Below, in pieces: positions 1 through 64,000 of a DNA stretch of 64,000 bases. Position numbers and translations under genes: made by a program. The notes below the pieces were generated by a model that saw only the letters and a list, made by a program, of their open reading frames with translations, searched no databases and was not told the origin of the DNA. The stretch is from an uncultured Cryomorphaceae bacterium (lineage in GTDB: Bacteria > Bacteroidota > Bacteroidia > Flavobacteriales_D > Crocinitomicaceae): contig CAJXDT010000008.1 in the NCBI GenBank assembly GCA_913052055.1, positions 539 to 64,538 on the forward strand. The letters are read 5' to 3'. Every line of letters starts with the position of its first letter. Position 1 is the stretch's first letter.

Positions 1-203
1 ACAAGATTGTACGCAAGGTCTTCCACTCTGAAACCAACTTTTTTCTCGTCGAATTCGAGAATGCTGACAAGACTTATAACTGCCTAGCCGAAAAGAATAT
101 TATTGTTCGAAATCGAAACAGTCTGCTCCGAAACTGTATCAGAATCACAGTAGGTACTCCACTTGAAAACGAATTACTCATACAAGCACTAAAATCAATT
201 TAA
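1..203 (+). CDS. hisC: histidinol-phosphate aminotransferase, 3' fragment running off the left edge
   Basis: Frame 3 is open from the window edge to TAA at 201-203 (...[35 protein letters not shown]), which looks like a HisC C-terminus. It ends 1 nt before hisB. It is absent from the ORF track because no start codon lies in the window. Confidence 0.6.
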
Positions 204-204
204 C

Positions 205-1296
205 ATGAAAAAGGTATTATTTATAGACAGAGATGGCACATTGGTTATTGAGCCGCCAGTGGACCTTCAACTCGACAGCTTGGAAAAACTAGAATTCTAT
301 CCTGGTGTTTTTCAATGGCTTTCGCGCATTGTACGTGAGCTCGATTATGAAATTGTGATGGTGACAAACCAAGACGGCTTGGGAACCAGCTCCTTTCCTG
401 AAGAAACTTTTTGGCCCCCTCAAAACAAGATCCTTGAAGCATTTACAAACGAAGGTGTTGATTTTGATGAAATATACATAGACAAAAGCTTCCCCGAGGA
501 CAATGCACCAACAAGAAAGCCAAGAACAGGTCTGTTGAACAAATATCTCTACGGAAATTATTGTTTGGAAGATTCCTTCGTCATAGGAGACCGTGCTTCT
601 GACATTGAGCTTGCCAAAAATTTAAATGCACAAGGGATTTTTATAGGCAATGAGAACATGCCCGACGCTGTTTTAAGCACTACCAATTGGCGTGAGATTT
701 ATCAATTCCTAAAATCAAATCCTAGGCGTGCAAAAAGGGTTCGGAAAACAAGCGAGACCGATATTGCTGTGGAAATAAATGTTGATGGAAACGGCCCATC
801 AATAATCTCAACAGGTCTTGGCTTCTTCGACCACATGCTGACACAAATCTCTAAACATGGATCGATGGAGCTTTCCATTGAAGTAAAGGGAGATCTTGAG
901 ATTGACGAGCACCACACCATAGAGGATGTTGCCATCACCCTCGGAGAAACCTTTGCCCAAGCCCTCGGCGCTAAGAAAGGAATACAGCGCTACGGGTTTT
1001 TATTACCTATGGATGACTGCTTGGCGCAAGTTGCCATTGATTTTGGGGGTCGACCGTGGTTGGTTTGGGACGCTGAATTTACTAGAGAAATGATTGGAGA
1101 TGTACCAACTGAAATGTTCATGCACTTCTTTAAGTCCTTCAGTGATGGAGCAAAATGTAATTTAAATATAAAGGCAGAAGGGAGCAATGAGCACCACAAA
1201 ATTGAATCGATTTTCAAATCGTTTGCAAAGGCAATAAAAATGGCCGTTGAGAAAACCAATAATTATTCAATCCCAAGCACAAAAGGAATACTATGA
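205..1296 (+). CDS. hisB: bifunctional histidinol-phosphatase / imidazoleglycerol-phosphate dehydratase
   Basis: N-terminal HAD motif 'FIDRDGTL' and 'VTNQDG'. C-terminal IGPD motifs '[14 protein letters not shown]' and 'NEHHKIES'. ATGA overlap with hisH. Confidence 0.9.
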
Positions 1297-1871
1297 TCGC
1301 AATTGTTAAATATAACGCTGGCAATATCAAGTCTGTTGAAAATGCACTACAAAGGCTCGGTTATCCTTGTGTGGTAACTGATGATGCACAAACACTTAAG
1401 GAAGCAGATAAAGTTATTTTTCCCGGTGTTGGAGCTGCCAAACCCGCCATGAAATATTTGCGTGAACGCAAATTGGACCAAGTCATTTTAAACCTTACCC
1501 AGCCCGTACTAGGAATTTGTTTAGGACTTCAGCTCATGTGCTCAGAAAGTGAGGAGGGTGCCACAAAATGCTTAGGTATTTTTAAAAATAAAGTACGCCG
1601 ATTTGAAGAAAAAGAGCTAGTACCGCACATGGGTTGGAACAGTATCAATAATTTGAAAGGCCCTCTATTTGAAGATATCAAAAACAATAAGGACACCTAT
1701 TTTGTACACAGCTATTATGCCGAACTCTCAGCGCAGACATCGGCCATCTGTTTATATGACATCCCATTCAGTGCCTCCTTACAGAAAGACAACTTTTACG
1801 CAACCCAATTCCACCCCGAAAAATCGGCGGGCCTTGGTGAAAAAATATTAAAAAACTTTTTAGCATTATGA
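1293..1871 (+). CDS. hisH: imidazole glycerol phosphate synthase, glutamine amidotransferase subunit
   Basis: Class-I GATase motifs 'GICLGLQLM' (catalytic Cys) and 'QFHPEKS'. 4-nt overlaps with both neighbours. Confidence 0.9.
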
Positions 1872-2581
1872 AAATCATTCCGGCAATAGATATCATAGAG
1901 GGCAGCTGTGTTCGACTCACGAAAGGAGATTACGCAACCAAAAAAATCTACAATAAAAACCCTTTAGAGGTCGCAAAAGAATTTGAGGCGAACGGTATAA
2001 AACACCTTCACCTCGTTGACCTTGATGGCGCCAAGTCAAAACGCATTGTGAATTATAAAATACTGGAGCAGATTGCAGTAAAAACAAAGCTCGAAATAGA
2101 CTTTGGTGGTGGGCTGAAATCAAATAAGGATCTAAAAATCGCTTTTGAATCAGGCGCCAATCAAATCACTGGAGGCAGTATTGCAGTTCAGAAACCCGAG
2201 CTCTTTAACTCCTGGATTCAGGACTATGGAGGAGAACGAATTATTTTAGGCGCTGACTGCCTGAATCGAAAGGTTGCCACAAATGGCTGGCAGCAAACCT
2301 CAGAAATAGATGTACTCAAGCTCATTCAAGAATATGAAAAGCGTGGTATTCGTTCAACCATTTGTACGGATATTTCAAAAGATGGCATGCTGTCTGGTCC
2401 GGCCTTTTCACTCTATGAAAACTTAATATCAAATTCCAATACGAAACTTATTGCGAGCGGTGGGATTTCAAGTATACAAGACCTCAAGGACCTCAAAGCA
2501 ATTGGCTGTGCAGGAGCAATTGTGGGCAAAGCAATCTATGAAGGAAAAGTAACACTTAAAGAACTGAAGAAATTATGTTAA
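1868..2581 (+). CDS. hisA: 1-(5-phosphoribosyl)-5-[(5-phosphoribosylamino)methylideneamino]imidazole-4-carboxamide isomerase
   Basis: '[15 protein letters not shown]', '[11 protein letters not shown]' and 'GKAIYEG' are typical of the HisA TIM barrel. Operon context supports it. Confidence 0.9.
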
Positions 2582-3333
2582 AGAAAAGAATTATTCCCTG
2601 CTTAGACATTCAAGACGGCAGGACTGTAAAAGGCATAAACTTTATCGGTATAAAGGATGCAGGAGACCCAATTGAGTTGGCGCAGAAATATGTTGAGGAA
2701 GGTGCAGATGAGCTGGTTTTCCTTGACATTGCTGCCACGATTGAAAAGAGGGAAACACTGCTTACACTTGTAAAAAACATCGCTGAAAAAATAGACATCC
2801 CTTTTACGGTAGGTGGCGGGATTCGTTCAGTCGAAGATGCAGCAAAGGTCATTGCCGCAGGCGCAGATAAGGTGTCTATAAATTCATCTGCTGTGAATCG
2901 ACCAGAATTAATTTCAGAAATAGCAAATCGTTTCGGTAGCCAATGTGTCGTTCTAGCCATTGACACGAAATATATTTCTGGTGCTTGGAAGGTATTTATT
3001 CAAGGCGGTCGAACACAAGTGCCACTAAATGCAATTGAATGGGCACAACTTGGTGCGGAGCTTGGTGCGGGAGAAATACTTCTGACCTCCATGAACAATG
3101 ATGGCACAAAAGAAGGCTTTGCCTTAAGCATTATAAAAGCACTTAGCGCGTCTGTGAATGTGCCAGTAATCGCATCAGGTGGCGCTGGGTCAATGAACGA
3201 TTTTAAAGAACTCTTCAGCAATACGAAAGCCACTGCAGGGTTAGCCGCAAGTATTTTTCACTACGGAGAAATCCCTATACCACAATTAAAAAATTATTTA
3301 AAAACCAATAACATTCCCATAAGATGCAAATAG
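2575..3333 (+). CDS. hisF: imidazole glycerol phosphate synthase, cyclase subunit
   Basis: '[16 protein letters not shown]', 'ELVFLDI', 'TVGGGIRS' and 'ASGGAGS' are canonical HisF motifs. Confidence 0.95.
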
Positions 3334-3920
3334 ATTTCAAAAAAGGTGATGGTCTCGTACCCGTCGTCATTCAAAACACCACTACCCTTCAAGTTTTAAT
3401 GCTTGGATATATGAACGAAGAAGCTTTTAAAAAGACTACAACAGAGCGGCTTGTTACTTTTTTTAGTAGAAGTAAAAACAGACTTTGGACGAAAGGAGAG
3501 TCTTCAAAAAATTACTTACGCGTTGACGAGATTCTCGTTGATTGCGATAAGGATACGGTTCTTATTAAAGCTACTCCTAATGGTCCGACTTGTCACACAG
3601 GAAGTACATCCTGTTTCAAGGAAGAAACAGACAAAGGGTTTATCTATGAATTAGAAAGAACCATTAATCAAAGAATTGATCAGGCAGATCCAGACTCTTA
3701 TACCAATACCCTTTTCAAACAAGGAATAAATAAGCTTGCCCAAAAAGTTGGTGAAGAAGCTGTGGAAGTAGTCATTGAGGCAAAAGACAACAATGAAAAG
3801 CTGTTCAAAAACGAGGTCGCTGACCTTCTTTACCACACTTTAATTCTAATGAAAGCAAAAGGCGTTGGGCTCAATGACATTGAGAAGGTACTTTCAAGTA
3901 GAAAAAATTCAAGTCGTTGA
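3324..3920 (+). CDS. hisIE: bifunctional phosphoribosyl-AMP cyclohydrolase / phosphoribosyl-ATP pyrophosphatase
   Basis: HisI part has 'PVVIQN...LMLGYMN' and the Zn-ligand cysteines 'DCDKD...CHTGSTSCF'. HisE part has 'LAQKVGEEAVEVVIEA' and 'EVADLLYHTLILM'. Confidence 0.9.
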   Translation: MQIDFKKGDGLVPVVIQNTTTLQVLMLGYMNEEAFKKTTTERLVTFFSRSKNRLWTKGESSKNYLRVDEILVDCDKDTVLIKATPNGPTCHTGSTSCFKEETDKGFIYELERTINQRIDQADPDSYTNTLFKQGINKLAQKVGEEAVEVVIEAKDNNEKLFKNEVADLLYHTLILMKAKGVGLNDIEKVLSSRKNSSR

Positions 3921-3944
3921 TTTTACTATCTTTAATAAAAAACT

Positions 3945-4136
3945 ATGGATTCACCTGTTGGAATATTAGGTATTATAATTCTCGTTGGATTAGGAGTAAT
4001 TAACTTTTTATTCTCAAAAAGGGATAGAAGATTTGTAAACGCATTCAGACCAGGCTCTTTGAGTATCAAAGGGTGGATTATATCCATATTATGGTTGGTA
4101 GGAATGGTGTTTTTACTTACCGTAGTAGGAAACTAA
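3945..4136 (+). CDS. small membrane protein (two predicted TM helices), unknown function
   Basis: 63-aa ORF with two hydrophobic stretches (GILGIIILVGLGVINFLF and WIISILWLVGMVFLLTVV). It lies 24 nt after hisIE on the same strand. Confidence 0.4.
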   Translation: MDSPVGILGIIILVGLGVINFLFSKRDRRFVNAFRPGSLSIKGWIISILWLVGMVFLLTVVGN

Positions 4137-4157
4137 GAACCTTTAAATTTAACTAGA

Positions 4158-4496
4158 ATGGAAGATTTATTAATGCTTGCTCAAATTGCCGTGGCAATAT
4201 CGGTGGCCTTTGTTTGGACCTTTAGGTTTCATAACGTCATCGCAGAATTCAAAACCTTTGGCTTAAGTGATTTAACTAGAAGCCTCGTTGGTGTTTCTAA
4301 AATAGCACTAGGTACATTATTAGTTACTGGGATTTGGTTCCCTGCTGTGGTATTGCCCGCCGCAATTCTAATGGGGCTCTTTATGGTTGCAGCACAGGGC
4401 TTTCATTTTAAAATTAAAAACACCTTGATCAAGCACCTTCCATCTCTTATTTTGTTGGTTCTATGTGCCTTCATTGCATTTGAAGCTATGAATTAA
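4158..4496 (+). CDS. DoxX-like small integral membrane protein
   Basis: 112 aa with four hydrophobic segments and an 'EF..FGL....R...G..K' pattern reminiscent of the DoxX-like family. It is a tandem paralogue of the next ORF. Confidence 0.5.
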   Translation: MEDLLMLAQIAVAISVAFVWTFRFHNVIAEFKTFGLSDLTRSLVGVSKIALGTLLVTGIWFPAVVLPAAILMGLFMVAAQGFHFKIKNTLIKHLPSLILLVLCAFIAFEAMN

Positions 4497-4502
4497 CCCG
4501 GA

Positions 4503-4841
4503 ATGGACATATTTAGAATCTGCATTCTATTTTCTAGCATTTCTTTCTTTTTCTACTCAATACACTACTTCCTCTCGGCTAGGATGAAAGATGAATTGAG
4601 GCGACTGGGCATGCAAAATCTGGGACGGGTAATTGTTGTCTGTCAATTTCTTGGCGCAACAGGACTCCTTCTTGGCTTTTTATATAACCCTTTATGGAGT
4701 GCTTCTTCTTTTGGTCTCGCATTGCTAATGTTTTGTGGCTTGGCAGTAAGAATAAGATCTAAAGACAGCCTGTGGGTTTCATTACCCGCTTTATTCTACA
4801 TGATCTTAAACTCCTATATCTTTTATTACTCTCTGGGATAA
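4503..4841 (+). CDS. DoxX-like small integral membrane protein
   Basis: 112 aa, same length and architecture as the preceding ORF ('ELRRLGM...GRVIVVCQFLGATGLLLG...LLMFCGLAVRIRSKD'). Confidence 0.55.
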   Translation: MDIFRICILFSSISFFFYSIHYFLSARMKDELRRLGMQNLGRVIVVCQFLGATGLLLGFLYNPLWSASSFGLALLMFCGLAVRIRSKDSLWVSLPALFYMILNSYIFYYSLG

Positions 4842-4889
4842 CCCCTATTGTACCCTTTCTTCCCTCCTCGCGTTGCATAAAGAAAACCT

Positions 4890-6011
4890 ATGAAATGTTT
4901 TCTGATTTTGGCATTTAGCTGGCAGCTCTTTAACCCAGTATTCTCGTGCGGGAATGAATATGGATTCACCTTAGACGGCAAACGTATCCACACACGATAT
5001 TTATACTTATCAGAGAGAATGTCTCACTTTGATACTAAAAGAATACAAACGAGGCTCAACAAACTTGCTCAAATAACTAAAACAGGCGAAGCGACCTTCA
5101 AAACATGGTCTGACATATCGGTAAACCTCATGAAATTAGGTAAGATAGATTCTGCGATACATATTCTAATTCCTTTAGTAGAAAAGCATCCTGACGAATA
5201 CAATTTATTATCTAATTTGGGAACCTGCTATGAGCTAAATGGCAACCTCACAAAGGCTCTAGAATACATTTCTAAAGGATATGAAATCAACCACAGTTCT
5301 CATTTCGGTAGCGAGTGGATTCATATCAAGATTCTTGAAGCGAAAATAAAAGAAAAAAATGCTCCGGGGTGGCTGGATCACAACAATATCATTGAAATAG
5401 AAGAGCTTATCAAACATACAAATAGAGAGATGTCCCCTCGGCACATTGAAAAAATCAATCGAAACTTTTTTTATCAGCTACGAACAAGGGCCCCGTTCAC
5501 ACCTGCCCCTAATAAAGTCATGGCGAATCTTTTAGAAACCATCGGGGACTTCAATATGGAGTATGGCTCGTATGAAAATGCATTACTTGGATACATATAT
5601 GCCTTAGTATATGAGAATTCAAATTGGCTTGACAGAAAAATAAAAGAAAAAATTAGAGCCCTCAATATTAAAAGAGATAACCTGCCTTCAAAACCTGAGC
5701 TGCCTGATGCATTTGTTAAAATGATGAAGCGCAGTCAAATCAACCCTGAACTTGTACTCATGGGAATCGATGAATTCGCCAATAAGCAAGACTCCATTCA
5801 TTTACATGAAATGCAGGTAATCGATTCGTTAGAGATTCTTCATAACCAATTGACCGCAAAGACCAAAAAAGATAATAAATCATTGAAGGCAAAAGAGCGT
5901 ATTAATGAGAAGATCAAAAATGAAAGATTTTTATTTCTAGGGATAGGACTTTTAATCGGAGCAGTCCTCACTTTTCTATTACTCCGAAGAAGAAAAAGTA
6001 ATTCAACCTAA
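4890..6011 (+). CDS. TPR-repeat protein with N-terminal signal/lipobox and C-terminal TM anchor
   Basis: Signal-like N-terminus 'LILAFSWQLFNPVFSCGN'. TPR-like helices ('NLLSNLGTCYELNGNLTKALEYISKGYEIN'). Lys-rich coiled segment followed by the TM helix 'FLFLGIGLLIGAVLTFLLLRRRK'. Confidence 0.6.
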   Translation: MKCFLILAFSWQLFNPVFSCGNEYGFTLDGKRIHTRYLYLSERMSHFDTKRIQTRLNKLAQITKTGEATFKTWSDISVNLMKLGKIDSAIHILIPLVEKHPDEYNLLSNLGTCYELNGNLTKALEYISKGYEINHSSHFGSEWIHIKILEAKIKEKNAPGWLDHNNIIEIEELIKHTNREMSPRHIEKINRNFFYQLRTRAPFTPAPNKVMANLLETIGDFNMEYGSYENALLGYIYALVYENSNWLDRKIKEKIRALNIKRDNLPSKPELPDAFVKMMKRSQINPELVLMGIDEFANKQDSIHLHEMQVIDSLEILHNQLTAKTKKDNKSLKAKERINEKIKNERFLFLGIGLLIGAVLTFLLLRRRKSNST

Positions 6012-6030
6012 AAAGTAAAGACAAAAAAAT

Positions 6031-6053
6031 AGCCTCCCGTTTATCGGAAGGCT
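6031..6053. terminator. bidirectional intrinsic terminator hairpin between convergent genes
   Basis: agcctcccg-tttat-cggaaggct forms a 9-bp stem with one mismatch. An A-run lies upstream (6023-6029) and T-rich sequence downstream. It sits between convergent CDSs ending at 6011 (+) and 6077 (-). Confidence 0.5.
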
Positions 6054-6076
6054 ATTCTATATTTATTTTGAATTAT

Positions 6077-6739
6077 TTATTGTCCTATGGTAAATACTTT
6101 TTCTGTAGTCCCATCCGAATAAACATAAATAAGCGGAGTGTTCGCTTTAAATTCAGTTTCGCGACCCATATGGTCTAAAATTTTAACCAATACTTTATTA
6201 GATGCGGTAACACCACTAAGCTCAGCGGACTGCAGCCATTGGTCATTCAGTATATGGTTTAATGTATTCATATCATGTCCACTATAGGCAAGCTGACTTG
6301 CTTCTGGATATTCTGCATCTGGAAGAAACAATAAAAACCATGGCAGTGTTGTTGCTCCGCTCTGCGTATACTTGTTGATATAATTTTGAAGCACATTATC
6401 AATATTGATAAACGTCGGATAGCTTATACCATGAGCTGAATCCCATAGGTCTGCGTCATCACAATCTGCAGTGTTAAAATCTTGATCTTCATGAATAAAC
6501 CCAAAAACTTTTACGTTTTCAGTCATTGTATTTTGCCAAAGAGTTTCCGTAGACTGCGCGCCAGCCGTACTACCTGCACACCAAAGACTTGAGAAGTTAA
6601 TGACTACTGCTTTTCCTTTAGACAGCTCAGTATACATGCTGTATGAATTACCGTCACAGGTATACTGTGTCCAATTCGGAACTTGTGCTGAAACTGATAG
6701 CAAAAGACCTGTAAATAAACTAATTAAAGATACTTTCAT
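6077..6739 (-). CDS. secreted thioredoxin-fold protein (CxxS motif) with T9SS C-terminal sorting domain
   Basis: The ATG at 6739 gives signal peptide MKVSLISLFTGLLLSVSAQ; the ORF-track start at 6778 is a TTG. Redoxin-like 'AVVINFSSLWCAGS'. C-terminus 'KILDHMGRETEFKANTPLIYVYSDGTTEKVF' resembles T9SS sorting tails. Confidence 0.6.
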   Translation of the reverse strand: MKVSLISLFTGLLLSVSAQVPNWTQYTCDGNSYSMYTELSKGKAVVINFSSLWCAGSTAGAQSTETLWQNTMTENVKVFGFIHEDQDFNTADCDDADLWDSAHGISYPTFINIDNVLQNYINKYTQSGATTLPWFLLFLPDAEYPEASQLAYSGHDMNTLNHILNDQWLQSAELSGVTASNKVLVKILDHMGRETEFKANTPLIYVYSDGTTEKVFTIGQ

Positions 6740-6907
6740 AATTAATATTTTAGTATTTGAGAGCGCAAAAGTACTCAATGTTTTAGATTAACAAACAATT
6801 TACAATGTGAATTTTATGTTACCTGATTTTATTTTACTTCTGACGTACCAAAAGTGCTTTGATGACGTTAAATTGATGACTAACTTTAGACTCACTTTAT
6901 CGAACGC

Positions 6908-9900
6908 ATGAAACGATCCTTTCTTCGCAAAAAAAAATTCTGGTTCCGCTTTTTAGGTATTGTTTTTGCACTTCCGATTTTACTACTCACGATTGCCTTA
7001 AGTATACTTTACTTTAAACAGCATGACTTAATTCAGGCTGAAATAGAAGCCCTGAATAAAGGATATAAGGGGAAAATAGAAATAGGAAGAACCCACCTCA
7101 AACCTTTTGCTAATTTCCCATATATCTCAATAAAGATTGACGATGTAGGTATCTTGGAATCGAAAGACAGCAAGGCAGAAAAGCTCCTTAGTGTTAAGGA
7201 TATTTACACTGGATTTAATGTATGGGACATCATTCAGGGCAATTTTGATATCAAAAACCTATTGATAGAGGACGGTGCATTGAACCTAATCTTCCATAAA
7301 GACGGAACCCTGAATATTCAAAATGCTTTACAAACAAATAAAGAGGCAGCTGGGGAAAACCCAATGGATATTCACTTGAAAAACATACAGCTGCGGAACA
7401 TAGATATTCATAAACTAGATGAGGCGACAAACGTAGATGTTGAAACCTTCATTTATTATGCAAAAGGAGGATTTCAAACAGCTGGTGATTTAATCAATGC
7501 ACATATCGATACTGAATTTGAACTCAACATCGTGAACAACGGTGATTCAACCTACATTAAACGAAAGCACTTTGAGTTTCATACGGATCTTTCCTTAAAT
7601 GATAAGACGGGTAAATTGGTGTTTCAACCTTCAGGGATTAGAATGGAGCATGGTGACTTTGACATCGAGGGCTCAATCGATCTAAAAAACGATGTGAGCT
7701 TGGACCTTAAAATAAAAGGTAGTAAACCAAATTTTGATATGCTCATTGCCTTTGCCCCTCAGAATTTAATTCCCGTACTTGAACGCTATAAAAATGCTGG
7801 AAAGATTTATTTCAACGCTGTCCTAAAAGGACCTACGCTACACGGTATTATGCCCTTTATTGATTTGCGATTTGGGGCTAGTGAGGCTTTTCTTGAAAAT
7901 ACTAAGGCTAGAAAACGCATCAATGATATGGGTTTTAAGGGCCACTTTACAAATGGCGCAGAACGAAATCTTCAAACGACAGAATTCTCGCTTACAGGAA
8001 TGACTGCTAAACTTGAAACAGGACGGTTTTTAGGGTCTATCTTGGTGAAAAACTTCACACAACCTGAAGTCGATATGAGGCTCAATGCAGACTTTAATAT
8101 TGGTTTTTTAGCAAAATTCTTAAATCTAGAAGATGTTGAAGCCGAGGGAAGTGCCCAGCTAGAAATGCGCTTTCATGACATCATTGACTTAGAGCGACCA
8201 GAGCTTGCCTTAAATGAGCTAAACCAGGCTTATTTCAGCGAGCTGAGCGTTAAGGACTTTTCTCTCAAATCCTCAGAGCTTCCTGCAACTTTAGAAAAAC
8301 TAGACCTCCACTTGATTATGAATGGAAAAAAGGCTGAGCTTGACTTATTTGACATGAAATTTGGCGGCTCAGATCTATCTATAACAGGGCAACTATCTGA
8401 CCTACCTGCAATTGTTCACCATACCGATATACCTGTATATGCGCATCTAGATATTGCCTCCAAAAAGATGGACCTTTCCGAAATCACAAATTATTCAAAA
8501 AAAGACAGCACGGGTATTGATGAAAAAATAGAGGACTTGAAGGTTGGTTTGTCCTTCAATTCATCAGCGCGGGCATTTACAGAATCTAAATACCTGCCTG
8601 TGGGAGAATTCTTTATAGATAGCCTTCATGCGCAGCTCAAGCATTATCCTCATGAGCTACACGACTTCCACATGGATTTATTGATTGGGGAAAGGGATAT
8701 GCGCATTAAGGATTTTACAGGATATATTGATGACACTGACTTTCATCTGAACGGCTTGGCCCATGACTATGGGTTTTGGATGAAAGACACACTAGATGGA
8801 GATGTAGATTTAGACCTTACATTTAGTTCTGAGCTTTTACGCTTGGAAGACCTCTTTTCTTATGGTGGAGAGAATTATGTGCCAGAGGACTATAGGCATG
8901 AAGAGGTAGATGGGCTTCTCCTTCACCTTCAATCTAGTATGCATTACCGTGAATCAGCACTCCATTCCATTGACCTTGACCTAGATAAGTTGAATGCTAA
9001 AATGCATATACATCCAATGCGGTTTGAAGATTTCAAAGGACGTTTTCATTATGAAGATGAGCACCTCTTGGTAAAAGACCTTCATGGAAAAATAGGCAGG
9101 ACAGTCTTCGATCTAGACATGAATTATTACCTCGGTAAAAACCTTGGCACTAGAAAAAGAGACAACCACATAGGCTTGAAGGCGAATTATATTGATTTCG
9201 ATCAGCTGTTTAATTTCAAGCTCCCTGAAGCTGATCAAGCCAATACAGAAAGTAATGTCAAGCATGACAATGCTTTCAACTTATATGAGCTGCCGTTCAC
9301 AGATATGACGATTGATGTTGATGTAGGTCACTTTATCTATCACCGAATCGACTTAAAAAACATTCATTCGCGTCTTCGCACGACTAAAAATCATTACCTG
9401 TACGTTGACACCCTTGATCTAAAAGCTGCAGGCGGTGATGTCAGAATGTCGGGATACTTCAACGGCAGTGATCCCAAGCATATTTATCTGAGCCCCAAGC
9501 TAAAATTCCAAAATATCGAACTAGACAAACTGCTTTTTAAATTTGAAAACTTCGGACAAGATGCAATTGTCTCGGAAAACTTACACGGAAAGCTCACAGC
9601 AGATATTACAGGGAAAATAAGGATGTACCCAGATATGGTTCCTGATCTTGACCAATCTGAAATCCACATGGATATTCAGGTACTGAATGGCAGACTCGAG
9701 AACTACAATTATATGCTTATGCTTTCAGATTACATGGGAGACAAAGACCTTAGCTCGGTGCGCTTTGACACCCTAGAGAACCACATGGACATCACAAATG
9801 GTGAACTCAGCATACCCAATATGACCATAGAGTCGACATTAGGGCATTTTGAATTGTCCGGCAAGCAGGATATGGACTTGAATATGGAGTATTATGTAAA

Positions 9901-10111
9901 GATCCCTTGGTCAGTGATTAAGCAGGGGGCTAGGTATACCCTTTTTGGGAAAAACAAAGCACAAAAAGAGCAACAGGATGAAGATGAAATTATTCGTGCA
10001 GATCCAAATAAAAAGACCCGTTATTTGAATCTCAAAATCAGAGGTAACATGGATGACTATAAAATATCCTTAGGTAAGGAAAGAAATAAATCCACTCGTC
10101 TAAAACGATAA
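6908..10111 (+). CDS. AsmA-family envelope protein
   Basis: 1067 aa. Basic N-terminus plus a single TM anchor ('FWFRFLGIVFALPILLLTIALSILYF'), then a long beta-rich repetitive body typical of AsmA/TamB-like proteins. The family call rests on architecture only. Confidence 0.6.
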   Translation: MKRSFLRKKKFWFRFLGIVFALPILLLTIALSILYFKQHDLIQAEIEALNKGYKGKIEIGRTHLKPFANFPYISIKIDDVGILESKDSKAEKLLSVKDIYTGFNVWDIIQGNFDIKNLLIEDGALNLIFHKDGTLNIQNALQTNKEAAGENPMDIHLKNIQLRNIDIHKLDEATNVDVETFIYYAKGGFQTAGDLINAHIDTEFELNIVNNGDSTYIKRKHFEFHTDLSLNDKTGKLVFQPSGIRMEHGDFDIEGSIDLKNDVSLDLKIKGSKPNFDMLIAFAPQNLIPVLERYKNAGKIYFNAVLKGPTLHGIMPFIDLRFGASEAFLENTKARKRINDMGFKGHFTNGAERNLQTTEFSLTGMTAKLETGRFLGSILVKNFTQPEVDMRLNADFNIGFLAKFLNLEDVEAEGSAQLEMRFHDIIDLERPELALNELNQAYFSELSVKDFSLKSSELPATLEKLDLHLIMNGKKAELDLFDMKFGGSDLSITGQLSDLPAIVHHTDIPVYAHLDIASKKMDLSEITNYSKKDSTGIDEKIEDLKVGLSFNSSARAFTESKYLPVGEFFIDSLHAQLKHYPHELHDFHMDLLIGERDMRIKDFTGYIDDTDFHLNGLAHDYGFWMKDTLDGDVDLDLTFSSELLRLEDLFSYGGENYVPEDYRHEEVDGLLLHLQSSMHYRESALHSIDLDLDKLNAKMHIHPMRFEDFKGRFHYEDEHLLVKDLHGKIGRTVFDLDMNYYLGKNLGTRKRDNHIGLKANYIDFDQLFNFKLPEADQANTESNVKHDNAFNLYELPFTDMTIDVDVGHFIYHRIDLKNIHSRLRTTKNHYLYVDTLDLKAAGGDVRMSGYFNGSDPKHIYLSPKLKFQNIELDKLLFKFENFGQDAIVSENLHGKLTADITGKIRMYPDMVPDLDQSEIHMDIQVLNGRLENYNYMLMLSDYMGDKDLSSVRFDTLENHMDITNGELSIPNMTIESTLGHFELSGKQDMDLNMEYYVKIPWSVIKQGARYTLFGKNKAQKEQQDEDEIIRADPNKKTRYLNLKIRGNMDDYKISLGKERNKSTRLKR

Positions 10112-10192
10112 AAACATTCTTAATGCATCTGTGTTGTAATTAGCGATCTATGCATTATTTTTGCATACTAAATTCTTAAGCGTTAAAGTATT

Positions 10193-11311
10193 ATGACAAT
10201 ATACAATACAATAGTAGTTGGTTCAGGACCTGCAGGTATTGGAGTGGCCTCTCTTTTAAGCCAAGCTGGCAACGACTACATTGTTCTTGAGAAAAAACAA
10301 ATAGGGAATTCATTTATAGATTGGCCCAAGAATATGGAAATGATTACTCCATCTTTTCCAAGCAATGCTTTTGGCCAAATGGATTTAAATTCCATTTGCG
10401 AAGGTACCTCACCTGCATTTTCGTTTAACAAAGAGCACTTATTAGGCGACGAGTACGCTGAATACCTAGAGCTTGTTGCAAATTATTTTCAGATAAATAT
10501 CCAATCCAGCACTGAAGTTATTCATGTCAAAAAGATGCCAAATGGGTGGGTTGTTGAAACCAACCAAGGCGATTATTTTTCAAAATATTTGATTTGGGCT
10601 GCTGGTGAATTTCAAAATCCACAAATTAAAAATATAAAAGGTGCTGAGCATTGTATACATAGCTCATATATTCGGTATCCAGATCGGGTAGAAGGAGACG
10701 GTTTCGCAATCATTGGAGGATACGAAAGTGGGATTCAATTGGCATATGACCTCGTGAGCAATCAAAAAAATGTAACGCTCATAGACCCAAGCGAAATCGA
10801 TGATACGAGCACAAGTGACCCATCTCAGGTTTTGTCTCCTCATACTTTCAAAAAATACAAGAAAATTCAAAATTCTCCATTGTACAATGAAGTGACTGGG
10901 AAAGTCAATTCAGTGATTAAAAAAGAGGACGGGTATCATCTTGAGCTCGAAGATGAACAAGTAATTAAAACGGAGCGCATTCCAATATGTGCAACAGGGT
11001 TTTCGCTTGTCGATGAACCGATAAAAGAGCTCATTAGCTACAGGGAGGATGGTAGCCCAAAATTAACTGAAAAGGCTGATGAGTTTGATGGTCAAGAAAA
11101 CATGTATTTGACAGGACCTTCGGTACGACACGACAACCACATATTTTGTTTTATCTACAAATTTAGACAACGCTTCGGTGTAATAGTAGAAGATATTTTA
11201 AGAAAAGAAAAAGTCGATGAGGAACAGATCTCACTTTGCGTAGAAAAATGGAAATCCAATGGTATGTATTTGTCTGATTTGAGCTGTTGTGATGACGAAT
11301 GCGTTTGTTAG
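10193..11311 (+). CDS. FAD/NAD(P)-binding oxidoreductase (flavin monooxygenase/YpdA-like fold) with Cys-rich C-terminal tail
   Basis: Dinucleotide fold 'IVVGSGPAGIGVA', second Rossmann 'FAIIGGYESGIQLA', and 'CATGF'. The last 24 aa are 'CVEKWKSNGMYLSDLSCCDDECVC'. Confidence 0.7.
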   Translation: MTIYNTIVVGSGPAGIGVASLLSQAGNDYIVLEKKQIGNSFIDWPKNMEMITPSFPSNAFGQMDLNSICEGTSPAFSFNKEHLLGDEYAEYLELVANYFQINIQSSTEVIHVKKMPNGWVVETNQGDYFSKYLIWAAGEFQNPQIKNIKGAEHCIHSSYIRYPDRVEGDGFAIIGGYESGIQLAYDLVSNQKNVTLIDPSEIDDTSTSDPSQVLSPHTFKKYKKIQNSPLYNEVTGKVNSVIKKEDGYHLELEDEQVIKTERIPICATGFSLVDEPIKELISYREDGSPKLTEKADEFDGQENMYLTGPSVRHDNHIFCFIYKFRQRFGVIVEDILRKEKVDEEQISLCVEKWKSNGMYLSDLSCCDDECVC

Positions 11312-11320
11312 AATAAGAAT

Positions 11321-11605
11321 ATGAAAAAAAAGTATCTAGTCTCAATTGAAACACTTCATCTCATTGCTGGGTTTTCTCTTGTTCTTTCAGGAGCATTGGT
11401 TTACTTCATTGATGGTCTCGAAATGGCGCTTTCATGGTCAATATTTGGGGCCATGTATATCTCTATGTCCGATATTGGAGAAGCTGAAATGAGTGAAGAA
11501 AAACGTAAGCAACCTAATCATATTATACGACGATTATTTGGTTATTCGGGAGCGATATTTAGTGTCCTATTGGTTCTGTTTTACCTAAATAAGATTTTTC
11601 TATAA
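11321..11605 (+). CDS. small membrane protein, unknown function
   Basis: 94 aa with three hydrophobic segments. It starts 10 nt after the flavoprotein stop. Confidence 0.4.
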   Translation: MKKKYLVSIETLHLIAGFSLVLSGALVYFIDGLEMALSWSIFGAMYISMSDIGEAEMSEEKRKQPNHIIRRLFGYSGAIFSVLLVLFYLNKIFL

Positions 11606-11661
11606 GGCTCATGAAGCAGTGCTTCTAGAATAAACATCTGTCTCAATTAATCTGATCAAAA

Positions 11662-12393
11662 ATGAAAATTGTTTTTCGAATCACATGCCTCCTGATGATG
11701 GCTTTTCAAACAATCGCACAAGAAGAAAAAGCGAAATTGGATAGCTCAGACTTCAGCTTGAATATCGACATGGGTGCATCAAGTAGAAATATTTGGAGAG
11801 GTCTAGACTATGGCGCATCTCCTTCAGTGTGGGGAGACCTTTCAGGTTCGTACAAGAACTTTTCGATTGGGGCTATTGGAACAACGACCTTAAATGGATC
11901 TAAAGCTCAGTTTGGAACATGGCTTGAGCTATATGCTTGCTATGAAATCAAAAACTTTTCTTTCCTTGTTGACGACTATTTCTTCTTTAATGCAGAGGAC
12001 CAAGACAACGATTATTTTGAATATCGACCTAAGTATACTCAGCACCTTATAGAGGCAAGAGTGGAATACGAAAATGATTTTCTAGAAGCCCAAGTCGGTT
12101 ATGTAATTTATAGCAACCAACAGGACAATACGAACGGTGTATATCTTGAAGTAACGTATAAGCTAAATGAAAGTCTTTCGTTTACAGCAGGAGGCATCAC
12201 TGGGGATCAGTGGTTGAGCTTTTATGATGCCGGAGGAATAACAACACTAGGCATTAATGGACATCGAAAAATAAGCTTCTTGAAGCATCATCTTAATTTG
12301 AATGCCTCCTTAATCTTCAATCCAAACTATAAAAACGCGAGTCCATTGGTAGGAAACAACCCTGTATATTTCGTTATTAGCGCTGATTTTTAG
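11662..12393 (+). CDS. outer-membrane beta-barrel protein (TorF/Gcw_chp-like putative porin)
   Basis: Signal peptide 'LLMMAFQTIAQE', alternating beta-strand pattern, an 'SRNIWRGLDYG' motif like the TorF-family 'Y.WRG', and a terminal aromatic residue ('VISADF'). Confidence 0.5.
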   Translation: MKIVFRITCLLMMAFQTIAQEEKAKLDSSDFSLNIDMGASSRNIWRGLDYGASPSVWGDLSGSYKNFSIGAIGTTTLNGSKAQFGTWLELYACYEIKNFSFLVDDYFFFNAEDQDNDYFEYRPKYTQHLIEARVEYENDFLEAQVGYVIYSNQQDNTNGVYLEVTYKLNESLSFTAGGITGDQWLSFYDAGGITTLGINGHRKISFLKHHLNLNASLIFNPNYKNASPLVGNNPVYFVISADF

Positions 12394-12462
12394 TAAAGAT
12401 TAGCAATAATCACTAAATTAAACTTTGTGCCATCTCGCTTGTTTAATTCACATTAAGACCAC

Positions 12463-14142
12463 ATGAAAAATAAAAAATATAACCGAAAAGAGTTTATTTC
12501 TTTTTTGGGCAAGGTCAGTTTGGGTGTAGCCATCACTCCATCATTTTTAATGAGTTGCGGAAACAGCAACAGCTCAATCATCAGCGAAGGATTATCAATT
12601 GATGAAATTAATAAACTAAAAAAGCTCGTACTTAAAAGTCTCGTCGCTTCGGATAAAGATGATTTACTAATCACCAAAGGTCTTGATTACCATACCCTAA
12701 TCAAATGGAATGATAAGATCAGTGACGAGGATACTTTTGGATTCAATTGCGATTTTACCTGTTTCATCCCTTTTGATGAAAAACATCCTGAGGACGGCTT
12801 GCTATGGGTCAACCATGAATACGTGCACCCTCTTTTTGTTTCGAACTATGCCTTTGGTAATCCAAATGAAGAAAGAACCATTGAACAAGTTGACAAAGAA
12901 ATGTATAACGTTGGTGGCAGCATCGTCCGAATCCGTCAAGAAAACGGAAAATGGAAAATTGTCCATAATGACCCCCACAATCGAAGGATTACGGCCAAAA
13001 CACCGATTAGCCTCAATTGGGACACACCTATCAAGGAAAAAACAACTGTTATTGGTACACATAGTAATTGCTCAGGGGGGATTACACCATGGAAGACATT
13101 CTTGACTTGTGAGGAAAACTACGATCAGTTTTATGGGGAAACGGAGCATCTAAATGATGGGAGTACTTATCATAGACCAAGCGCTATGGGTTGGGAAAAT
13201 TTCTATAAATACCCACCTGAACACTATGGTTGGGTAGTTGAAATTGATCCAAAAAATGGTGCCATACAAAAGCACATTGCACTGGGAAGGTTTGCTCATG
13301 AATGTTGCACTTTATTTCAGCTAAAAGACAAGCGCGTTGTCGCGTATAGCGGAGATGATACAAATGACCAGCATTTATATAAATTCATTTCTTCCAAACC
13401 CAATTCATTAAAAGAGGGAACATTGTATGTTGCCGATACGAATAATGGTAAATGGATTCCTTTAGACTGGGAAAATCAGCCACTTCTAAAGAGCGCATTT
13501 AAAAATCAAACAGAGGTGCTCATTAGAGCAAGAGAAGCAGCAAAATTATTAGGCGCGACAGAATTAAACAGACCTGAAGATATTGAAATAGACCCTATCA
13601 CAGGAAGTGTTCTTGTCTCGCTAACCAATAATAAACCGAAAGGTGATTTTCATGGCTCTATCATGAAGATTGAAGAAGAAAATAATAAACATGATTCCTT
13701 GAGTTTTAACGCTTCTGTATATCTTGCGGGCGGGGGAGAAAGTGGGTTTTCATGCCCAGACAATTTGGCTTTCGACTTGTCTGGAAACCTATGGATGACT
13801 ACTGATATATCAGGAAGCGCCATGAACAAAGAAGAAGCGCCATATATGGATTTTAAAAACAATAGCTTGTTTGTAATTCCTAGAATCGGCGATGATGCAG
13901 GGAAAGTAATTCGTGTCGCCAATGCACCTCGGGATGCAGAGTTTACAGGGCCATGGTTTTCTCCAGATGGCAAGACCTTATTTCTTAGTGTACAGCATCC
14001 GGGTGAACAAACCACTGACCTAAAAAACCCAACCAGTCTTTGGCCTTTTGACAAAGACAACATTCCAAAACCATCGGTTGTGGCTATCACAGGTGACTTA
14101 ATTGAGAAAATGAACAATCTACATATGATTGAAAAACCTTAA
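12463..14142 (+). CDS. phoX: PhoX-family (DUF839) alkaline phosphatase, lipoprotein
   Basis: Beta-propeller PhoX-like motifs 'GGITPWKTFLTCEEN', 'NRPEDIEIDP' and 'EFTGPWFSPDGKTLFLSVQHPGE'. N-terminus has 'NRKEFISFLG' (Tat-like, RK instead of RR) followed by the lipobox 'LMSCG'. Confidence 0.8.
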   Translation: MKNKKYNRKEFISFLGKVSLGVAITPSFLMSCGNSNSSIISEGLSIDEINKLKKLVLKSLVASDKDDLLITKGLDYHTLIKWNDKISDEDTFGFNCDFTCFIPFDEKHPEDGLLWVNHEYVHPLFVSNYAFGNPNEERTIEQVDKEMYNVGGSIVRIRQENGKWKIVHNDPHNRRITAKTPISLNWDTPIKEKTTVIGTHSNCSGGITPWKTFLTCEENYDQFYGETEHLNDGSTYHRPSAMGWENFYKYPPEHYGWVVEIDPKNGAIQKHIALGRFAHECCTLFQLKDKRVVAYSGDDTNDQHLYKFISSKPNSLKEGTLYVADTNNGKWIPLDWENQPLLKSAFKNQTEVLIRAREAAKLLGATELNRPEDIEIDPITGSVLVSLTNNKPKGDFHGSIMKIEEENNKHDSLSFNASVYLAGGGESGFSCPDNLAFDLSGNLWMTTDISGSAMNKEEAPYMDFKNNSLFVIPRIGDDAGKVIRVANAPRDAEFTGPWFSPDGKTLFLSVQHPGEQTTDLKNPTSLWPFDKDNIPKPSVVAITGDLIEKMNNLHMIEKP

Positions 14143-14177
14143 TTTAAAGCTAAAAAGGACCATAAATAATAAGCACT

Positions 14178-15062
14178 ATGAAACATACAGAAAAAATGCT
14201 TCGCGATGATGCACTCAAAGGGAAAACCATTGTTGTTACCGGAGGAGGTAGTGGGCTGGGTAAGGCCATGTCACGTTACTTTTTAGAACTCGGAGCAAAA
14301 GTAGCCATCACCTCAAGGAACATAGATAAACTACAAAATACCGCAAAAGAGCTCGAGGCAGAAACAGGTGGGACCTGCTTGCCAGTTCAGTGTGACGTTC
14401 GGCATTATGATCAGGTAGAAAATGTTTTAGCAGAAGTGCTAAAGTCTTTTGGCCAGGTAGATGTCCTGCTCAATAATGCAGCCGGAAACTTTATATCTCC
14501 AACTGAACGCTTATCAGCAAATGCCTTTGACACAATTATCGATATTGTTCTGAAAGGGACTAAAAACTGTACCCTTGCATTTGGAAAACATTGGATCAAA
14601 AGCAAACAGGAAAGCGCAAAAGTGCTCAATATTGTAACAACCTATGCCTGGACCGGTTCGGGTTATGTTGTGCCAAGTGCAGCGGCGAAAGCCGGTGTTC
14701 TCGCCATGACAAGAAGCCTTGCTGTGGAATGGGCAAAATATGGAATGCAATTCAACGCAATTGCCCCAGGCCCCTTCCCTACTAAAGGAGCATGGGATAG
14801 ACTGCTTCCTGGAAACTTGAAAGAAAAATTTGATATGGCCAAAAAAGTACCTTTAAATAGAGTCGGCGAGCATCAAGAGCTGGCAAACTTAGCCGCATAT
14901 TTGGTATCAGACTTTTCCTCTTATATCAATGGAGAGGTTATTACCATTGATGGTGGAGAATGGCTAAAGGGAGCTGGGGAGTTTAATTTATTAGAAGACA
15001 TTCCGCAAGAAATGTGGGACCAACTAGAAGCCATGATTCGAGCGACAAAAAAGAATAAATAA
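14178..15062 (+). CDS. SDR-family oxidoreductase, 2,4-dienoyl-CoA reductase-like
   Basis: 'VVTGGGSGLGKAM' and 'NNAAGNF'. The 'SAAAKAG' active-site region resembles DECR/FadH-type SDRs. Confidence 0.8.
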   Translation: MKHTEKMLRDDALKGKTIVVTGGGSGLGKAMSRYFLELGAKVAITSRNIDKLQNTAKELEAETGGTCLPVQCDVRHYDQVENVLAEVLKSFGQVDVLLNNAAGNFISPTERLSANAFDTIIDIVLKGTKNCTLAFGKHWIKSKQESAKVLNIVTTYAWTGSGYVVPSAAAKAGVLAMTRSLAVEWAKYGMQFNAIAPGPFPTKGAWDRLLPGNLKEKFDMAKKVPLNRVGEHQELANLAAYLVSDFSSYINGEVITIDGGEWLKGAGEFNLLEDIPQEMWDQLEAMIRATKKNK

Positions 15063-15175
15063 ACGCGTTTTGATCTTTTAAACCATTTGGCGGCTTAGAG
15101 ATTTACCATGAATAAGGTATTTATCTCAGCTTTTTGTTTAAGTACTTTTGAATTAAATTAAAAGCACGTATCCCT

Positions 15176-15829
15176 ATGAAAGCTTATTCGATCTTTATAA
15201 TTCTTTCAGTACTTACAATCACAGGATGTTCTAAAGAAAATACTGGCGATAGTAACTATCGATTTGAATTCGATTTTGATTTAAATAACCATTATTTAAT
15301 TGAAAGTACGGGTGAACTTGTTGAAACAAATAGGGCTTATATTGATACCAACTATGAATGGATAAATAATTTTATTCACCTTAATGATGGAGTGATTGGA
15401 GACAGCTTAGTACTCGGATGTTGGGGGAATTGGAGTGGTTATATTGAAAACCCTAGCGCATCCGTAAAAATATGGTTCCCACAAACAGAACTTGCTGATG
15501 GAGTTTATCAATACGCAAGACCTGAAGATGTCAATGACTTCACAATTCATATGGAGAGAAATATGACCTGGGGCGAACATTCAAATGCGTGGGGTACAAT
15601 TGAAGGAACCAACACTATATTAAATTCAGATACTGTGGCTTCCTCGTTTACTATTGGTAACAATTTAGTAGTCGTGGAATATGCTGAAATAAAAATTGAG
15701 CATATCAACGCTACAAATTCCAAACTTCGTTATGTCATTGAAACAGTTAGCGGTGAACTGATTAAAGGCTCATACATTGGTTCTCTTGAGCGTTTTAAAT
15801 TGTGGACTCCAGAGGTTGATTGTGATTGA
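15176..15829 (+). CDS. lipoprotein, unknown function
   Basis: Lipoprotein signal 'IILSVLTITGCSKE'. I recognise no other motif. Confidence 0.5.
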   Translation: MKAYSIFIILSVLTITGCSKENTGDSNYRFEFDFDLNNHYLIESTGELVETNRAYIDTNYEWINNFIHLNDGVIGDSLVLGCWGNWSGYIENPSASVKIWFPQTELADGVYQYARPEDVNDFTIHMERNMTWGEHSNAWGTIEGTNTILNSDTVASSFTIGNNLVVVEYAEIKIEHINATNSKLRYVIETVSGELIKGSYIGSLERFKLWTPEVDCD

Positions 15830-15846
15830 GGTTAATGTTCCTAAGT

Positions 15847-16746
15847 TTAAATTGCCAAAATCTTATCAATAATCTTTTGCAACATAGAAGGATCACTTCC
15901 AGGACCAACAGTAATTAACTTTGGACCAGTCTGAGGAATTCCAAAAAAGGGCCGAATTGAAACGGTACCATCAGGAGTCCTTTCGAAATAAGTATAATGC
16001 TCCTCCTCCCCTATTTGTGTACAGCCCTTTACGCGAAGAATACTATTAGGAATTTCTTTACAGACTTTATAAATAAACTCAGTGCTCATTAATTTCGGTA
16101 AATCTGTTGAGCAGGAGGACCAGTGAGCTTTGTGGTGGTCTAGTTTTTTATGTGGCTGTTTTGATGGATCAAGTTTAGGAAGCAAGGATATATCGATTTC
16201 TTCCATATTCATTATGTCAGCTATCGGATTGATTGCTTTAATGGATCTTGATACAGCCTCAATTCTTTCTTTAGGTAAATCATCATAATGAGACAATACG
16301 ACAAGGGATGAAACCTGAATTTGATTTGCTTCGAGGTCGTTGTACTCACCTCGTTTTTGCCAATTCCGAACGTCTACAACAGAAACTTGTATAGGTGGTA
16401 AAAATCGTTGATCAAGACCAACCCCTAAAAACCCCATCAAAGCACATGCGTCCGATGTTCCATTTGCCTCTATGAGCGTGATTCCCTTTTCTCGCTCAGG
16501 AATTCTATTCACGTTATCCCGAAGTTCATTGATGCCGCTACAACAAATACAACTTCCATTCAAAGGCCAAACATTATTAGATTCCACTTGATCCACAAAT
16601 TGCTGAGCATCTAAGTATGCATTTTCATAATCATTGAGAATAAGAAAAGGACGCCAAGAATTATCCACATATGAGCTTACTAAATGCTTCAGCAGGGTTG
16701 TTTTTCCAGCACCTAAAAAACCTACAATTGTAATGATTGCTTCCAT
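15847..16746 (-). CDS. COG0523-family metallochaperone GTPase (CobW/ZigA/YeiR-like)
   Basis: Walker A 'GFLGAGKTTLLKHL', the diagnostic CxCC motif 'GSCICCSG', and a His-rich linker 'HKKLDHHKAHW' before the C-terminal CobW_C-like domain. Confidence 0.85.
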   Translation of the reverse strand: MEAIITIVGFLGAGKTTLLKHLVSSYVDNSWRPFLILNDYENAYLDAQQFVDQVESNNVWPLNGSCICCSGINELRDNVNRIPEREKGITLIEANGTSDACALMGFLGVGLDQRFLPPIQVSVVDVRNWQKRGEYNDLEANQIQVSSLVVLSHYDDLPKERIEAVSRSIKAINPIADIMNMEEIDISLLPKLDPSKQPHKKLDHHKAHWSSCSTDLPKLMSTEFIYKVCKEIPNSILRVKGCTQIGEEEHYTYFERTPDGTVSIRPFFGIPQTGPKLITVGPGSDPSMLQKIIDKILAI

Positions 16747-16965
16747 TATTTGTTCAAACGTTCAGTTTCAATTTAAGTTTGGAAACCTACCTAATGCCTA
16801 TATACTGCTTAAAGCTCTTTGAATAACCTAAAACATACATACCCTCTTTATTTCAATCTATTGACCAAAAGAAAGAGGGTGGATTTTTGTTGAATACTTC
16901 AGTTTTCTTAGTATCAGCCTGGCAAGCAGATCTAATTCAGACTTGTCTATACCTCAATGCCAAGA

Positions 16966-17427
16966 TTAAGGATTATATGGAAAAGAAGAATGGTGTAGGT
17001 CTATTTTTATCGAACCATTTACTACTTTATACCCAAAAGTGTACTCCACTTTGGCTTCATTTCCATCTAAATCAGTAAAGAAGTAATTCCCCATGGCGAT
17101 TGCACGGTTTTCTTCTAAAATAAATCCAGCGTTTTCAAACCTCACTTTTGTCCATGGCTGAATGGCAAAACCATTATCTTCAGAACATACACGGTCATCT
17201 CCGGCAATGAAATAAGATACAGCCTCTGCCTTGGATGGCCTAAATTGTTGTGATTTACACTTGGTCGGCTTAAAGAGAACTGGGCCTGCCTCAAAGGAAT
17301 AAAGTTTGTCTAAAAATTCAGAAGTATACGCTTCACATTCCGAACGACTATTCTTTAAAGAACCTATTTTTACAACACCCGCTCCCCACTCTTTTTGAGC
17401 TTCTAAAAGATCGTTTTCTGTTGTCAT
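16966..17427 (-). CDS. NTF2-like fold protein; candidate iota-class carbonic anhydrase (COG4337-like)
   Basis: About 153 aa from the ATG at 17427 (MTTENDLLEAQKEWG...). The ORF-track start at 17460 adds 11 residues encoded by very AT-rich sequence. No signal peptide. Motifs 'VLFKPT', 'YFIAGDD' and a C-terminal 'KIDLHHSSFP' matching the H-H-S-S signature I recall for iota-CAs. The assignment comes from memory of the family, not from a search. Confidence 0.5.
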   Translation of the reverse strand: MTTENDLLEAQKEWGAGVVKIGSLKNSRSECEAYTSEFLDKLYSFEAGPVLFKPTKCKSQQFRPSKAEAVSYFIAGDDRVCSEDNGFAIQPWTKVRFENAGFILEENRAIAMGNYFFTDLDGNEAKVEYTFGYKVVNGSIKIDLHHSSFPYNP

Positions 17428-17539
17428 TTTATAAAAATTTAAAATTAATATCGCTTTCATTTCTTTATCAAGAAATGAGAAATCAAATATAAAAAAGAAG
17501 GGGCATTAATGCAACCCAATTGTATGAGTGGATTTGTAC

Positions 17540-17556
17540 AACATTGTTTTATAACA
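17540..17556. promoter_or_regulatory. nested palindromes (AACA-t-TGTT and TGTT-ttat-AACA), candidate operator in a divergent promoter region
   Basis: The sequence tgtacAACAtTGTTttatAACAc lies in the 230-bp gap between the iota-CA candidate (-) and pirin (+). Only the symmetry is observed; the cognate regulator is unknown. Confidence 0.2.
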
Positions 17557-17657
17557 CTATATTTATTTGAGCATCAATAACACTAAATAAACCCACAAAT
17601 AAATTCATTTTTTGAACAATAATGGATTAGGGTTTTTATATTGGTTAACCAAAATAT

Positions 17658-18533
17658 ATGCTAATGAAAGTTCGTTCAGTAAAAACCATAGTAAGGGCGC
17701 AACGTGTAAATATGGGCGGGCATTTATTAGACCAGCCATTACCAATACATGGTATAGATGCAATTGATCCTTTTTTATTAATTCACCACTGGGACGAACC
17801 TTTGACGCCAGGAGGAAAACAAAGCGAACTTGGTGTAGGTCCTCATCCGCATCGCGGCTTTTCACCAGTAACTTTTATCTTTAAAGGGAGTGTTCGGCAC
17901 CAAGATTCTTTAGGTAATACTGCTGTTATTTCCTCAGGGGGAACTCAATGGATGCACGCTGGTAATGGAATTATCCATAGTGAACGTCCCGGAATAAAGT
18001 TAGTAAAGCAAGGGGGAGACCAAGAGTTTATTCAATTTTGGGTAAATACCCCAGCAAAACATAAAATGGAAGCGCCTTATTACCTTCCAATTTCAGCTGA
18101 TGAGACACCTAAAATCAAAAAAGAAAACGCAGAAATCAGTATTGTGGCGGGTAAATTCGAATCTAAAATAGGGCCAGCGAAAACGTACAGCCCTCAAACA
18201 TTACTTCGTGTTGAAGCTAAATTAGGTGCTAAACTCCAGCTTCCTATTCCGAATACATACAACACGCTACTTTATGTGTTAAACGGAAACCTTGTCATAG
18301 ATGGGCAAAAAGTAAAGACGAAAGACATGGTTTGGTTTGAAAACAATGGAGAATATATTGATTTAGAAACTACGGCACCCACTCGGTTTATTGTTTTATC
18401 CGGAGAGCCTATTGGAGAACCTGTTGCTTCTTATGGTCCGTTTGTCATGAACTCCCAAGAAGAGCTTCAGCAGGCAGTCAACGACTTTCACAATGGAAAC
18501 ATGGGAACACTTAAAGAAACATTTGAGTCCTAA
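17658..18533 (+). CDS. pirin-family protein
   Basis: Bicupin signature 'GVGPHPHRGFSPVTFIFKGSVRHQDSLGN' and a C-terminal 'GPFVMN...EL.QA..DF' region typical of pirins. Confidence 0.85.
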   Translation: MLMKVRSVKTIVRAQRVNMGGHLLDQPLPIHGIDAIDPFLLIHHWDEPLTPGGKQSELGVGPHPHRGFSPVTFIFKGSVRHQDSLGNTAVISSGGTQWMHAGNGIIHSERPGIKLVKQGGDQEFIQFWVNTPAKHKMEAPYYLPISADETPKIKKENAEISIVAGKFESKIGPAKTYSPQTLLRVEAKLGAKLQLPIPNTYNTLLYVLNGNLVIDGQKVKTKDMVWFENNGEYIDLETTAPTRFIVLSGEPIGEPVASYGPFVMNSQEELQQAVNDFHNGNMGTLKETFES

Positions 18534-18664
18534 AAAGAAGCTAAGCTATTTCACTTGCTTGCCATTTATTGGCCATTAATAACAGAATCCTACTTATCTT
18601 TGAACGCTGCTAAAAATGAGCAACGACTATTTATAACTAACTAGAAAACAATAAAATATATAGT

Positions 18665-19726
18665 ATGGGAGTTCTGAAACGTATTATTTTAGGGAATTCA
18701 ATTCAAGATTGGGCCATTGCCTTAGGAATCATTATAGGGACATTTATAGCCACCAAGGTTGTCTATTGGTTTATCTCAAACATTATCAAAAAGCTTACGG
18801 CGAAAACTAAAACAAACCTTGATGATGTGTTAATTGAGAAGCTAGAAAAACCAATTAGATATTCAATTTTAATTTTTGGTTATTGGGTCGCCATTCATTA
18901 TCTAAACATTTCAAACTCTGGCTTATTATCTTTCCTTGAAGGTGTAGCATCAGTATCCCTAGTGCTCACACTAACATCAACAGCCGCAAAAGTATTTGAT
19001 GCACTGGTAACAGAAGTTGTTTTACCACTTATTGAAAAAACAGAGGGAGGAGCGGATAACTATATCCTACCAGTATTGTCCAAGGCAGTGAAAGGTATCA
19101 TCTGGACTTTTGGTGTCATCATTGGCCTTGATAACATTGGCTTCGATATTACAGCGATGATTGCGGGTCTCGGTATTGGTGGATTGGCCTTAGCGCTAGC
19201 AGCACAAGACTCTGTAAAAAACATTTTTGCAGGAATAATGATTTTTGTAGATAAGCCGTTCAAGGTTAAAGAAAGGATTCAAATCCAAGGTTATGATGGA
19301 ACAGTTGAAGAAGTTGGTCTAAGAAGTACACGGATCCGAACCCTAGATGGAAGAATTGTTACCATTCCAAATAGTACCTTCACAGATAATAGCGTCGTTA
19401 ATGTAAGCTCTCAGCCTTCTCTAAAAATAGTTTTAAATCTTGGTCTAACATATGATACGGACGAAGATGGAATGCAAAAAGGAGTTGATATTCTTAGACA
19501 GATCGTAGCAGATCATTCAATGATTCTAGAAAGTGATTGCTCTGCTGGGTTCAAAGATTTCGGGGACTTTTCATTGGGTATCCTTTTTGTGTACTATGTA
19601 AAACCTGATGCACATTGGTTGGACTCTCAAAACACAATTTGTAAAGAAGTACTAAAACGCTTTAACGCTGCAGGTCTCGACTTTGCTTTTCCAACGCAAA
19701 CCTTACTGAACAAGACAATCGCATAG
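18665..19726 (+). CDS. mechanosensitive ion channel (MscS family)
   Basis: Several N-terminal TM helices, then 'GLALALAAQDSVKNIFAGIMIFVDKPFKVKERIQIQGYDGTVEEVGLRSTRIRTLDGRIVTIPNS', the MscS pore/beta-domain signature. Confidence 0.8.
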   Translation: MGVLKRIILGNSIQDWAIALGIIIGTFIATKVVYWFISNIIKKLTAKTKTNLDDVLIEKLEKPIRYSILIFGYWVAIHYLNISNSGLLSFLEGVASVSLVLTLTSTAAKVFDALVTEVVLPLIEKTEGGADNYILPVLSKAVKGIIWTFGVIIGLDNIGFDITAMIAGLGIGGLALALAAQDSVKNIFAGIMIFVDKPFKVKERIQIQGYDGTVEEVGLRSTRIRTLDGRIVTIPNSTFTDNSVVNVSSQPSLKIVLNLGLTYDTDEDGMQKGVDILRQIVADHSMILESDCSAGFKDFGDFSLGILFVYYVKPDAHWLDSQNTICKEVLKRFNAAGLDFAFPTQTLLNKTIA

Positions 19727-19838
19727 CTCTAAGGGCAAAAGAACTATCGCTGTTTTAACATCCGACTGTTGAAACTATACTCTATATCCCAAAAATTGAA
19801 GGGAACGAACACCTACATTGAAGTTCAAAACTTAGCTT

Positions 19839-20267
19839 ATGCAAATGCGCGCAGGATCTTTAGTGATCAATCAAAAAAAAGAATTATTGCTGATTTACCG
19901 AAAAGGAAAATGGGATTTTCCCAAGGGTAAAGTTGAAAAAAACGAAAAGAAAAAAACGGGTGCCTTGAGAGAGACTTCAGAGGAAACCGGCCTAGAACTC
20001 GAGAAGCTTTCTTTGCAGCAACCACTTAAAAAGACAGCGCACTTACTCAAGCAAAAGAAAATAAATACAAAGTGGTACCTGGTTAATTATAAAGGATCAA
20101 AGCAAAAGCTCAAGCCACAAAAAGAAGAAGGTATAGAAAAGTGCATTTGGGTCAGCCAAGAATCACTTGTCCATTATATCCCTTACCTGCGGTCCTATGC
20201 CCGAGAAGTTTTGGCCTACTACATTCAGTACGTACAAAATCCTCTCGGTATAAAATTCGTCGCTTAG
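19839..20267 (+). CDS. NUDIX hydrolase
   Basis: Nudix box '[23 protein letters not shown]' (Gx5Ex7REuxEExGu). Confidence 0.7.
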
Positions 20268-21655
20268 TGTCCTATCATTTTTGAAGGGTCGACAATGGCG
20301 TCGTAATCGGCTTCAGACACATGTCCTAAAGTAATCGCTGCCTCTTTGAGGGTCGTACCATTTTTATGGGCATACTTTGCAATTTCAGCCGCCTTATAGT
20401 AGCCAATCTTTGTATTCAAAGCCGTAACAAGCATCAAAGAATTTTCGAGGTGTTTTTTGACTACCGGCTCATTTGCCCTAATTCCTGCAACACAATTTTC
20501 AGTAAAAGATTGGCAGGCATCACCAATAAGTCTAGCAGATTCTAGGACGTTTTTAGCCATAACTGGTTTAAATACATTTAGCTCAAAATGACCATTAGAA
20601 CCGGCAACTGAAACGGCAACATCATTTCCAATAACCTGCGCACAAACCATTGTAAGCGCCTCGGGCTGGGTAGGATTAACTTTTCCCGGCATAATAGAAG
20701 ACCCAGGCTCATTGTCCGGTATAATCAGTTCGCCTATACCGCACCTTGGACCTGAGGAAAGCATTCGTATATCATTCCCTATTTTCATTAGAGATACTGC
20801 AGCTCTTTTGAGCGCTGATGAAAGCTCTACCATGGCATCGTGTGCAGCTAAAGCCTCAAACTTATTTGGGGCGGTGACAAAAGGAAGCCCTGTAAATGAA
20901 GCGATTTTATTTGCAACCAAAACATCATATCCTTTAGGTGTATTTAATCCTGTTCCTACTGCTGTTCCTCCCAAAGCGAGTTCTGAAATAGCAACCAAAG
21001 CATTATTGATCGCCCTTTCAGCATGGTCAAGCTGCGCAACATAACCACTGAATTCTTGTCCCAATGTAAGTGGCGTCGCATCCATAAAGTGGGTTCTTCC
21101 GGTTTTTACAATATCCTTAAACTCCTGAGCCTTACTATTTAGTGTTTCCCGAAGGTTTTTAATTCCCGGAAGAGTAATTTCCGTAACCTGCTTATAAGAA
21201 GCGATGTGCATAGCAGTGGGGAAAGTATCATTGGAAGATTGACTTTTGTTGACATCATCATTTGGATTAAGCACCTTTTCTGAATCTGTCAGTGCGCCTC
21301 CCTGAAGCACATGTCCCCTGTTGGCAATAACTTCATTACAATTCATATTAGATTGTGTCCCAGAACCCGTCTGCCAAACCACTAAAGGAAATTCTGAATC
21401 ATGCGCTCCTTTTATAATTTCGTCACAAACCTTTGATATGAGCTCTTTTTTTGCAGGATCTAAGACCCCTAGCTCCGCATTGGTATGGGCCGCTGCTTTT
21501 TTAAGAAAGGCAAACGCATGAACAATTTCTATGGGCATGGATGCTGAAGGACCAATTTTGAAATTATTGCGTGACCGCTCTGTTTGGGCACCCCAATAAC
21601 GGGTAGAGGGCACTTTAACCTCACCCATTGTGTCTTTTTCTATTCTATATTCCAT
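20264..21655 (-). CDS. fumC: class II fumarate hydratase
   Basis: '[13 protein letters not shown]' signature and 'GTQSNMN'. Full-length 463 aa, colinear with FumC. Confidence 0.95.
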
Positions 21656-21721
21656 TTTATAATGAATTATTTATTTTAATTTTTTAATTTTGTCTTAAGC
21701 GTACAGCAAAAATAGCAGAAC

Positions 21722-21877
21722 ATGAGCACTTTCGGTATAGTTTTATTTCTTTTAATTGGAGGCATGGCCTTTTGGATGTTGTTATTTTTGATGGGATTCA
21801 TTCTTCCTTATTGGCTTACATTAGCTTTATTCGAGCAGTTGCGCCCCAAAAGAGTCCTTGACGAAGAAAAAAAATAG
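21722..21877 (+). CDS. possible 51-aa membrane peptide (below the ORF-track cutoff)
   Basis: The ORF runs from ATG 21722 to TAG 21875-21877 and encodes MSTFGIVLFLLIGGMAFWMLLFLMGFILPYWLTLALFEQLRPKRVLDEEKK. That gives two hydrophobic helices and a charged tail. It lies in the 359-bp gap between fumC and the TDO gene. Confidence 0.3.
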   Translation: MSTFGIVLFLLIGGMAFWMLLFLMGFILPYWLTLALFEQLRPKRVLDEEKK

Positions 21878-22014
21878 CCTCTTTTCATTCAATTCATTTT
21901 CTATCACTTCCCTTCCTCTGACGCCCTTCCTCATGTTGAGTCGTTAGGAGAAAAAAAGATAGTTCGCTCAAAAATAACTAACTTCGAGTAGACAACAATT
22001 TGAACAAATAATCT

Positions 22015-23037
22015 ATGGAAATCACCCCGGAAATAAAAGACCGTTTAGAACAGCTTAGAAATAAATATGCGGCTATTGGGCAGGATCTGGTTTCATATCT
22101 AGATGGTTTGATTTATGCAAACCCTATTACCTATTGGGATTACATTGAGGTAGATGCACTTTTGAGTTTACAGAAACCTAAAACGGATTTTCCTGATGAA
22201 AAAATATTTATTGTTTACCACCAAATTACAGAGCTATATTTCAGCTTAATTCTTCATGAATTAGACCAAGTGTGTCATAATGGTAAGGTTATCTCAGAGG
22301 CAGGTCAGGACCTCGGCTGGAATGACACTTTAGACTGTCGCTTTTTTATTGATCGCTTAAAAAGAATCAATATGTATTTCGAAACCTTAACACAGTCTTT
22401 TGAGATCATGCGTTTCGGAATGGAGAAAGACCAGTTTACTAAATTTAGAATGTCCCTCTTATCTTCAAGCGGGTTTCAAACAGCGGCTTATCGACGTATC
22501 GAAATTGCGTGTACCGACTTGAAGCATTTGGTGATGGACAAGCAAAGGGCACAGCTCAAAGATGCTGACATCCACGAACAACTGGATAATATTTATTGGC
22601 GAAGAGGAGCTATTGTTGAAGAAACTGGGGAAAAAGCATTAACACTGAGAGATTTTGAGAAAAAATACCTCCAAGAATTTCATGATTTCGCAGATAAGTT
22701 CCAACCCATTAATCTATGGGTAAAATACAAAGCCTTATCGGCTGAAGACCAAAAAAACGAGCTACTAATCGCGGAGCTCCGAGCGCTAGACATTAATGTA
22801 AATGTAAATTGGCCATTGGTCCATTTCCGAACAGCTGTGCATTACTTATCAAAAGGAACAGGTGATGAAAAAGGAACAGGCGGAACAAACTGGCAGAAAT
22901 ACCTGCCTCCACGTTTTCAAAGAAGAATTTTCTATCCTGAACTTTGGAGTCAACAAGAAAAAGATGATTGGGGTAAAAAATGGGTTGAGGAAGTGCTATC
23001 AAACTCTATAAAGACAGGTTCGGCATTCAAAAAATAA
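22015..23037 (+). CDS. kynA: tryptophan 2,3-dioxygenase family protein
   Basis: 'YWDYIEVDALLSLQKP' and 'VYHQITELYFSLILHEL' match the conserved TDO helices ('Y..YL.LD.LL..Q' and 'HQ..ELWF'). Confidence 0.75.
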   Translation: MEITPEIKDRLEQLRNKYAAIGQDLVSYLDGLIYANPITYWDYIEVDALLSLQKPKTDFPDEKIFIVYHQITELYFSLILHELDQVCHNGKVISEAGQDLGWNDTLDCRFFIDRLKRINMYFETLTQSFEIMRFGMEKDQFTKFRMSLLSSSGFQTAAYRRIEIACTDLKHLVMDKQRAQLKDADIHEQLDNIYWRRGAIVEETGEKALTLRDFEKKYLQEFHDFADKFQPINLWVKYKALSAEDQKNELLIAELRALDINVNVNWPLVHFRTAVHYLSKGTGDEKGTGGTNWQKYLPPRFQRRIFYPELWSQQEKDDWGKKWVEEVLSNSIKTGSAFKK

Positions 23038-23043
23038 CAGGGG

Positions 23044-24732
23044 CTAAATTATAGGCTTAACGTATGCCTTTGACAAGTCCAGAATCCCGAATGAATTCAC
23101 CCGCGCACCTCTCAACCTCAGGTTAAAAACAACTACAAGGTCTTCAAAATACAAGGGTATAATAGGCGCTTTTTGATTTAGTATTTCTACGCACGAATTA
23201 AAATATTCATTCCGCTTCGATGGCTCCATCTCCGCCCTAGCGACATCCATAGTATTGTCAAAGTCTATACTCATAAAATGACCATTCTGCATACTCGCTT
23301 TACCTTTGTTTTTAGAGTAGTAGGGCATCAGAAAGGATTCCGCATCGGGATAATCTGAGATAAATCCAGCCAACCACATTGATGCATCCCCAGATTGTAT
23401 AGCCGCCATTTTTTCATTGAATGAAACACGTTTCATTTTTAAATTAACCTTTAATGTTTTATTTAATTTTTCAACTAAACTCAAACACCAATCATCCTGA
23501 GGTGAGCCTTCTTTTGTGCTCACATGGAACAAAATAGTGTCCCCTTTTTTATAATTACTTTTCTTTAGATAGCTTTTCGCCAATTTGATATTATACGGGT
23601 TTTTAACGCTCCTCGTATATTTAAAAAAGGGAACTGACGGAAGGATGCCTAATTCGGCTGGAGAACCTTCACCAAAAAGAAACTCACGACAAATTTCTTG
23701 ACGATCAACAGCATGGTAAATTGCCTTTCTCAAATTTGAATCTTTAAATGGTGAAGATTTACAATCAAACTCCAAAAAATTAATCTTTAACCCTTTTTTA
23801 TGCTGCACTTTATGCAAAATATTCTTCCCTTCTTGGGCATCCGTTAATGTACCGAACAATGAATTGATTTCATTGACAGGAATAGAAGAAAGCAAGTCTG
23901 TTTTTTGAGAGGTAAATGAATCAAAAATATCCTCTCCTTCCTTTTTAAACTTGATTGTTAAAGTGTCTAAAAACGGAAGCTTGTTTCCGTAGTTATCATT
24001 CCTCCAATAATTTGGATTTCTTTCAAAACGAATTCCTTTATCCGATTTTTGCTTAAAGATAAATGGACCTGTGCCAATTGGGTGCTTAGCAATATCATTC
24101 CCATAAGCAATGAACGCCTTTTTAGATATCACAGAAAGGCTCTGATGGGTTAATATTTTGAGAATGGTCTGGGTAGAGTCAATTAAACGCAGCCTGATCA
24201 TCGAATCAGAAAGCACCTCAATACCCTTTACTCCTCTATTAAAATTAATGGTCGTATCATTTAAAAATTCTTCTGCACCTATTATTTTAGGCGTAAGTAA
24301 TTGACCTTGCTCGTTTAAGACATGACGTGAACAAGCAAAATCCAAGGTGAACTTTACATCACTTGCCACCAACCTTCTATTCTGATCAAGAAAGCAAGGG
24401 TCCTCATGAAAATAAACACCCTGCCTGATTTTTAAATCGAGGTAAGCGTTATCGGCTGAAAATGAATAAGCTTCTATTAAGTTCGATACAAGGCTCTGGT
24501 TATCTTCATCATAAGAAAGTAGGGTTTCATAAACAGGCGCCACAGCTCTTTGGTCATACATGGAAACGACTGACATTGGAAAGATAAGATCTGATTTTTC
24601 AGAGGCATGGTAAGCTACACTTCCACCATAAATTGGACCGCCTTTAGCAATCAATTGAATTTCAGACTCAGAAGATGAGCACGCTAATAGCAAGAAAAAA
24701 CATACTGTAAAGCTGAAATAAAGTTTTGACAT
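23044..24732 (-). CDS. family-5 (peptide/nickel-type) ABC solute-binding lipoprotein, orphan
   Basis: Lipoprotein signal 'FFLLLACSSSE'. SBP_bac_5-like 'GTGPFIFKQ' and 'FERNPNYWRN'. The ATG at 24732-24730 overlaps the upstream stop (TGATG); the ORF-track start at 24735 is a TTG. Confidence 0.8.
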   Translation of the reverse strand: MSKLYFSFTVCFFLLLACSSSESEIQLIAKGGPIYGGSVAYHASEKSDLIFPMSVVSMYDQRAVAPVYETLLSYDEDNQSLVSNLIEAYSFSADNAYLDLKIRQGVYFHEDPCFLDQNRRLVASDVKFTLDFACSRHVLNEQGQLLTPKIIGAEEFLNDTTINFNRGVKGIEVLSDSMIRLRLIDSTQTILKILTHQSLSVISKKAFIAYGNDIAKHPIGTGPFIFKQKSDKGIRFERNPNYWRNDNYGNKLPFLDTLTIKFKKEGEDIFDSFTSQKTDLLSSIPVNEINSLFGTLTDAQEGKNILHKVQHKKGLKINFLEFDCKSSPFKDSNLRKAIYHAVDRQEICREFLFGEGSPAELGILPSVPFFKYTRSVKNPYNIKLAKSYLKKSNYKKGDTILFHVSTKEGSPQDDWCLSLVEKLNKTLKVNLKMKRVSFNEKMAAIQSGDASMWLAGFISDYPDAESFLMPYYSKNKGKASMQNGHFMSIDFDNTMDVARAEMEPSKRNEYFNSCVEILNQKAPIIPLYFEDLVVVFNLRLRGARVNSFGILDLSKAYVKPII

Positions 24733-27563
24733 CAATTCGAAATTCTAACAATAGGAACCTGCTGAATCCCATGTTTATTTCTTAAACTTAAATAATATAA
24801 GCCATTTACAAGTGAAGAAAGATCGATAAAGTCACTTTCCTGCTGTATCATAATCAATTTTCCCTCTTGGCTGTAAACTTCTATTTTCTCACAAGAGTGA
24901 CTTAAATAAACAGCTCCAGTCGTTGGGTTCGGATATGCTTCAAAAGGCAAATGATTGAGGCCTTCAAGACCGGCTAGACCGACAAAAACAGAATCTTCAA
25001 AAGTGCATCCAATGGAGTCCGTAATCAATACACTATACCAGGCTGAATTTAAATATACTGCACTAGGGTCAACATGCAATGAGCTCCAGCTATACGTATA
25101 AGGAGGTAACCCTCCGCTAGGGCTTACTGTAGCTATTCCATCCATGGTCTCTAATCCAGAGGCAGGGACTGTCTCAAAAGAGGCAGAAAGAGGGTCTAGT
25201 TCGATAATTTCAAGTGTTACACCAGCCTGACAAGAATTAGCATCTACAGCGTCAATGGTATAGCTTCCTGCCGATAAATTAGTAAGTAGAGTATCATCCA
25301 CAGAAGTTAGATTTACCTGATAGCTATATGGTAAGGTGCCACCAAAAGCACTAAAAGAAATCATTCCATCTGATGATTCTGCACACAAAAATTCAGAAAA
25401 TTCACTTTCTATAACGAGTAAGTCTGGCTCATTAATCTCAATATCAAGCGTATCCATACAACCCCTTGCATCTTGAACCCAAACATTATATGTCCCAGCT
25501 GAAAGAGCGTCAACAAAATTTAGTGTATCACCATTAAACCATAAAAAATTATAGGGTGCATGCATGGAGTCCATCAATAAAGTAACTTGACCATTTTCTT
25601 CTTGAAAACAAGTCACATTTTGAATGAGCAAAGAATCTATGACTGCGTTCGGCTCAGAAATCAAAACGGAGTCTTCAACGATACAGCCATCTGGATGGGT
25701 AATAACGACAGAATTCCAGCCTGAAACCAGTGAGTCATTTGGTTTTGTCGTAATGCCATTCTCCCACAGGAAAGTACAAGTGCTAAACATACACGGGCAA
25801 CCTGAAGAAGACATAGTTGCGCTTCCGTCAGACCCTCCGATACAAGTTGGTGATGAAATTGCACCATATGTGATTTCATAAGGATCAATAAGATTATATA
25901 TCAAGTCTTCATAACAACCTGAAGCATCTGTTACACGCACACCATAGGAACCAGCATCAAGACCTGATATCGAAGCGTCATAGATGCCATTCGTCCAATG
26001 ATAAACATATGGAGAAACAACACCTGTTACATTTATAGTGACTGAACCATCTGAAGAACCATTACACGATGGATTGATGATGTTTGCCGAAGCTACCACA
26101 GCATTATCCCCACAAAATTGAGCCGTGTTGGAATATAAACCACTGTAATTACTTCCAAGGTAAGAGCCCCAAGCAATTCCTGAATTGGGAATAGGAGTTC
26201 CAAGGTCGATTCTACTCACCACAATTCCATTCCATGCCACAGGATTGAGACTATCGCTACGAGAAGCATAGATTAAATCCACATTGCCATTTTGATCAAG
26301 ATCAGTAAATAATGGAGTCGACCCTAAATTAACACCGCCACCTAGAGGCGTGAGATCGGAAGCTGTGTTCGTGGTAAAGTCAATTTTTTCAAGTCTATGT
26401 TCAAAATAACCATTGGTGACATAAGTGAGCGAGGTAACAGCCTCATCCCTCCCGTCATTGTTTAAATCTATCGCATTCCCTGAGGCATAATTCAATTGAC
26501 CAAGACTGTCGATAAATTTTAAATCTCCATTCGAACCGTCTAGCATGATCTGATAAAAGTCACTGAAAGAGGGAGCAATTCCCTTGAATAAGGTCAAGAA
26601 AACATCAGGCGTATGGTCTGAAGTGAAATTTCCAATTACGGGAGCAGCACTAGATTCTGTATCGGGATGCTGGAAGGACCATTGCTCAGAGAAATCAGAT
26701 CCAGAAAACTTTTGGAGCTTTCCACCATAAGACAAGACATAAATATCATATGTATTGGTGGCTTCATTGAGTACTAACGAGGGCGGTGCAATATACCCTT
26801 TCAAAGAGTCAGCGGCTAAAATCACTGAACCATTCATGTTGTTATCCAAAATACTTGTTAATGGACAAGCATAAAAGTGACCTCCTAGATTTTCTCCTCC
26901 TGTTCCGAATAATACCCACTGTGAGCCGTTATTTTGAAGGTCACAAACAATTGGAGAACAATACGTTTCTGCACTATCTGGAACAATAGCTTGGGCCAAA
27001 ATTTCTCCGTCTGTTGACGACAAAACAAGAACATGTCCAGGCGGCCGATCAGTCTCCCATTCTGGAGCCGAATAATCTCCACCATTTGTTACAATGAGAT
27101 CTTGAAATGAATCTGCGTTAACATCATTAATAAACTGGGGGTTATAAAAGTTATACCATCCACTATCCGCAGGATTTGTTCCGTAAGGAAAAAAATCCCA
27201 AAGTAAAGAACCTGACACTCCGTCAAAGGCTAAAAATTGCGCTTCTCGACCTGTGATAAAAACATCCTCAGTTCCATCTCCATTAGCGTCATAAAAAATT
27301 GGAGATCCGTAAAGCTCACTTCTTGAGGGCGCTTTCCACAACAAAGAACCATTCATTCCATCAAAAGCCATTACGCCAGCATTGCTGATTTCACCTTCGG
27401 TTCCACCACCAATAACAATATCAAGGACACCATCATTATTCAAGTCAGACGGCCTAGGGGACGATAATGTAGGAATGGAATCGACAAATGTTTCCCAAGT
27501 TAAGTCCTGGCAAGAGATATAATGAGTGCTTAATAAGAAGACTATCGAAATGAGATTTTTCAT
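24732..27563 (-). CDS. T9SS-secreted surface protein: FG-GAP/VCBS beta-propeller + SprB-type repeats + type-A sorting domain
   Basis: Signal peptide. Six 'D.N.DG..D' blades (DLNNDGVLD, DANGDGTED, DLNNDGRDE, DLDQNGNVD...). About five Cys-initiated repeats ('CNGSSDGSVTINVTG..PYVYHWTNG'). C-terminus 'YPNPTTGAVYL...GLYYLSLRN'. Confidence 0.8.
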   Translation of the reverse strand: MKNLISIVFLLSTHYISCQDLTWETFVDSIPTLSSPRPSDLNNDGVLDIVIGGGTEGEISNAGVMAFDGMNGSLLWKAPSRSELYGSPIFYDANGDGTEDVFITGREAQFLAFDGVSGSLLWDFFPYGTNPADSGWYNFYNPQFINDVNADSFQDLIVTNGGDYSAPEWETDRPPGHVLVLSSTDGEILAQAIVPDSAETYCSPIVCDLQNNGSQWVLFGTGGENLGGHFYACPLTSILDNNMNGSVILAADSLKGYIAPPSLVLNEATNTYDIYVLSYGGKLQKFSGSDFSEQWSFQHPDTESSAAPVIGNFTSDHTPDVFLTLFKGIAPSFSDFYQIMLDGSNGDLKFIDSLGQLNYASGNAIDLNNDGRDEAVTSLTYVTNGYFEHRLEKIDFTTNTASDLTPLGGGVNLGSTPLFTDLDQNGNVDLIYASRSDSLNPVAWNGIVVSRIDLGTPIPNSGIAWGSYLGSNYSGLYSNTAQFCGDNAVVASANIINPSCNGSSDGSVTINVTGVVSPYVYHWTNGIYDASISGLDAGSYGVRVTDASGCYEDLIYNLIDPYEITYGAISSPTCIGGSDGSATMSSSGCPCMFSTCTFLWENGITTKPNDSLVSGWNSVVITHPDGCIVEDSVLISEPNAVIDSLLIQNVTCFQEENGQVTLLMDSMHAPYNFLWFNGDTLNFVDALSAGTYNVWVQDARGCMDTLDIEINEPDLLVIESEFSEFLCAESSDGMISFSAFGGTLPYSYQVNLTSVDDTLLTNLSAGSYTIDAVDANSCQAGVTLEIIELDPLSASFETVPASGLETMDGIATVSPSGGLPPYTYSWSSLHVDPSAVYLNSAWYSVLITDSIGCTFEDSVFVGLAGLEGLNHLPFEAYPNPTTGAVYLSHSCEKIEVYSQEGKLIMIQQESDFIDLSSLVNGLYYLSLRNKHGIQQVPIVRISN

Positions 27564-27580
27564 AGCTTCAAAAAGGTTTT

Positions 27581-29863
27581 TTACTTACGCACAAGGTGCA
27601 AAAAGCCATGACCTTCTACAACCGGTGCAGGGGTGTCTGTGAATTGGTTTTCTGTGCCAACGGCAATGTACTTGTAGAAGTAAACGCCAGCCTCAGCTTC
27701 TTTACCCGAATTGTCAATTTGACCATTCCATGCAGGATTATCATTGTCCGGATCAACACTTGTTTCATTAAACACAATATTACCCCAACGATTGAAAATA
27801 ATTAACTGAAGTTCTTCTAGATTTTCCGTAGTCAACTCAAATAGCTCGTTGACATTGTCTTGATCATTATTCGGAGTAAAAACATTTGGCGCTGAAATAA
27901 TTGGCTCAGGATATATACAAGAACCATCATCTGCAGTGGCTGAAGGATTAAAATTCAAAGCGTTTCCATCAGTACAACCACAAATATCAATTAAGATCTG
28001 CAGTTGAGTTGAGTCTGCACAATTCGCGCCTTGGGAAACGACTAATTGAACGTTATAGGAGCCTACACTTCCGTCATACGTTTGACTCATCTGCTCAATA
28101 ACATTGCTTGATTGAGAGGTTCCATTTCCAAAAGATAGCACATAAGCATCAGCATTTTGACTATCGCCATAGTCAAACGAAACAAGTAAGGGTGCACATC
28201 CCTGCAAAGGATTTGCCGTAAGTGCGGCAATAGGCGGGTCCAAAAGTTCGACAAATGCGCTGTCTTCGACTGTACAAACGGCATCTTCTACTGAAATATA
28301 ATACCATCCTGAGGGAAGGTCCGTCCAGACCGAGGCAGCAGGGCCATCCATTCCGGACTGATTTAACCATGAATAATATACACCGTGCTCTGGTGTTGTC
28401 GTCTCACCAATTACAATCGCCGAAACATAACCATCCGGTTCACAAGTTGCAGGGCCAACATAAATCGTATCAATTTCTAATGTTTGATTCTGGGTCAAGG
28501 TAACTGTATCGACACCAGAAAAATTACAAAAGTCGGTTGCAGTGACCAAGACGTCAATAGAACCATTTTCTGATATTCCTTGATAGATTGTATCTCCTGT
28601 CCCGATAGGATTCCCACTCATGTCAGTCCAGGTATAGGTGTAAGGTGCATACCCCCCTGAGGCAGAAGCTCCCAAAGGAACACTGTCGTTGGCACATAGC
28701 ACAGTAACATCTGATTCTGTAATGTTCAATATTGGACCATCTCCGATGTAAATAATCCCCTCAGAGACAATCGTGTCTCCACAAATATTCACTAATTCAA
28801 CAGAAATAGTAACCGACTCAAACCCTTCATTTAAACCGTCTTGAATTGGAGATAGATTAACCGTTACTGAGTCTTGCCCTGGAAGAAAAATAATCGTATC
28901 CGGAAGGAAGTTATAATCCGTTCCTTCAATCGCTTGTCCTCCAATTTCATAATTAATAATTAAAGTGTCAGCAACATCTCCTTCAGGTCTTGTAAAGTAA
29001 AAATTAGCATCTGTACATCCCTCCACAATAGTTGAATCTCCTGAAACTGTGGCTACAGTCACATCAACAGCGTCTGAAACAAAACTTCCCGCTTCAAGGA
29101 AAACAGCCGTATTTAAATAATTGTCCGAACAATCTGCAACGGCATATTTGAAGTGGTACGTTTCGCCGCATTGAACGCTTAGTTCAACCGGAATGGGAAC
29201 TGTAAATCCGTTCATTGAATGAGAAGACCCCGTATTTTGTACGTAAAAGGCTGCATTAGAGGTTGGATGTATTGTACTTATAGTAATTGGTGTATTTGTT
29301 CCTGGAACAAGCGCAACATTGGCAGAGCCTCCAGGAAAACCTGCAGGAGATGAATAAGGGCCAGTTATGCCTGGACCACTTACAAAAAATGCAAATACAT
29401 CATTAAAAACAGAACCAATCCATTGTAAATATTCATCAGAAGCAAATACAAAGTTAAACGCTGCAACGTTGGATGATGGTACAAAATCAAACTCTAAAAT
29501 AACCGCATCGCTTGTACTCAATATCGCTGGGTTTACTGATTGAGCAACAGCAAGTAAATCGTTGTCGGCTAATCCGCTTCCTGGCTGACCAGCATCAACA
29601 TCGGCAGGACCACCGAGTAAACCATCTATTGGACCAGCAGCCATAACAACCCCTGAGTTAAAACCAATATTTGAATTGACACCATCAAAAGTTCCGATTT
29701 GATTTGCATTACCACTGAAGGTAACATTAGAGATAACGATTCCCCCGCCAACAAGGCTTTGGATATATTGCGCCGGAGTCATTCCGGAAGCTACTGTCAA
29801 TTGCGCACGAGAAACTTGTGCGAAACAAAGCAATGAAATGAAGAAAAATAAATACTGTTTCAA
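27581..29863 (-). CDS. T9SS-secreted surface protein: choice-of-anchor-L-like domain + Calx-beta + PKD + type-B (gliding-motility-associated) C-terminal domain
   Basis: TTG start with no in-frame ATG before the upstream stop. Signal peptide 'FFFISLLCFAQVSRAQ'. Calx-beta-like 'GGQAIEGTDYNFLPDTIIFLPGQ', a PKD-like segment, and CTD 'PNVFTPNNDQDNVNE...IFNRWGNIVF...WNG...GVYFYKY'. Confidence 0.8.
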   Translation of the reverse strand: MKQYLFFFISLLCFAQVSRAQLTVASGMTPAQYIQSLVGGGIVISNVTFSGNANQIGTFDGVNSNIGFNSGVVMAAGPIDGLLGGPADVDAGQPGSGLADNDLLAVAQSVNPAILSTSDAVILEFDFVPSSNVAAFNFVFASDEYLQWIGSVFNDVFAFFVSGPGITGPYSSPAGFPGGSANVALVPGTNTPITISTIHPTSNAAFYVQNTGSSHSMNGFTVPIPVELSVQCGETYHFKYAVADCSDNYLNTAVFLEAGSFVSDAVDVTVATVSGDSTIVEGCTDANFYFTRPEGDVADTLIINYEIGGQAIEGTDYNFLPDTIIFLPGQDSVTVNLSPIQDGLNEGFESVTISVELVNICGDTIVSEGIIYIGDGPILNITESDVTVLCANDSVPLGASASGGYAPYTYTWTDMSGNPIGTGDTIYQGISENGSIDVLVTATDFCNFSGVDTVTLTQNQTLEIDTIYVGPATCEPDGYVSAIVIGETTTPEHGVYYSWLNQSGMDGPAASVWTDLPSGWYYISVEDAVCTVEDSAFVELLDPPIAALTANPLQGCAPLLVSFDYGDSQNADAYVLSFGNGTSQSSNVIEQMSQTYDGSVGSYNVQLVVSQGANCADSTQLQILIDICGCTDGNALNFNPSATADDGSCIYPEPIISAPNVFTPNNDQDNVNELFELTTENLEELQLIIFNRWGNIVFNETSVDPDNDNPAWNGQIDNSGKEAEAGVYFYKYIAVGTENQFTDTPAPVVEGHGFLHLVRK

Positions 29864-30090
29864 AATTCTAGTAATTGATAATGTATATCAAAGACGTAAG
29901 CCTTTAATACGTAGTTGCACGCAAAAATAAGCAATAATTCACGACTAAAAAAAAGAGAAACCACCAAGAAGCAAATAAATATAACTTTAGCGGCCAAATT
30001 ATGCCGTTTTCACCTCTTTTTATCGCGCATCTAAAAACATGGTTTATGCAAAAGAAAAAAGCAGTAATTTGGAGCCGAAAAATATAACAT

Positions 30091-31479
30091 ATGCTACAAA
30101 CACAAAACTACATTTCAACACATAAAGAACGGTTTTTAGACCAGCTAATGGAGCTGCTACGTATCCCTTCAATTTCTGCTGACTCAGCATATAACAAGGA
30201 TGTTGCTTCTTGCGCGGAAGCCTTAGCAGCCGATTTAAAAACAATTGGTCTCGACAATGTAGAAATCTGTCCAACAGATGGGCACCCTATTGTTTATGGA
30301 GAAAAAATTATTGATCCAAATTTACCTACAGTTTTGGTATACGGCCACTATGATGTTCAACCTGCAGACCCTATTGATTTATGGACAAACCCACCATTTG
30401 AGCCAGTAATCAAAAAAACTGATCTCCATCCCTCTGGAGCTATTTTTGCGAGAGGCGCTTGTGATGACAAAGGGCAAATGTACATGCATGTTAAAGCTGT
30501 AGAGGCCATGCTCGCTAAAAATGAACTTCCATGTAATGTCAAAATGATGATCGAAGGCGAGGAAGAGGTTGGTAGTGAAAATCTAGCTGTTTTTGTTGCA
30601 AACGAAAAAGAAAGGCTTTCTGCCGATATCATTTTAGTCTCTGACACAGGAATGTTGGCTAACGATGTTCCCTCTATTACAACTGGTCTTAGAGGATTGA
30701 GCTATGTGGAGGTTGAGCTAACAGGGCCAAACCGAGACCTGCACTCCGGACTATATGGTGGCTGTGTAGCAAATCCAATAAATATTCTTTGTTCAATGAT
30801 AGATTCTCTACAAGATGAACATCAAAAAATGACCATCCCCGGATTTTACGATGATGTGGAGGTTCTTTCAGCTGAAGAACGAGCTGAAATGGCTAAAGCA
30901 CCATTTTCTCACGAAGCTTATTGTAAGTCGATAGATATTCAAGATACGCATGGAGAAAAAGGTTATTCGACTCCAGAAAGAGGATCCATTAGGCCTACTT
31001 TAGATGTAAATGGCATATGGGGAGGGTACACGGGTGAGGGAGCTAAAACAGTAATCGCCTCGAAGGCATATGCAAAAATATCTATGCGCCTAGTACCAAA
31101 TCAAGACCCAGAAAAAATTACAAAGCTTTTTTGCGATCACTTCCAAGCCATTGCTCCTAAAGGTGTAAGGGTTAAAGTAACGCCTCATCATGGAGGAGAA
31201 CCTGCTGTCACACCTGTAGATTCTGTCGGTTACCTTGCAGCAAGTGACGCCTATGAAAAATCATTTGGTGTGAAGCCGATCCCGGTGAGAAGCGGTGGAA
31301 GTATTCCGATAGTAGCAATGTTTGAAAAAGAGCTTGGTTTGAAAACTGTATTAATGGGCTTTGGTCTAGATAGTGACGCCATTCACTCCCCAGACGAGCA
31401 CTATGGTTTATTTAATTACTACAAAGGAATTGAGACCATCCCTTACTTTTATGAATCATTCGCCAAAAGAATGAAATAA
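30091..31479 (+). CDS. M20-family dipeptidase
   Basis: 'VLVYGHYDVQPADP', 'ARGACDDKGQ' and 'MMIEGEEEVGS' are M20 metal-ligand motifs. Length and layout resemble CNDP/DUG1-like dipeptidases. Confidence 0.85.
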   Translation: MLQTQNYISTHKERFLDQLMELLRIPSISADSAYNKDVASCAEALAADLKTIGLDNVEICPTDGHPIVYGEKIIDPNLPTVLVYGHYDVQPADPIDLWTNPPFEPVIKKTDLHPSGAIFARGACDDKGQMYMHVKAVEAMLAKNELPCNVKMMIEGEEEVGSENLAVFVANEKERLSADIILVSDTGMLANDVPSITTGLRGLSYVEVELTGPNRDLHSGLYGGCVANPINILCSMIDSLQDEHQKMTIPGFYDDVEVLSAEERAEMAKAPFSHEAYCKSIDIQDTHGEKGYSTPERGSIRPTLDVNGIWGGYTGEGAKTVIASKAYAKISMRLVPNQDPEKITKLFCDHFQAIAPKGVRVKVTPHHGGEPAVTPVDSVGYLAASDAYEKSFGVKPIPVRSGGSIPIVAMFEKELGLKTVLMGFGLDSDAIHSPDEHYGLFNYYKGIETIPYFYESFAKRMK

Positions 31480-31480
31480 G

Positions 31481-31936
31481 ATGAGAGTCTTTCTTGCGCT
31501 TGTTGCACTTGCTCTTTTCAGCTCATGTGGATCTTGGGAAACCCCAGTTCTCAAAAGCTATGATGGACTTTCTGAATTTTCTATAAAAGAGAAATTCTTA
31601 AACGTAAACCTTGATGGTGTTATAGAAAATCCGAACAGCACAACCATATACATCCATAATCTAGATACGGATGTGTTTGTAGATGGCCGCAAGCTAGGTT
31701 CTCTCGTTATCAAGGAGCGATTTAAATTGCAAAAAAAGACTTCCACACAACTGTCCCTGCCGCTCATAATTTCACTCGAAAAAGGAGCAATGTTTAAATT
31801 GGGCATGCTTGCGTTGAAAGATTCGGCGAACTTCGTTTTTAAAGGTAAGGTGATTGGCGGCGGGCGTATTTTGAAAAAAAGCGTACCTTTTGAAGTAGAA
31901 CGGAAATTGCCTACAAAATCTTTAATATTACCATAA
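31481..31936 (+). CDS. LEA_2/WHy-like lipoprotein
   Basis: Lipobox 'LFSSCGS'. 'LNVNLDGVIENPNSTTIYIHNLDTDVFVDGRKLGS' resembles the LEA14/NDR1-HIN1 beta-sandwich pattern. It is wedged between neighbours with a 1-nt gap upstream and no gap downstream. Confidence 0.5.
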   Translation: MRVFLALVALALFSSCGSWETPVLKSYDGLSEFSIKEKFLNVNLDGVIENPNSTTIYIHNLDTDVFVDGRKLGSLVIKERFKLQKKTSTQLSLPLIISLEKGAMFKLGMLALKDSANFVFKGKVIGGGRILKKSVPFEVERKLPTKSLILP

Positions 31937-34771
31937 ATGCTATCGTCCGAACATCCCAAAAAGCTTTTTTTATTAGATGCCTATGCATTGATTTACCGGG
32001 CGTATTTTGCCTTTTCAAAAAACCCTAGAATCAGCTCAAATGGACAAAACACATCTGCTGCTTTTGGCTTCACAAATGTCTTGATTGATATTTTAAAAAA
32101 TGAAAAGCCCTCACATATTGCCGTCGTATTTGATCCTCCCGGAGGATCTACAATTCGACAAGAAGACTTTAAAGAATATAAAGCACATCGAGAGGCCATG
32201 CCAGAGGACATACGTTCAATGATTGAGCCTATCAAAACATTGATCCGGGCATTTAATATTGAAGTAATTGAAGTTGCCGGCTATGAGGCAGATGATGTCA
32301 TTGGAACATTGTGTAAAATGGCCGAGAAAAAAGGATTTGCAACCTATATGATGACTCCTGATAAGGATTATGCACAGCTCGTTTCAAGCAACTCATTTAT
32401 GTATAAACCTGGCCGAGGAGGAGCACCTGCACAAATACTTGGCGTAGCCGAAGTACAAGAAAAATTTAGTGTGGATGACCCCTTACAAGTCATCGATATT
32501 TTAGGGTTATGGGGAGACGCCGCCGATAACATCCCGGGAATCCCAGGTATTGGTGAAAAAACATCAAAGCTTCTAGTAGGAAAATATGGTTCTATAGAAG
32601 GGCTTATTGAAAATGTTGAGGACCTAAAGGGAAAGCAAAAAGAGAACGTAATCGAATTTGGAGCGCAAGGACTACTGTCAAAAAAACTTGCAACCATAAT
32701 AACCGATGTTGATGTGGCTTTCGAAGAAGAGAAACTAAAAGTGAAACCAGTAGATAAAGAAAAACTAAAAGCATCGTTCACAGCACTTGAATTTAGAACT
32801 TTAGGAAAAAGAGTTCTCGGAGAGGAAATCGAAATCAAAGAGACACCGATAGCAAAAGTCCCCAATGTAAAGTCGCCAACAGGGGATGTTTCTCAACTTG
32901 ATTTATTTGGTGCACAAAGCCTAATTGAAGATAAAGAGCCAATACCCACCTCTTCATTCAAAACACTTGCGACAGAGCGGGCGAAGTATCATCTCGTTAA
33001 TACACAAGAAGAGCGAGAAAAATTGATAAGCCTGCTCAAAAAACAAAAAGAATTTTGTTTTGATACCGAAACAGATAATCTTGAACCGCGGCACGCTAAC
33101 CTTGTTGGGGTATCCTTTTCTTTTAAAGAGAAGGAAGCATATTATGTCCCCATACCCGAGGTTGATGATTTTTCTAAAAGCCTAATTCAACAGTTTTCAT
33201 CTGTTTTTCTGAATACAGAGATTCTTAAAATAGGCCACAACTTAAAATATGATTTAAAAGTCTTAAGTAGATATGGAATCGATGTACCATCGGGATGCTT
33301 TGATACGATGATTGCCCACTATCTAATTAATCCTGAATCCAAACAAAGTATGGATTTCTTGGCTGAACAGCACCTGAACTACCAATGCGTTTCCATAGAA
33401 ACTTTGATTGGAAAAAAAGGGAAAAATCAGAAGAGTATGAAGGATCTTCCAGCTGAGCAAGTTTGTGATTACGCTTGTGAAGATGCAGATATTACATTCC
33501 AGCTTAAAAAACTTTTTGAAACTGAAATAGAAAAACCACACCTTAAAACTCTATTTGAAAATGTTGAAATGCCATTGATGTATGTGCTAAAAAACATGGA
33601 AATTGAAGGGATAAACATAGACGTGGAGGCTTTAAAAAAGTTTGGTTTAGAGCTGAATGACGACCTCATTAGGCTCCAGTCAGAAATCATTGAAGCAGCA
33701 GGAGAAGAATTCAACCTAGACTCCCCGAGGCAACTGGGAACTATACTTTTCGAAAAAATGCAAATATCAAGCAAGGCAAAAAAAACCAAAACTGGTCAGT
33801 ACGCTACCTCGGAAGATGTTTTGCAAAAGCACGAAAAAGACCATCCTATTGTGGGAAATATTTTGAATTACAGACAACTCAAAAAACTAAAAAGTACATA
33901 TGTCGACCCGCTTCCTGAACTCTGCGACCCAATAGATGGCAGAATTCATACCAGCTTTATGCAAACTGTTACGGCAACGGGAAGACTAAGCTCGAATAAT
34001 CCCAATCTTCAAAACATTCCTATTCGCACGGCAAAGGGTCGTGAAATTAGAAAAGCTTTTGTGCCTCGAGATGAAAAACACCAACTTTTGGCCGTTGATT
34101 ATTCTCAAATTGAATTGAGAATTATTGCTGCACTTAGTGAGGATAAATCTATGATTGACGCGTTTAGTAAAGGCGTAGACATTCACACCGCCACTGCTTC
34201 AAAAGTATTTAGGACCCCGGTAAATGAAATCACTCGTGAACAAAGGTCACAGGCAAAAGCGGTAAATTTTGGCATCATTTACGGTCAATCTGCATTTGGG
34301 CTAGCGCAAAATCTAAATATCAGCCGAAAAGAAGCAAAAGGAATTATAGATAGCTATTTCGAGGAATATCCAACCATCAAAAAGTACATGGAAAATGTAG
34401 TTGCTTCGGCAAGAGAGCAAGGTTATGTAAAAACGGTTCTAGATCGCAGGCGTTATTTGCCTGACATTAATAGTACCAATGCCATTGTGAGAGGATATGC
34501 TGAAAGAAATGCCATAAATGCGCCTATACAAGGTTCAGCTGCTGATGTCATAAAATTAGCCATGGTTGCTGTGCAGAAAGAAATGTTTGGGCAAAAGCTG
34601 AAATCAAAAATGATTCTTCAAGTGCATGATGAATTGGTATTTGATGTGCATCTAGATGAAAAGGAAGTTCTAGAAAAAATGGTTAAAGAAAGCATGGAGG
34701 GCGCCTTGAAATTAAGCGTCCCCTTAGAAGTTGAATACAAGATTGCTGGGAATTGGCTTGATGCCCATTGA
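31937..34771 (+). CDS. polA: DNA polymerase I
   Basis: 5'-nuclease 'LLDAYALIYRAYFA', 3'-5' exonuclease 'FDTETDNL', and polymerase motifs A 'DYSQIELR', B 'RSQAKAVNFGIIYG' and C 'QVHDEL'. Confidence 0.95.
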   Translation: MLSSEHPKKLFLLDAYALIYRAYFAFSKNPRISSNGQNTSAAFGFTNVLIDILKNEKPSHIAVVFDPPGGSTIRQEDFKEYKAHREAMPEDIRSMIEPIKTLIRAFNIEVIEVAGYEADDVIGTLCKMAEKKGFATYMMTPDKDYAQLVSSNSFMYKPGRGGAPAQILGVAEVQEKFSVDDPLQVIDILGLWGDAADNIPGIPGIGEKTSKLLVGKYGSIEGLIENVEDLKGKQKENVIEFGAQGLLSKKLATIITDVDVAFEEEKLKVKPVDKEKLKASFTALEFRTLGKRVLGEEIEIKETPIAKVPNVKSPTGDVSQLDLFGAQSLIEDKEPIPTSSFKTLATERAKYHLVNTQEEREKLISLLKKQKEFCFDTETDNLEPRHANLVGVSFSFKEKEAYYVPIPEVDDFSKSLIQQFSSVFLNTEILKIGHNLKYDLKVLSRYGIDVPSGCFDTMIAHYLINPESKQSMDFLAEQHLNYQCVSIETLIGKKGKNQKSMKDLPAEQVCDYACEDADITFQLKKLFETEIEKPHLKTLFENVEMPLMYVLKNMEIEGINIDVEALKKFGLELNDDLIRLQSEIIEAAGEEFNLDSPRQLGTILFEKMQISSKAKKTKTGQYATSEDVLQKHEKDHPIVGNILNYRQLKKLKSTYVDPLPELCDPIDGRIHTSFMQTVTATGRLSSNNPNLQNIPIRTAKGREIRKAFVPRDEKHQLLAVDYSQIELRIIAALSEDKSMIDAFSKGVDIHTATASKVFRTPVNEITREQRSQAKAVNFGIIYGQSAFGLAQNLNISRKEAKGIIDSYFEEYPTIKKYMENVVASAREQGYVKTVLDRRRYLPDINSTNAIVRGYAERNAINAPIQGSAADVIKLAMVAVQKEMFGQKLKSKMILQVHDELVFDVHLDEKEVLEKMVKESMEGALKLSVPLEVEYKIAGNWLDAH

Positions 34772-34849
34772 TAATATTTGTTAATCCGCACTTAGCATAC
34801 GAAAATGACACTTGAATAGTTATATCTTTGTGTCTCAAATTTTTTTGAA

Positions 34850-36271
34850 ATGGACATTTGGATTAAAGCTGCTCAACTATTTTTATCTCTCGCTATTTTG
34901 GTTACCCTTCATGAACTGGGACATTTTATTCCGGCGAAGCTTTTTAAAACACGCATCGAGAAATTTTATCTTTTTTTTAATCCCTGGTTTTCTCTCTTTC
35001 GCTACAAGCGAATAAAAGGGAAAAAGAAATACTCCTGGTTCACTAAAGAATCCCCTGAAGCCTGGAAAGAAGACGAAAGTACAACGGAGTGGGGTCTCGG
35101 ATGGCTTCCTCTAGGTGGATACGTAAAAATTGCGGGGATGATCGATGAATCGATGGACAAGGAGCAACTCGAAAAGCCAGCTGAACCTTGGGAATTTCGT
35201 TCAAAACCAGCTTGGCAAAGGTTGATCATTATGATCGGTGGCGTGACCGTTAATCTATTATTAGGTTTCTTCATCTACACCATGGTTATTTTTGCCTGGG
35301 GAAGAGTTCAAATCAACCCTCAAAAAATGGAACATGGCGCAAGTGTTCACCCTTATTTAACAGAAAAATATGGCATTCAATCGGGTGACCAAATACTCGA
35401 AGTTGACGGAGAAGCCTTAACAAATTTAGATGAGCTCAATAAGATCATTATGCTACGAGAGCTCAGCCTTTTGAAAGTAAAACACAGCGATGGACAGATA
35501 GAATCCATTGAGATCCCGGAAAATATTGGCCTAGAATTATTTCAAAACAATGCCTTCCCTGCCTTCGGTATGAGAACCTCATCTTCTTTTGTTGAAGCAG
35601 TTCAGCAAGGCTCTAATGCTGAAAATGCAGGCCTTTTATCGAAGGATCAAATCATAAAGATTGACGACAAAGGCATCAATTACTTCGATGACATTCAAGG
35701 AGCTTTGTACGCGAAAAAAAACAAAAATGTCCGCCTTACTGTCCTTAGACCAACAAACGAATTAGCAAAGGACACCATCATTCTTAATGCCAATGTTAAT
35801 GAGCTTGGAACCATTGGGTTTTCCGTTGGAATAGCAGCAGTTGAAGATTCCAACGCAGTTGAAACAGTCTCCTATTCCTTTTTAAATAGTATTACTGAAG
35901 GAACGCAATATGGCCTTAATACACTAGGAGACTATGTAAGTCAGTTTAAATTTATCTTTACTAAAAAGGGGGCAGGCTCTATCGGTGGTTTTGCAACGAT
36001 TGGAAACCTATTTCCTCCAGTATGGGATTGGCAAGCATTCTGGATGCAAACAGCATTGCTCTCAATCATCCTTGCCTTTATGAATATTCTTCCAATTCCT
36101 GCTTTGGATGGTGGACATGTCGTCTTTTTAATTTACGAAATGATTACAGGAAAAGAAGCACCACAAAGGGTGCTAGAAATTGCGCAATATATCGGCATAT
36201 TCCTGCTCCTTGGTCTAATGATCTATGCGAATGGAAACGATTTAATTAGATGGATCAACGGTGGATTTTAG
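34850..36271 (+). CDS. rseP: RIP (site-2) zinc metalloprotease RseP
   Basis: 'HELGHF' HExxH in the first TM segment, PDZ-like middle region, and 'NILPIPALDGGH' near the C-terminus. Confidence 0.9.
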   Translation: MDIWIKAAQLFLSLAILVTLHELGHFIPAKLFKTRIEKFYLFFNPWFSLFRYKRIKGKKKYSWFTKESPEAWKEDESTTEWGLGWLPLGGYVKIAGMIDESMDKEQLEKPAEPWEFRSKPAWQRLIIMIGGVTVNLLLGFFIYTMVIFAWGRVQINPQKMEHGASVHPYLTEKYGIQSGDQILEVDGEALTNLDELNKIIMLRELSLLKVKHSDGQIESIEIPENIGLELFQNNAFPAFGMRTSSSFVEAVQQGSNAENAGLLSKDQIIKIDDKGINYFDDIQGALYAKKNKNVRLTVLRPTNELAKDTIILNANVNELGTIGFSVGIAAVEDSNAVETVSYSFLNSITEGTQYGLNTLGDYVSQFKFIFTKKGAGSIGGFATIGNLFPPVWDWQAFWMQTALLSIILAFMNILPIPALDGGHVVFLIYEMITGKEAPQRVLEIAQYIGIFLLLGLMIYANGNDLIRWINGGF

Positions 36272-36324
36272 TCCCCTATCATAAATCAATTCAAATGATT
36301 TTTGTTTCTTTATGAAAAAATAAA

Positions 36325-36543
36325 ATGAACTTTAGACGCCCCACTGTTACTTTCTTTTTTACCATCAGCACAGTATTTTTACTAAACGCTTGCGGAGGAA
36401 CTTCGCCATGTGATTGCAAGGCCAACGATCTGAAAGGGGAAGCCGCTGATACCGAAATGCAAGAAAAATGCAAGGAGGCTGAAAACAATATGTCTGCTGA
36501 ACAAAAAGCAGAATTCATCGCAAGTTATACGAACTGCAAATAG
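36325..36543 (+). CDS. small Cys-containing lipoprotein, unknown function
   Basis: 72 aa with lipobox 'LLNACGG' and four further cysteines (CDC...C...C). Confidence 0.4.
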   Translation: MNFRRPTVTFFFTISTVFLLNACGGTSPCDCKANDLKGEAADTEMQEKCKEAENNMSAEQKAEFIASYTNCK

Positions 36544-36568
36544 ACTAAACTATCGCAGGTCGAACTCA

Positions 36569-36596
36569 AGGGAAAATGCTTTTACGGTATTTCCCT
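36569..36596 (+). terminator. possible intrinsic terminator
   Basis: AGGGAAA-(13 nt)-TTTCCCT forms a 7-bp stem followed by 'gactttt', 25 nt after the small lipoprotein stop. The loop is large and the T-run short. Confidence 0.35.
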
Positions 36597-36627
36597 GACT
36601 TTTAAAGAAGCTTAAAAACACATTTGT

Positions 36628-38679
36628 ATGCAAGACTTTCAAAACTATATTCTTGGTGCCTGGGAAAAAGGGAAAGGAACCGAAACCAAGCTTTACAATG
36701 CCATAAACGGAGAATTACTAGGGGGTGTTTCTAGTGCTGGCATTGATTATGAAGCAGTCCTAAATTATGGACGTAACGTAGGGGGTCCTGCACTCAGAAA
36801 AATGACCTTTCAGGAGCGTGGTCGAATGCTAAAAGCGTTGGCTTTTTATTTATTAGAAAAAAAGGCCGCATACTACAACGTTAGTGCTTGGACAGGGGCA
36901 ACTAAAATTGATTCTTGGATTGATATTGAAGGTGGAATAGGAAATTTATTTGCCAATGCCTCTCTTAGAAAACAATTCCCAGATTTACCTTATTATGTAG
37001 ATGGCGTTGCTGCTCCTCTTTCTAAAGGAGGAAGCTTCATAGGCCATCATATTATGGTTCCAAAGGAGGGAGTTGCCATACATATCAATGCCTTTAATTT
37101 CCCAATATGGGGGATGCTCGAAAAAATAGCAGTGAATCTTATGGCCGGCGTACCTGCCGTTGTGAAACCATCTGAATATACTTGTTACCTGACCGAGGTT
37201 ATGGTCAAGGACATCATCGCTTCAAAAATATTGCCTGAAGGAGCACTGCAGCTCGTATGTGGATTAGGACGGGGTATTATTGATCATGTGGATGCTAGAG
37301 ATACCGTAACATTTACAGGAAGTGCTGCAACAGGGAAAGTATTAAAAGGCCTTCCACATATCACAGATAGAAGTGTCGCTTTTAACCTCGAAGCCGATTC
37401 CTTGAATGCCTCGATTCTGGGTATGCATGCTACACCTGACACAGAAGAATTTAGTTTATTCGTCAAAGAATGTGTGAAAGAAATTACCATTAAGGCCGGT
37501 CAGAAATGTACTGCCGTTCGCCGTATTATTGTTCCTGAAAACCTTATTGATGATGTACAAAATGCCATCAGTTCAAAGCTTGAAAAAACAAAAATAGGAG
37601 ACCCTGCAGTCGAAGGAGTGCGTATGGGAGCCTTAGCCTCAAAATTACAAGTAGAGCGAGTGCGTGAAAGTGTTCTTGTTCTTGAAAAGTCACAAAACAT
37701 TGTTTCAGGTGATTTAGAAAGCTTCGATGTTGAAGGAGCCGATAAAAAATTAGGTGCCTTCTTCTCTCCAATTCTTTTTAGAAATGAAGATCCATTTAAT
37801 AAAATAGCTTGTCACGATATTGAGGCCTTTGGGCCCGTATCCACTATAATGCCCTATAAAGACATGGGAGAGGCGATTGAGCTAGCCAAGATGGGGAAAG
37901 GCTCTTTAGTATCATCTATTGTTACCCCAAGTAACCAAGAGGCAAGAGATTATGTGGTAGGCGCTGCAAGCATGCACGGAAGAATTTTAGTACTCAATAA
38001 GGATTGCGCTAAGGAAAGTACAGGTCACGGATCTCCAATGCCTTTGCTTACTCATGGTGGACCTGGTCGCGCTGGAGGCGGGGAAGAAATGGGTGGTAAA
38101 AGAGGTGTGCTTCATTATCTTCAACGAACGGCAATACAAGGTCATCCAACGACGATTACAGCAATTACAGAACAATTTCAAATCGGTGCAGAAATGCCTG
38201 AAGCCAATCCACATGTCTTTAGAAAATACTTTGAAGAATTGGTGGTTGGAGAAACGGTTTTTACACACAAACATACAGTAACTGATGCCGACATTGTAAA
38301 TTTTGCAAACGTTTCGGGAGATAACTTCTATGCCCACATGGATGCTACATCTCTAGACGGAACAATCTTTGAACAACGTGTTGCACACGGTTACTTTATC
38401 TTATCAAAAGCAGCTGGATTATTCGTAGACCCAAAGAAAGGACCCGTTTTACTGAACTACGGTTTAGATGATGCACGTTTTATAAAACCCGTGTATCCAG
38501 GAGCTACTATCGGTGTTCGTTTTACTGTAAAAGAAAAAATGGACCAAGAAAAACGTAGTGAAGATGATATCGCAAAGGGCATTGTTCGTTTCCTTGTAGA
38601 TGTTTATGATGAAACAGGCGAAACTGTGGCCTTGGCAACTATTTTAACAATGGTAAAAAAGATTGATCAGAGCAAGTAA
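36628..38679 (+). CDS. paaZ: bifunctional aldehyde dehydrogenase / MaoC-type hydratase (PaaZ-like)
   Basis: Colinear with E. coli PaaZ from the N-terminus ('LGAWEKGKG...GPALRKMTFQERGRMLKALA'). ALDH core, then a C-terminal hot-dog domain ('FANVSGDNFYAHMD...AHGYF'). Confidence 0.85.
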   Translation: MQDFQNYILGAWEKGKGTETKLYNAINGELLGGVSSAGIDYEAVLNYGRNVGGPALRKMTFQERGRMLKALAFYLLEKKAAYYNVSAWTGATKIDSWIDIEGGIGNLFANASLRKQFPDLPYYVDGVAAPLSKGGSFIGHHIMVPKEGVAIHINAFNFPIWGMLEKIAVNLMAGVPAVVKPSEYTCYLTEVMVKDIIASKILPEGALQLVCGLGRGIIDHVDARDTVTFTGSAATGKVLKGLPHITDRSVAFNLEADSLNASILGMHATPDTEEFSLFVKECVKEITIKAGQKCTAVRRIIVPENLIDDVQNAISSKLEKTKIGDPAVEGVRMGALASKLQVERVRESVLVLEKSQNIVSGDLESFDVEGADKKLGAFFSPILFRNEDPFNKIACHDIEAFGPVSTIMPYKDMGEAIELAKMGKGSLVSSIVTPSNQEARDYVVGAASMHGRILVLNKDCAKESTGHGSPMPLLTHGGPGRAGGGEEMGGKRGVLHYLQRTAIQGHPTTITAITEQFQIGAEMPEANPHVFRKYFEELVVGETVFTHKHTVTDADIVNFANVSGDNFYAHMDATSLDGTIFEQRVAHGYFILSKAAGLFVDPKKGPVLLNYGLDDARFIKPVYPGATIGVRFTVKEKMDQEKRSEDDIAKGIVRFLVDVYDETGETVALATILTMVKKIDQSK

Positions 38680-38930
38680 ATCACATAAGCTTCAAGTAAG
38701 AAAAGTAATGCGAAACTGTAGCTAAGTCTGATCATAGAACCTAGCAGGTTGCTTTATATTAAGGAAAGAATACGCTGGTTTTTATAGTGTTCTCCTCATG
38801 ATTTGAAATTGAAAAAGAATGCTTGGACAAATCGATTAACCATCAAAATACAATTCCAAAAGCTCAATTAAATAATCTAATATTCCATATTTTATGATGT
38901 TTTCAATAAAATAAATTCTTTTCGACTTGT

Positions 38931-38957
38931 CTAAGTGTCATTTATACACTAAGTTTG
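38931..38957 (+). promoter_or_regulatory. palindrome CTAAGTGT-N7-ACACTAAG overlapping a TAnnTTTG-type -7 box
   Basis: The AGTGT-catttat-ACACT core is perfect and the outer arms match 7/8. 'TAAGTTTG' at 38950-38957 fits the Bacteroidetes -7 consensus TAnnTTTG. It lies 22 nt upstream of the ATG at 38980. Confidence 0.3.
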
Positions 38958-38979
38958 GTTTATATATTTATTTAAGCCT

Positions 38980-39192
38980 ATGATTTCGACCAAAAAAAGA
39001 ACCCTAAATGAAATAAGACAAACAAAGGATAGCTACTATGTTGTTCCTGATTCCCAAAAAAAGAACATGGCAGAGGAGGTAATTACGTCCTATCTCAAAC
39101 ACGCTGAATCTGAGGGTAATATATCAATAGAGAACTATAGAGAATTTTTAGAATTCCTGGATTTAAATAGGTATAAAATCACCCAGGAATAG
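38980..39192 (+). CDS. 70-aa soluble protein of unknown function, abutting amt
   Basis: MISTKKRTLNEIRQTKDSYYVVPDSQKKNMAEEVITSYLKHAESEGNISIENYREFLEFLDLNRYKITQE has no TM segment and looks helical. Its TAG (39190-39192) is immediately followed by the amt ATG (39193). Confidence 0.4.
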   Translation: MISTKKRTLNEIRQTKDSYYVVPDSQKKNMAEEVITSYLKHAESEGNISIENYREFLEFLDLNRYKITQE

Positions 39193-40488
39193 ATGAAATC
39201 TAGTATTGGGAGTAAATTAAATTTCCTATTTCTAAGTATTGTTGTTGTGCTTATTCTTTTTGGAAACAGGGCGTACGACTTCGATCTCAATAACGAGCAA
39301 ATAGATAGTGGAGATACCTCTTGGATGCTTGTTTCCAGCGCTTTTGTTCTACTGATGACGCCTGGACTTGCCTTCTTTTATGGTGGAATGGTCAATGTAA
39401 AAAACATCATATCAACAATGCTGCAGAGTTTTGTAGCGCTCGGCGTTATAACTATTGTATGGATTTTCGTTGGTTTTAGTCTATCCTTCGGTGATAGCTT
39501 TTATGGAATTATCGGTGACCCAAGCACCTTTTTGTTTTTCGACAATGTGACCCTTGCGCCCAATCCTGATTACGGTCCAACGATCCCGTTTTTACTGTTT
39601 GCATTTTTTCAATTAAAATTTGCCATCATAACTCCCGCCTTAATCTCTGGAAGCTTTGCAGAGCGAATTCGCTTTAGAAGCTATATCCTTTTTATGCTCC
39701 TTTTTACGCTTTTAATATATAGCCCCCTAGCTCATATGACATGGCATCCTGATGGCTTATTTCGTAAATGGGGAGTCATCGATTTCGCGGGCGGAACTGT
39801 CGTTCACATGTCGGCCGGACTAGCAGCGCTTGCAGGTGCGCTTTTTTTAGGAAAAAGAAAAAAAATAATTGAGAAGCCCGCAAATATACCATTCGTGATC
39901 TTGGGAACGGGATTGCTCTGGTTTGGATGGTTTGGTTTCAATGCTGGTTCCGCTTTAGGAGCTAATCTCGATGCTGTTGTTGCGTTCGCCAACACAAACG
40001 TAGCTTCAGCCACGAGCATGCTTACTTGGATATTTTTTGATCGATTTACAAATCGAAAAATGTCAGCAATCGGAGCCTGTATTGGAGCTATTGTGGGTCT
40101 CGTTGCCATCACACCTGCCGCTGGAGTTGTCACACTAGGGCAAAGTGTTTTTATTGGTTTTGTGGCGGCTTTAATTAGTAATTTGGCGATTCGGTTCTTT
40201 AGAAAACTCAATATTGACGATACACTTGATGTTTTCCCTAGTCATGGTGTAGGAGGAATTACCGGAATGATATTAACTGCTTTGTTCGCTTCGGAGGTTG
40301 GCCTAATTTATGGACAAACGGAGACGTTTATAATGCACCTTGTCGCCATTTTACTTGTCGTAATATATACCCTGGGAATGAGTTATCTATTATTTAAGCT
40401 TGTCAACTTCATTACACCTCTAAGGGTTCGTGAGGATCAAGAAGAAAGAGGTTTAGATGCCTCTCAGCACGGCGAAAATTTTTACTAA
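39193..40488 (+). CDS. amt: ammonium transporter (Amt family)
   Basis: 'LLMTPGLAFFYGGM', 'DFAGGTVVHMSAG' and 'DVFPSHGVGGITG' are the Amt/MEP twin-His channel motifs. Confidence 0.9.
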   Translation: MKSSIGSKLNFLFLSIVVVLILFGNRAYDFDLNNEQIDSGDTSWMLVSSAFVLLMTPGLAFFYGGMVNVKNIISTMLQSFVALGVITIVWIFVGFSLSFGDSFYGIIGDPSTFLFFDNVTLAPNPDYGPTIPFLLFAFFQLKFAIITPALISGSFAERIRFRSYILFMLLFTLLIYSPLAHMTWHPDGLFRKWGVIDFAGGTVVHMSAGLAALAGALFLGKRKKIIEKPANIPFVILGTGLLWFGWFGFNAGSALGANLDAVVAFANTNVASATSMLTWIFFDRFTNRKMSAIGACIGAIVGLVAITPAAGVVTLGQSVFIGFVAALISNLAIRFFRKLNIDDTLDVFPSHGVGGITGMILTALFASEVGLIYGQTETFIMHLVAILLVVIYTLGMSYLLFKLVNFITPLRVREDQEERGLDASQHGENFY

Positions 40489-40489
40489 A

Positions 40490-41677
40490 TCAGTACAAGA
40501 AGTTATTGTAAGGATAACGTACTTTGAATATTTCCTTCACCTCCTTATATAAGATATCCCGCAGCTCATCCATATTTTCCTTTTTCTGAGCAGATATGAA
40601 AATTGCTTTATTCGGTCCTAACTTAGCCATCCAGGATTTCTTTAATGCGTCAAGTGATGAAAGTCCATCCGGATCTTCAAGCTCATCCTCTGGTGGAAGA
40701 TAGGCGTCTATTTTATTGAACACAACGACCGTTGGTTTCGATGATTTATCAATCTCCGATAGGGTCTCATTTACCACACGATAATGGTCTTCAAAGTTTG
40801 AATGAGAGATATCCAATACATGAATTAACAAATCTGCCTCACGAACCTCATCTAGTGTAGATTTAAAAGACTCCATAAGTTGTTGAGGAAGCTTACGGAT
40901 AAATCCAACAGTGTCGGTTAAGAGCAAAGGTAAATTCCCCAAAACAACCTTTCGAACAGTCGTGTCTAGTGTCGCAAACAACTTATTTTCAGCAAAGACC
41001 TTTGATTTAGAAAGCACATTCATTAAGGTGCTTTTACCCACGTTTGTATAACCCACCAAGGCAACACGAACAAGCTGTCCACGGTTGCCTCTTTGTACGC
41101 GTTTCTGTTTGTCAATCGACTTCAAACGGTCTTTCATAAGTGATATACGCTGGCCTATGATTCTCCTATCTGTTTCAATTTGTGATTCTCCAGGACCACG
41201 CATCCCTATTCCTCCTTTCTGTCTTTCGAGGTGCGTCCAAAGGCCAGTCAGCCTTGGTAGCATGTATTGAAGTTGTGCCAATTCCACCTGAGTTTTTGCA
41301 TGGTAGGTCATCGCCCGGCTTGCAAATATGTCAAGAATGAGAATCGTTCGATCTAAAATTTTACATTCCAATATCTTTTCAATATTTCTCAGCTGTGATG
41401 GAGATAACTCATCATCAAAAATGACTAAGCTTATGTCTTTTGACTTGACGTAGTCGCGAATTTCCTCAATTTTCCCACTTCCTACGTAGGTCTTTGGGTT
41501 TGGGACAGGAAGGTTTTGAAGGAACATTCGCTCTGTTGTTGCACCTGCTGTTTCAGCCAAAAAACGCAGCTCATCTAGGTGCTCGAGTGCTTCTTCCTCT
41601 GATATTCTAGAATGTGCAACCCCAACAAGAAGGCAAAACTCCTTTAATTCTTCTATTTTTTGTTTTGGTTTACCCAT
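40490..41677 (-). CDS. hflX: GTPase HflX
   Basis: HflX N-domain, G1 'GYTNVGKSTLMN', G3 'DTVGFI' and G4 'NKID'. Confidence 0.9.
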   Translation of the reverse strand: MGKPKQKIEELKEFCLLVGVAHSRISEEEALEHLDELRFLAETAGATTERMFLQNLPVPNPKTYVGSGKIEEIRDYVKSKDISLVIFDDELSPSQLRNIEKILECKILDRTILILDIFASRAMTYHAKTQVELAQLQYMLPRLTGLWTHLERQKGGIGMRGPGESQIETDRRIIGQRISLMKDRLKSIDKQKRVQRGNRGQLVRVALVGYTNVGKSTLMNVLSKSKVFAENKLFATLDTTVRKVVLGNLPLLLTDTVGFIRKLPQQLMESFKSTLDEVREADLLIHVLDISHSNFEDHYRVVNETLSEIDKSSKPTVVVFNKIDAYLPPEDELEDPDGLSSLDALKKSWMAKLGPNKAIFISAQKKENMDELRDILYKEVKEIFKVRYPYNNFLY

Positions 41678-42015
41678 TAATCTCTTAAGCTTAGTACATG
41701 ATCCGAAATATCAGAAATATGTTGTTCTGAATTCAATATGTCTTTGTATGCAGGCATTACACCTTTTCCATTCTTAATTATATACTGTATTTCTTCTTTT
41801 GAAAAGGAACTCAGTTTTAGGTTTTTTGATCCACTTGCCCCTAAATCCCCCGCAACTCCATGGCATCTTGAACAATGAATGATATATAGATTCTTTGCTT
41901 TCTCGGCTGGGCTTTCTTGATAGTCAACTTTCTCGGCATCCTGACAACCATAAAAAAAGAGCACTAACAAAAGAGCTTTTCCAAGCTCTGTATTTAAAGA
42001 GCTGATTTTACGCAT
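41677..42015 (-). CDS. class I c-type cytochrome (lipoprotein-like signal)
   Basis: Heme motif 'CSRCHG', distal Met region 'GKGVMPAY', and signal 'LLVLFFYGCQD'. The TAATG stop/start overlaps hflX. Confidence 0.75.
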   Translation of the reverse strand: MRKISSLNTELGKALLLVLFFYGCQDAEKVDYQESPAEKAKNLYIIHCSRCHGVAGDLGASGSKNLKLSSFSKEEIQYIIKNGKGVMPAYKDILNSEQHISDISDHVLSLRD

Positions 42016-42029
42016 TCAAATACTCGTTT

Positions 42030-42389
42030 TCACCCATCTACTTTTTCTCTGTTCTTCCTTGCTTCTTTAAAGCTTTTTATGAAATAAACCATCGATAGCG
42101 CCGACGTAATGACCATAGCCACAACTCTCACTAGGCCTAAGCCACCTTGAGTAATTGACTTTGGTAAGCGCATTCCAACTAAGGCAATGAGAATAAGTAA
42201 GGTAAGTAATACCGCTACATGCGCTATAATTTTATTTTGGTTTTTAACTCCCTGATAACACAGTAAAAGCACCACCCCAAAACCAACCGGAATGAGCGCT
42301 GTTGGAGAATTCAATTCAAGGTAACCCCACAAACCCATTGCAATTAAAACGAGGGCATTGATAAGATTCATTCGTGTTGCATTTAACAT
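42030..42389 (-). CDS. four-TM membrane protein, unknown function
   Basis: 119 aa with four hydrophobic helices and a basic C-terminal tail. It lies 14 nt upstream of the cytochrome c gene. Confidence 0.5.
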   Translation of the reverse strand: MLNATRMNLINALVLIAMGLWGYLELNSPTALIPVGFGVVLLLCYQGVKNQNKIIAHVAVLLTLLILIALVGMRLPKSITQGGLGLVRVVAMVITSALSMVYFIKSFKEARKNREKVDG

Positions 42390-42451
42390 GATAATTGTTT
42401 TTGATTATTTAATTTAAAAATATAAAAATTTAATATGCCCTTTTACGGTGG

Positions 42452-44248
42452 CTAGTCATTTAGCTTCAGTACGGCAAGGAAGGCCTCTTGAGGAACTTCA
42501 ACTTTACCCACTTGACGCATTCGCTTTTTACCTGCCTTTTGCTTTTCCAAAAGTTTACGTTTACGGGTAATATCCCCTCCATAACATTTGGCCGTAACAT
42601 CTTTTCTCAATGCTTTAATGGTTTCTCTAGCAATTACTTTCGCTCCTATTGCTGCTTGAACAGGAATTTCAAATTGTTGTCTAGGAATCAGTTCTTTTAG
42701 TTTTAGACATATTCTTTTACCTAAATCAAAAGCATTACTTCTATGCACCAATGCAGATAGCGCATCAACTTGCTCACCATTGAGTAGAAGATCCATTTTA
42801 ATTAGATCCGATGCCTTATATCCGGTTGGATGATAATCAAAAGAAGCATATCCTCTTGATACAGACTTTAGTCGATCGTAAAAATCAAAAACAATTTCTG
42901 CTAGGGGCATCTCAAAGGTGATTTCTACCCTATCCTGTGTGAGATAAACTTGATTTTGTAGCTCTCCTCTCTTTTCAATACACAGCGTCATTATTGCACC
43001 TACATATTCGGTTTTTGTAATCACCTGCGCTTTGATATATGGCTCTTCTATTTTGTCCATACCCGATGGGTCAGGAAGCTCAGAAGGATTGTTTACGATT
43101 AACACCTCGTCCGGTGTTTTCTTCATGTAAGACTTATAAGAAACGTTAGGAACTGTTGTAATCACAGTCATATTAAATTCTCGCTCGAGACGTTCCTGAA
43201 TAATTTCCATGTGAAGCATTCCTAAAAAGCCGCACCGAAAACCAAAGCCCAAAGCAGCAGACGACTCCGGTTCAAAAACCAATGACGAATCATTGAGCTG
43301 AAGCTTTTCCATTGAATACCTGAGCTCCTCATAATCTTCAGAATCTACAGGATAAATACCAGCAAAAACCATCGGCTTGACATCTTCAAATCCTTTTAGA
43401 TCTTCTTGACAAGGGTTTTCAGATGAAGTAATCGTATCACCTACCTTCACCTCATTAGCTTGCTTTATTCCAGAAATAATGTAACCAACATCACCGGTTC
43501 TAAGCTCTTTTTTAGGATCTAATCCCATTTTCAATATACCGATTTCATCAGCGTTATAATCTCTCTTCGTATTGAAAAAACGAATTCTTTGCCCTTTTCT
43601 TATCACACCATTTTTTACCCTGAAATAAGCAATGATTCCTCTAAAGGGATTAAAAACGGAATCAAAAATCATGGCTTGTAAAGGAGCTTCTTCATCTCCT
43701 TGAGGCGCGGGAACCGTATTCACAACTGCTGCTAGAATCTCTTCAACTCCTAGTCCTGTTTTCCCAGATGCTTGAATGATTTCCTCATATTCACAACCGA
43801 TAAGCTCAACGATTTGATCAGAAACCTCCTCAGGCATAGCACCCGGTAGATCCATTTTATTGAGAATAGGTATTATCTGCAAGTCGTGCTCTAGTGCTAA
43901 ATATAGATTAGAAATAGTTTGAGCTTCAATACCTTGAGAAGCGTCAACAATCAACAAAGCACCCTCGCAAGCTGCTATAGAGCGCGAAACTTCGTAAGAA
44001 AAATCAACGTGTCCCGGGGTGTCAATTAAATTCAAAATATAATCATCCCCTTCATGCTGATAACTCATCTGAATGGCATGGCTTTTTATTGTTATCCCCC
44101 TTTCTCGCTCCAAATCCATATCGTCGAGGGCTTGGTTTTGCATTTCGCGTTCGGAGATTGTCCCCGTGGCTTGTAAAAGCCGATCGGCAAGTGTGCTTTT
44201 CCCATGATCAATATGGGCGATAATACAAAAGTTTCGAATGTGTTTCAT
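42452..44248 (-). CDS. lepA: translation elongation factor 4
   Basis: '[16 protein letters not shown]', 'DTPGHVDF', and the LepA-specific C-terminal domain ending '...[14 protein letters not shown]'. Confidence 0.95.
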
Positions 44249-44315
44249 TAGCTCTCAAAATTACACTTAAAATCTGAATATCTCTACGTTTTAAGCCCTA
44301 TTTATTATATGTATA

Positions 44316-45353
44316 CTACTTGTAAAATCTAGAGAAAACAACCTCTTTATGGAGCGCTTTCCCTTCCGTCATAAACTGGGCCATTTCCAACGAAAGTAAT
44401 GGGGCAAGCATATACCCCTTAGTACCTAAACCGTTGAATATAAAAAGCCCTTTCGCATCAGGATGTTCCCCCATAACCGGACGTCGATCCGAAACCGTTG
44501 GACGCATACCCACTGTCTGACCATTCACTTCATAACTTGCATTTGTAATGGTTTTAAAAACATCCTCAAGCTTTTCGCGTGCCTCTGCCGTAATATTCAG
44601 GTTTGGTTCATTCCACTCATAGGTTGCTCCGAGCATGAACTTTTCTCCCCCTACTGGCAGAATAAATCCTTTTCGATTCCATAACTCATGCTGCGAAAGC
44701 TCGCTGCTTTCAATATGAAGTATTTGGCCTCGATTGTGCTGTATATTTGCTTGGTTGAAGTAGGTAATCTTGTCATTGTCTGACCCACAACAAAAAACAA
44801 CTGCGTCGTATATTAAACCACAGTAGCTCAATTCTTCTTGAATAAATTCTGCGGGCTCAAACTGACCATACTTTAAAACGTTCTGCTCTTTCAGAAAAAG
44901 ATGCATTTTTTCCATGAAGAGTTTTGAACGAATCCAAAAGGCGTTTTTCACAATCCCAGAGCCGAATTCACTTTTTGCCAAGGGAACTTTTTCATCAAAA
45001 TCATCATGTAACGTCAAGTACTTTTGATACTCGGCCTCGTGCTGTTTCTTTTCCCAATAACCTCTTTCTTGCTCGGATGAAAAGAACCTACGAATCCTGA
45101 GCTTATTGTAAAATTTAGCTTTTAACGTATCCTCCAATTCTAAATAAAAATCACGGGCATATGGAAGCATTTCATCTGCACGCCAAGATAAATTCATACG
45201 GCGAAAAACCATTGGATTTACCATGCCAGATGCAACCGCAGAAGAATGATTTGTCCCTCGGTCTAAAAGCGTGACTCCAACCCCTCGTTTCATCAACTGA
45301 ATTGCCAATGAAGAGCCTGCGATCCCTCCTCCTATGATTAGTGTGTTTTTCAA
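44316..45353 (-). CDS. FAD-dependent oxidoreductase (DAO family; possibly MnmC oxidase-domain-like)
   Basis: 'LIIGGGIAGSSLA' begins at residue 5. Only a TTG start (45353) precedes this fold. 'NGLGTKGYMLAP' lies near the C-terminus. Confidence 0.65.
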   Translation of the reverse strand: MKNTLIIGGGIAGSSLAIQLMKRGVGVTLLDRGTNHSSAVASGMVNPMVFRRMNLSWRADEMLPYARDFYLELEDTLKAKFYNKLRIRRFFSSEQERGYWEKKQHEAEYQKYLTLHDDFDEKVPLAKSEFGSGIVKNAFWIRSKLFMEKMHLFLKEQNVLKYGQFEPAEFIQEELSYCGLIYDAVVFCCGSDNDKITYFNQANIQHNRGQILHIESSELSQHELWNRKGFILPVGGEKFMLGATYEWNEPNLNITAEAREKLEDVFKTITNASYEVNGQTVGMRPTVSDRRPVMGEHPDAKGLFIFNGLGTKGYMLAPLLSLEMAQFMTEGKALHKEVVFSRFYK

Positions 45354-45589
45354 TTTTTTATGAGCTGATTATTAGCGCTGAATTACCCAAGAAGAAACCC
45401 CGAAACTCATAAGAGATAGATTTTAAATTGCTTGACTTCATAATATGCTAACACTTCAAACAAAAGTAATGTTTCTAGAGGCATTTAAACTTATTATAAT
45501 GTGAAGAGATATTAATTACTGTAGAATTCCCTTTTACTATTTCTTTGCATACAATTACCAATGATGAGCCAACGATGATACCTGTTTTT

Positions 45590-46318
45590 TTATGAATTGT
45601 TATTGGCAATTGAAAGGCTGAAAATAGTGATTTGTAAATCCTCATTTTTTTTTCTGAGCACATCACAAATTGTACTTATTGTTGCCCCCGTGGTCACAAC
45701 GTCATCAACCAAGGCAATAGAAGTATACTTCTTGACCTCATCAGAAACGGAAAAAGTGTCAATCGTATTTTCTCTCCGCTCTTCCTTGGAGAGTTTCGTC
45801 TGGCTCTTTGAATTCCTAATTTTAGACAAAAGGCCTGTTTTAACAGGTAAGTGTGTTATCAATGAAATTCCCCTTGCCAATAGCTCACTTTGATTGTATC
45901 CTCGATCAAATCTTTTTCGATGATGGATCGGCACAGGGATTAAAGCATCAATGGTCGAGCTAATCTGTTTGCGCTCAATTTCTTGACCAAGAAGGCTCCC
46001 AAAATAAAGGCCAATACTACGGTTGTTTTTATATTTCAGCTCGTGTAAAATTGTCTGAACAGGATTGCCTTCCTCAAAACGATAAAGAACAGAAGAAGAT
46101 AATAAGCCCGGTTGATTTACAGATTGCTCAAGCAAGTGATGGACCTCTTTTTCACGCCATTTAACCAATTCAATTGCGGACAAACAAGCGTAACACAAAA
46201 ACGGGGATTTTTGCTGAATTGACCTTTTACAATGGAGGCATAAATCGGGATAAAGCAAATGTGATAATGCCTTAATAAAATAAATAAGTTGTCCCAAAAT
46301 ATTTCTAGAGCTAGGCAT
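45590..46318 (-). CDS. comF: ComF-family phosphoribosyltransferase-domain protein
   Basis: N-terminal Cys pairs 'CLHCKRS...CYAC' and PRTase motif 'ALVDDVVTTGAT'. Confidence 0.75.
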   Translation of the reverse strand: MPSSRNILGQLIYFIKALSHLLYPDLCLHCKRSIQQKSPFLCYACLSAIELVKWREKEVHHLLEQSVNQPGLLSSSVLYRFEEGNPVQTILHELKYKNNRSIGLYFGSLLGQEIERKQISSTIDALIPVPIHHRKRFDRGYNQSELLARGISLITHLPVKTGLLSKIRNSKSQTKLSKEERRENTIDTFSVSDEVKKYTSIALVDDVVTTGATISTICDVLRKKNEDLQITIFSLSIANNNS

Positions 46319-46713
46319 AGACGAAATATTGAATTATATGAACAATAGAGTGTGAAAAAAGGAATTTGGCTTTGTGAAAAAAGAGAAGGATTCTCATCTA
46401 TATTTATGACGTATAAAAGATTGTAAAAAAATCAATACAATTTAACAAAATCATAAAGAAAAGTTTTAAAGATCTACATCTAAATTGTGTGGATATCTTT
46501 CGGCTACTTGTTCATAATCGCTGAAAGGTTTGCCATTAAATGGATTGGGACAAGAAGTGTTGAAAACATTAATTCATTGTTAATTTCTTTAATTTGATTT
46601 CGCGAGATTTTTAACAATTTTTGTATGCCTCAGTAACCTAAAGCTATTGACCAAAAAATAGTTTTTAATAGGCGCTTGGGGAAGCAAGTTTGTTTAAGGA
46701 GCCAATTTAATCA

Positions 46714-46733
46714 TCAAGAAAAACCTTTCTTGA
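46714..46733 (+). promoter_or_regulatory. perfect 8-bp hairpin/palindrome in the nrdB leader
   Basis: TCAAGAAA-aacc-TTTCTTGA lies 50 nt upstream of the nrdB ATG, within a 465-bp stretch lacking credible ORFs. Confidence 0.25.
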
Positions 46734-46783
46734 CCAAAGCTGACTCCCTTGATATTTTAAAAACCAGATAACATTAAAAAAAC

Positions 46784-47761
46784 ATGGCGGAAACAACAGA
46801 ACCAATCCTACAGGAAAACAACAACAGATTTGTTCTTTTCCCAATTCAACATGACGATATTTGGTCTTTTTATAAACGGGCAGAAGCAAGCTTTTGGACC
46901 GCTGAGGAAATTGATTTGTCTCCCGATTTAATTGATTGGGAAAACAAGCTCAATGACGATGAGAAACATTTCATCAAACATGTATTGGCCTTCTTTGCCG
47001 CATCGGACGGAATTGTCAACGAAAATCTTGCTGAAAACTTCCTTGCTGAAGTTCAATATACGGAAGCAAAGTTCTTTTATGGATTTCAAATTGCCATGGA
47101 AAACGTGCACTCGGAAACCTACTCCCTATTAATCGATTCTTATATCAAAGACAGCGCTGAAAAAAAACACCTATTCAATGCTATTGATACACTTGATTGT
47201 GTCAAGAAAAAAGCAGACTGGGCCCTACGATGGATTGATAAAGGATCATATGCTGAGCGTCTTATTGCGTTTGCAGCCGTGGAAGGAATATTCTTTTCAG
47301 GGTCTTTCTGCTCCATATTCTGGTTGAAAAAAAGAGGGCTAATGCCAGGCCTCTCTTTCTCAAACGAGTTGATCTCAAGAGATGAGGGACTTCATTGTGA
47401 TTTTGCGTGCCTATTATATACCAAACACCTTAAAAACATGCTTCCAAAAGAGCAGGTCACAGAAATAATAAAAGATGCTGTCGAAATAGAAAAAGAATTT
47501 GTCACTGACGCACTTCCTGTTCGACTAATTGGAATGAATAGCGACTTGATGATTCAATATATTGAGTTTGTTGCTGACAGACTTCTAGTCGAACTTGGTA
47601 ATGAAAAGGTTTATGACGCAAAAAATCCTTTCGGGTTTATGGAAATGATTTCCATTCAGGGTAAAACCAACTTCTTTGAAAAAAGAGTGGGAGAATATCA
47701 AAAAGCAGGCGTGTTATCGGGAGATAACAACCAAAGCTTCAGCTTAGATGAAGATTTTTAA
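46784..47761 (+). CDS. nrdB: class Ia ribonucleotide reductase, beta (R2) subunit
   Basis: Diiron/tyrosyl motifs 'ENVHSETYS', '[12 protein letters not shown]' and '[11 protein letters not shown]'. The acidic C-terminal tail '...SLDEDF' fits R1 binding. Confidence 0.9.
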
Positions 47762-47784
47762 TAACTGAGAAAAGAGAAGAGACG

Positions 47785-50130
47785 ATGTACGTAGTTAAGA
47801 GAGATAGTAGAAAAGAGCCTGTAAAATTTGATAAAATTACAGCGAGAATAATCAAAATGTGTTACGGCCTAGACCCATTGGTTTCACCAGAGGCCGTGGC
47901 TATGAAAGTTATTGAAGGAATTTATGATGGTGTTACCACAACTGACCTAGATGATCTTGCGGCAGAAGTCGCTGCAGCCAAAACAATTGACCACCCCGAT
48001 TATGCATTATTGGCCTCGAGAATAGCAGTATCAAATTTGCACAAAGACACCAAAAAAACCTTTTCTGAGGTTATGGGGGACTTGTACAATTACATTGATC
48101 CGAAAACAGGTGAAAATGCGGCGCTTCTATCAGAAGAAGTTTATTCCATTATTATGGAAAACAAAGACCTTTTCGACTCTAATATTATTTATGATCGTGA
48201 CTTCAGATATGACTACTTTGGTTTCAAAACCCTAACGCGATCATACCTGATGAAGCTGAACGGAAAAATCGTTGAGCGCCCTCAGCAGATGCTTATGAGG
48301 GTGTCAATTGGTATTCACAAGAACGATGTAGAAGCAGCATTAAAAACTTACAACCTAATGTCAGAAGGTTGGTTTACTCATGCTACACCAACATTATTTA
48401 ATTCAGGCACACCAAAACCACAAATGTCTTCTTGCTTCTTATTGACAACCAAGGAGGATAGCATTAACGGTATTTATGATACACTAAAGTCATGTGCGCA
48501 AATATCTCAGTCTGCAGGCGGAATTGGCTTGTCAATTCATGACATAAGAGCAACGGGCTCATACATAAAAGGAACTAATGGAGAATCCAATGGTATTGTT
48601 CCAATGCTTCGAGTATTTAATGATACTGCGCGTTATGTGGACCAAGGAGGGGGTAAAAGAAAAGGTTCTTTTGCCATTTATCTCGAGCCATGGCATGCTG
48701 ATGTTTTTGACTTCCTGGATCTAAAAAAGAATCATGGGAAAGAGGAGCAACGCGCTAGAGATTTATTCTATGCGCTTTGGATACCTGATCTATTTATGAA
48801 GCGTGTAAAAGAGAATGGTGACTGGACCTTGATGTGTCCGCACGAATGCCCTGGGTTGTCGGATACGCACAGCAAAGAATTTGAAAAGCTTTACACGAAG
48901 TATGAAAAAGCTGGTAAAGGAAGAAAAACCATCAAGGCGCAGGACCTTTGGTTTAAAATTCTTGAATCTCAAATAGAAACAGGTACACCTTATATGTTGT
49001 ACAAAGACGCAGCAAACGCAAAGTCTAATCAACAAAACCTTGGTGTAATCAAATCTTCTAACCTGTGTACGGAAATCATCGAATATACCGCTCCTGACGA
49101 GGTAGCAGTGTGTAACTTGGCATCATTGGCACTTCCAAAATATATCAATGACGACAAATCATTTGATTTTGAGAAGCTCTTTAATGTAACCTACCAAGCG
49201 ACCCTGAATCTAAATAAGATTATTGACGGTAATTACTACCCTGTTGAAGAGGCGCGCAATTCTAATATGCGACACCGACCAATTGGTCTTGGTGTTCAAG
49301 GGTTGGCTGACGCTTTCATTTTAATGGGACATCCCTTTGAATCTAAAGAAGCAAAGGCTTTGAATCAAGAGATCTTCGAAACGATATATTTTGCATCTAT
49401 GACTGCCTCAAAAGACCTGGCAAAAGAACATGGTCATTATGAAACCTACCCAGGATCACCAGTCTCAAAAGGAATCTTTCAATACGATATGTGGAATGTT
49501 ACTCCTACTGATCGTTGGGAGTGGAAACTCTTGAAAGACGAAGTGAAAAAATACGGTGTGCGTAACTCTCTTTTACTTGCCCCAATGCCAACTGCCTCAA
49601 CAGCACAAATATTAGGAAACAATGAGTGCTTTGAACCATACACGTCAAATATCTACACGAGACGCGTACTTTCTGGAGAGTTCATTATCGTAAATAAGCA
49701 TTTACTGAAAGATCTCGTAAAGGAGAATTTATGGAATTCAGATATGCGACAAAAGATAATGGCTGCAAACGGATCCGTACAGAATATTGAGGAGGTTCCA
49801 CAAAAAATCAAAGACCTATACAAAACTGCATGGGAAATTTCTCAAAAGTCAATCATTGAGCAGGCTGCAGATCGAGGTGCCTATATCTGTCAAAGCCAGT
49901 CATTGAATATTTTTATGGAAAATGCAAACTTTGGTAAGCTCACATCAATGCATTTCTACGGATGGGAAAAAGGATTAAAAACCGGAATGTACTACCTAAG
50001 AACCAAGGCAGCTACAGACGCAATTAAGTTTACTGTTGACAAGTCTGTTGTTGAAAACACAGCCTCCAAATCAGAGGCCGAGGCATGCGCTATCGATAAT
50101 GGCGATGATTGTGAAATGTGCTCTGGTTAA
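47785..50130 (+). CDS. nrdA: class Ia ribonucleotide reductase, alpha (R1) subunit
   Basis: ATP-cone '[20 protein letters not shown]', catalytic 'SSNLCTEI', and C-terminal redox pair 'CEMCSG'. Confidence 0.95.
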
Positions 50131-50160
50131 TTTCAAATAATAATTAATAGAAAATAAATA

Positions 50161-50194
50161 GGGGGACGCGCTTAGCTCCCCCATTTGTTTTTTT
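50161..50194 (+). terminator. rho-independent terminator after nrdA
   Basis: GGGGGA-cgcgcttagc-TCCCCC followed by 'atttgttttttt', 30 nt after the nrdA stop. Confidence 0.6.
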
Positions 50195-50221
50195 AATAAA
50201 AATGCAAACCCATCAATAAAA

Positions 50222-51742
50222 ATGAAAAAAATCCAATCTGCTCTGATATCTGTTTACTACAAAGATGGTCTAGATGAAATTGTAAAAGAATTAAATGCAC
50301 AAGGTGTTCAGATATACTCTACGGGTGGCACACAGTCCTTCATTGAGTCCCAAAATATACCTGTTACTCCTGTGGAATCACTTACCGAATATCCGTCTAT
50401 TCTTGGCGGCCGTGTAAAAACCTTACATCCAAAAATATTTGGCGGGATTTTAAATAGAAGGAATTTAAAAGAAGATCAAGAAACAATTGAGGAATATAAT
50501 ATCCCTGCATTAGACCTCGTAATTGTTGACCTTTACCCCTTCGAAGAAGTCGTTGCCTCAAAAGCCCCCCATTCCGATATTATTGAAAAAATTGACATCG
50601 GAGGTATATCATTAATCAGAGCTGCCGCCAAAAACTATGCTGATGTTTTGGTCGTTTCCTCAACACATCAATATTCCGCTTTTTTAAGCGAATTAAAAGC
50701 CCAGGATGGCGCTTTTAGCCTTGAACAAAGAAAGTCTTATGCTGGAGCCTCGTTTCAGATTTCTTCGCATTATGACACTTCCATTTTCAATTATTTCGAA
50801 CAGGAATCGAATGACGTGTTGAAAATCAGCAATACGCAAAAGCGTTCATTACGCTATGGTGAGAACCCGCATCAAAAAGGAATGTTTTTTGGTGACTTCA
50901 ACGCTGTATTCAATCAGCTTCACGGAAAAGAGCTTTCTTATAACAACCTACTGGATGTTGACGCTGCGACTAATTTAATGCAAGAGTTTATCAATGACGG
51001 ACCAACATTCGCCATTATGAAACATAACAATGCCTGTGGGTTGAGCACAAGAGCATCAATCAAAGAGGCCTATGAATGTGCTTTAGCTGGAGACCCAGTG
51101 AGTGCTTTTGGCGGAGTCTTGATCTCAAATACAGCAATTGACAAACCTACTGCAGAGCTCATCAATAGCCTTTTCTGTGAGGTGCTGATTGCCCCCGCAT
51201 ACGATGCAGCTGGTTTAGAAATATTAAAACAAAAAAAGAATAGAATCCTTTTAGAATCTAAACCATTATTAGCGAGTAAACAAAGTGTTCGATCTGTTTT
51301 AAACGGCTTCCTCGTTCAGGATAAAGATGTGGTCATTGAAACAGAGGCTTCGCTAAAGAATGCAACGAATGAAAAGCCTTCAAGCGACGAAATAAAAGAC
51401 TTATTGTTTGCGAATAAAATCGCAAAACACACGAAATCAAATACTATTGTTCTGGCTAAAGACTTACAATTACTAGCCAGCGGTACGGGACAAACCTCCA
51501 GAGTGGATGCGCTCCGTCAAGCGATTCATAAAGCAAAGTCTTTTGAATTTGATTTGAAAGGTTCCGTAATGGCAAGCGACGCTTTTTTCCCTTTTCCCGA
51601 TTGTGTTGAAATTGCGCATAATGAGGGAGTCGACACTGTTATTCAGCCTGGCGGATCAATAAAAGACAAGTTATCGATTGATTACTGTGATGCAAATAAT
51701 ATGAAAATGGTTTTTACAGGAATTCGTCATTTCAAACATTAA
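50222..51742 (+). CDS. purH: bifunctional AICAR transformylase / IMP cyclohydrolase
   Basis: MGS-like N-domain 'ALISVYYKDGL...STGGT', 'RVKTLHPKI.GGIL', and an AICARFT domain ending '...GIRHFKH'. Confidence 0.95.
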   Translation: MKKIQSALISVYYKDGLDEIVKELNAQGVQIYSTGGTQSFIESQNIPVTPVESLTEYPSILGGRVKTLHPKIFGGILNRRNLKEDQETIEEYNIPALDLVIVDLYPFEEVVASKAPHSDIIEKIDIGGISLIRAAAKNYADVLVVSSTHQYSAFLSELKAQDGAFSLEQRKSYAGASFQISSHYDTSIFNYFEQESNDVLKISNTQKRSLRYGENPHQKGMFFGDFNAVFNQLHGKELSYNNLLDVDAATNLMQEFINDGPTFAIMKHNNACGLSTRASIKEAYECALAGDPVSAFGGVLISNTAIDKPTAELINSLFCEVLIAPAYDAAGLEILKQKKNRILLESKPLLASKQSVRSVLNGFLVQDKDVVIETEASLKNATNEKPSSDEIKDLLFANKIAKHTKSNTIVLAKDLQLLASGTGQTSRVDALRQAIHKAKSFEFDLKGSVMASDAFFPFPDCVEIAHNEGVDTVIQPGGSIKDKLSIDYCDANNMKMVFTGIRHFKH

Positions 51743-51817
51743 CTTTAGTATATTTGAAAAAGCTCCTTATTACTAGAGGAACTCATTCAAAATACAAGTA
51801 CAGAAGGGATCGTTAAT

Positions 51818-52843
51818 ATGGGTATTTTTAGTTTTTTAACACAAGAAATTGCAATAGATTTAGGAACAGCAAACACGCTGATCATTTGGAATGATAAAGT
51901 CGTCGTCGATGAACCCTCTATAGTTGCAAAAGATATTCAGTCAGGCAAAATAGTCGCCATCGGAAAAAAGGCGCAACAAATGCATGGGAAAACCCACAAG
52001 CTCATTGAAACAGTTCGCCCTTTAAAAGACGGAGTAATCGCAGACTTTCAGAGTGCCGAGCAAATGATTCGTGGAATGATTAAAATGATCAACTCTGGAA
52101 GAAGCTTGTTCAACCCTACCCTAAGAATGGTCATTTGTATTCCTTCCGGGATCACAGAAGTTGAAAAACGAGCGGTTAGAGATTCTGCAGAACACGCCGG
52201 AGCAAAAGAAGTATACCTGATTCATGAACCAATGGCTGCTGCCATTGGAATTGGCATTGATGTTGAAGAACCGATGGGTAATATGATTATTGATATAGGT
52301 GGAGGGACATCAGAAATCGCAGTCATCGCCCTTGGAGGAATTGTTTGTGATAAATCAATTCGCATTGCTGGAGATGATTTCACGAACGATATTGAAGAAT
52401 ACATGAGACGTCAGCACAATATCCTAGTGGGTGAAAGAACAGCTGAGCAAATAAAGATAGAGGTTGGTGCAGCGCTTCCCGAATTAGCAGATCCTCCTGC
52501 AGAATACGCAGTAAGAGGACGTGATTTAATGACGGGGATTCCAAAAGAAATATTAGTTTCCTACACCGAAGTGGCTCACGCGCTGGATAAAACAATTTCG
52601 AAAATCGAAGAAGCTATTTTGAGCGCACTAGAAATGACTCCTCCTGAGCTATCTGCTGACATCTATAAAACGGGGATTTATCTTGCAGGTGGTGGTTCTA
52701 TGTTGAGAGGTTTAGATGACAGAATTTCTTCCAAAACAAAATTACCAGTTCATATCGCAGAAGATCCATTAAGAGCGGTTGCCAGAGGAACTAGTATTGC
52801 CCTAAAAAACATAGACAAATACCAGTTCTTAATCAAGGACTAA
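51818..52843 (+). CDS. mreB: rod shape-determining protein MreB
   Basis: Actin-fold motifs 'IAIDLGTANTLI', 'IDIGGGTSEIAV' and 'LAGGGSMLRGL'. Confidence 0.95.
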   Translation: MGIFSFLTQEIAIDLGTANTLIIWNDKVVVDEPSIVAKDIQSGKIVAIGKKAQQMHGKTHKLIETVRPLKDGVIADFQSAEQMIRGMIKMINSGRSLFNPTLRMVICIPSGITEVEKRAVRDSAEHAGAKEVYLIHEPMAAAIGIGIDVEEPMGNMIIDIGGGTSEIAVIALGGIVCDKSIRIAGDDFTNDIEEYMRRQHNILVGERTAEQIKIEVGAALPELADPPAEYAVRGRDLMTGIPKEILVSYTEVAHALDKTISKIEEAILSALEMTPPELSADIYKTGIYLAGGGSMLRGLDDRISSKTKLPVHIAEDPLRAVARGTSIALKNIDKYQFLIKD

Positions 52844-52896
52844 TCTTCTTCAATTTTCAGAATTCAAGAGCGCTATTCTAAGGTACTTTCTTATCT

Positions 52897-53721
52897 TTGA
52901 TTATGCAGAATTTAATCGCATTTATCAGACGCCTTCGTTTCTTCATCGTTTTCTTAGTGCTTCAGTTTTTTGCCCTCTCTATGTACGTGTCATTTATGTC
53001 TGCGCCCAGAAGCAGCTACTTTACGACTGCCTCATATATCACTGGTAATTTATTTGAAATAAGACACTCGGTTTCACAGCACTTTCTTCTCGAAAAAAAT
53101 AATGAGGCATTACAAAAAGAGAATATCGATCTCCGCAAAAGCTCTTCACTTTTTTTGTACGATGAGAAAGCTCAGGAATCAAGGGTGATAGATTCTACAT
53201 TCGTCCAACAGTATGATTATATACCAGGAACTATTATCAATTCTACGACAATGAAAAGGGATAATTTCTTCACGCTCAACATTGGGGATCTTCAGGGAAT
53301 AAAAAAGGGTATGGGCGTCTTTTCAAGCAACGGTATTGTAGGAATCGTTCACAATACGAGTGAGCACTTCAGCGTCGTTAAAAGCGTTCTCACAAAAAAC
53401 ATAAACATTGATGTCTTATTGACCGAGGTAGGCGCTTCTGGAATGCTAAAATGGAATGGAGAAAACTCAAATATTGGTTATATCGCAGGTGTCAGTAACG
53501 ATATTGCTATTCCAATAGGCAGTAAGGTTGTCACAAGCGGAGGCAGTGGTATTTTTCCAAGGGGAATTGAAGTAGGAGTCGTAAAAAAGACACACACGAT
53601 TGAAGGAGAGGCGTCTTGGCACATTGCTATAGAGTTCTCCCAAAAATATGCCGCTCTAGAGAATATTTATGTCGTGAAGAACCTGTTTCTTGACGAATTC
53701 AAAACAGTTCAAAACCAATAA
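52897..53721 (+). CDS. mreC: rod shape-determining protein MreC
   Basis: N-terminal TM, coiled 'LEKNNEALQKENIDLRK', and beta-barrel domains with 'GMGVFSSNGIVGIV'. The ORF-track start at 52897 is a TTG; the ATG at 52903 (MQNLIAF...) is the more likely start. Confidence 0.8.
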   Translation: MIMQNLIAFIRRLRFFIVFLVLQFFALSMYVSFMSAPRSSYFTTASYITGNLFEIRHSVSQHFLLEKNNEALQKENIDLRKSSSLFLYDEKAQESRVIDSTFVQQYDYIPGTIINSTTMKRDNFFTLNIGDLQGIKKGMGVFSSNGIVGIVHNTSEHFSVVKSVLTKNINIDVLLTEVGASGMLKWNGENSNIGYIAGVSNDIAIPIGSKVVTSGGSGIFPRGIEVGVVKKTHTIEGEASWHIAIEFSQKYAALENIYVVKNLFLDEFKTVQNQ

Positions 53722-54231
53722 ATGTCACAACTACAAATTTACTTTTTGAGGCTGCTCTTGTTTCTGTTTTTGCAATCATTTATTTTCAATCAACTCGAAA
53801 TTAGCGCATCAATTCATGTCATGATTGCCCCTTTATATCTTTTTTTACTGCCTTTTGATCGGTCGATACTAAGCCTCCTTCTGATTGCGCTCGTTCTAGG
53901 AGTTGCCATTGATGCCACATCAAATACCTTTGGTCTGCACACCTCTTCTTTGCTTCTTTTTGCCTATCTGAGACCCATTATTTTCCGTGTGTTTTCACCC
54001 CGAGACGGTTACGATTCACTCAAGAGTCCTTCAATCTTTGACATGGGTAATCGATGGTTTATTTCAACTTTTTCAATTCTACTGTTCAGCCACCATTTAT
54101 GGTTTTTTATTTTGGAAGCTTTCTCCTTCAGCGAAACCTTGTTAATTCTTCAAAAAACCATTTTAAGCGGTGTAATTTCATTTGTTGTTTGTGTTATCTT
54201 ACAAACAATCTTTATTAAACGTGCCGGATAA
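53722..54231 (+). CDS. mreD: rod shape-determining protein MreD
   Basis: 169 aa and polytopic. It starts immediately after the mreC stop and ends immediately before mrdA. The call rests mainly on position and topology. Confidence 0.6.
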   Translation: MSQLQIYFLRLLLFLFLQSFIFNQLEISASIHVMIAPLYLFLLPFDRSILSLLLIALVLGVAIDATSNTFGLHTSSLLLFAYLRPIIFRVFSPRDGYDSLKSPSIFDMGNRWFISTFSILLFSHHLWFFILEAFSFSETLLILQKTILSGVISFVVCVILQTIFIKRAG

Positions 54232-56085
54232 TTGAATGTAGAGAATAGAAGATATGTCATAATTGCCTTTATTATTACTGTAGGGGTGATGTATATATTT
54301 CGACTTTTCTATATGCAGGTAATTGATGACTCTTGGAGCAACCGTGCACATCAAATAAGCGAAAAACGAAGAGAAATAACTCCGCCAAGGGCTGTTATTT
54401 TCGACAGAAACAAAACAAAAATTGTTGCCAACAAAACCTATTTTAACCTCATGGTCATTGAGGATAAAATGGGTCCCGATTTCGACACGCTCTCTTTTGC
54501 TAAGCTGATTGGTTGGAGTAAAAAAGAAGTTCACGAACGCTTTGCAGAAATCATCAAAGGAGAAGGAATCTACTATAACCGACATAATGATACACGAATA
54601 TCAAACTATCAACGTATTAGACCCTACCCTTTTTTAAAGGAATTAACCAAAGAGGAAATGGCGAAAATAGCGCCTTATCTAGATGGCTTTCCAGGTTTTT
54701 TTGAGGAAGAAACAAGCATGCGCTACTATCCATACCCAAATGGCGCCAATATTCTTGGATATCTCTCTGAGGTCAATGCACGTGAAGTCAAAGCGGATAA
54801 GTTTTATAAACCAAGCTACAATATAGGTCGTTCAGGGATAGAGCGCTATTACGAAAAGGAGCTTCGTGGATTAAAAGGGGTTCATTATGTTGTTCGTTCT
54901 GCGCTCAACAATGATGTAAAAAAATATGAAGATGGAATATATGATACAGTTGCAAAGCAAGCGCCTTCGATTCAGCTAGGATTGGATATAAAACTTCAGG
55001 CCTACGGAGAAAAATTGATGCAAAATAAAAAAGGTTGTATTGTTGCCATTGAACCAAAGAGTGGTGAAATTTTGTCTATGGTTTCCGCTCCATCTTTTGA
55101 CCCAAATATTCTTGTAGGTAGAAGGAATGTAAGTGAATATTACCCAAAACTGCTTAAAAACGAGGACAAGCCATTATACCCAAGGCCAACTCAGGCAGAA
55201 TATCCGCCAGGATCGATTTTCAAATTGGTTCAGTCTCTTGTTGGTCTTCAAGAAGGGGTCTTAAAAGCGAATACGGGTTTTGCTTGCAACAAATCTCTTG
55301 TTGGGTGCCACAACCACCCTGCTCCCAACTCCATACAAAGGGCGGTTCAATATTCTTGTAATCCATATTTCTATTATGCCGTTAAAAGAATCATACAGCA
55401 AGGAAAAGAAAGCTCTATTTTCAAAGATGCCGCTTTAGGCCTCAACCTTTGGGAAAAATATATGCACAGCTTTGGTTTTGGTGAAAAACTAAAAAGTGAC
55501 TTAACTGGCTTACGTGCAGGAATTATTCCCAACACTTCGTTTTACAATCGTTGGTACGGAAAACACAGATGGGCTTTCTCAACAATTAGGTCTATTGCTA
55601 TTGGACAGGGAGAAGTGAAAATGACTCCACTTCATATGGCAAACCTCGCTGCAATTATGGCAAACAGAGGATGGTATTACGACCCGCATTTTGCCAAAAA
55701 GATCGGCGACACCCCTATAAATACATTCACCAAACACCAAACCATGGTAGAGGCAAAATATTTCGATCCTGTCATTCAAGGTATGTGGCGCGTTGTAAAT
55801 GAAGAAGCTGGCACAGCAGGAAGGGCTCGGATAGAAGGCATAGAGGTGTGTGGGAAAACTGGAACAGTGCAAAACCCACATGGAAAAGACCATTCTGTTT
55901 TTATTGCTTTTGCTCCTTTGGAAAACCCCCAAATTGCCATCGCGGTTATTGTCGAAAATGCCGGTTTTGGCGGTACTTGGGCCGCACCTATTGCAAGTCT
56001 TATGATTGAAAATTATTTGTTGAAAGACTGTAAAAGCCCTGAAAAAGAAAAAAGGGTCTTAGAGGCTAATTTATTAGAACCCTGA
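54232..56085 (+). CDS. mrdA: penicillin-binding protein 2 (elongasome transpeptidase)
   Basis: A TTG start abuts the mreD stop, and no ATG precedes the TM anchor 'YVIIAFIITVGVMYIF'. Motifs SxxK 'GSIFKLV' and 'CGKTGT'. Confidence 0.85.
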   Translation: MNVENRRYVIIAFIITVGVMYIFRLFYMQVIDDSWSNRAHQISEKRREITPPRAVIFDRNKTKIVANKTYFNLMVIEDKMGPDFDTLSFAKLIGWSKKEVHERFAEIIKGEGIYYNRHNDTRISNYQRIRPYPFLKELTKEEMAKIAPYLDGFPGFFEEETSMRYYPYPNGANILGYLSEVNAREVKADKFYKPSYNIGRSGIERYYEKELRGLKGVHYVVRSALNNDVKKYEDGIYDTVAKQAPSIQLGLDIKLQAYGEKLMQNKKGCIVAIEPKSGEILSMVSAPSFDPNILVGRRNVSEYYPKLLKNEDKPLYPRPTQAEYPPGSIFKLVQSLVGLQEGVLKANTGFACNKSLVGCHNHPAPNSIQRAVQYSCNPYFYYAVKRIIQQGKESSIFKDAALGLNLWEKYMHSFGFGEKLKSDLTGLRAGIIPNTSFYNRWYGKHRWAFSTIRSIAIGQGEVKMTPLHMANLAAIMANRGWYYDPHFAKKIGDTPINTFTKHQTMVEAKYFDPVIQGMWRVVNEEAGTAGRARIEGIEVCGKTGTVQNPHGKDHSVFIAFAPLENPQIAIAVIVENAGFGGTWAAPIASLMIENYLLKDCKSPEKEKRVLEANLLEP

Positions 56086-56087
56086 GT

Positions 56088-57479
56088 ATGAGAAAAAGTA
56101 AATCACTCATCAACAATTTAGACTGGCCATTATTTATTGGCTTTCTCTCCCTCATTGTATTTGGCCTAATCACCATTTATTCTGTTGCTTTTAACGAAGA
56201 GCACCCGAATATTTTTAGCTTTTCAGAAAAATATGGAAAGCAAATTATGTGGATTGGCATTGCCTTGTTTTTAGGTATAATGGTGTTTTTAATTGACTCT
56301 GATATCTACAAAAAGTTTGCTTTTCCCATATATCTTGCTACACTGTCCTTACTGGTAGTTGTATTATTTATGCCTCCTATCAATGGAGCACGCGCCTGGC
56401 TTGGAGTAGGTAGTATGGGGATACAACCTGCAGAATTTGCTAAAATCTCCACAGCTCTCTTGCTATCCAAATATGTGAGCTCACTGAACATGAGAGAATT
56501 AAGCGTAAAAAATGTTCTATTAGCCTTACTTATTCTTCTGATTCCAATGATCCTTATTTTATTACAGCCCGATGCCGGGACCTTTGTTGTATTTACAGCG
56601 TTTTTCTTCGTGCTATACAGAGAAGGGCTCACATTTGACCCTTTCCTATTAAAGTTTGTAAATCTAATTCCCAAAGTTCGATTCAAGCAGACCTGGCTCG
56701 GTAGCCACTTTATCCCTATTCTATTTGTTTTTGTTTTCTTATCCATAATCACCTTGCTATTTGGAGAAAAAAATATTCCCTTAATTCCGGGGCTCCAGTT
56801 ATACGGGTCAGTCGGTATTATTGCAACCTTATTTATTATGGGTGCGATCGGTAGCTTTTTTGTTCAACGGTTTGGGCTCAAAAGAGCAAAATCCAAAGCC
56901 CAGCTTATTATTATTTTATGTTTCATATTAGGCAGTGCGGTATCCCTTACAGTAGAAAAGTCCTTTGGAAGTTTGGCACAACACCAAAAGGACAGAATAG
57001 AGCTTTTTCTTGGCTTAAAGGAAGATCCTAATGGAAAAGACTACAACCGAAATAGGGCCATGGCAGCTGTTGGATCAGGAGGCCTTCTCGGAAAGGGATA
57101 TAAAAACGCTTCTGTTTCAAGTGTAAAAACCAACCACGTACCTGAAAGTGAAACCGACTTCATCTTCTGTCCCTTTGCAGAAGAATGGGGTTTTATCGGT
57201 AGCTTTTTTCTCGTTGCGCTCTACATCTTTATCATTGTTCGCATTTTAATTGTTGCTGAGCGGCAACGCTCTCAATTCAATAGGATTTATGCCTATTCCG
57301 TGGGGATGTTCTTTTTCTACCATTTCGCGGTAAATCTCGGAATGAATATTGGCTTTGCTCCTGTCATAGGAATCCCTTTACCCTTTTTTAGCTATGGAGG
57401 TTCTTCAATGCTCTCGTTTTCCATTATGGTATTTATTCTACTAAAACTTGACAGCCAAAGAAGACACGTACTTAGGTAA
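56088..57479 (+). CDS. rodA: SEDS-family peptidoglycan polymerase RodA
   Basis: 'IQPAEFAKI', 'PESETDFIF' and 'LPFFSYGGSS' are SEDS motifs. It follows mrdA by 2 nt. Confidence 0.85.
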   Translation: MRKSKSLINNLDWPLFIGFLSLIVFGLITIYSVAFNEEHPNIFSFSEKYGKQIMWIGIALFLGIMVFLIDSDIYKKFAFPIYLATLSLLVVVLFMPPINGARAWLGVGSMGIQPAEFAKISTALLLSKYVSSLNMRELSVKNVLLALLILLIPMILILLQPDAGTFVVFTAFFFVLYREGLTFDPFLLKFVNLIPKVRFKQTWLGSHFIPILFVFVFLSIITLLFGEKNIPLIPGLQLYGSVGIIATLFIMGAIGSFFVQRFGLKRAKSKAQLIIILCFILGSAVSLTVEKSFGSLAQHQKDRIELFLGLKEDPNGKDYNRNRAMAAVGSGGLLGKGYKNASVSSVKTNHVPESETDFIFCPFAEEWGFIGSFFLVALYIFIIVRILIVAERQRSQFNRIYAYSVGMFFFYHFAVNLGMNIGFAPVIGIPLPFFSYGGSSMLSFSIMVFILLKLDSQRRHVLR

Positions 57480-57502
57480 AAGATAAATTGTAATTTTGAA
57501 TA

Positions 57503-60025
57503 ATGAACGACGAAAAAAAGAACATAACGAAAATTGAAAAACGCATTCTTTATGGCTTTTTTTGGTTCTTTGGATTGCTTCCTCTAGCCGTCATTTTATC
57601 CCTTTATTTGCTGCAATCGGAGGATGATTTACCGCCCGTATCTATGCTTGACAATCCCCCCGAACTTTTGGCATCAGATATTATTGCCAACAATGCAAGT
57701 GGCGCCAATGTAACCATCGGAAAATTTTGGCAGGTCAATCGCTCAAGTGTGCCCTATTCAGAGATATCCACAAACGTTTTAGATGCTTTACTTGCGACTG
57801 AAGACGAACGTTTTCTCGAACATTCAGGAATTGATTTTAGGGCCTTGATGAGGTCTATTTCTTCAATGGGGAAAAGCGGAGGTGCGTCAACAATTCCGCA
57901 ACAGCTTGCAAAGCTCCTTTTTACACTTCAAAAAAGATCAAGAAGCAAAGATGAAACACAATCGACAAGCTCGAAAATCTTAGGTAAGTTCGGTCGTATT
58001 AATGAAAAAGCACAGGAGCATATTATTGCCACAAGGCTTGAACAAAGATATACGAAGAAAGAAATTCTTACGATGTACCTGAATCAGTTCGACTACCTTT
58101 ACAACGCAGTTGGAATTGAAAATGCAGCAACCGTTTATTTTAATAAAACAGCAGCTGAGCTATCTAAAACGGAAGCAGCAACGCTTGTTGGGATGTGCAA
58201 AAACCCAGGATTATATAACCCATATTCCTACCAGATAAGAAACTACGCACGTCGACTTGCTTCCCGAAAGAACCTTAAACCAGCGGATATAAGCACAAAA
58301 GAAATAGATGATGCACGCTCAAAAGATTCATTAAGGGCAATTGAAAGAAGGAATCAGGTACTTTTCCAATGGCTTCGCAACAGCAATAGCAATAATAACG
58401 CGCTTCATAATAAAATCACTCGTGAAGAATATGACTCCTTAAAAAGGACACCTATTTTGGTCAGCTATACCACTGTAGACCATAAAGAAGGATTGGCTCC
58501 ATATTTCCGAGAAAGTCTAAGGCAAGAGGTGAGTAAATTACTGAAAGAAAAAGACAAAGATGGAGACTATCGATATGCAAAAAAAGACGGGACTCCCTAT
58601 AATATTTACCGTGATGGGCTCAAAATATACACGACATTAAATACATCATTGCAAGAAAAGGCAGAGGCAGCTGTTGTGAAACACCTAAGCGGAAAGGACC
58701 CAATAGAGAAGAACGCAAAAAAGGTTCCTTCTCTACAAGAAAAGTTCGATAGAAACAATCGAGGTCTGAGGCGATTTCCTTTTTCAAATACCTTGAAAAA
58801 ATCAACTGTTGAATCGATTTTAAAGCGAGCGCAAAGAGGTAGCGCAAGATATTACGCGATGAAAAGATCAGGATTAAGCACAGATGAAATTGACAAGGCT
58901 TTTCTTAAGCCTACACCAATGAAAATATTCAGCTGGAAGGGAGAAATTGATACGGTATTGACTCCCGCAGACTCTATCAAATACTACAAATCATTTTTGC
59001 ACACCGGACTTATTTCCGTTGAACCAGCTACCGGTTTTGTCAAAGCATGGGTAGGTGGCGCCAACTTCAAGCATTTCTCGTACGATCATGCGAGACAAGG
59101 CAAAAGACAAGTTGGTTCAACCATAAAACCTTTTGTATACGCAACTGCACTCTCTATGAAGGTGGTAAATCCCTGCACCAAATTTACAGAGGAAGAGCAT
59201 TGCGTCGATATTGTAGACGAAAATAATATTCTTCTAAAGCAATACTGTCCTGGTGGAGACGCAGCAGAAACAGTAAGTCTAGGAATCGCCAAATCATCGA
59301 ACCCAACCACAGCAGGAGTCATGGGTAGAATGGGGCGATTCAATTCCTTTCTTAAAACAGGAGGTCCTTTTCAAATTGACAAACTGCTGAGAAAAATGAA
59401 TGTGTTTTTAAGGCCAGAAGATCTTGTTCCCGCAATGTGCCTGGGTAGTATGGACCTATCCTTGTATGAGCTCGTTTCAGCTCAATGTGTTTTTGTGAAC
59501 GAAGGCGTTTATAATAAACCAACCACCATTGAACGAATTGAAGATAGAAACGGAAAAGTGATTTATGAAGCGCATCAAGAACGCAAAAAAGTGTTGAGCC
59601 CAACAGTTGCACATGAAGTGCTAAAAATGATGCTCGGAGTCGTACAGGGAGGCACAGGGTCTAGCCTCAGGGGCTCATGGAGACCATGGGGGGGTATTAC
59701 CGCTCAAACCGCAGGAAAAACAGGAACAACACAAAACAATTCTGATGGTTGGTTCATGGGCTTAACGCCTGAATTGGTTACTGGTGTTTGGGTTGGGGCG
59801 GAAGACCGTTCTGTCCGTTTTAAAACAATGGCTTGGGGACAAGGAGCAAGAATGGCTCTACCTATTTATGGTTATTACATGCAGAAGGTATATGCAGATA
59901 GAAGAATAAATCTTTCAACTGAAGACTTTGCTGTTCCTGTTGAGTATAACCCAGAAGAATTTAAATGCGACGCAAACACAACACTAGACCCATTAGAAAT
60001 GGAGAGTGGAGAACCTGATTTTTAA
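57503..60025 (+). CDS. class A penicillin-binding protein (PBP1A-type glycosyltransferase/transpeptidase)
   Basis: GT51 motifs 'TEDERFLEHSGID' and 'GASTIPQQLAK'. Transpeptidase motifs 'GSTIKPF' and 'GKTGTT'. Confidence 0.85.
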   Translation: MNDEKKNITKIEKRILYGFFWFFGLLPLAVILSLYLLQSEDDLPPVSMLDNPPELLASDIIANNASGANVTIGKFWQVNRSSVPYSEISTNVLDALLATEDERFLEHSGIDFRALMRSISSMGKSGGASTIPQQLAKLLFTLQKRSRSKDETQSTSSKILGKFGRINEKAQEHIIATRLEQRYTKKEILTMYLNQFDYLYNAVGIENAATVYFNKTAAELSKTEAATLVGMCKNPGLYNPYSYQIRNYARRLASRKNLKPADISTKEIDDARSKDSLRAIERRNQVLFQWLRNSNSNNNALHNKITREEYDSLKRTPILVSYTTVDHKEGLAPYFRESLRQEVSKLLKEKDKDGDYRYAKKDGTPYNIYRDGLKIYTTLNTSLQEKAEAAVVKHLSGKDPIEKNAKKVPSLQEKFDRNNRGLRRFPFSNTLKKSTVESILKRAQRGSARYYAMKRSGLSTDEIDKAFLKPTPMKIFSWKGEIDTVLTPADSIKYYKSFLHTGLISVEPATGFVKAWVGGANFKHFSYDHARQGKRQVGSTIKPFVYATALSMKVVNPCTKFTEEEHCVDIVDENNILLKQYCPGGDAAETVSLGIAKSSNPTTAGVMGRMGRFNSFLKTGGPFQIDKLLRKMNVFLRPEDLVPAMCLGSMDLSLYELVSAQCVFVNEGVYNKPTTIERIEDRNGKVIYEAHQERKKVLSPTVAHEVLKMMLGVVQGGTGSSLRGSWRPWGGITAQTAGKTGTTQNNSDGWFMGLTPELVTGVWVGAEDRSVRFKTMAWGQGARMALPIYGYYMQKVYADRRINLSTEDFAVPVEYNPEEFKCDANTTLDPLEMESGEPDF

Positions 60026-60028
60026 AAT

Positions 60029-60724
60029 ATGAATAAAGTAGTAAGTAATGTGACGGAAGCCGTCGCTGGAATAGAAGATAAAATGACACTAATGCTCGGT
60101 GGATTTGGGCTATGTGGGATTCCTGAAAACTCAATTGCAGAGCTCGTTAAAATGGGCATTACGGAGCTCACTTGTATAAGCAACAATGCCGGAGTAGATG
60201 ATTTTGGGCTTGGGTTGCTGCTTCAAAATAAGCAAATTAAAAAAATGATTAGCTCCTATGTGGGAGAAAATGATGAGTTTGAAAGACAAATGCTCTCAGG
60301 TGAATTGGAAGTAGATCTGATACCCCAAGGAAGCCTAGCAGAAAGATGCCGGGCAGGTGGTGCTGGTATTCCAGCTTTTTTCACTCCGGCAGGATACGGA
60401 ACAGAAGTTGCCGAAGGTAAAGAAGTTCGTGTTTTTAATGGTAAACCACACATACTAGAAAGTGCACTTCATGCAGACTTTGCCATCGTTAAAGCCTGGA
60501 AAGGAGATACAGAAGGAAATCTGGTTTTTAAGGCAACAGCCAGAAACTTTAATCCGATGATGGCCATGGCGGGAAAAATCACCGTAGCAGAAGTAGAAGA
60601 ATTGCTTCCTGCCGGGGAATTAAATCCCAATGAAATTCATACTCCAGGCATATTCGTACAACGAATTTTTAAAGGAGCAAGATTTGAAAAAAGAATAGAG
60701 CAAAGAACAACAAGAACTAAATAA
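60029..60724 (+). CDS. scoA: 3-oxoacid CoA-transferase subunit A
   Basis: '[13 protein letters not shown]' and '[30 protein letters not shown]' are typical of ScoA/AtoD. Confidence 0.85.
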
Positions 60725-60725
60725 T

Positions 60726-61382
60726 ATGGCACTAGATAAAAAAGGTATCGCGCAAAGAATCGCACAGGAACTTAGAGATGGCTGGTACGTTAATTTAGGA
60801 ATTGGCATACCAACACTTGTTGCAAACTATATCCCAGAAGGGATTGAGGTCGAGTTTCAATCAGAAAACGGTGTACTCGGCATGGGCCCATTTCCATTCG
60901 ATGGTGAAGAAGATGCTGACCTCATCAATGCAGGAAAACAAACCATTACGACAATGAAAGGAGCATCCTTTTTTGATTCTGCTACTTCCTTTGCGATGAT
61001 TCGTGGGCAGCATGTACAGCTTACCGTATTGGGCGCCATGGAGGTTTCAGAAAATGGGGACATCGCGAACTGGAAAATTCCAGGTAAGATGGTAAAAGGA
61101 ATGGGAGGAGCTATGGATTTAGTCGCTTCTGCTGATAATATTATTGTCGCAATGATGCACAGCAATCGTGCGGGTGTATCCAAACTTCTTAAAAATTGTT
61201 CCTTGCCGCTAACAGGTGTTGCTTGCGTGAAAAAGGTCGTGACCGATCTTGCCGTTCTTGAAATCAAGGAGGGTGCTTTTCATTTACTTGAAAGAGCACC
61301 TGGAGTGAGTGTTGAAGAGATAAAATCCAAAACGGAAGGGAACTTAATTGTAAACGGAGAGGTTCCAGAAATGTCACTTTAA
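60726..61382 (+). CDS. scoB: 3-oxoacid CoA-transferase subunit B
   Basis: 'NLGIGIPT' and the catalytic-Glu motif 'QSENGVLGMGP'. Confidence 0.85.
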   Translation: MALDKKGIAQRIAQELRDGWYVNLGIGIPTLVANYIPEGIEVEFQSENGVLGMGPFPFDGEEDADLINAGKQTITTMKGASFFDSATSFAMIRGQHVQLTVLGAMEVSENGDIANWKIPGKMVKGMGGAMDLVASADNIIVAMMHSNRAGVSKLLKNCSLPLTGVACVKKVVTDLAVLEIKEGAFHLLERAPGVSVEEIKSKTEGNLIVNGEVPEMSL

Positions 61383-61386
61383 ATTC

Positions 61387-62196
61387 ATGCAAGAACTAGC
61401 ATCCAAGTATACCATTGCCATTAAAGCAGCAGTTGAAGCTTCTCATAAGATTATGGACATTTATGAACATGAATTTGATACTATAATCAAAGATGATGGC
61501 TCACCACTCACCAAAGCAGATTTAGCGTCTACCAAAATCATCCATAAGCACCTCGAGCCGATTGGCATTCCTATTACAGGAGAAGAAACAGACAAGATGC
61601 CCTTTTCTGAGCGCAAAAACTGGACAGAATGTTGGTGCGTAGATCCATTGGATGGAACAAAAGAATTCATCAATAGGAATGGCGAATTTGCCGTAAACAT
61701 TGCCTTGTTGCGAGATGGAAAACCTGTCTTCGGACTCATTGCTTCTCCAGTACAAAAACTGATGTATGTCGGAGGCGCTGAAACAGGCGTTTTTAAAATC
61801 GAATTTGATTCGATAGAGAATACTACTAAATGGGAAACCATAAGTGATCCAATTGCAATCAATGACCCGATTGTCATGACCTGCTCAAGAAGTCATCATT
61901 CTGGCCCTGTTATTCATTTTATCAACGACCTTAAAAAAATATCCCCAACAGTAGAGTTCGCAAAAAAAGGATCCTCCTTGAAGTTTTTCGATCTCGCGAG
62001 TGGCGCGGCTGATGCCTACCCAAGATTTGCACCTACTATGGAGTGGGATATCGCGGCCGGGCAAGCCATACTCGAGGCGCTTGGTGGATCAGTGGTGCAT
62101 GCAGAAACAGGACTGCCCTTATGTTACAATAAAGAGAACCTAACCAATCCTTATTTCATCGCCAAAATAAAACCGCTTTTAGCCCTATCTTCATGA
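61387..62196 (+). CDS. cysQ: 3'(2'),5'-bisphosphate nucleotidase
   Basis: Inositol-monophosphatase superfamily motifs 'ITGEE', 'WCVDPLDGTKEF' and 'WDIAAGQAILEA'. Size and layout match CysQ. Confidence 0.8.
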   Translation: MQELASKYTIAIKAAVEASHKIMDIYEHEFDTIIKDDGSPLTKADLASTKIIHKHLEPIGIPITGEETDKMPFSERKNWTECWCVDPLDGTKEFINRNGEFAVNIALLRDGKPVFGLIASPVQKLMYVGGAETGVFKIEFDSIENTTKWETISDPIAINDPIVMTCSRSHHSGPVIHFINDLKKISPTVEFAKKGSSLKFFDLASGAADAYPRFAPTMEWDIAAGQAILEALGGSVVHAETGLPLCYNKENLTNPYFIAKIKPLLALSS

Positions 62197-63677
62197 AAAA
62201 GATAAGCTGCATACTTGTGCTTTTTAGTGCCGTCTTTGTGCATGCGCAAGTAGAATCTTTGGCGGGCCATAATTATTTCCGAGACCTGTCCCAAAAACCA
62301 GGTTTTAAAATAGAGGCGTTTCCTTCTCATTTGCCGAAAGGCAGCACTCAGATTTCCTTTCGGAATAAATTAAAGAAACACTTCATGGATACATACCTCT
62401 TTGAAGTTCATGAAAAAAATGTCAACCTCTACCTATCTCCCGTAGTAAATTTTCAAGCGGGCCAGGACTGGCTGGATGAAGGTGGGCCAACTTTATACCA
62501 AAACACTCGGGGCATATATGTGAAAGGGACCCTGCTTAAGAATTTCTCTTTCGCCACAACCTTCGTAGAAAATCAAGCGCGGTTCAGCAAGTATGAAAAT
62601 AATTTTATCTCGAGCCATGGAGAATTTTATCCCAATGCCTCAACTGTTCAGCAAAACGGTGTGGTCTCCGGCGGAGGGCGTACGAAACCATTCAAGGAAG
62701 GTGGATATGATTACGGCTATGCCATCGGTTCGTTTCTATACAAACCCATTGAAAATCTCGAAATACGTGCAGGAAACGCGCCGACCTTTGTAGGTTCGGG
62801 TTACCGTTCTTTGATCCTTTCGGACAACAGCTATCAAGCACCGAGCATTGATGTCAAATACACCTTTTTAAAAAAATGGAGCTACGGTGTTCGCAGAACC
62901 AGGCGCTTTAATTTGATTCGAAAGACAGCCTTTTCAACAGTAGAAGGTTATTACCAACCCAAAGCTTCTTCAAGACATTATTTAAACTATCAAGTCAATC
63001 AAAATATTACCGTTGGACTCTCTGAAAATTCGATTTGGTCTATGGGGGACACCGCTACCATAAGACCTAATGGATTCTATTATGCTCCAGTCCCCTTTCT
63101 TGGTTTGAGCCAGTCCACAAATCATACAATTTATGGTTTTGATGCCTCTGAAGTAGTCGGAAAGAAAACAATATTTTACCAACAACTTGTGCTTTCTGGG
63201 TTTGATGTATCGCAGATGGGACTCCAGTTGGGTGTTCGCTTTTATGACCTTCTTCCAAATTCCATGCTTCAGCTAGAATACAATAAGGTGGGTAGTGAAT
63301 TGTATGCTGCTGACACTCCAAATATGAGCTATACCCACTACAACCTTCCGTTGGCTCATCCGAAAGGACAGGGTTTTGATGAGCTGGTTATTCGAGCCAA
63401 TGTATCAATCAAACGTATTTATGGAGAAAGCAAAACTGTTTGCTATTGGCTTAAAAATTATAACGAACGCGACCTGCTTCCAATGGACAATGAAAGCCCA
63501 TCAATTGATGACCTAATCATTCATCAACAGTTTGAATTGGGCTACCGCATCAATCCAGAAATCAATTTCTGTTTCTTTGGTCGTGCCGTTTTAAGAGTCT
63601 CTGATATTGACATCACACAAATGCTCATTCATATTGGCTTAAGTACAAATTTATTTAATAGCTACAATGATTATTAG
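62193..63677 (+). CDS. outer-membrane beta-barrel protein, Wzi-like (capsule-assembly family) candidate
   Basis: Signal peptide 'LVLFSAVFVHAQ'. 'FVGSGYRSLILSDNSYQAP' resembles the Wzi 'WGPGYEGSLI..D...P' motif. Beta-rich with a C-terminal aromatic residue. ATGA overlap with cysQ. Confidence 0.45.
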   Translation: MKKISCILVLFSAVFVHAQVESLAGHNYFRDLSQKPGFKIEAFPSHLPKGSTQISFRNKLKKHFMDTYLFEVHEKNVNLYLSPVVNFQAGQDWLDEGGPTLYQNTRGIYVKGTLLKNFSFATTFVENQARFSKYENNFISSHGEFYPNASTVQQNGVVSGGGRTKPFKEGGYDYGYAIGSFLYKPIENLEIRAGNAPTFVGSGYRSLILSDNSYQAPSIDVKYTFLKKWSYGVRRTRRFNLIRKTAFSTVEGYYQPKASSRHYLNYQVNQNITVGLSENSIWSMGDTATIRPNGFYYAPVPFLGLSQSTNHTIYGFDASEVVGKKTIFYQQLVLSGFDVSQMGLQLGVRFYDLLPNSMLQLEYNKVGSELYAADTPNMSYTHYNLPLAHPKGQGFDELVIRANVSIKRIYGESKTVCYWLKNYNERDLLPMDNESPSIDDLIIHQQFELGYRINPEINFCFFGRAVLRVSDIDITQMLIHIGLSTNLFNSYNDY

Positions 63678-64000
63678 GCTCACCATATTATTTTTCTGTT
63701 TGCTCTGTGCCGATAGGTCGTGGAGTCAAACTGATGTTGGATATATCAATGTCAGTATTGAGAAGGTTCCTGCCGCAAGATGCAGAATCTCTGTACAGCC
63801 CTCAACAGATGTCTTAACAGATACCAATCAGATTAAAAGCGAAAGCGTCAATCCTGTTGAAGTCCCGCCACGAAAAATAATTGAAGGAACCGATAAATCA
63901 GAAAAGGAAAGTGCTTTTAAAAAGCATTATTACTTGAGACACCAAACAAGAACAAACAATTATAATTTAGGCTTTCGTCTTTCAAAAGATTCAGAAAAAA
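63667..64000 (+). CDS. secreted protein of unknown function, 5' fragment running off the right edge
   Basis: The ATG at 63667 overlaps the preceding stop by 11 nt. The frame stays open to the window end and encodes MIIRLTILFFCLLCADRSWSQTDVGYINVS..., which carries a signal peptide. It is absent from the ORF track because no stop lies in the window. Confidence 0.35.
   Translation, partial: MIIRLTILFFCLLCADRSWSQTDVGYINVSIEKVPAARCRISVQPSTDVLTDTNQIKSESVNPVEVPPRKIIEGTDKSEKESAFKKHYYLRHQTRTNNYNLGFRLSKDSEK

Follow-up and report, generated by a model that had tools for sequence, protein, structure and literature searches.

Carbonic anhydrase (CA) is a textbook zinc enzyme, and surface seawater is poor in zinc. 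Known bacterial zinc-starvation regulons substitute CAs of the beta or gamma class, which still require a metal. The closest described arrangements are Zur islands known from Pseudomonas, Burkholderia and Cupriavidus (COG0523, FolE2, PyrC2, DksA2 and a gamma-class CA). There, a palindromic operator of the Fur-family type precedes a cluster of COG0523 and substitutes for zinc enzymes, CA included (PMC2770081, PMC10563805, PMC11672702). A 2024 review placed the Zur-linked CAs in the beta and gamma classes and asked for work on which metals they prefer (PMC11672702). In the literature, we found no paper linking iota-class CAs with COG0523, Zur or zinc limitation, and none on a Zur box of Bacteroidota. 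We describe here an iota-class CA homologue that lies next to a COG0523 GTPase gene and that, in many related marine Bacteroidota, sits in what looks like an island controlled by zinc starvation. This island would be a variation on the known zinc-sparing theme.

The stretch of Bacteroidota DNA analyzed here (the window) is 64 kb long. An ORF check of its minus strand (15847-17460) confirmed the two genes of the first-pass annotation, in place and with every motif quoted for them (Table 1). For the comparison with relatives, we tabulated 12 kb around each of the best 80 of 561 confirmed Bacteroidota CA loci; the closest relative, L001, has a CA that is 94% identical. Judged by their conservation, both genes of the window are real and under strong purifying selection, because the CA protein is 70–94% identical across 80 Bacteroidota genomes of different orders, forming a very tight clade, and the GTPase is 64–97% identical to many proteins of ~300 amino acids.

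Table 1 Features of the window discussed in the text.
Feature	Position	Strand	Details
Best palindrome copy, TTAATGCATCTGTGTTGTAATTA	10120..10142	.	18.9 bits by position weight matrix (PWM), top of window
Pyr_redox_3 flavoprotein gene	10193..11311	+	PF13738, E = 5.4e-82; first gene after the strong box
PhoX alkaline phosphatase gene	12463..14142	+	Pfam PhoX, E = 3.1e-101
Second ORF	15847..16746	-	299 aa; next gene downstream of the small ORF, same strand, gap of 219 nt
COG0523-family G3E GTPase gene, divergent short subfamily	15847..16746	-	299 aa; PF02492, GAGKTT, CICC
Hairpin ACCCUCUUU...AAAGAGGGU, then U-rich stretch	16841..16880	-	Predicted fold, in the gap between CA and GTPase genes
Small ORF	16966..17460	-	164 aa from first ATG, 153 aa from ATG 17427
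Iota-class (MICAH / COG4337-type) CA homologue gene	16966..17427	-	153 aa, predicted cytoplasmic; profile, PDB match, model, catalytic residues
Candidate CA promoter -7 element, TATATTTG	17484..17491	-	Fits TAnnTTTG
Candidate operator, degraded copy of TTAATGCAACnnnGTTGCATTAA	17506..17528	.	Centre 26 nt upstream of the -7 element

The small ORF contains the motifs 'VLFKPT', 'YFIAGDD' and 'KIDLHHSSFP'. The CA gene almost certainly starts at ATG 17427, because nearly all orthologues are 153–157 amino acids long and the upstream ATG is directly followed by TAG in L001. The first-pass annotation had assigned the protein to the iota class by its motifs, and profile and structure searches bear this out. 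The protein matches the NCBIfam model NF047901, 'metal-independent carbonic anhydrase', with E = 6.3e-32, though its 110.6 bits stay below the equivalog cut-off of 350 bits; by this NCBI criterion it is not an equivalog but a homologue from a distinct clade. Relative to the 205 positions of the model, the match starts at about position 50 and the N-terminal part is absent. The protein has no signal-like N-terminus and is therefore predicted to be cytoplasmic. The local copy of Pfam gave no match, which is no evidence against the family because PF27546 ('MICAH') is newer than that copy; this domain is precomputed on relatives 74–96% identical to the CA protein.

Among solved structures, the protein matches all2909 of Anabaena PCC 7120 (7c5v) with E = 2.3e-30 over its full length (residues 12-163 of the 164-aa ORF) and Bn86287 of Bigelowiella natans (7c5x) with E = 9.6e-79, all three domains of 7c5x being aligned. 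Identity to the solved iota-class CAs is about 35–39% over the full length. In the AlphaFold model (pLDDT 82.3, pTM 0.82), only the loop of residues 76-87 has low confidence. Foldseek placed 7c5v and 7c5x/y at ranks 1 to 5 with TM scores of 0.85–0.88 and E-values down to 1.9e-13, the metal-free 7c5v coming out on top (TM 0.87), and the next fold reached a TM score of only 0.66. The NTF2-like fold is thus common to all2909, Bn86287 and the window protein, as is the Thr/Tyr/His/Ser set in the KPT, (S/A)YF and HHSS motifs. In the sequence alignment, Thr55, Tyr72, His145 and Ser147 correspond to Thr106, Tyr124, His197 and Ser199 of all2909, the importance of which was shown by mutagenesis (PMC8132391), and all four are invariant in 82 orthologue sequences. 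By sequence and predicted fold, the small gene therefore encodes a genuine relative of the CAs that work without metal, from a separate, tight Bacteroidota clade, and we infer that the protein is active and metal-free.

The neighboring GTPase matches the Pfam cobW domain (PF02492) with E = 4.9e-26 over residues 4-179. With ZigA, ZagA and YciC it shares a G3E P-loop domain, CxCC and a linker that contains His, and the alignment of its subfamily shows no variation in the Walker A motif GAGKTT or in CICC. The first-pass annotation had placed it in the zinc-linked ZigA/ZagA-type branch of COG0523, which did not hold. The ZigA model NF038288 covers residues 7-99 only, with 51 bits where the cut-off is 600 bits, whereas a long COG0523 protein beside the CA gene in relatives reaches 561 bits. 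The window protein is ~100 residues shorter than ZigA, ZagA and YciC. Pfam gave no match to CobW_C (PF07683), although a stretch L-R-V-K-G-C has some likeness to it. At the NKxD position lies S-H-Y-D (V-L-S-H-Y-D), with L-(T/S)-H and an invariant His in the subfamily; YjiA has TKTD here, so the motif is loose within the COG0523 family. The annotated His-rich linker 'HKKLDHHKAHW' is present, but the subfamily keeps merely a short D-H-x-K-x-H-W core and no long His tract. The best PDB match is YjiA of Escherichia coli (1nij, 4ixm; E = 1.9e-10), which is similar in length and has the same CxCC metal site, but is only ~17–25% identical. The structural model of the GTPase is too poor (pLDDT 63) for a comparison of the C-terminal domain, and its Foldseek alignment to YjiA is full-length but has a TM score of 0.29.

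A 23 bp palindrome, TTAATGCAACnnnGTTGCATTAA, was discovered in divergent regions beside a Fur-family gene. The 80 loci hold 99 sites of this palindrome (box), upstream of the CA gene, a MerC gene, ZigA-type COG0523, the Fur-family gene, a DUF1826 gene, a TonB-dependent receptor gene and ABC transporter genes. In L046 a box lies directly upstream of FolE, and elsewhere FolE and PhoX occur inside boxed gene runs. In 39 of the 80 loci the CA gene has a box that reaches 14 bits or more, directly ahead of it in 15 and at the head of its same-strand run in 24. Cultured relatives with a strong box are found, for example, in Tenacibaculum, Kordia, Winogradskyella, Polaribacter and Aquimarina. No box was found in 34 loci, several of which pair the CA gene with a SulP transporter gene. 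By its content, the set of genes preceded by the palindrome is a Zur-like regulon, and we infer that the Fur-family protein responds to zinc and has the box as its operator.

As in the Zur islands of the other genera, COG0523 and CA are clustered in these relatives behind a palindrome of the Fur-family type. The CA differs, being gamma-class and metal-promiscuous there but iota-class and predicted to be metal-free here. FolE is of type I with its zinc ligands retained, in place of FolE2, and both the box sequence and the host phylum are different. PhoX, a MerC-like protein and F1 are additional members. F1, a 164-aa protein that recurs in the CA islands, had no match in Pfam, NCBIfam or PDB and only two homologues in a word-index search.

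The expectation that CA and COG0523 genes would be neighbors across relatives was borne out in part. A COG0523 GTPase gene lies within 6 kb of the CA gene in 25 of the 80 loci, and true ZigA-type genes stand beside it in about 20, which supports a link between the CA family and COG0523 and other zinc-limitation genes. Direct adjacency to the short GTPase, however, is lineage-specific. It was found in L086, L087, L089 and L090 and in five of the 80 loci, recurring also in L034 and L075, and is absent from L001, whose alignment with the window downstream of the CA gene is too diverged to tell gain of the GTPase from loss. Boxes lie near the short GTPase gene in L087 and L088 but not in L081, L082 and L084, and at other genome sites its neighbors are varied and unrelated. 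Thus, unlike ZigA, ZagA and YciC, the short subfamily has no consistent placement behind a Zur-type operator.

We then compared the region upstream of the CA gene in the window with that of relatives. The -7 promoter consensus of Bacteroidetes is TAnnTTTG. The element TATATTTG is the sole match in the 230 nt that precede the CA gene, and L001, L087 and L089 conserve the surrounding block, so it is likely the CA promoter; a simple sigma-70 scan was uninformative for this region. The first-pass annotation had proposed to look for a shared Zur-type box: a candidate box is present at the CA promoter, and none was found in the gap ahead of the GTPase gene. With 11.6 bits, the candidate operator is the second-best PWM site in the 64-kb window, where chance would give 0.37 sites with 10 bits or more, but its score is almost the lowest among the training sites (minimum 11.3 bits, median 28.5 bits). 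The identical position scores 22.8 bits in L087, 11.9 bits in L001 and 2.4 bits in L089, where the box has decayed. The window therefore appears to have kept the promoter-operator layout of its relatives with a degraded operator that has lost part of its left half. Occurrences of TGCAACnnnGTTGCA with up to three mismatches show no excess over chance in the window (27 seen, 29 expected), so only the PWM score and the position are informative.

The gap between CA and GTPase genes contains neither a palindrome box nor a TAnnTTTG element, and no F1 remnant was found in it. Its hairpin retains pairing in L089 with one compensatory change and may be a partial terminator. A simple terminator scan did not call it, Rfam returned just one chance miRNA match for positions 15000-18500 with the hairpin unmatched, and the fold of the whole gap was no more stable than shuffled sequences (z = -0.7). 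In L087 and L086, the order CA, F1, short COG0523 is packed tightly, with operon-like gaps of 11 and 21 nt. Since no promoter is recognizable for the window GTPase gene, read-through from the CA promoter probably accounts for at least part of its transcription, and the two genes are probably co-transcribed to that extent.

At lower coordinates of the window, the strong box that precedes the flavoprotein gene has its centre 25 nt upstream of a -7-like element, TATTTTTG, and this box is identical in L001. In L086, L089 and L090, the interval between the flavoprotein gene and the next gene contains boxes of 18.9–23.6 bits, as read from the gene coordinates. A tblastn search of the 64-kb window with the island families (Fur-type regulator, MerC, FolE, F1, SulP and others) found PhoX and the short GTPase only, and neither a regulator gene nor a ZigA-type gene lies within the window. 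Because the strong box is retained, the regulator is probably still present in the genome.

The reading that we favor, and hold to be fairly probable, is that the CA family belongs to a Fur-family, most likely Zur, regulon behind TTAATGCAACnnnGTTGCATTAA, so that a shortage of zinc turns on production of the metal-free CA. The repressor would sit on the palindrome, which overlaps the promoter, and leave the DNA under zinc scarcity. Derepression would then yield the zinc-free CA together with the ZigA-type and short COG0523 GTPases, FolE and PhoX, as well as the MerC-like membrane protein and the outer-membrane and ABC transport genes. In the cytoplasm, the CA would hydrate CO2 by its Thr/Tyr/His/Ser pocket without a metal, and the supply of bicarbonate for carboxylations would become independent of zinc enzymes. 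In the organism of the window, zinc-responsive expression is plausible, but because the left half of the operator is partly lost, control is perhaps weak or expression near constitutive. A wider reading may well hold, although we stop short of calling it probable. According to it, the metal-free iota-class CA is a core member of an undescribed Zur-type regulon of marine Bacteroidota with TTAATGCAACnnnGTTGCATTAA as operator, and the first CA replacement to work without any metal instead of with another one. One flavobacterial lineage would have combined CA and F1 with a COG0523 gene of a new, short subfamily in a small operon, and in open-ocean lineages like that of the window the operator would be decaying, fitting a shift from zinc-regulated to near-constitutive expression.

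The most serious alternative, which we consider unlikely, is that the pairing in this genome is historical, with the CA as a near-constitutive housekeeping supplier of bicarbonate and a short COG0523 protein unrelated to zinc or CA. The lack of the GTPase gene beside the CA gene of L001, the degraded operator of the window, the conserved hairpin in the gap and the boxless loci, several with a SulP partner instead, all fit such a history. So do the varied, unboxed surroundings of the short GTPase elsewhere, for example a MoCF_biosynth gene that adjoins it in L084, L085, L025 and L071 and lies three genes off in L088. Against it, the adjacency recurs in L086, L087, L089, L090, L034 and L075, in the first two of them with operon-like packing, and the GTPase gene has no promoter motif of its own. 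Moreover, the weak box lies exactly at the orthologous operator position, and the retained box of the flavoprotein gene points to a regulator that is probably present. The palindrome might instead serve a Fur-family sensor of iron, manganese or peroxide, the island then being another metal-stress regulon. The regulator, a protein of 126 aa, indeed matches the Fur models (E = 7e-7) better than the Zur model (E = 5e-3), with PerR also among its best NCBIfam matches and Zur the weakest; for this reason, its metal was deduced solely from the content of the regulon. PhoX, which uses iron and calcium, also provides an iron connection. Yet induction of an iron-dependent PhoX would be unexpected for an iron-starvation regulon, and the boxed genes, including the ZigA-type COG0523 of 561 bits, DUF1826, the TonB receptor and FolE in boxed runs, are the classic Zur set as described by Haas et al. 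2009 (PMC2770081), which makes a non-zinc sensor improbable.

Two further alternatives concern the proteins themselves. That the COG0523 GTPase inserts a metal, such as manganese, into a metal-dependent CA would suit the tight gene order in L086 and L087 and the manganese preference reported for one iota-class CA, the diatom enzyme (PMC11672702). We regard this as very improbable, given that the structurally closest enzymes are metal-free, resistant to chelation and inhibited by added zinc (PMC8132391), that the active-site residues are the metal-free set and that most CA loci lack the short GTPase. It is scarcely credible that the small protein is no CA, and another NTF2-like enzyme or a 'phosphoribosyl-AMP cyclohydrolase' instead. 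The latter (HisI) name stands on some NCBI and UniRef entries and the NF047901 score is below the equivalog cut-off, but the protein has no similarity to the HisIE encoded in the window itself and no PRA-CH match in Pfam, so this label was rejected. Its 38% identity to solved iota-class CAs with all four catalytic residues, and the far lower scores of other NTF2-like folds, likewise argue for a CA.

If zinc does control the iota-class CA in Bacteroidota, this would be a clean example of a metal-free enzyme replacing a zinc enzyme, and with the palindrome there would be a first operator motif by which zinc regulons of this major marine phylum could be predicted. Zinc supply would then be tied to the bicarbonate-dependent carbon metabolism of abundant heterotrophs, and the F1 family and the short COG0523 subfamily would be candidate parts of the zinc response.

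Some island members and neighbors deserve mention. A SulP anion transporter gene is near the CA gene in 12 of the 80 loci and adjacent to it in 10 of these. PhoX is likewise present in 12 of the 80 CA loci, and in most of them it follows the CA gene and F1 in the same orientation. The translated flavoprotein of the window ends in a Cys-rich tail, LSCCDDECVC.

The two same-strand open reading frames that the first-pass annotation had paired as a possible zinc-sparing module, a candidate iota-class carbonic anhydrase (CA) and a COG0523 zinc-chaperone GTPase, were confirmed with unchanged coordinates and with every quoted motif (VLFKPT, YFIAGDD and KIDLHHSSFP in the CA; GAGKTT, CICC and HKKLDHHKAHW in the GTPase). 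The 153-aa form is likely the correct CA product, because orthologues are nearly all 153–157 aa long and the upstream ATG in the closest relative (locus L001) is immediately met by TAG.

Features of the window and of related Bacteroidota loci (L numbers)
Feature	Position	Strand	Remarks
CA	16966..17460	-	164 aa from first ATG; 153 aa from ATG 17427
Short COG0523 GTPase	15847..16746	-	299 aa; next gene downstream of CA; gap 219 nt
Lipoprotein-like gene	15176-15829		217 aa
Hairpin	16841-16880		CA/GTPase gap; 9-bp stem, then U-rich stretch
Box (candidate Zur-type palindrome)	17506-17528		11.6 bits; ahead of CA gene
Box	10120-10142		18.9 bits, window's best; ahead of flavoprotein gene
Pyr_redox_3 flavoprotein gene	10193-11311		Cys-rich tail LSCCDDECVC at end; PhoX follows, same strand
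PhoX alkaline phosphatase gene	12463-14142
Five-ORF run	205-3920	+	last gene HisIE, 3324-3920
Double palindrome	L040:4867-4927, L063:4869-4929, L074:4873-4933
F1	L042:2520-3017, L086:553-1047, L087:4485-4979
PhoX near CA	L017:6979-8655
SulP next to CA	L011:4379-5950, L062:4072-5976
Type I FolE	L003:9035-9700, L040:5252-5998
MoCF_biosynth near short COG0523	L084:6976-7563, L085:1131-1679, L088:5912-6445, L025, L071

The local copy of Pfam gave no match for the CA protein, and the newer Pfam family PF27546 (MICAH) is carried by relatives at 74–96% identity. The NCBIfam model NF047901 (metal-independent carbonic anhydrase) matched with E = 6.3e-32 and 110.6 bits, short of the equivalog cut-off of 350 bits. 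Among sequences of solved structures, the alignment of the CA with the iota-CA of Anabaena (7c5v) was full-length (E = 2.3e-30), and in the Bigelowiella enzyme (7c5x, E = 9.6e-79) each domain of the three was matched. For its AlphaFold model (pLDDT 82.3, pTM 0.82) the five best PDB matches were 7c5v and 7c5x/y, at TM 0.85–0.88, the best other fold reaching 0.66. Both the proposed family and, on this predicted model, the NTF2-like fold are borne out; the enzyme family itself is known, and the gene adds a new member to it. In the mutagenesis of Hirakawa et al., Thr106 and Tyr124 were necessary and His197 and Ser199 important, and the iota-CAs studied were metal-free and still active after chelation (PMC8132391). 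These residues align with Thr55, Tyr72, His145 and Ser147 in the 153-aa form, and none of the four varies among 82 sequences. The CA is predicted to be cytoplasmic, because the NF047901 match begins at position 50 of the 205 in the model and the N-terminus runs directly into a helix.

Several NCBI and UniRef entries of the CA family (P0034, P0053, P0063, P0083) are named phosphoribosyl-AMP cyclohydrolase. A HisI identity was rejected, as similarity to the true HisIE of the window is absent; since the family lacks sequence similarity to HisI, the name looks like a propagated mis-annotation. The five tightly packed ORFs ending with this bifunctional HisIE look like a histidine biosynthesis operon, judged from the last gene.

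From a genome scan we took the best 80 of 561 confirmed loci, all from Bacteroidota with CA orthologues, clustered their neighbouring ORFs into families and annotated these. COG0523 genes number only a few per genome of several megabases, and one would fall within 6 kb by chance in about 1% of cases, a rough estimate. Tabulated across relatives, they lie within this distance of the iota-CA gene in 25/80 loci, and the association is therefore real. In about 20 of these 25 loci there is an orthologue of the ZigA type, which scores 561 bits against the ZigA model; five hold the short type, always with the ZigA type alongside. Other neighbours are a MerC-like membrane protein (29/80), a Fur-family regulator (22/80), type I FolE (20/80), an ABC transporter ATPase (18/80, permease genes in fewer), a SulP transporter and PhoX (12/80 each) and, less commonly, MoCF_biosynth, DUF1826 and a TonB-dependent receptor. 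The commonest, at 37/80 loci and usually directly downstream of the CA gene, is F1, an unknown protein of ~164 aa with an N-terminal CP(S/T)DCLE, which matched nothing in Pfam, NCBIfam or PDB and is absent from the window.

FolE in these islands keeps its Cys/His/Cys zinc ligands and often adjoins the ZigA-type COG0523 gene, whereas proteobacterial Zur islands hold the zinc-independent FolE2 instead. PhoX mostly follows directly after CA and F1 on the same strand; as PhoX does not use zinc, its presence may reflect another zinc-sparing swap within the island.

In the divergent regions beside the Fur-family gene, a palindrome with the consensus TTAATGCAACnnnGTTGCATTAA occurs once or twice. Counting copies with at most two core mismatches, 99 occur in the 80 loci, mostly intergenic and upstream of the genes for CA, MerC, ZigA-type COG0523, the Fur-family regulator, DUF1826, the TonB receptor and ABC components; in L046 the box directly precedes FolE, and elsewhere FolE and PhoX lie inside boxed gene runs. 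Many sites overlap TATATTTG, which we take to be the Bacteroidetes -7 promoter consensus. Between divergent Fur-family and MerC-like genes the palindrome is often doubled, ~38 nt apart, again overlapping this element. At a threshold of 14 bits, the box, a candidate Zur-type operator, was present at 39/80 loci, directly ahead of the CA gene in 15 and heading its same-strand gene run in 24, but there was none at 34/80, and 7/80 end at a contig edge. In palindrome-free loci the CA gene often directly adjoins a SulP-family anion transporter gene, a hint that the same enzyme also handles bicarbonate in a separate setting. The association with SulP in these further loci fits a CO2/bicarbonate role; pairing of SulP with CA is well known.

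Because the boxed gene set matches the classic Zur set of proteobacteria (PMC2770081), we infer that the regulator's metal is zinc; its own profile matches are weak and prefer Fur over Zur. We favour the reading that, in marine Bacteroidota, the CA family is the metal-free component of a zinc-starvation regulon, by which bicarbonate supply would continue once zinc enzymes fail. A literature search returned no paper that connects iota-CA to COG0523, to Zur or to zinc limitation, and no description of a Bacteroidota Zur box or of this palindrome, which might be used to predict operators in the phylum. In a Zur-type cluster of Burkholderia cenocepacia the CA is described only as 'usually zinc-dependent' (PMC10563805). 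The regulon link is a new form of the known zinc-sparing theme.

Within the window, the PWM scan gave two sites above noise, against a null expectation of 0.37 per 64 kb at 10 bits or more. When loci were anchored on the -7 element, the CA-proximal box lay exactly 26 nt upstream of it in the window, L001, L087 and L089, scoring 11.6, 11.9, 22.8 and 2.4 bits, respectively. Because of this common spacing we regard the window site as an orthologous candidate operator, its left half apparently eroded in some lineages. The stronger site has the same geometry (25 nt) and an identical sequence in L001, and L086, L089 and L090 have comparable boxes of 18.9–23.6 bits beside the flavoprotein gene; this lineage therefore probably retains the Fur-family regulator, whose gene was not found within the 64-kb window. 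The window layout appears ancestral, with a weakened candidate operator. Regulation, co-transcription and CA activity are all putative.

Adjacency of CA and GTPase is conserved in part. The nearest GTPase relatives, L086 and L087, read pirin(-), CA, F1, short COG0523, with F1 wedged in by gaps of 11 and 21 nt, and L087 shares the fumC-nudix-MscS-pirin flank with the window; L089 and L090 are arranged as in the window, pirin(-), CA, a ~200-nt gap and short COG0523. L001, with a 94% identical CA, lacks the GTPase, and in Kordia, Aquimarina and one other genome the short GTPase lies elsewhere, without a box. The lipoprotein-like and GTPase genes are both missing in L001 (compared at L001:6460-6670), and L086, L089 and L090 carry both, which makes the pair a presence/absence block of ~1.7 kb. 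The CA/GTPase gap of the window is 75% identical to that of L089 over 156 nt and contains no trace of F1, no box and no -7 motif; the pairing of its hairpin, unmatched in Rfam, is kept in L089 by one compensatory T-A to A-T change.

The module proposed in the first-pass annotation is partly supported: the CA family stands, but the ZigA-type identity of the window GTPase does not, at 51 bits against a cut-off of 600. Pfam found a cobW domain (E = 4.9e-26) and no CobW_C, the best solved relative is YjiA, and the structural model is too poor to judge the C-terminal domain. The GTPase belongs to a well-conserved subfamily of ~300 aa from marine Bacteroidota (64–97% identity) with invariant P-loop, GSCICCSG, IEANGT and linker core D-H-x-K-x-H-W. 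In place of NKxD the subfamily has L-(T/S)-H, in which the His never varies (residues 150–156 of the window protein), so nucleotide preference may differ from that of other family members. A zinc role for this type is putative. A MogA-like MoCF_biosynth gene recurs near it, adjoining in L084, L085, L025 and L071 and three genes away in L088, which hints at a role unrelated to CA.
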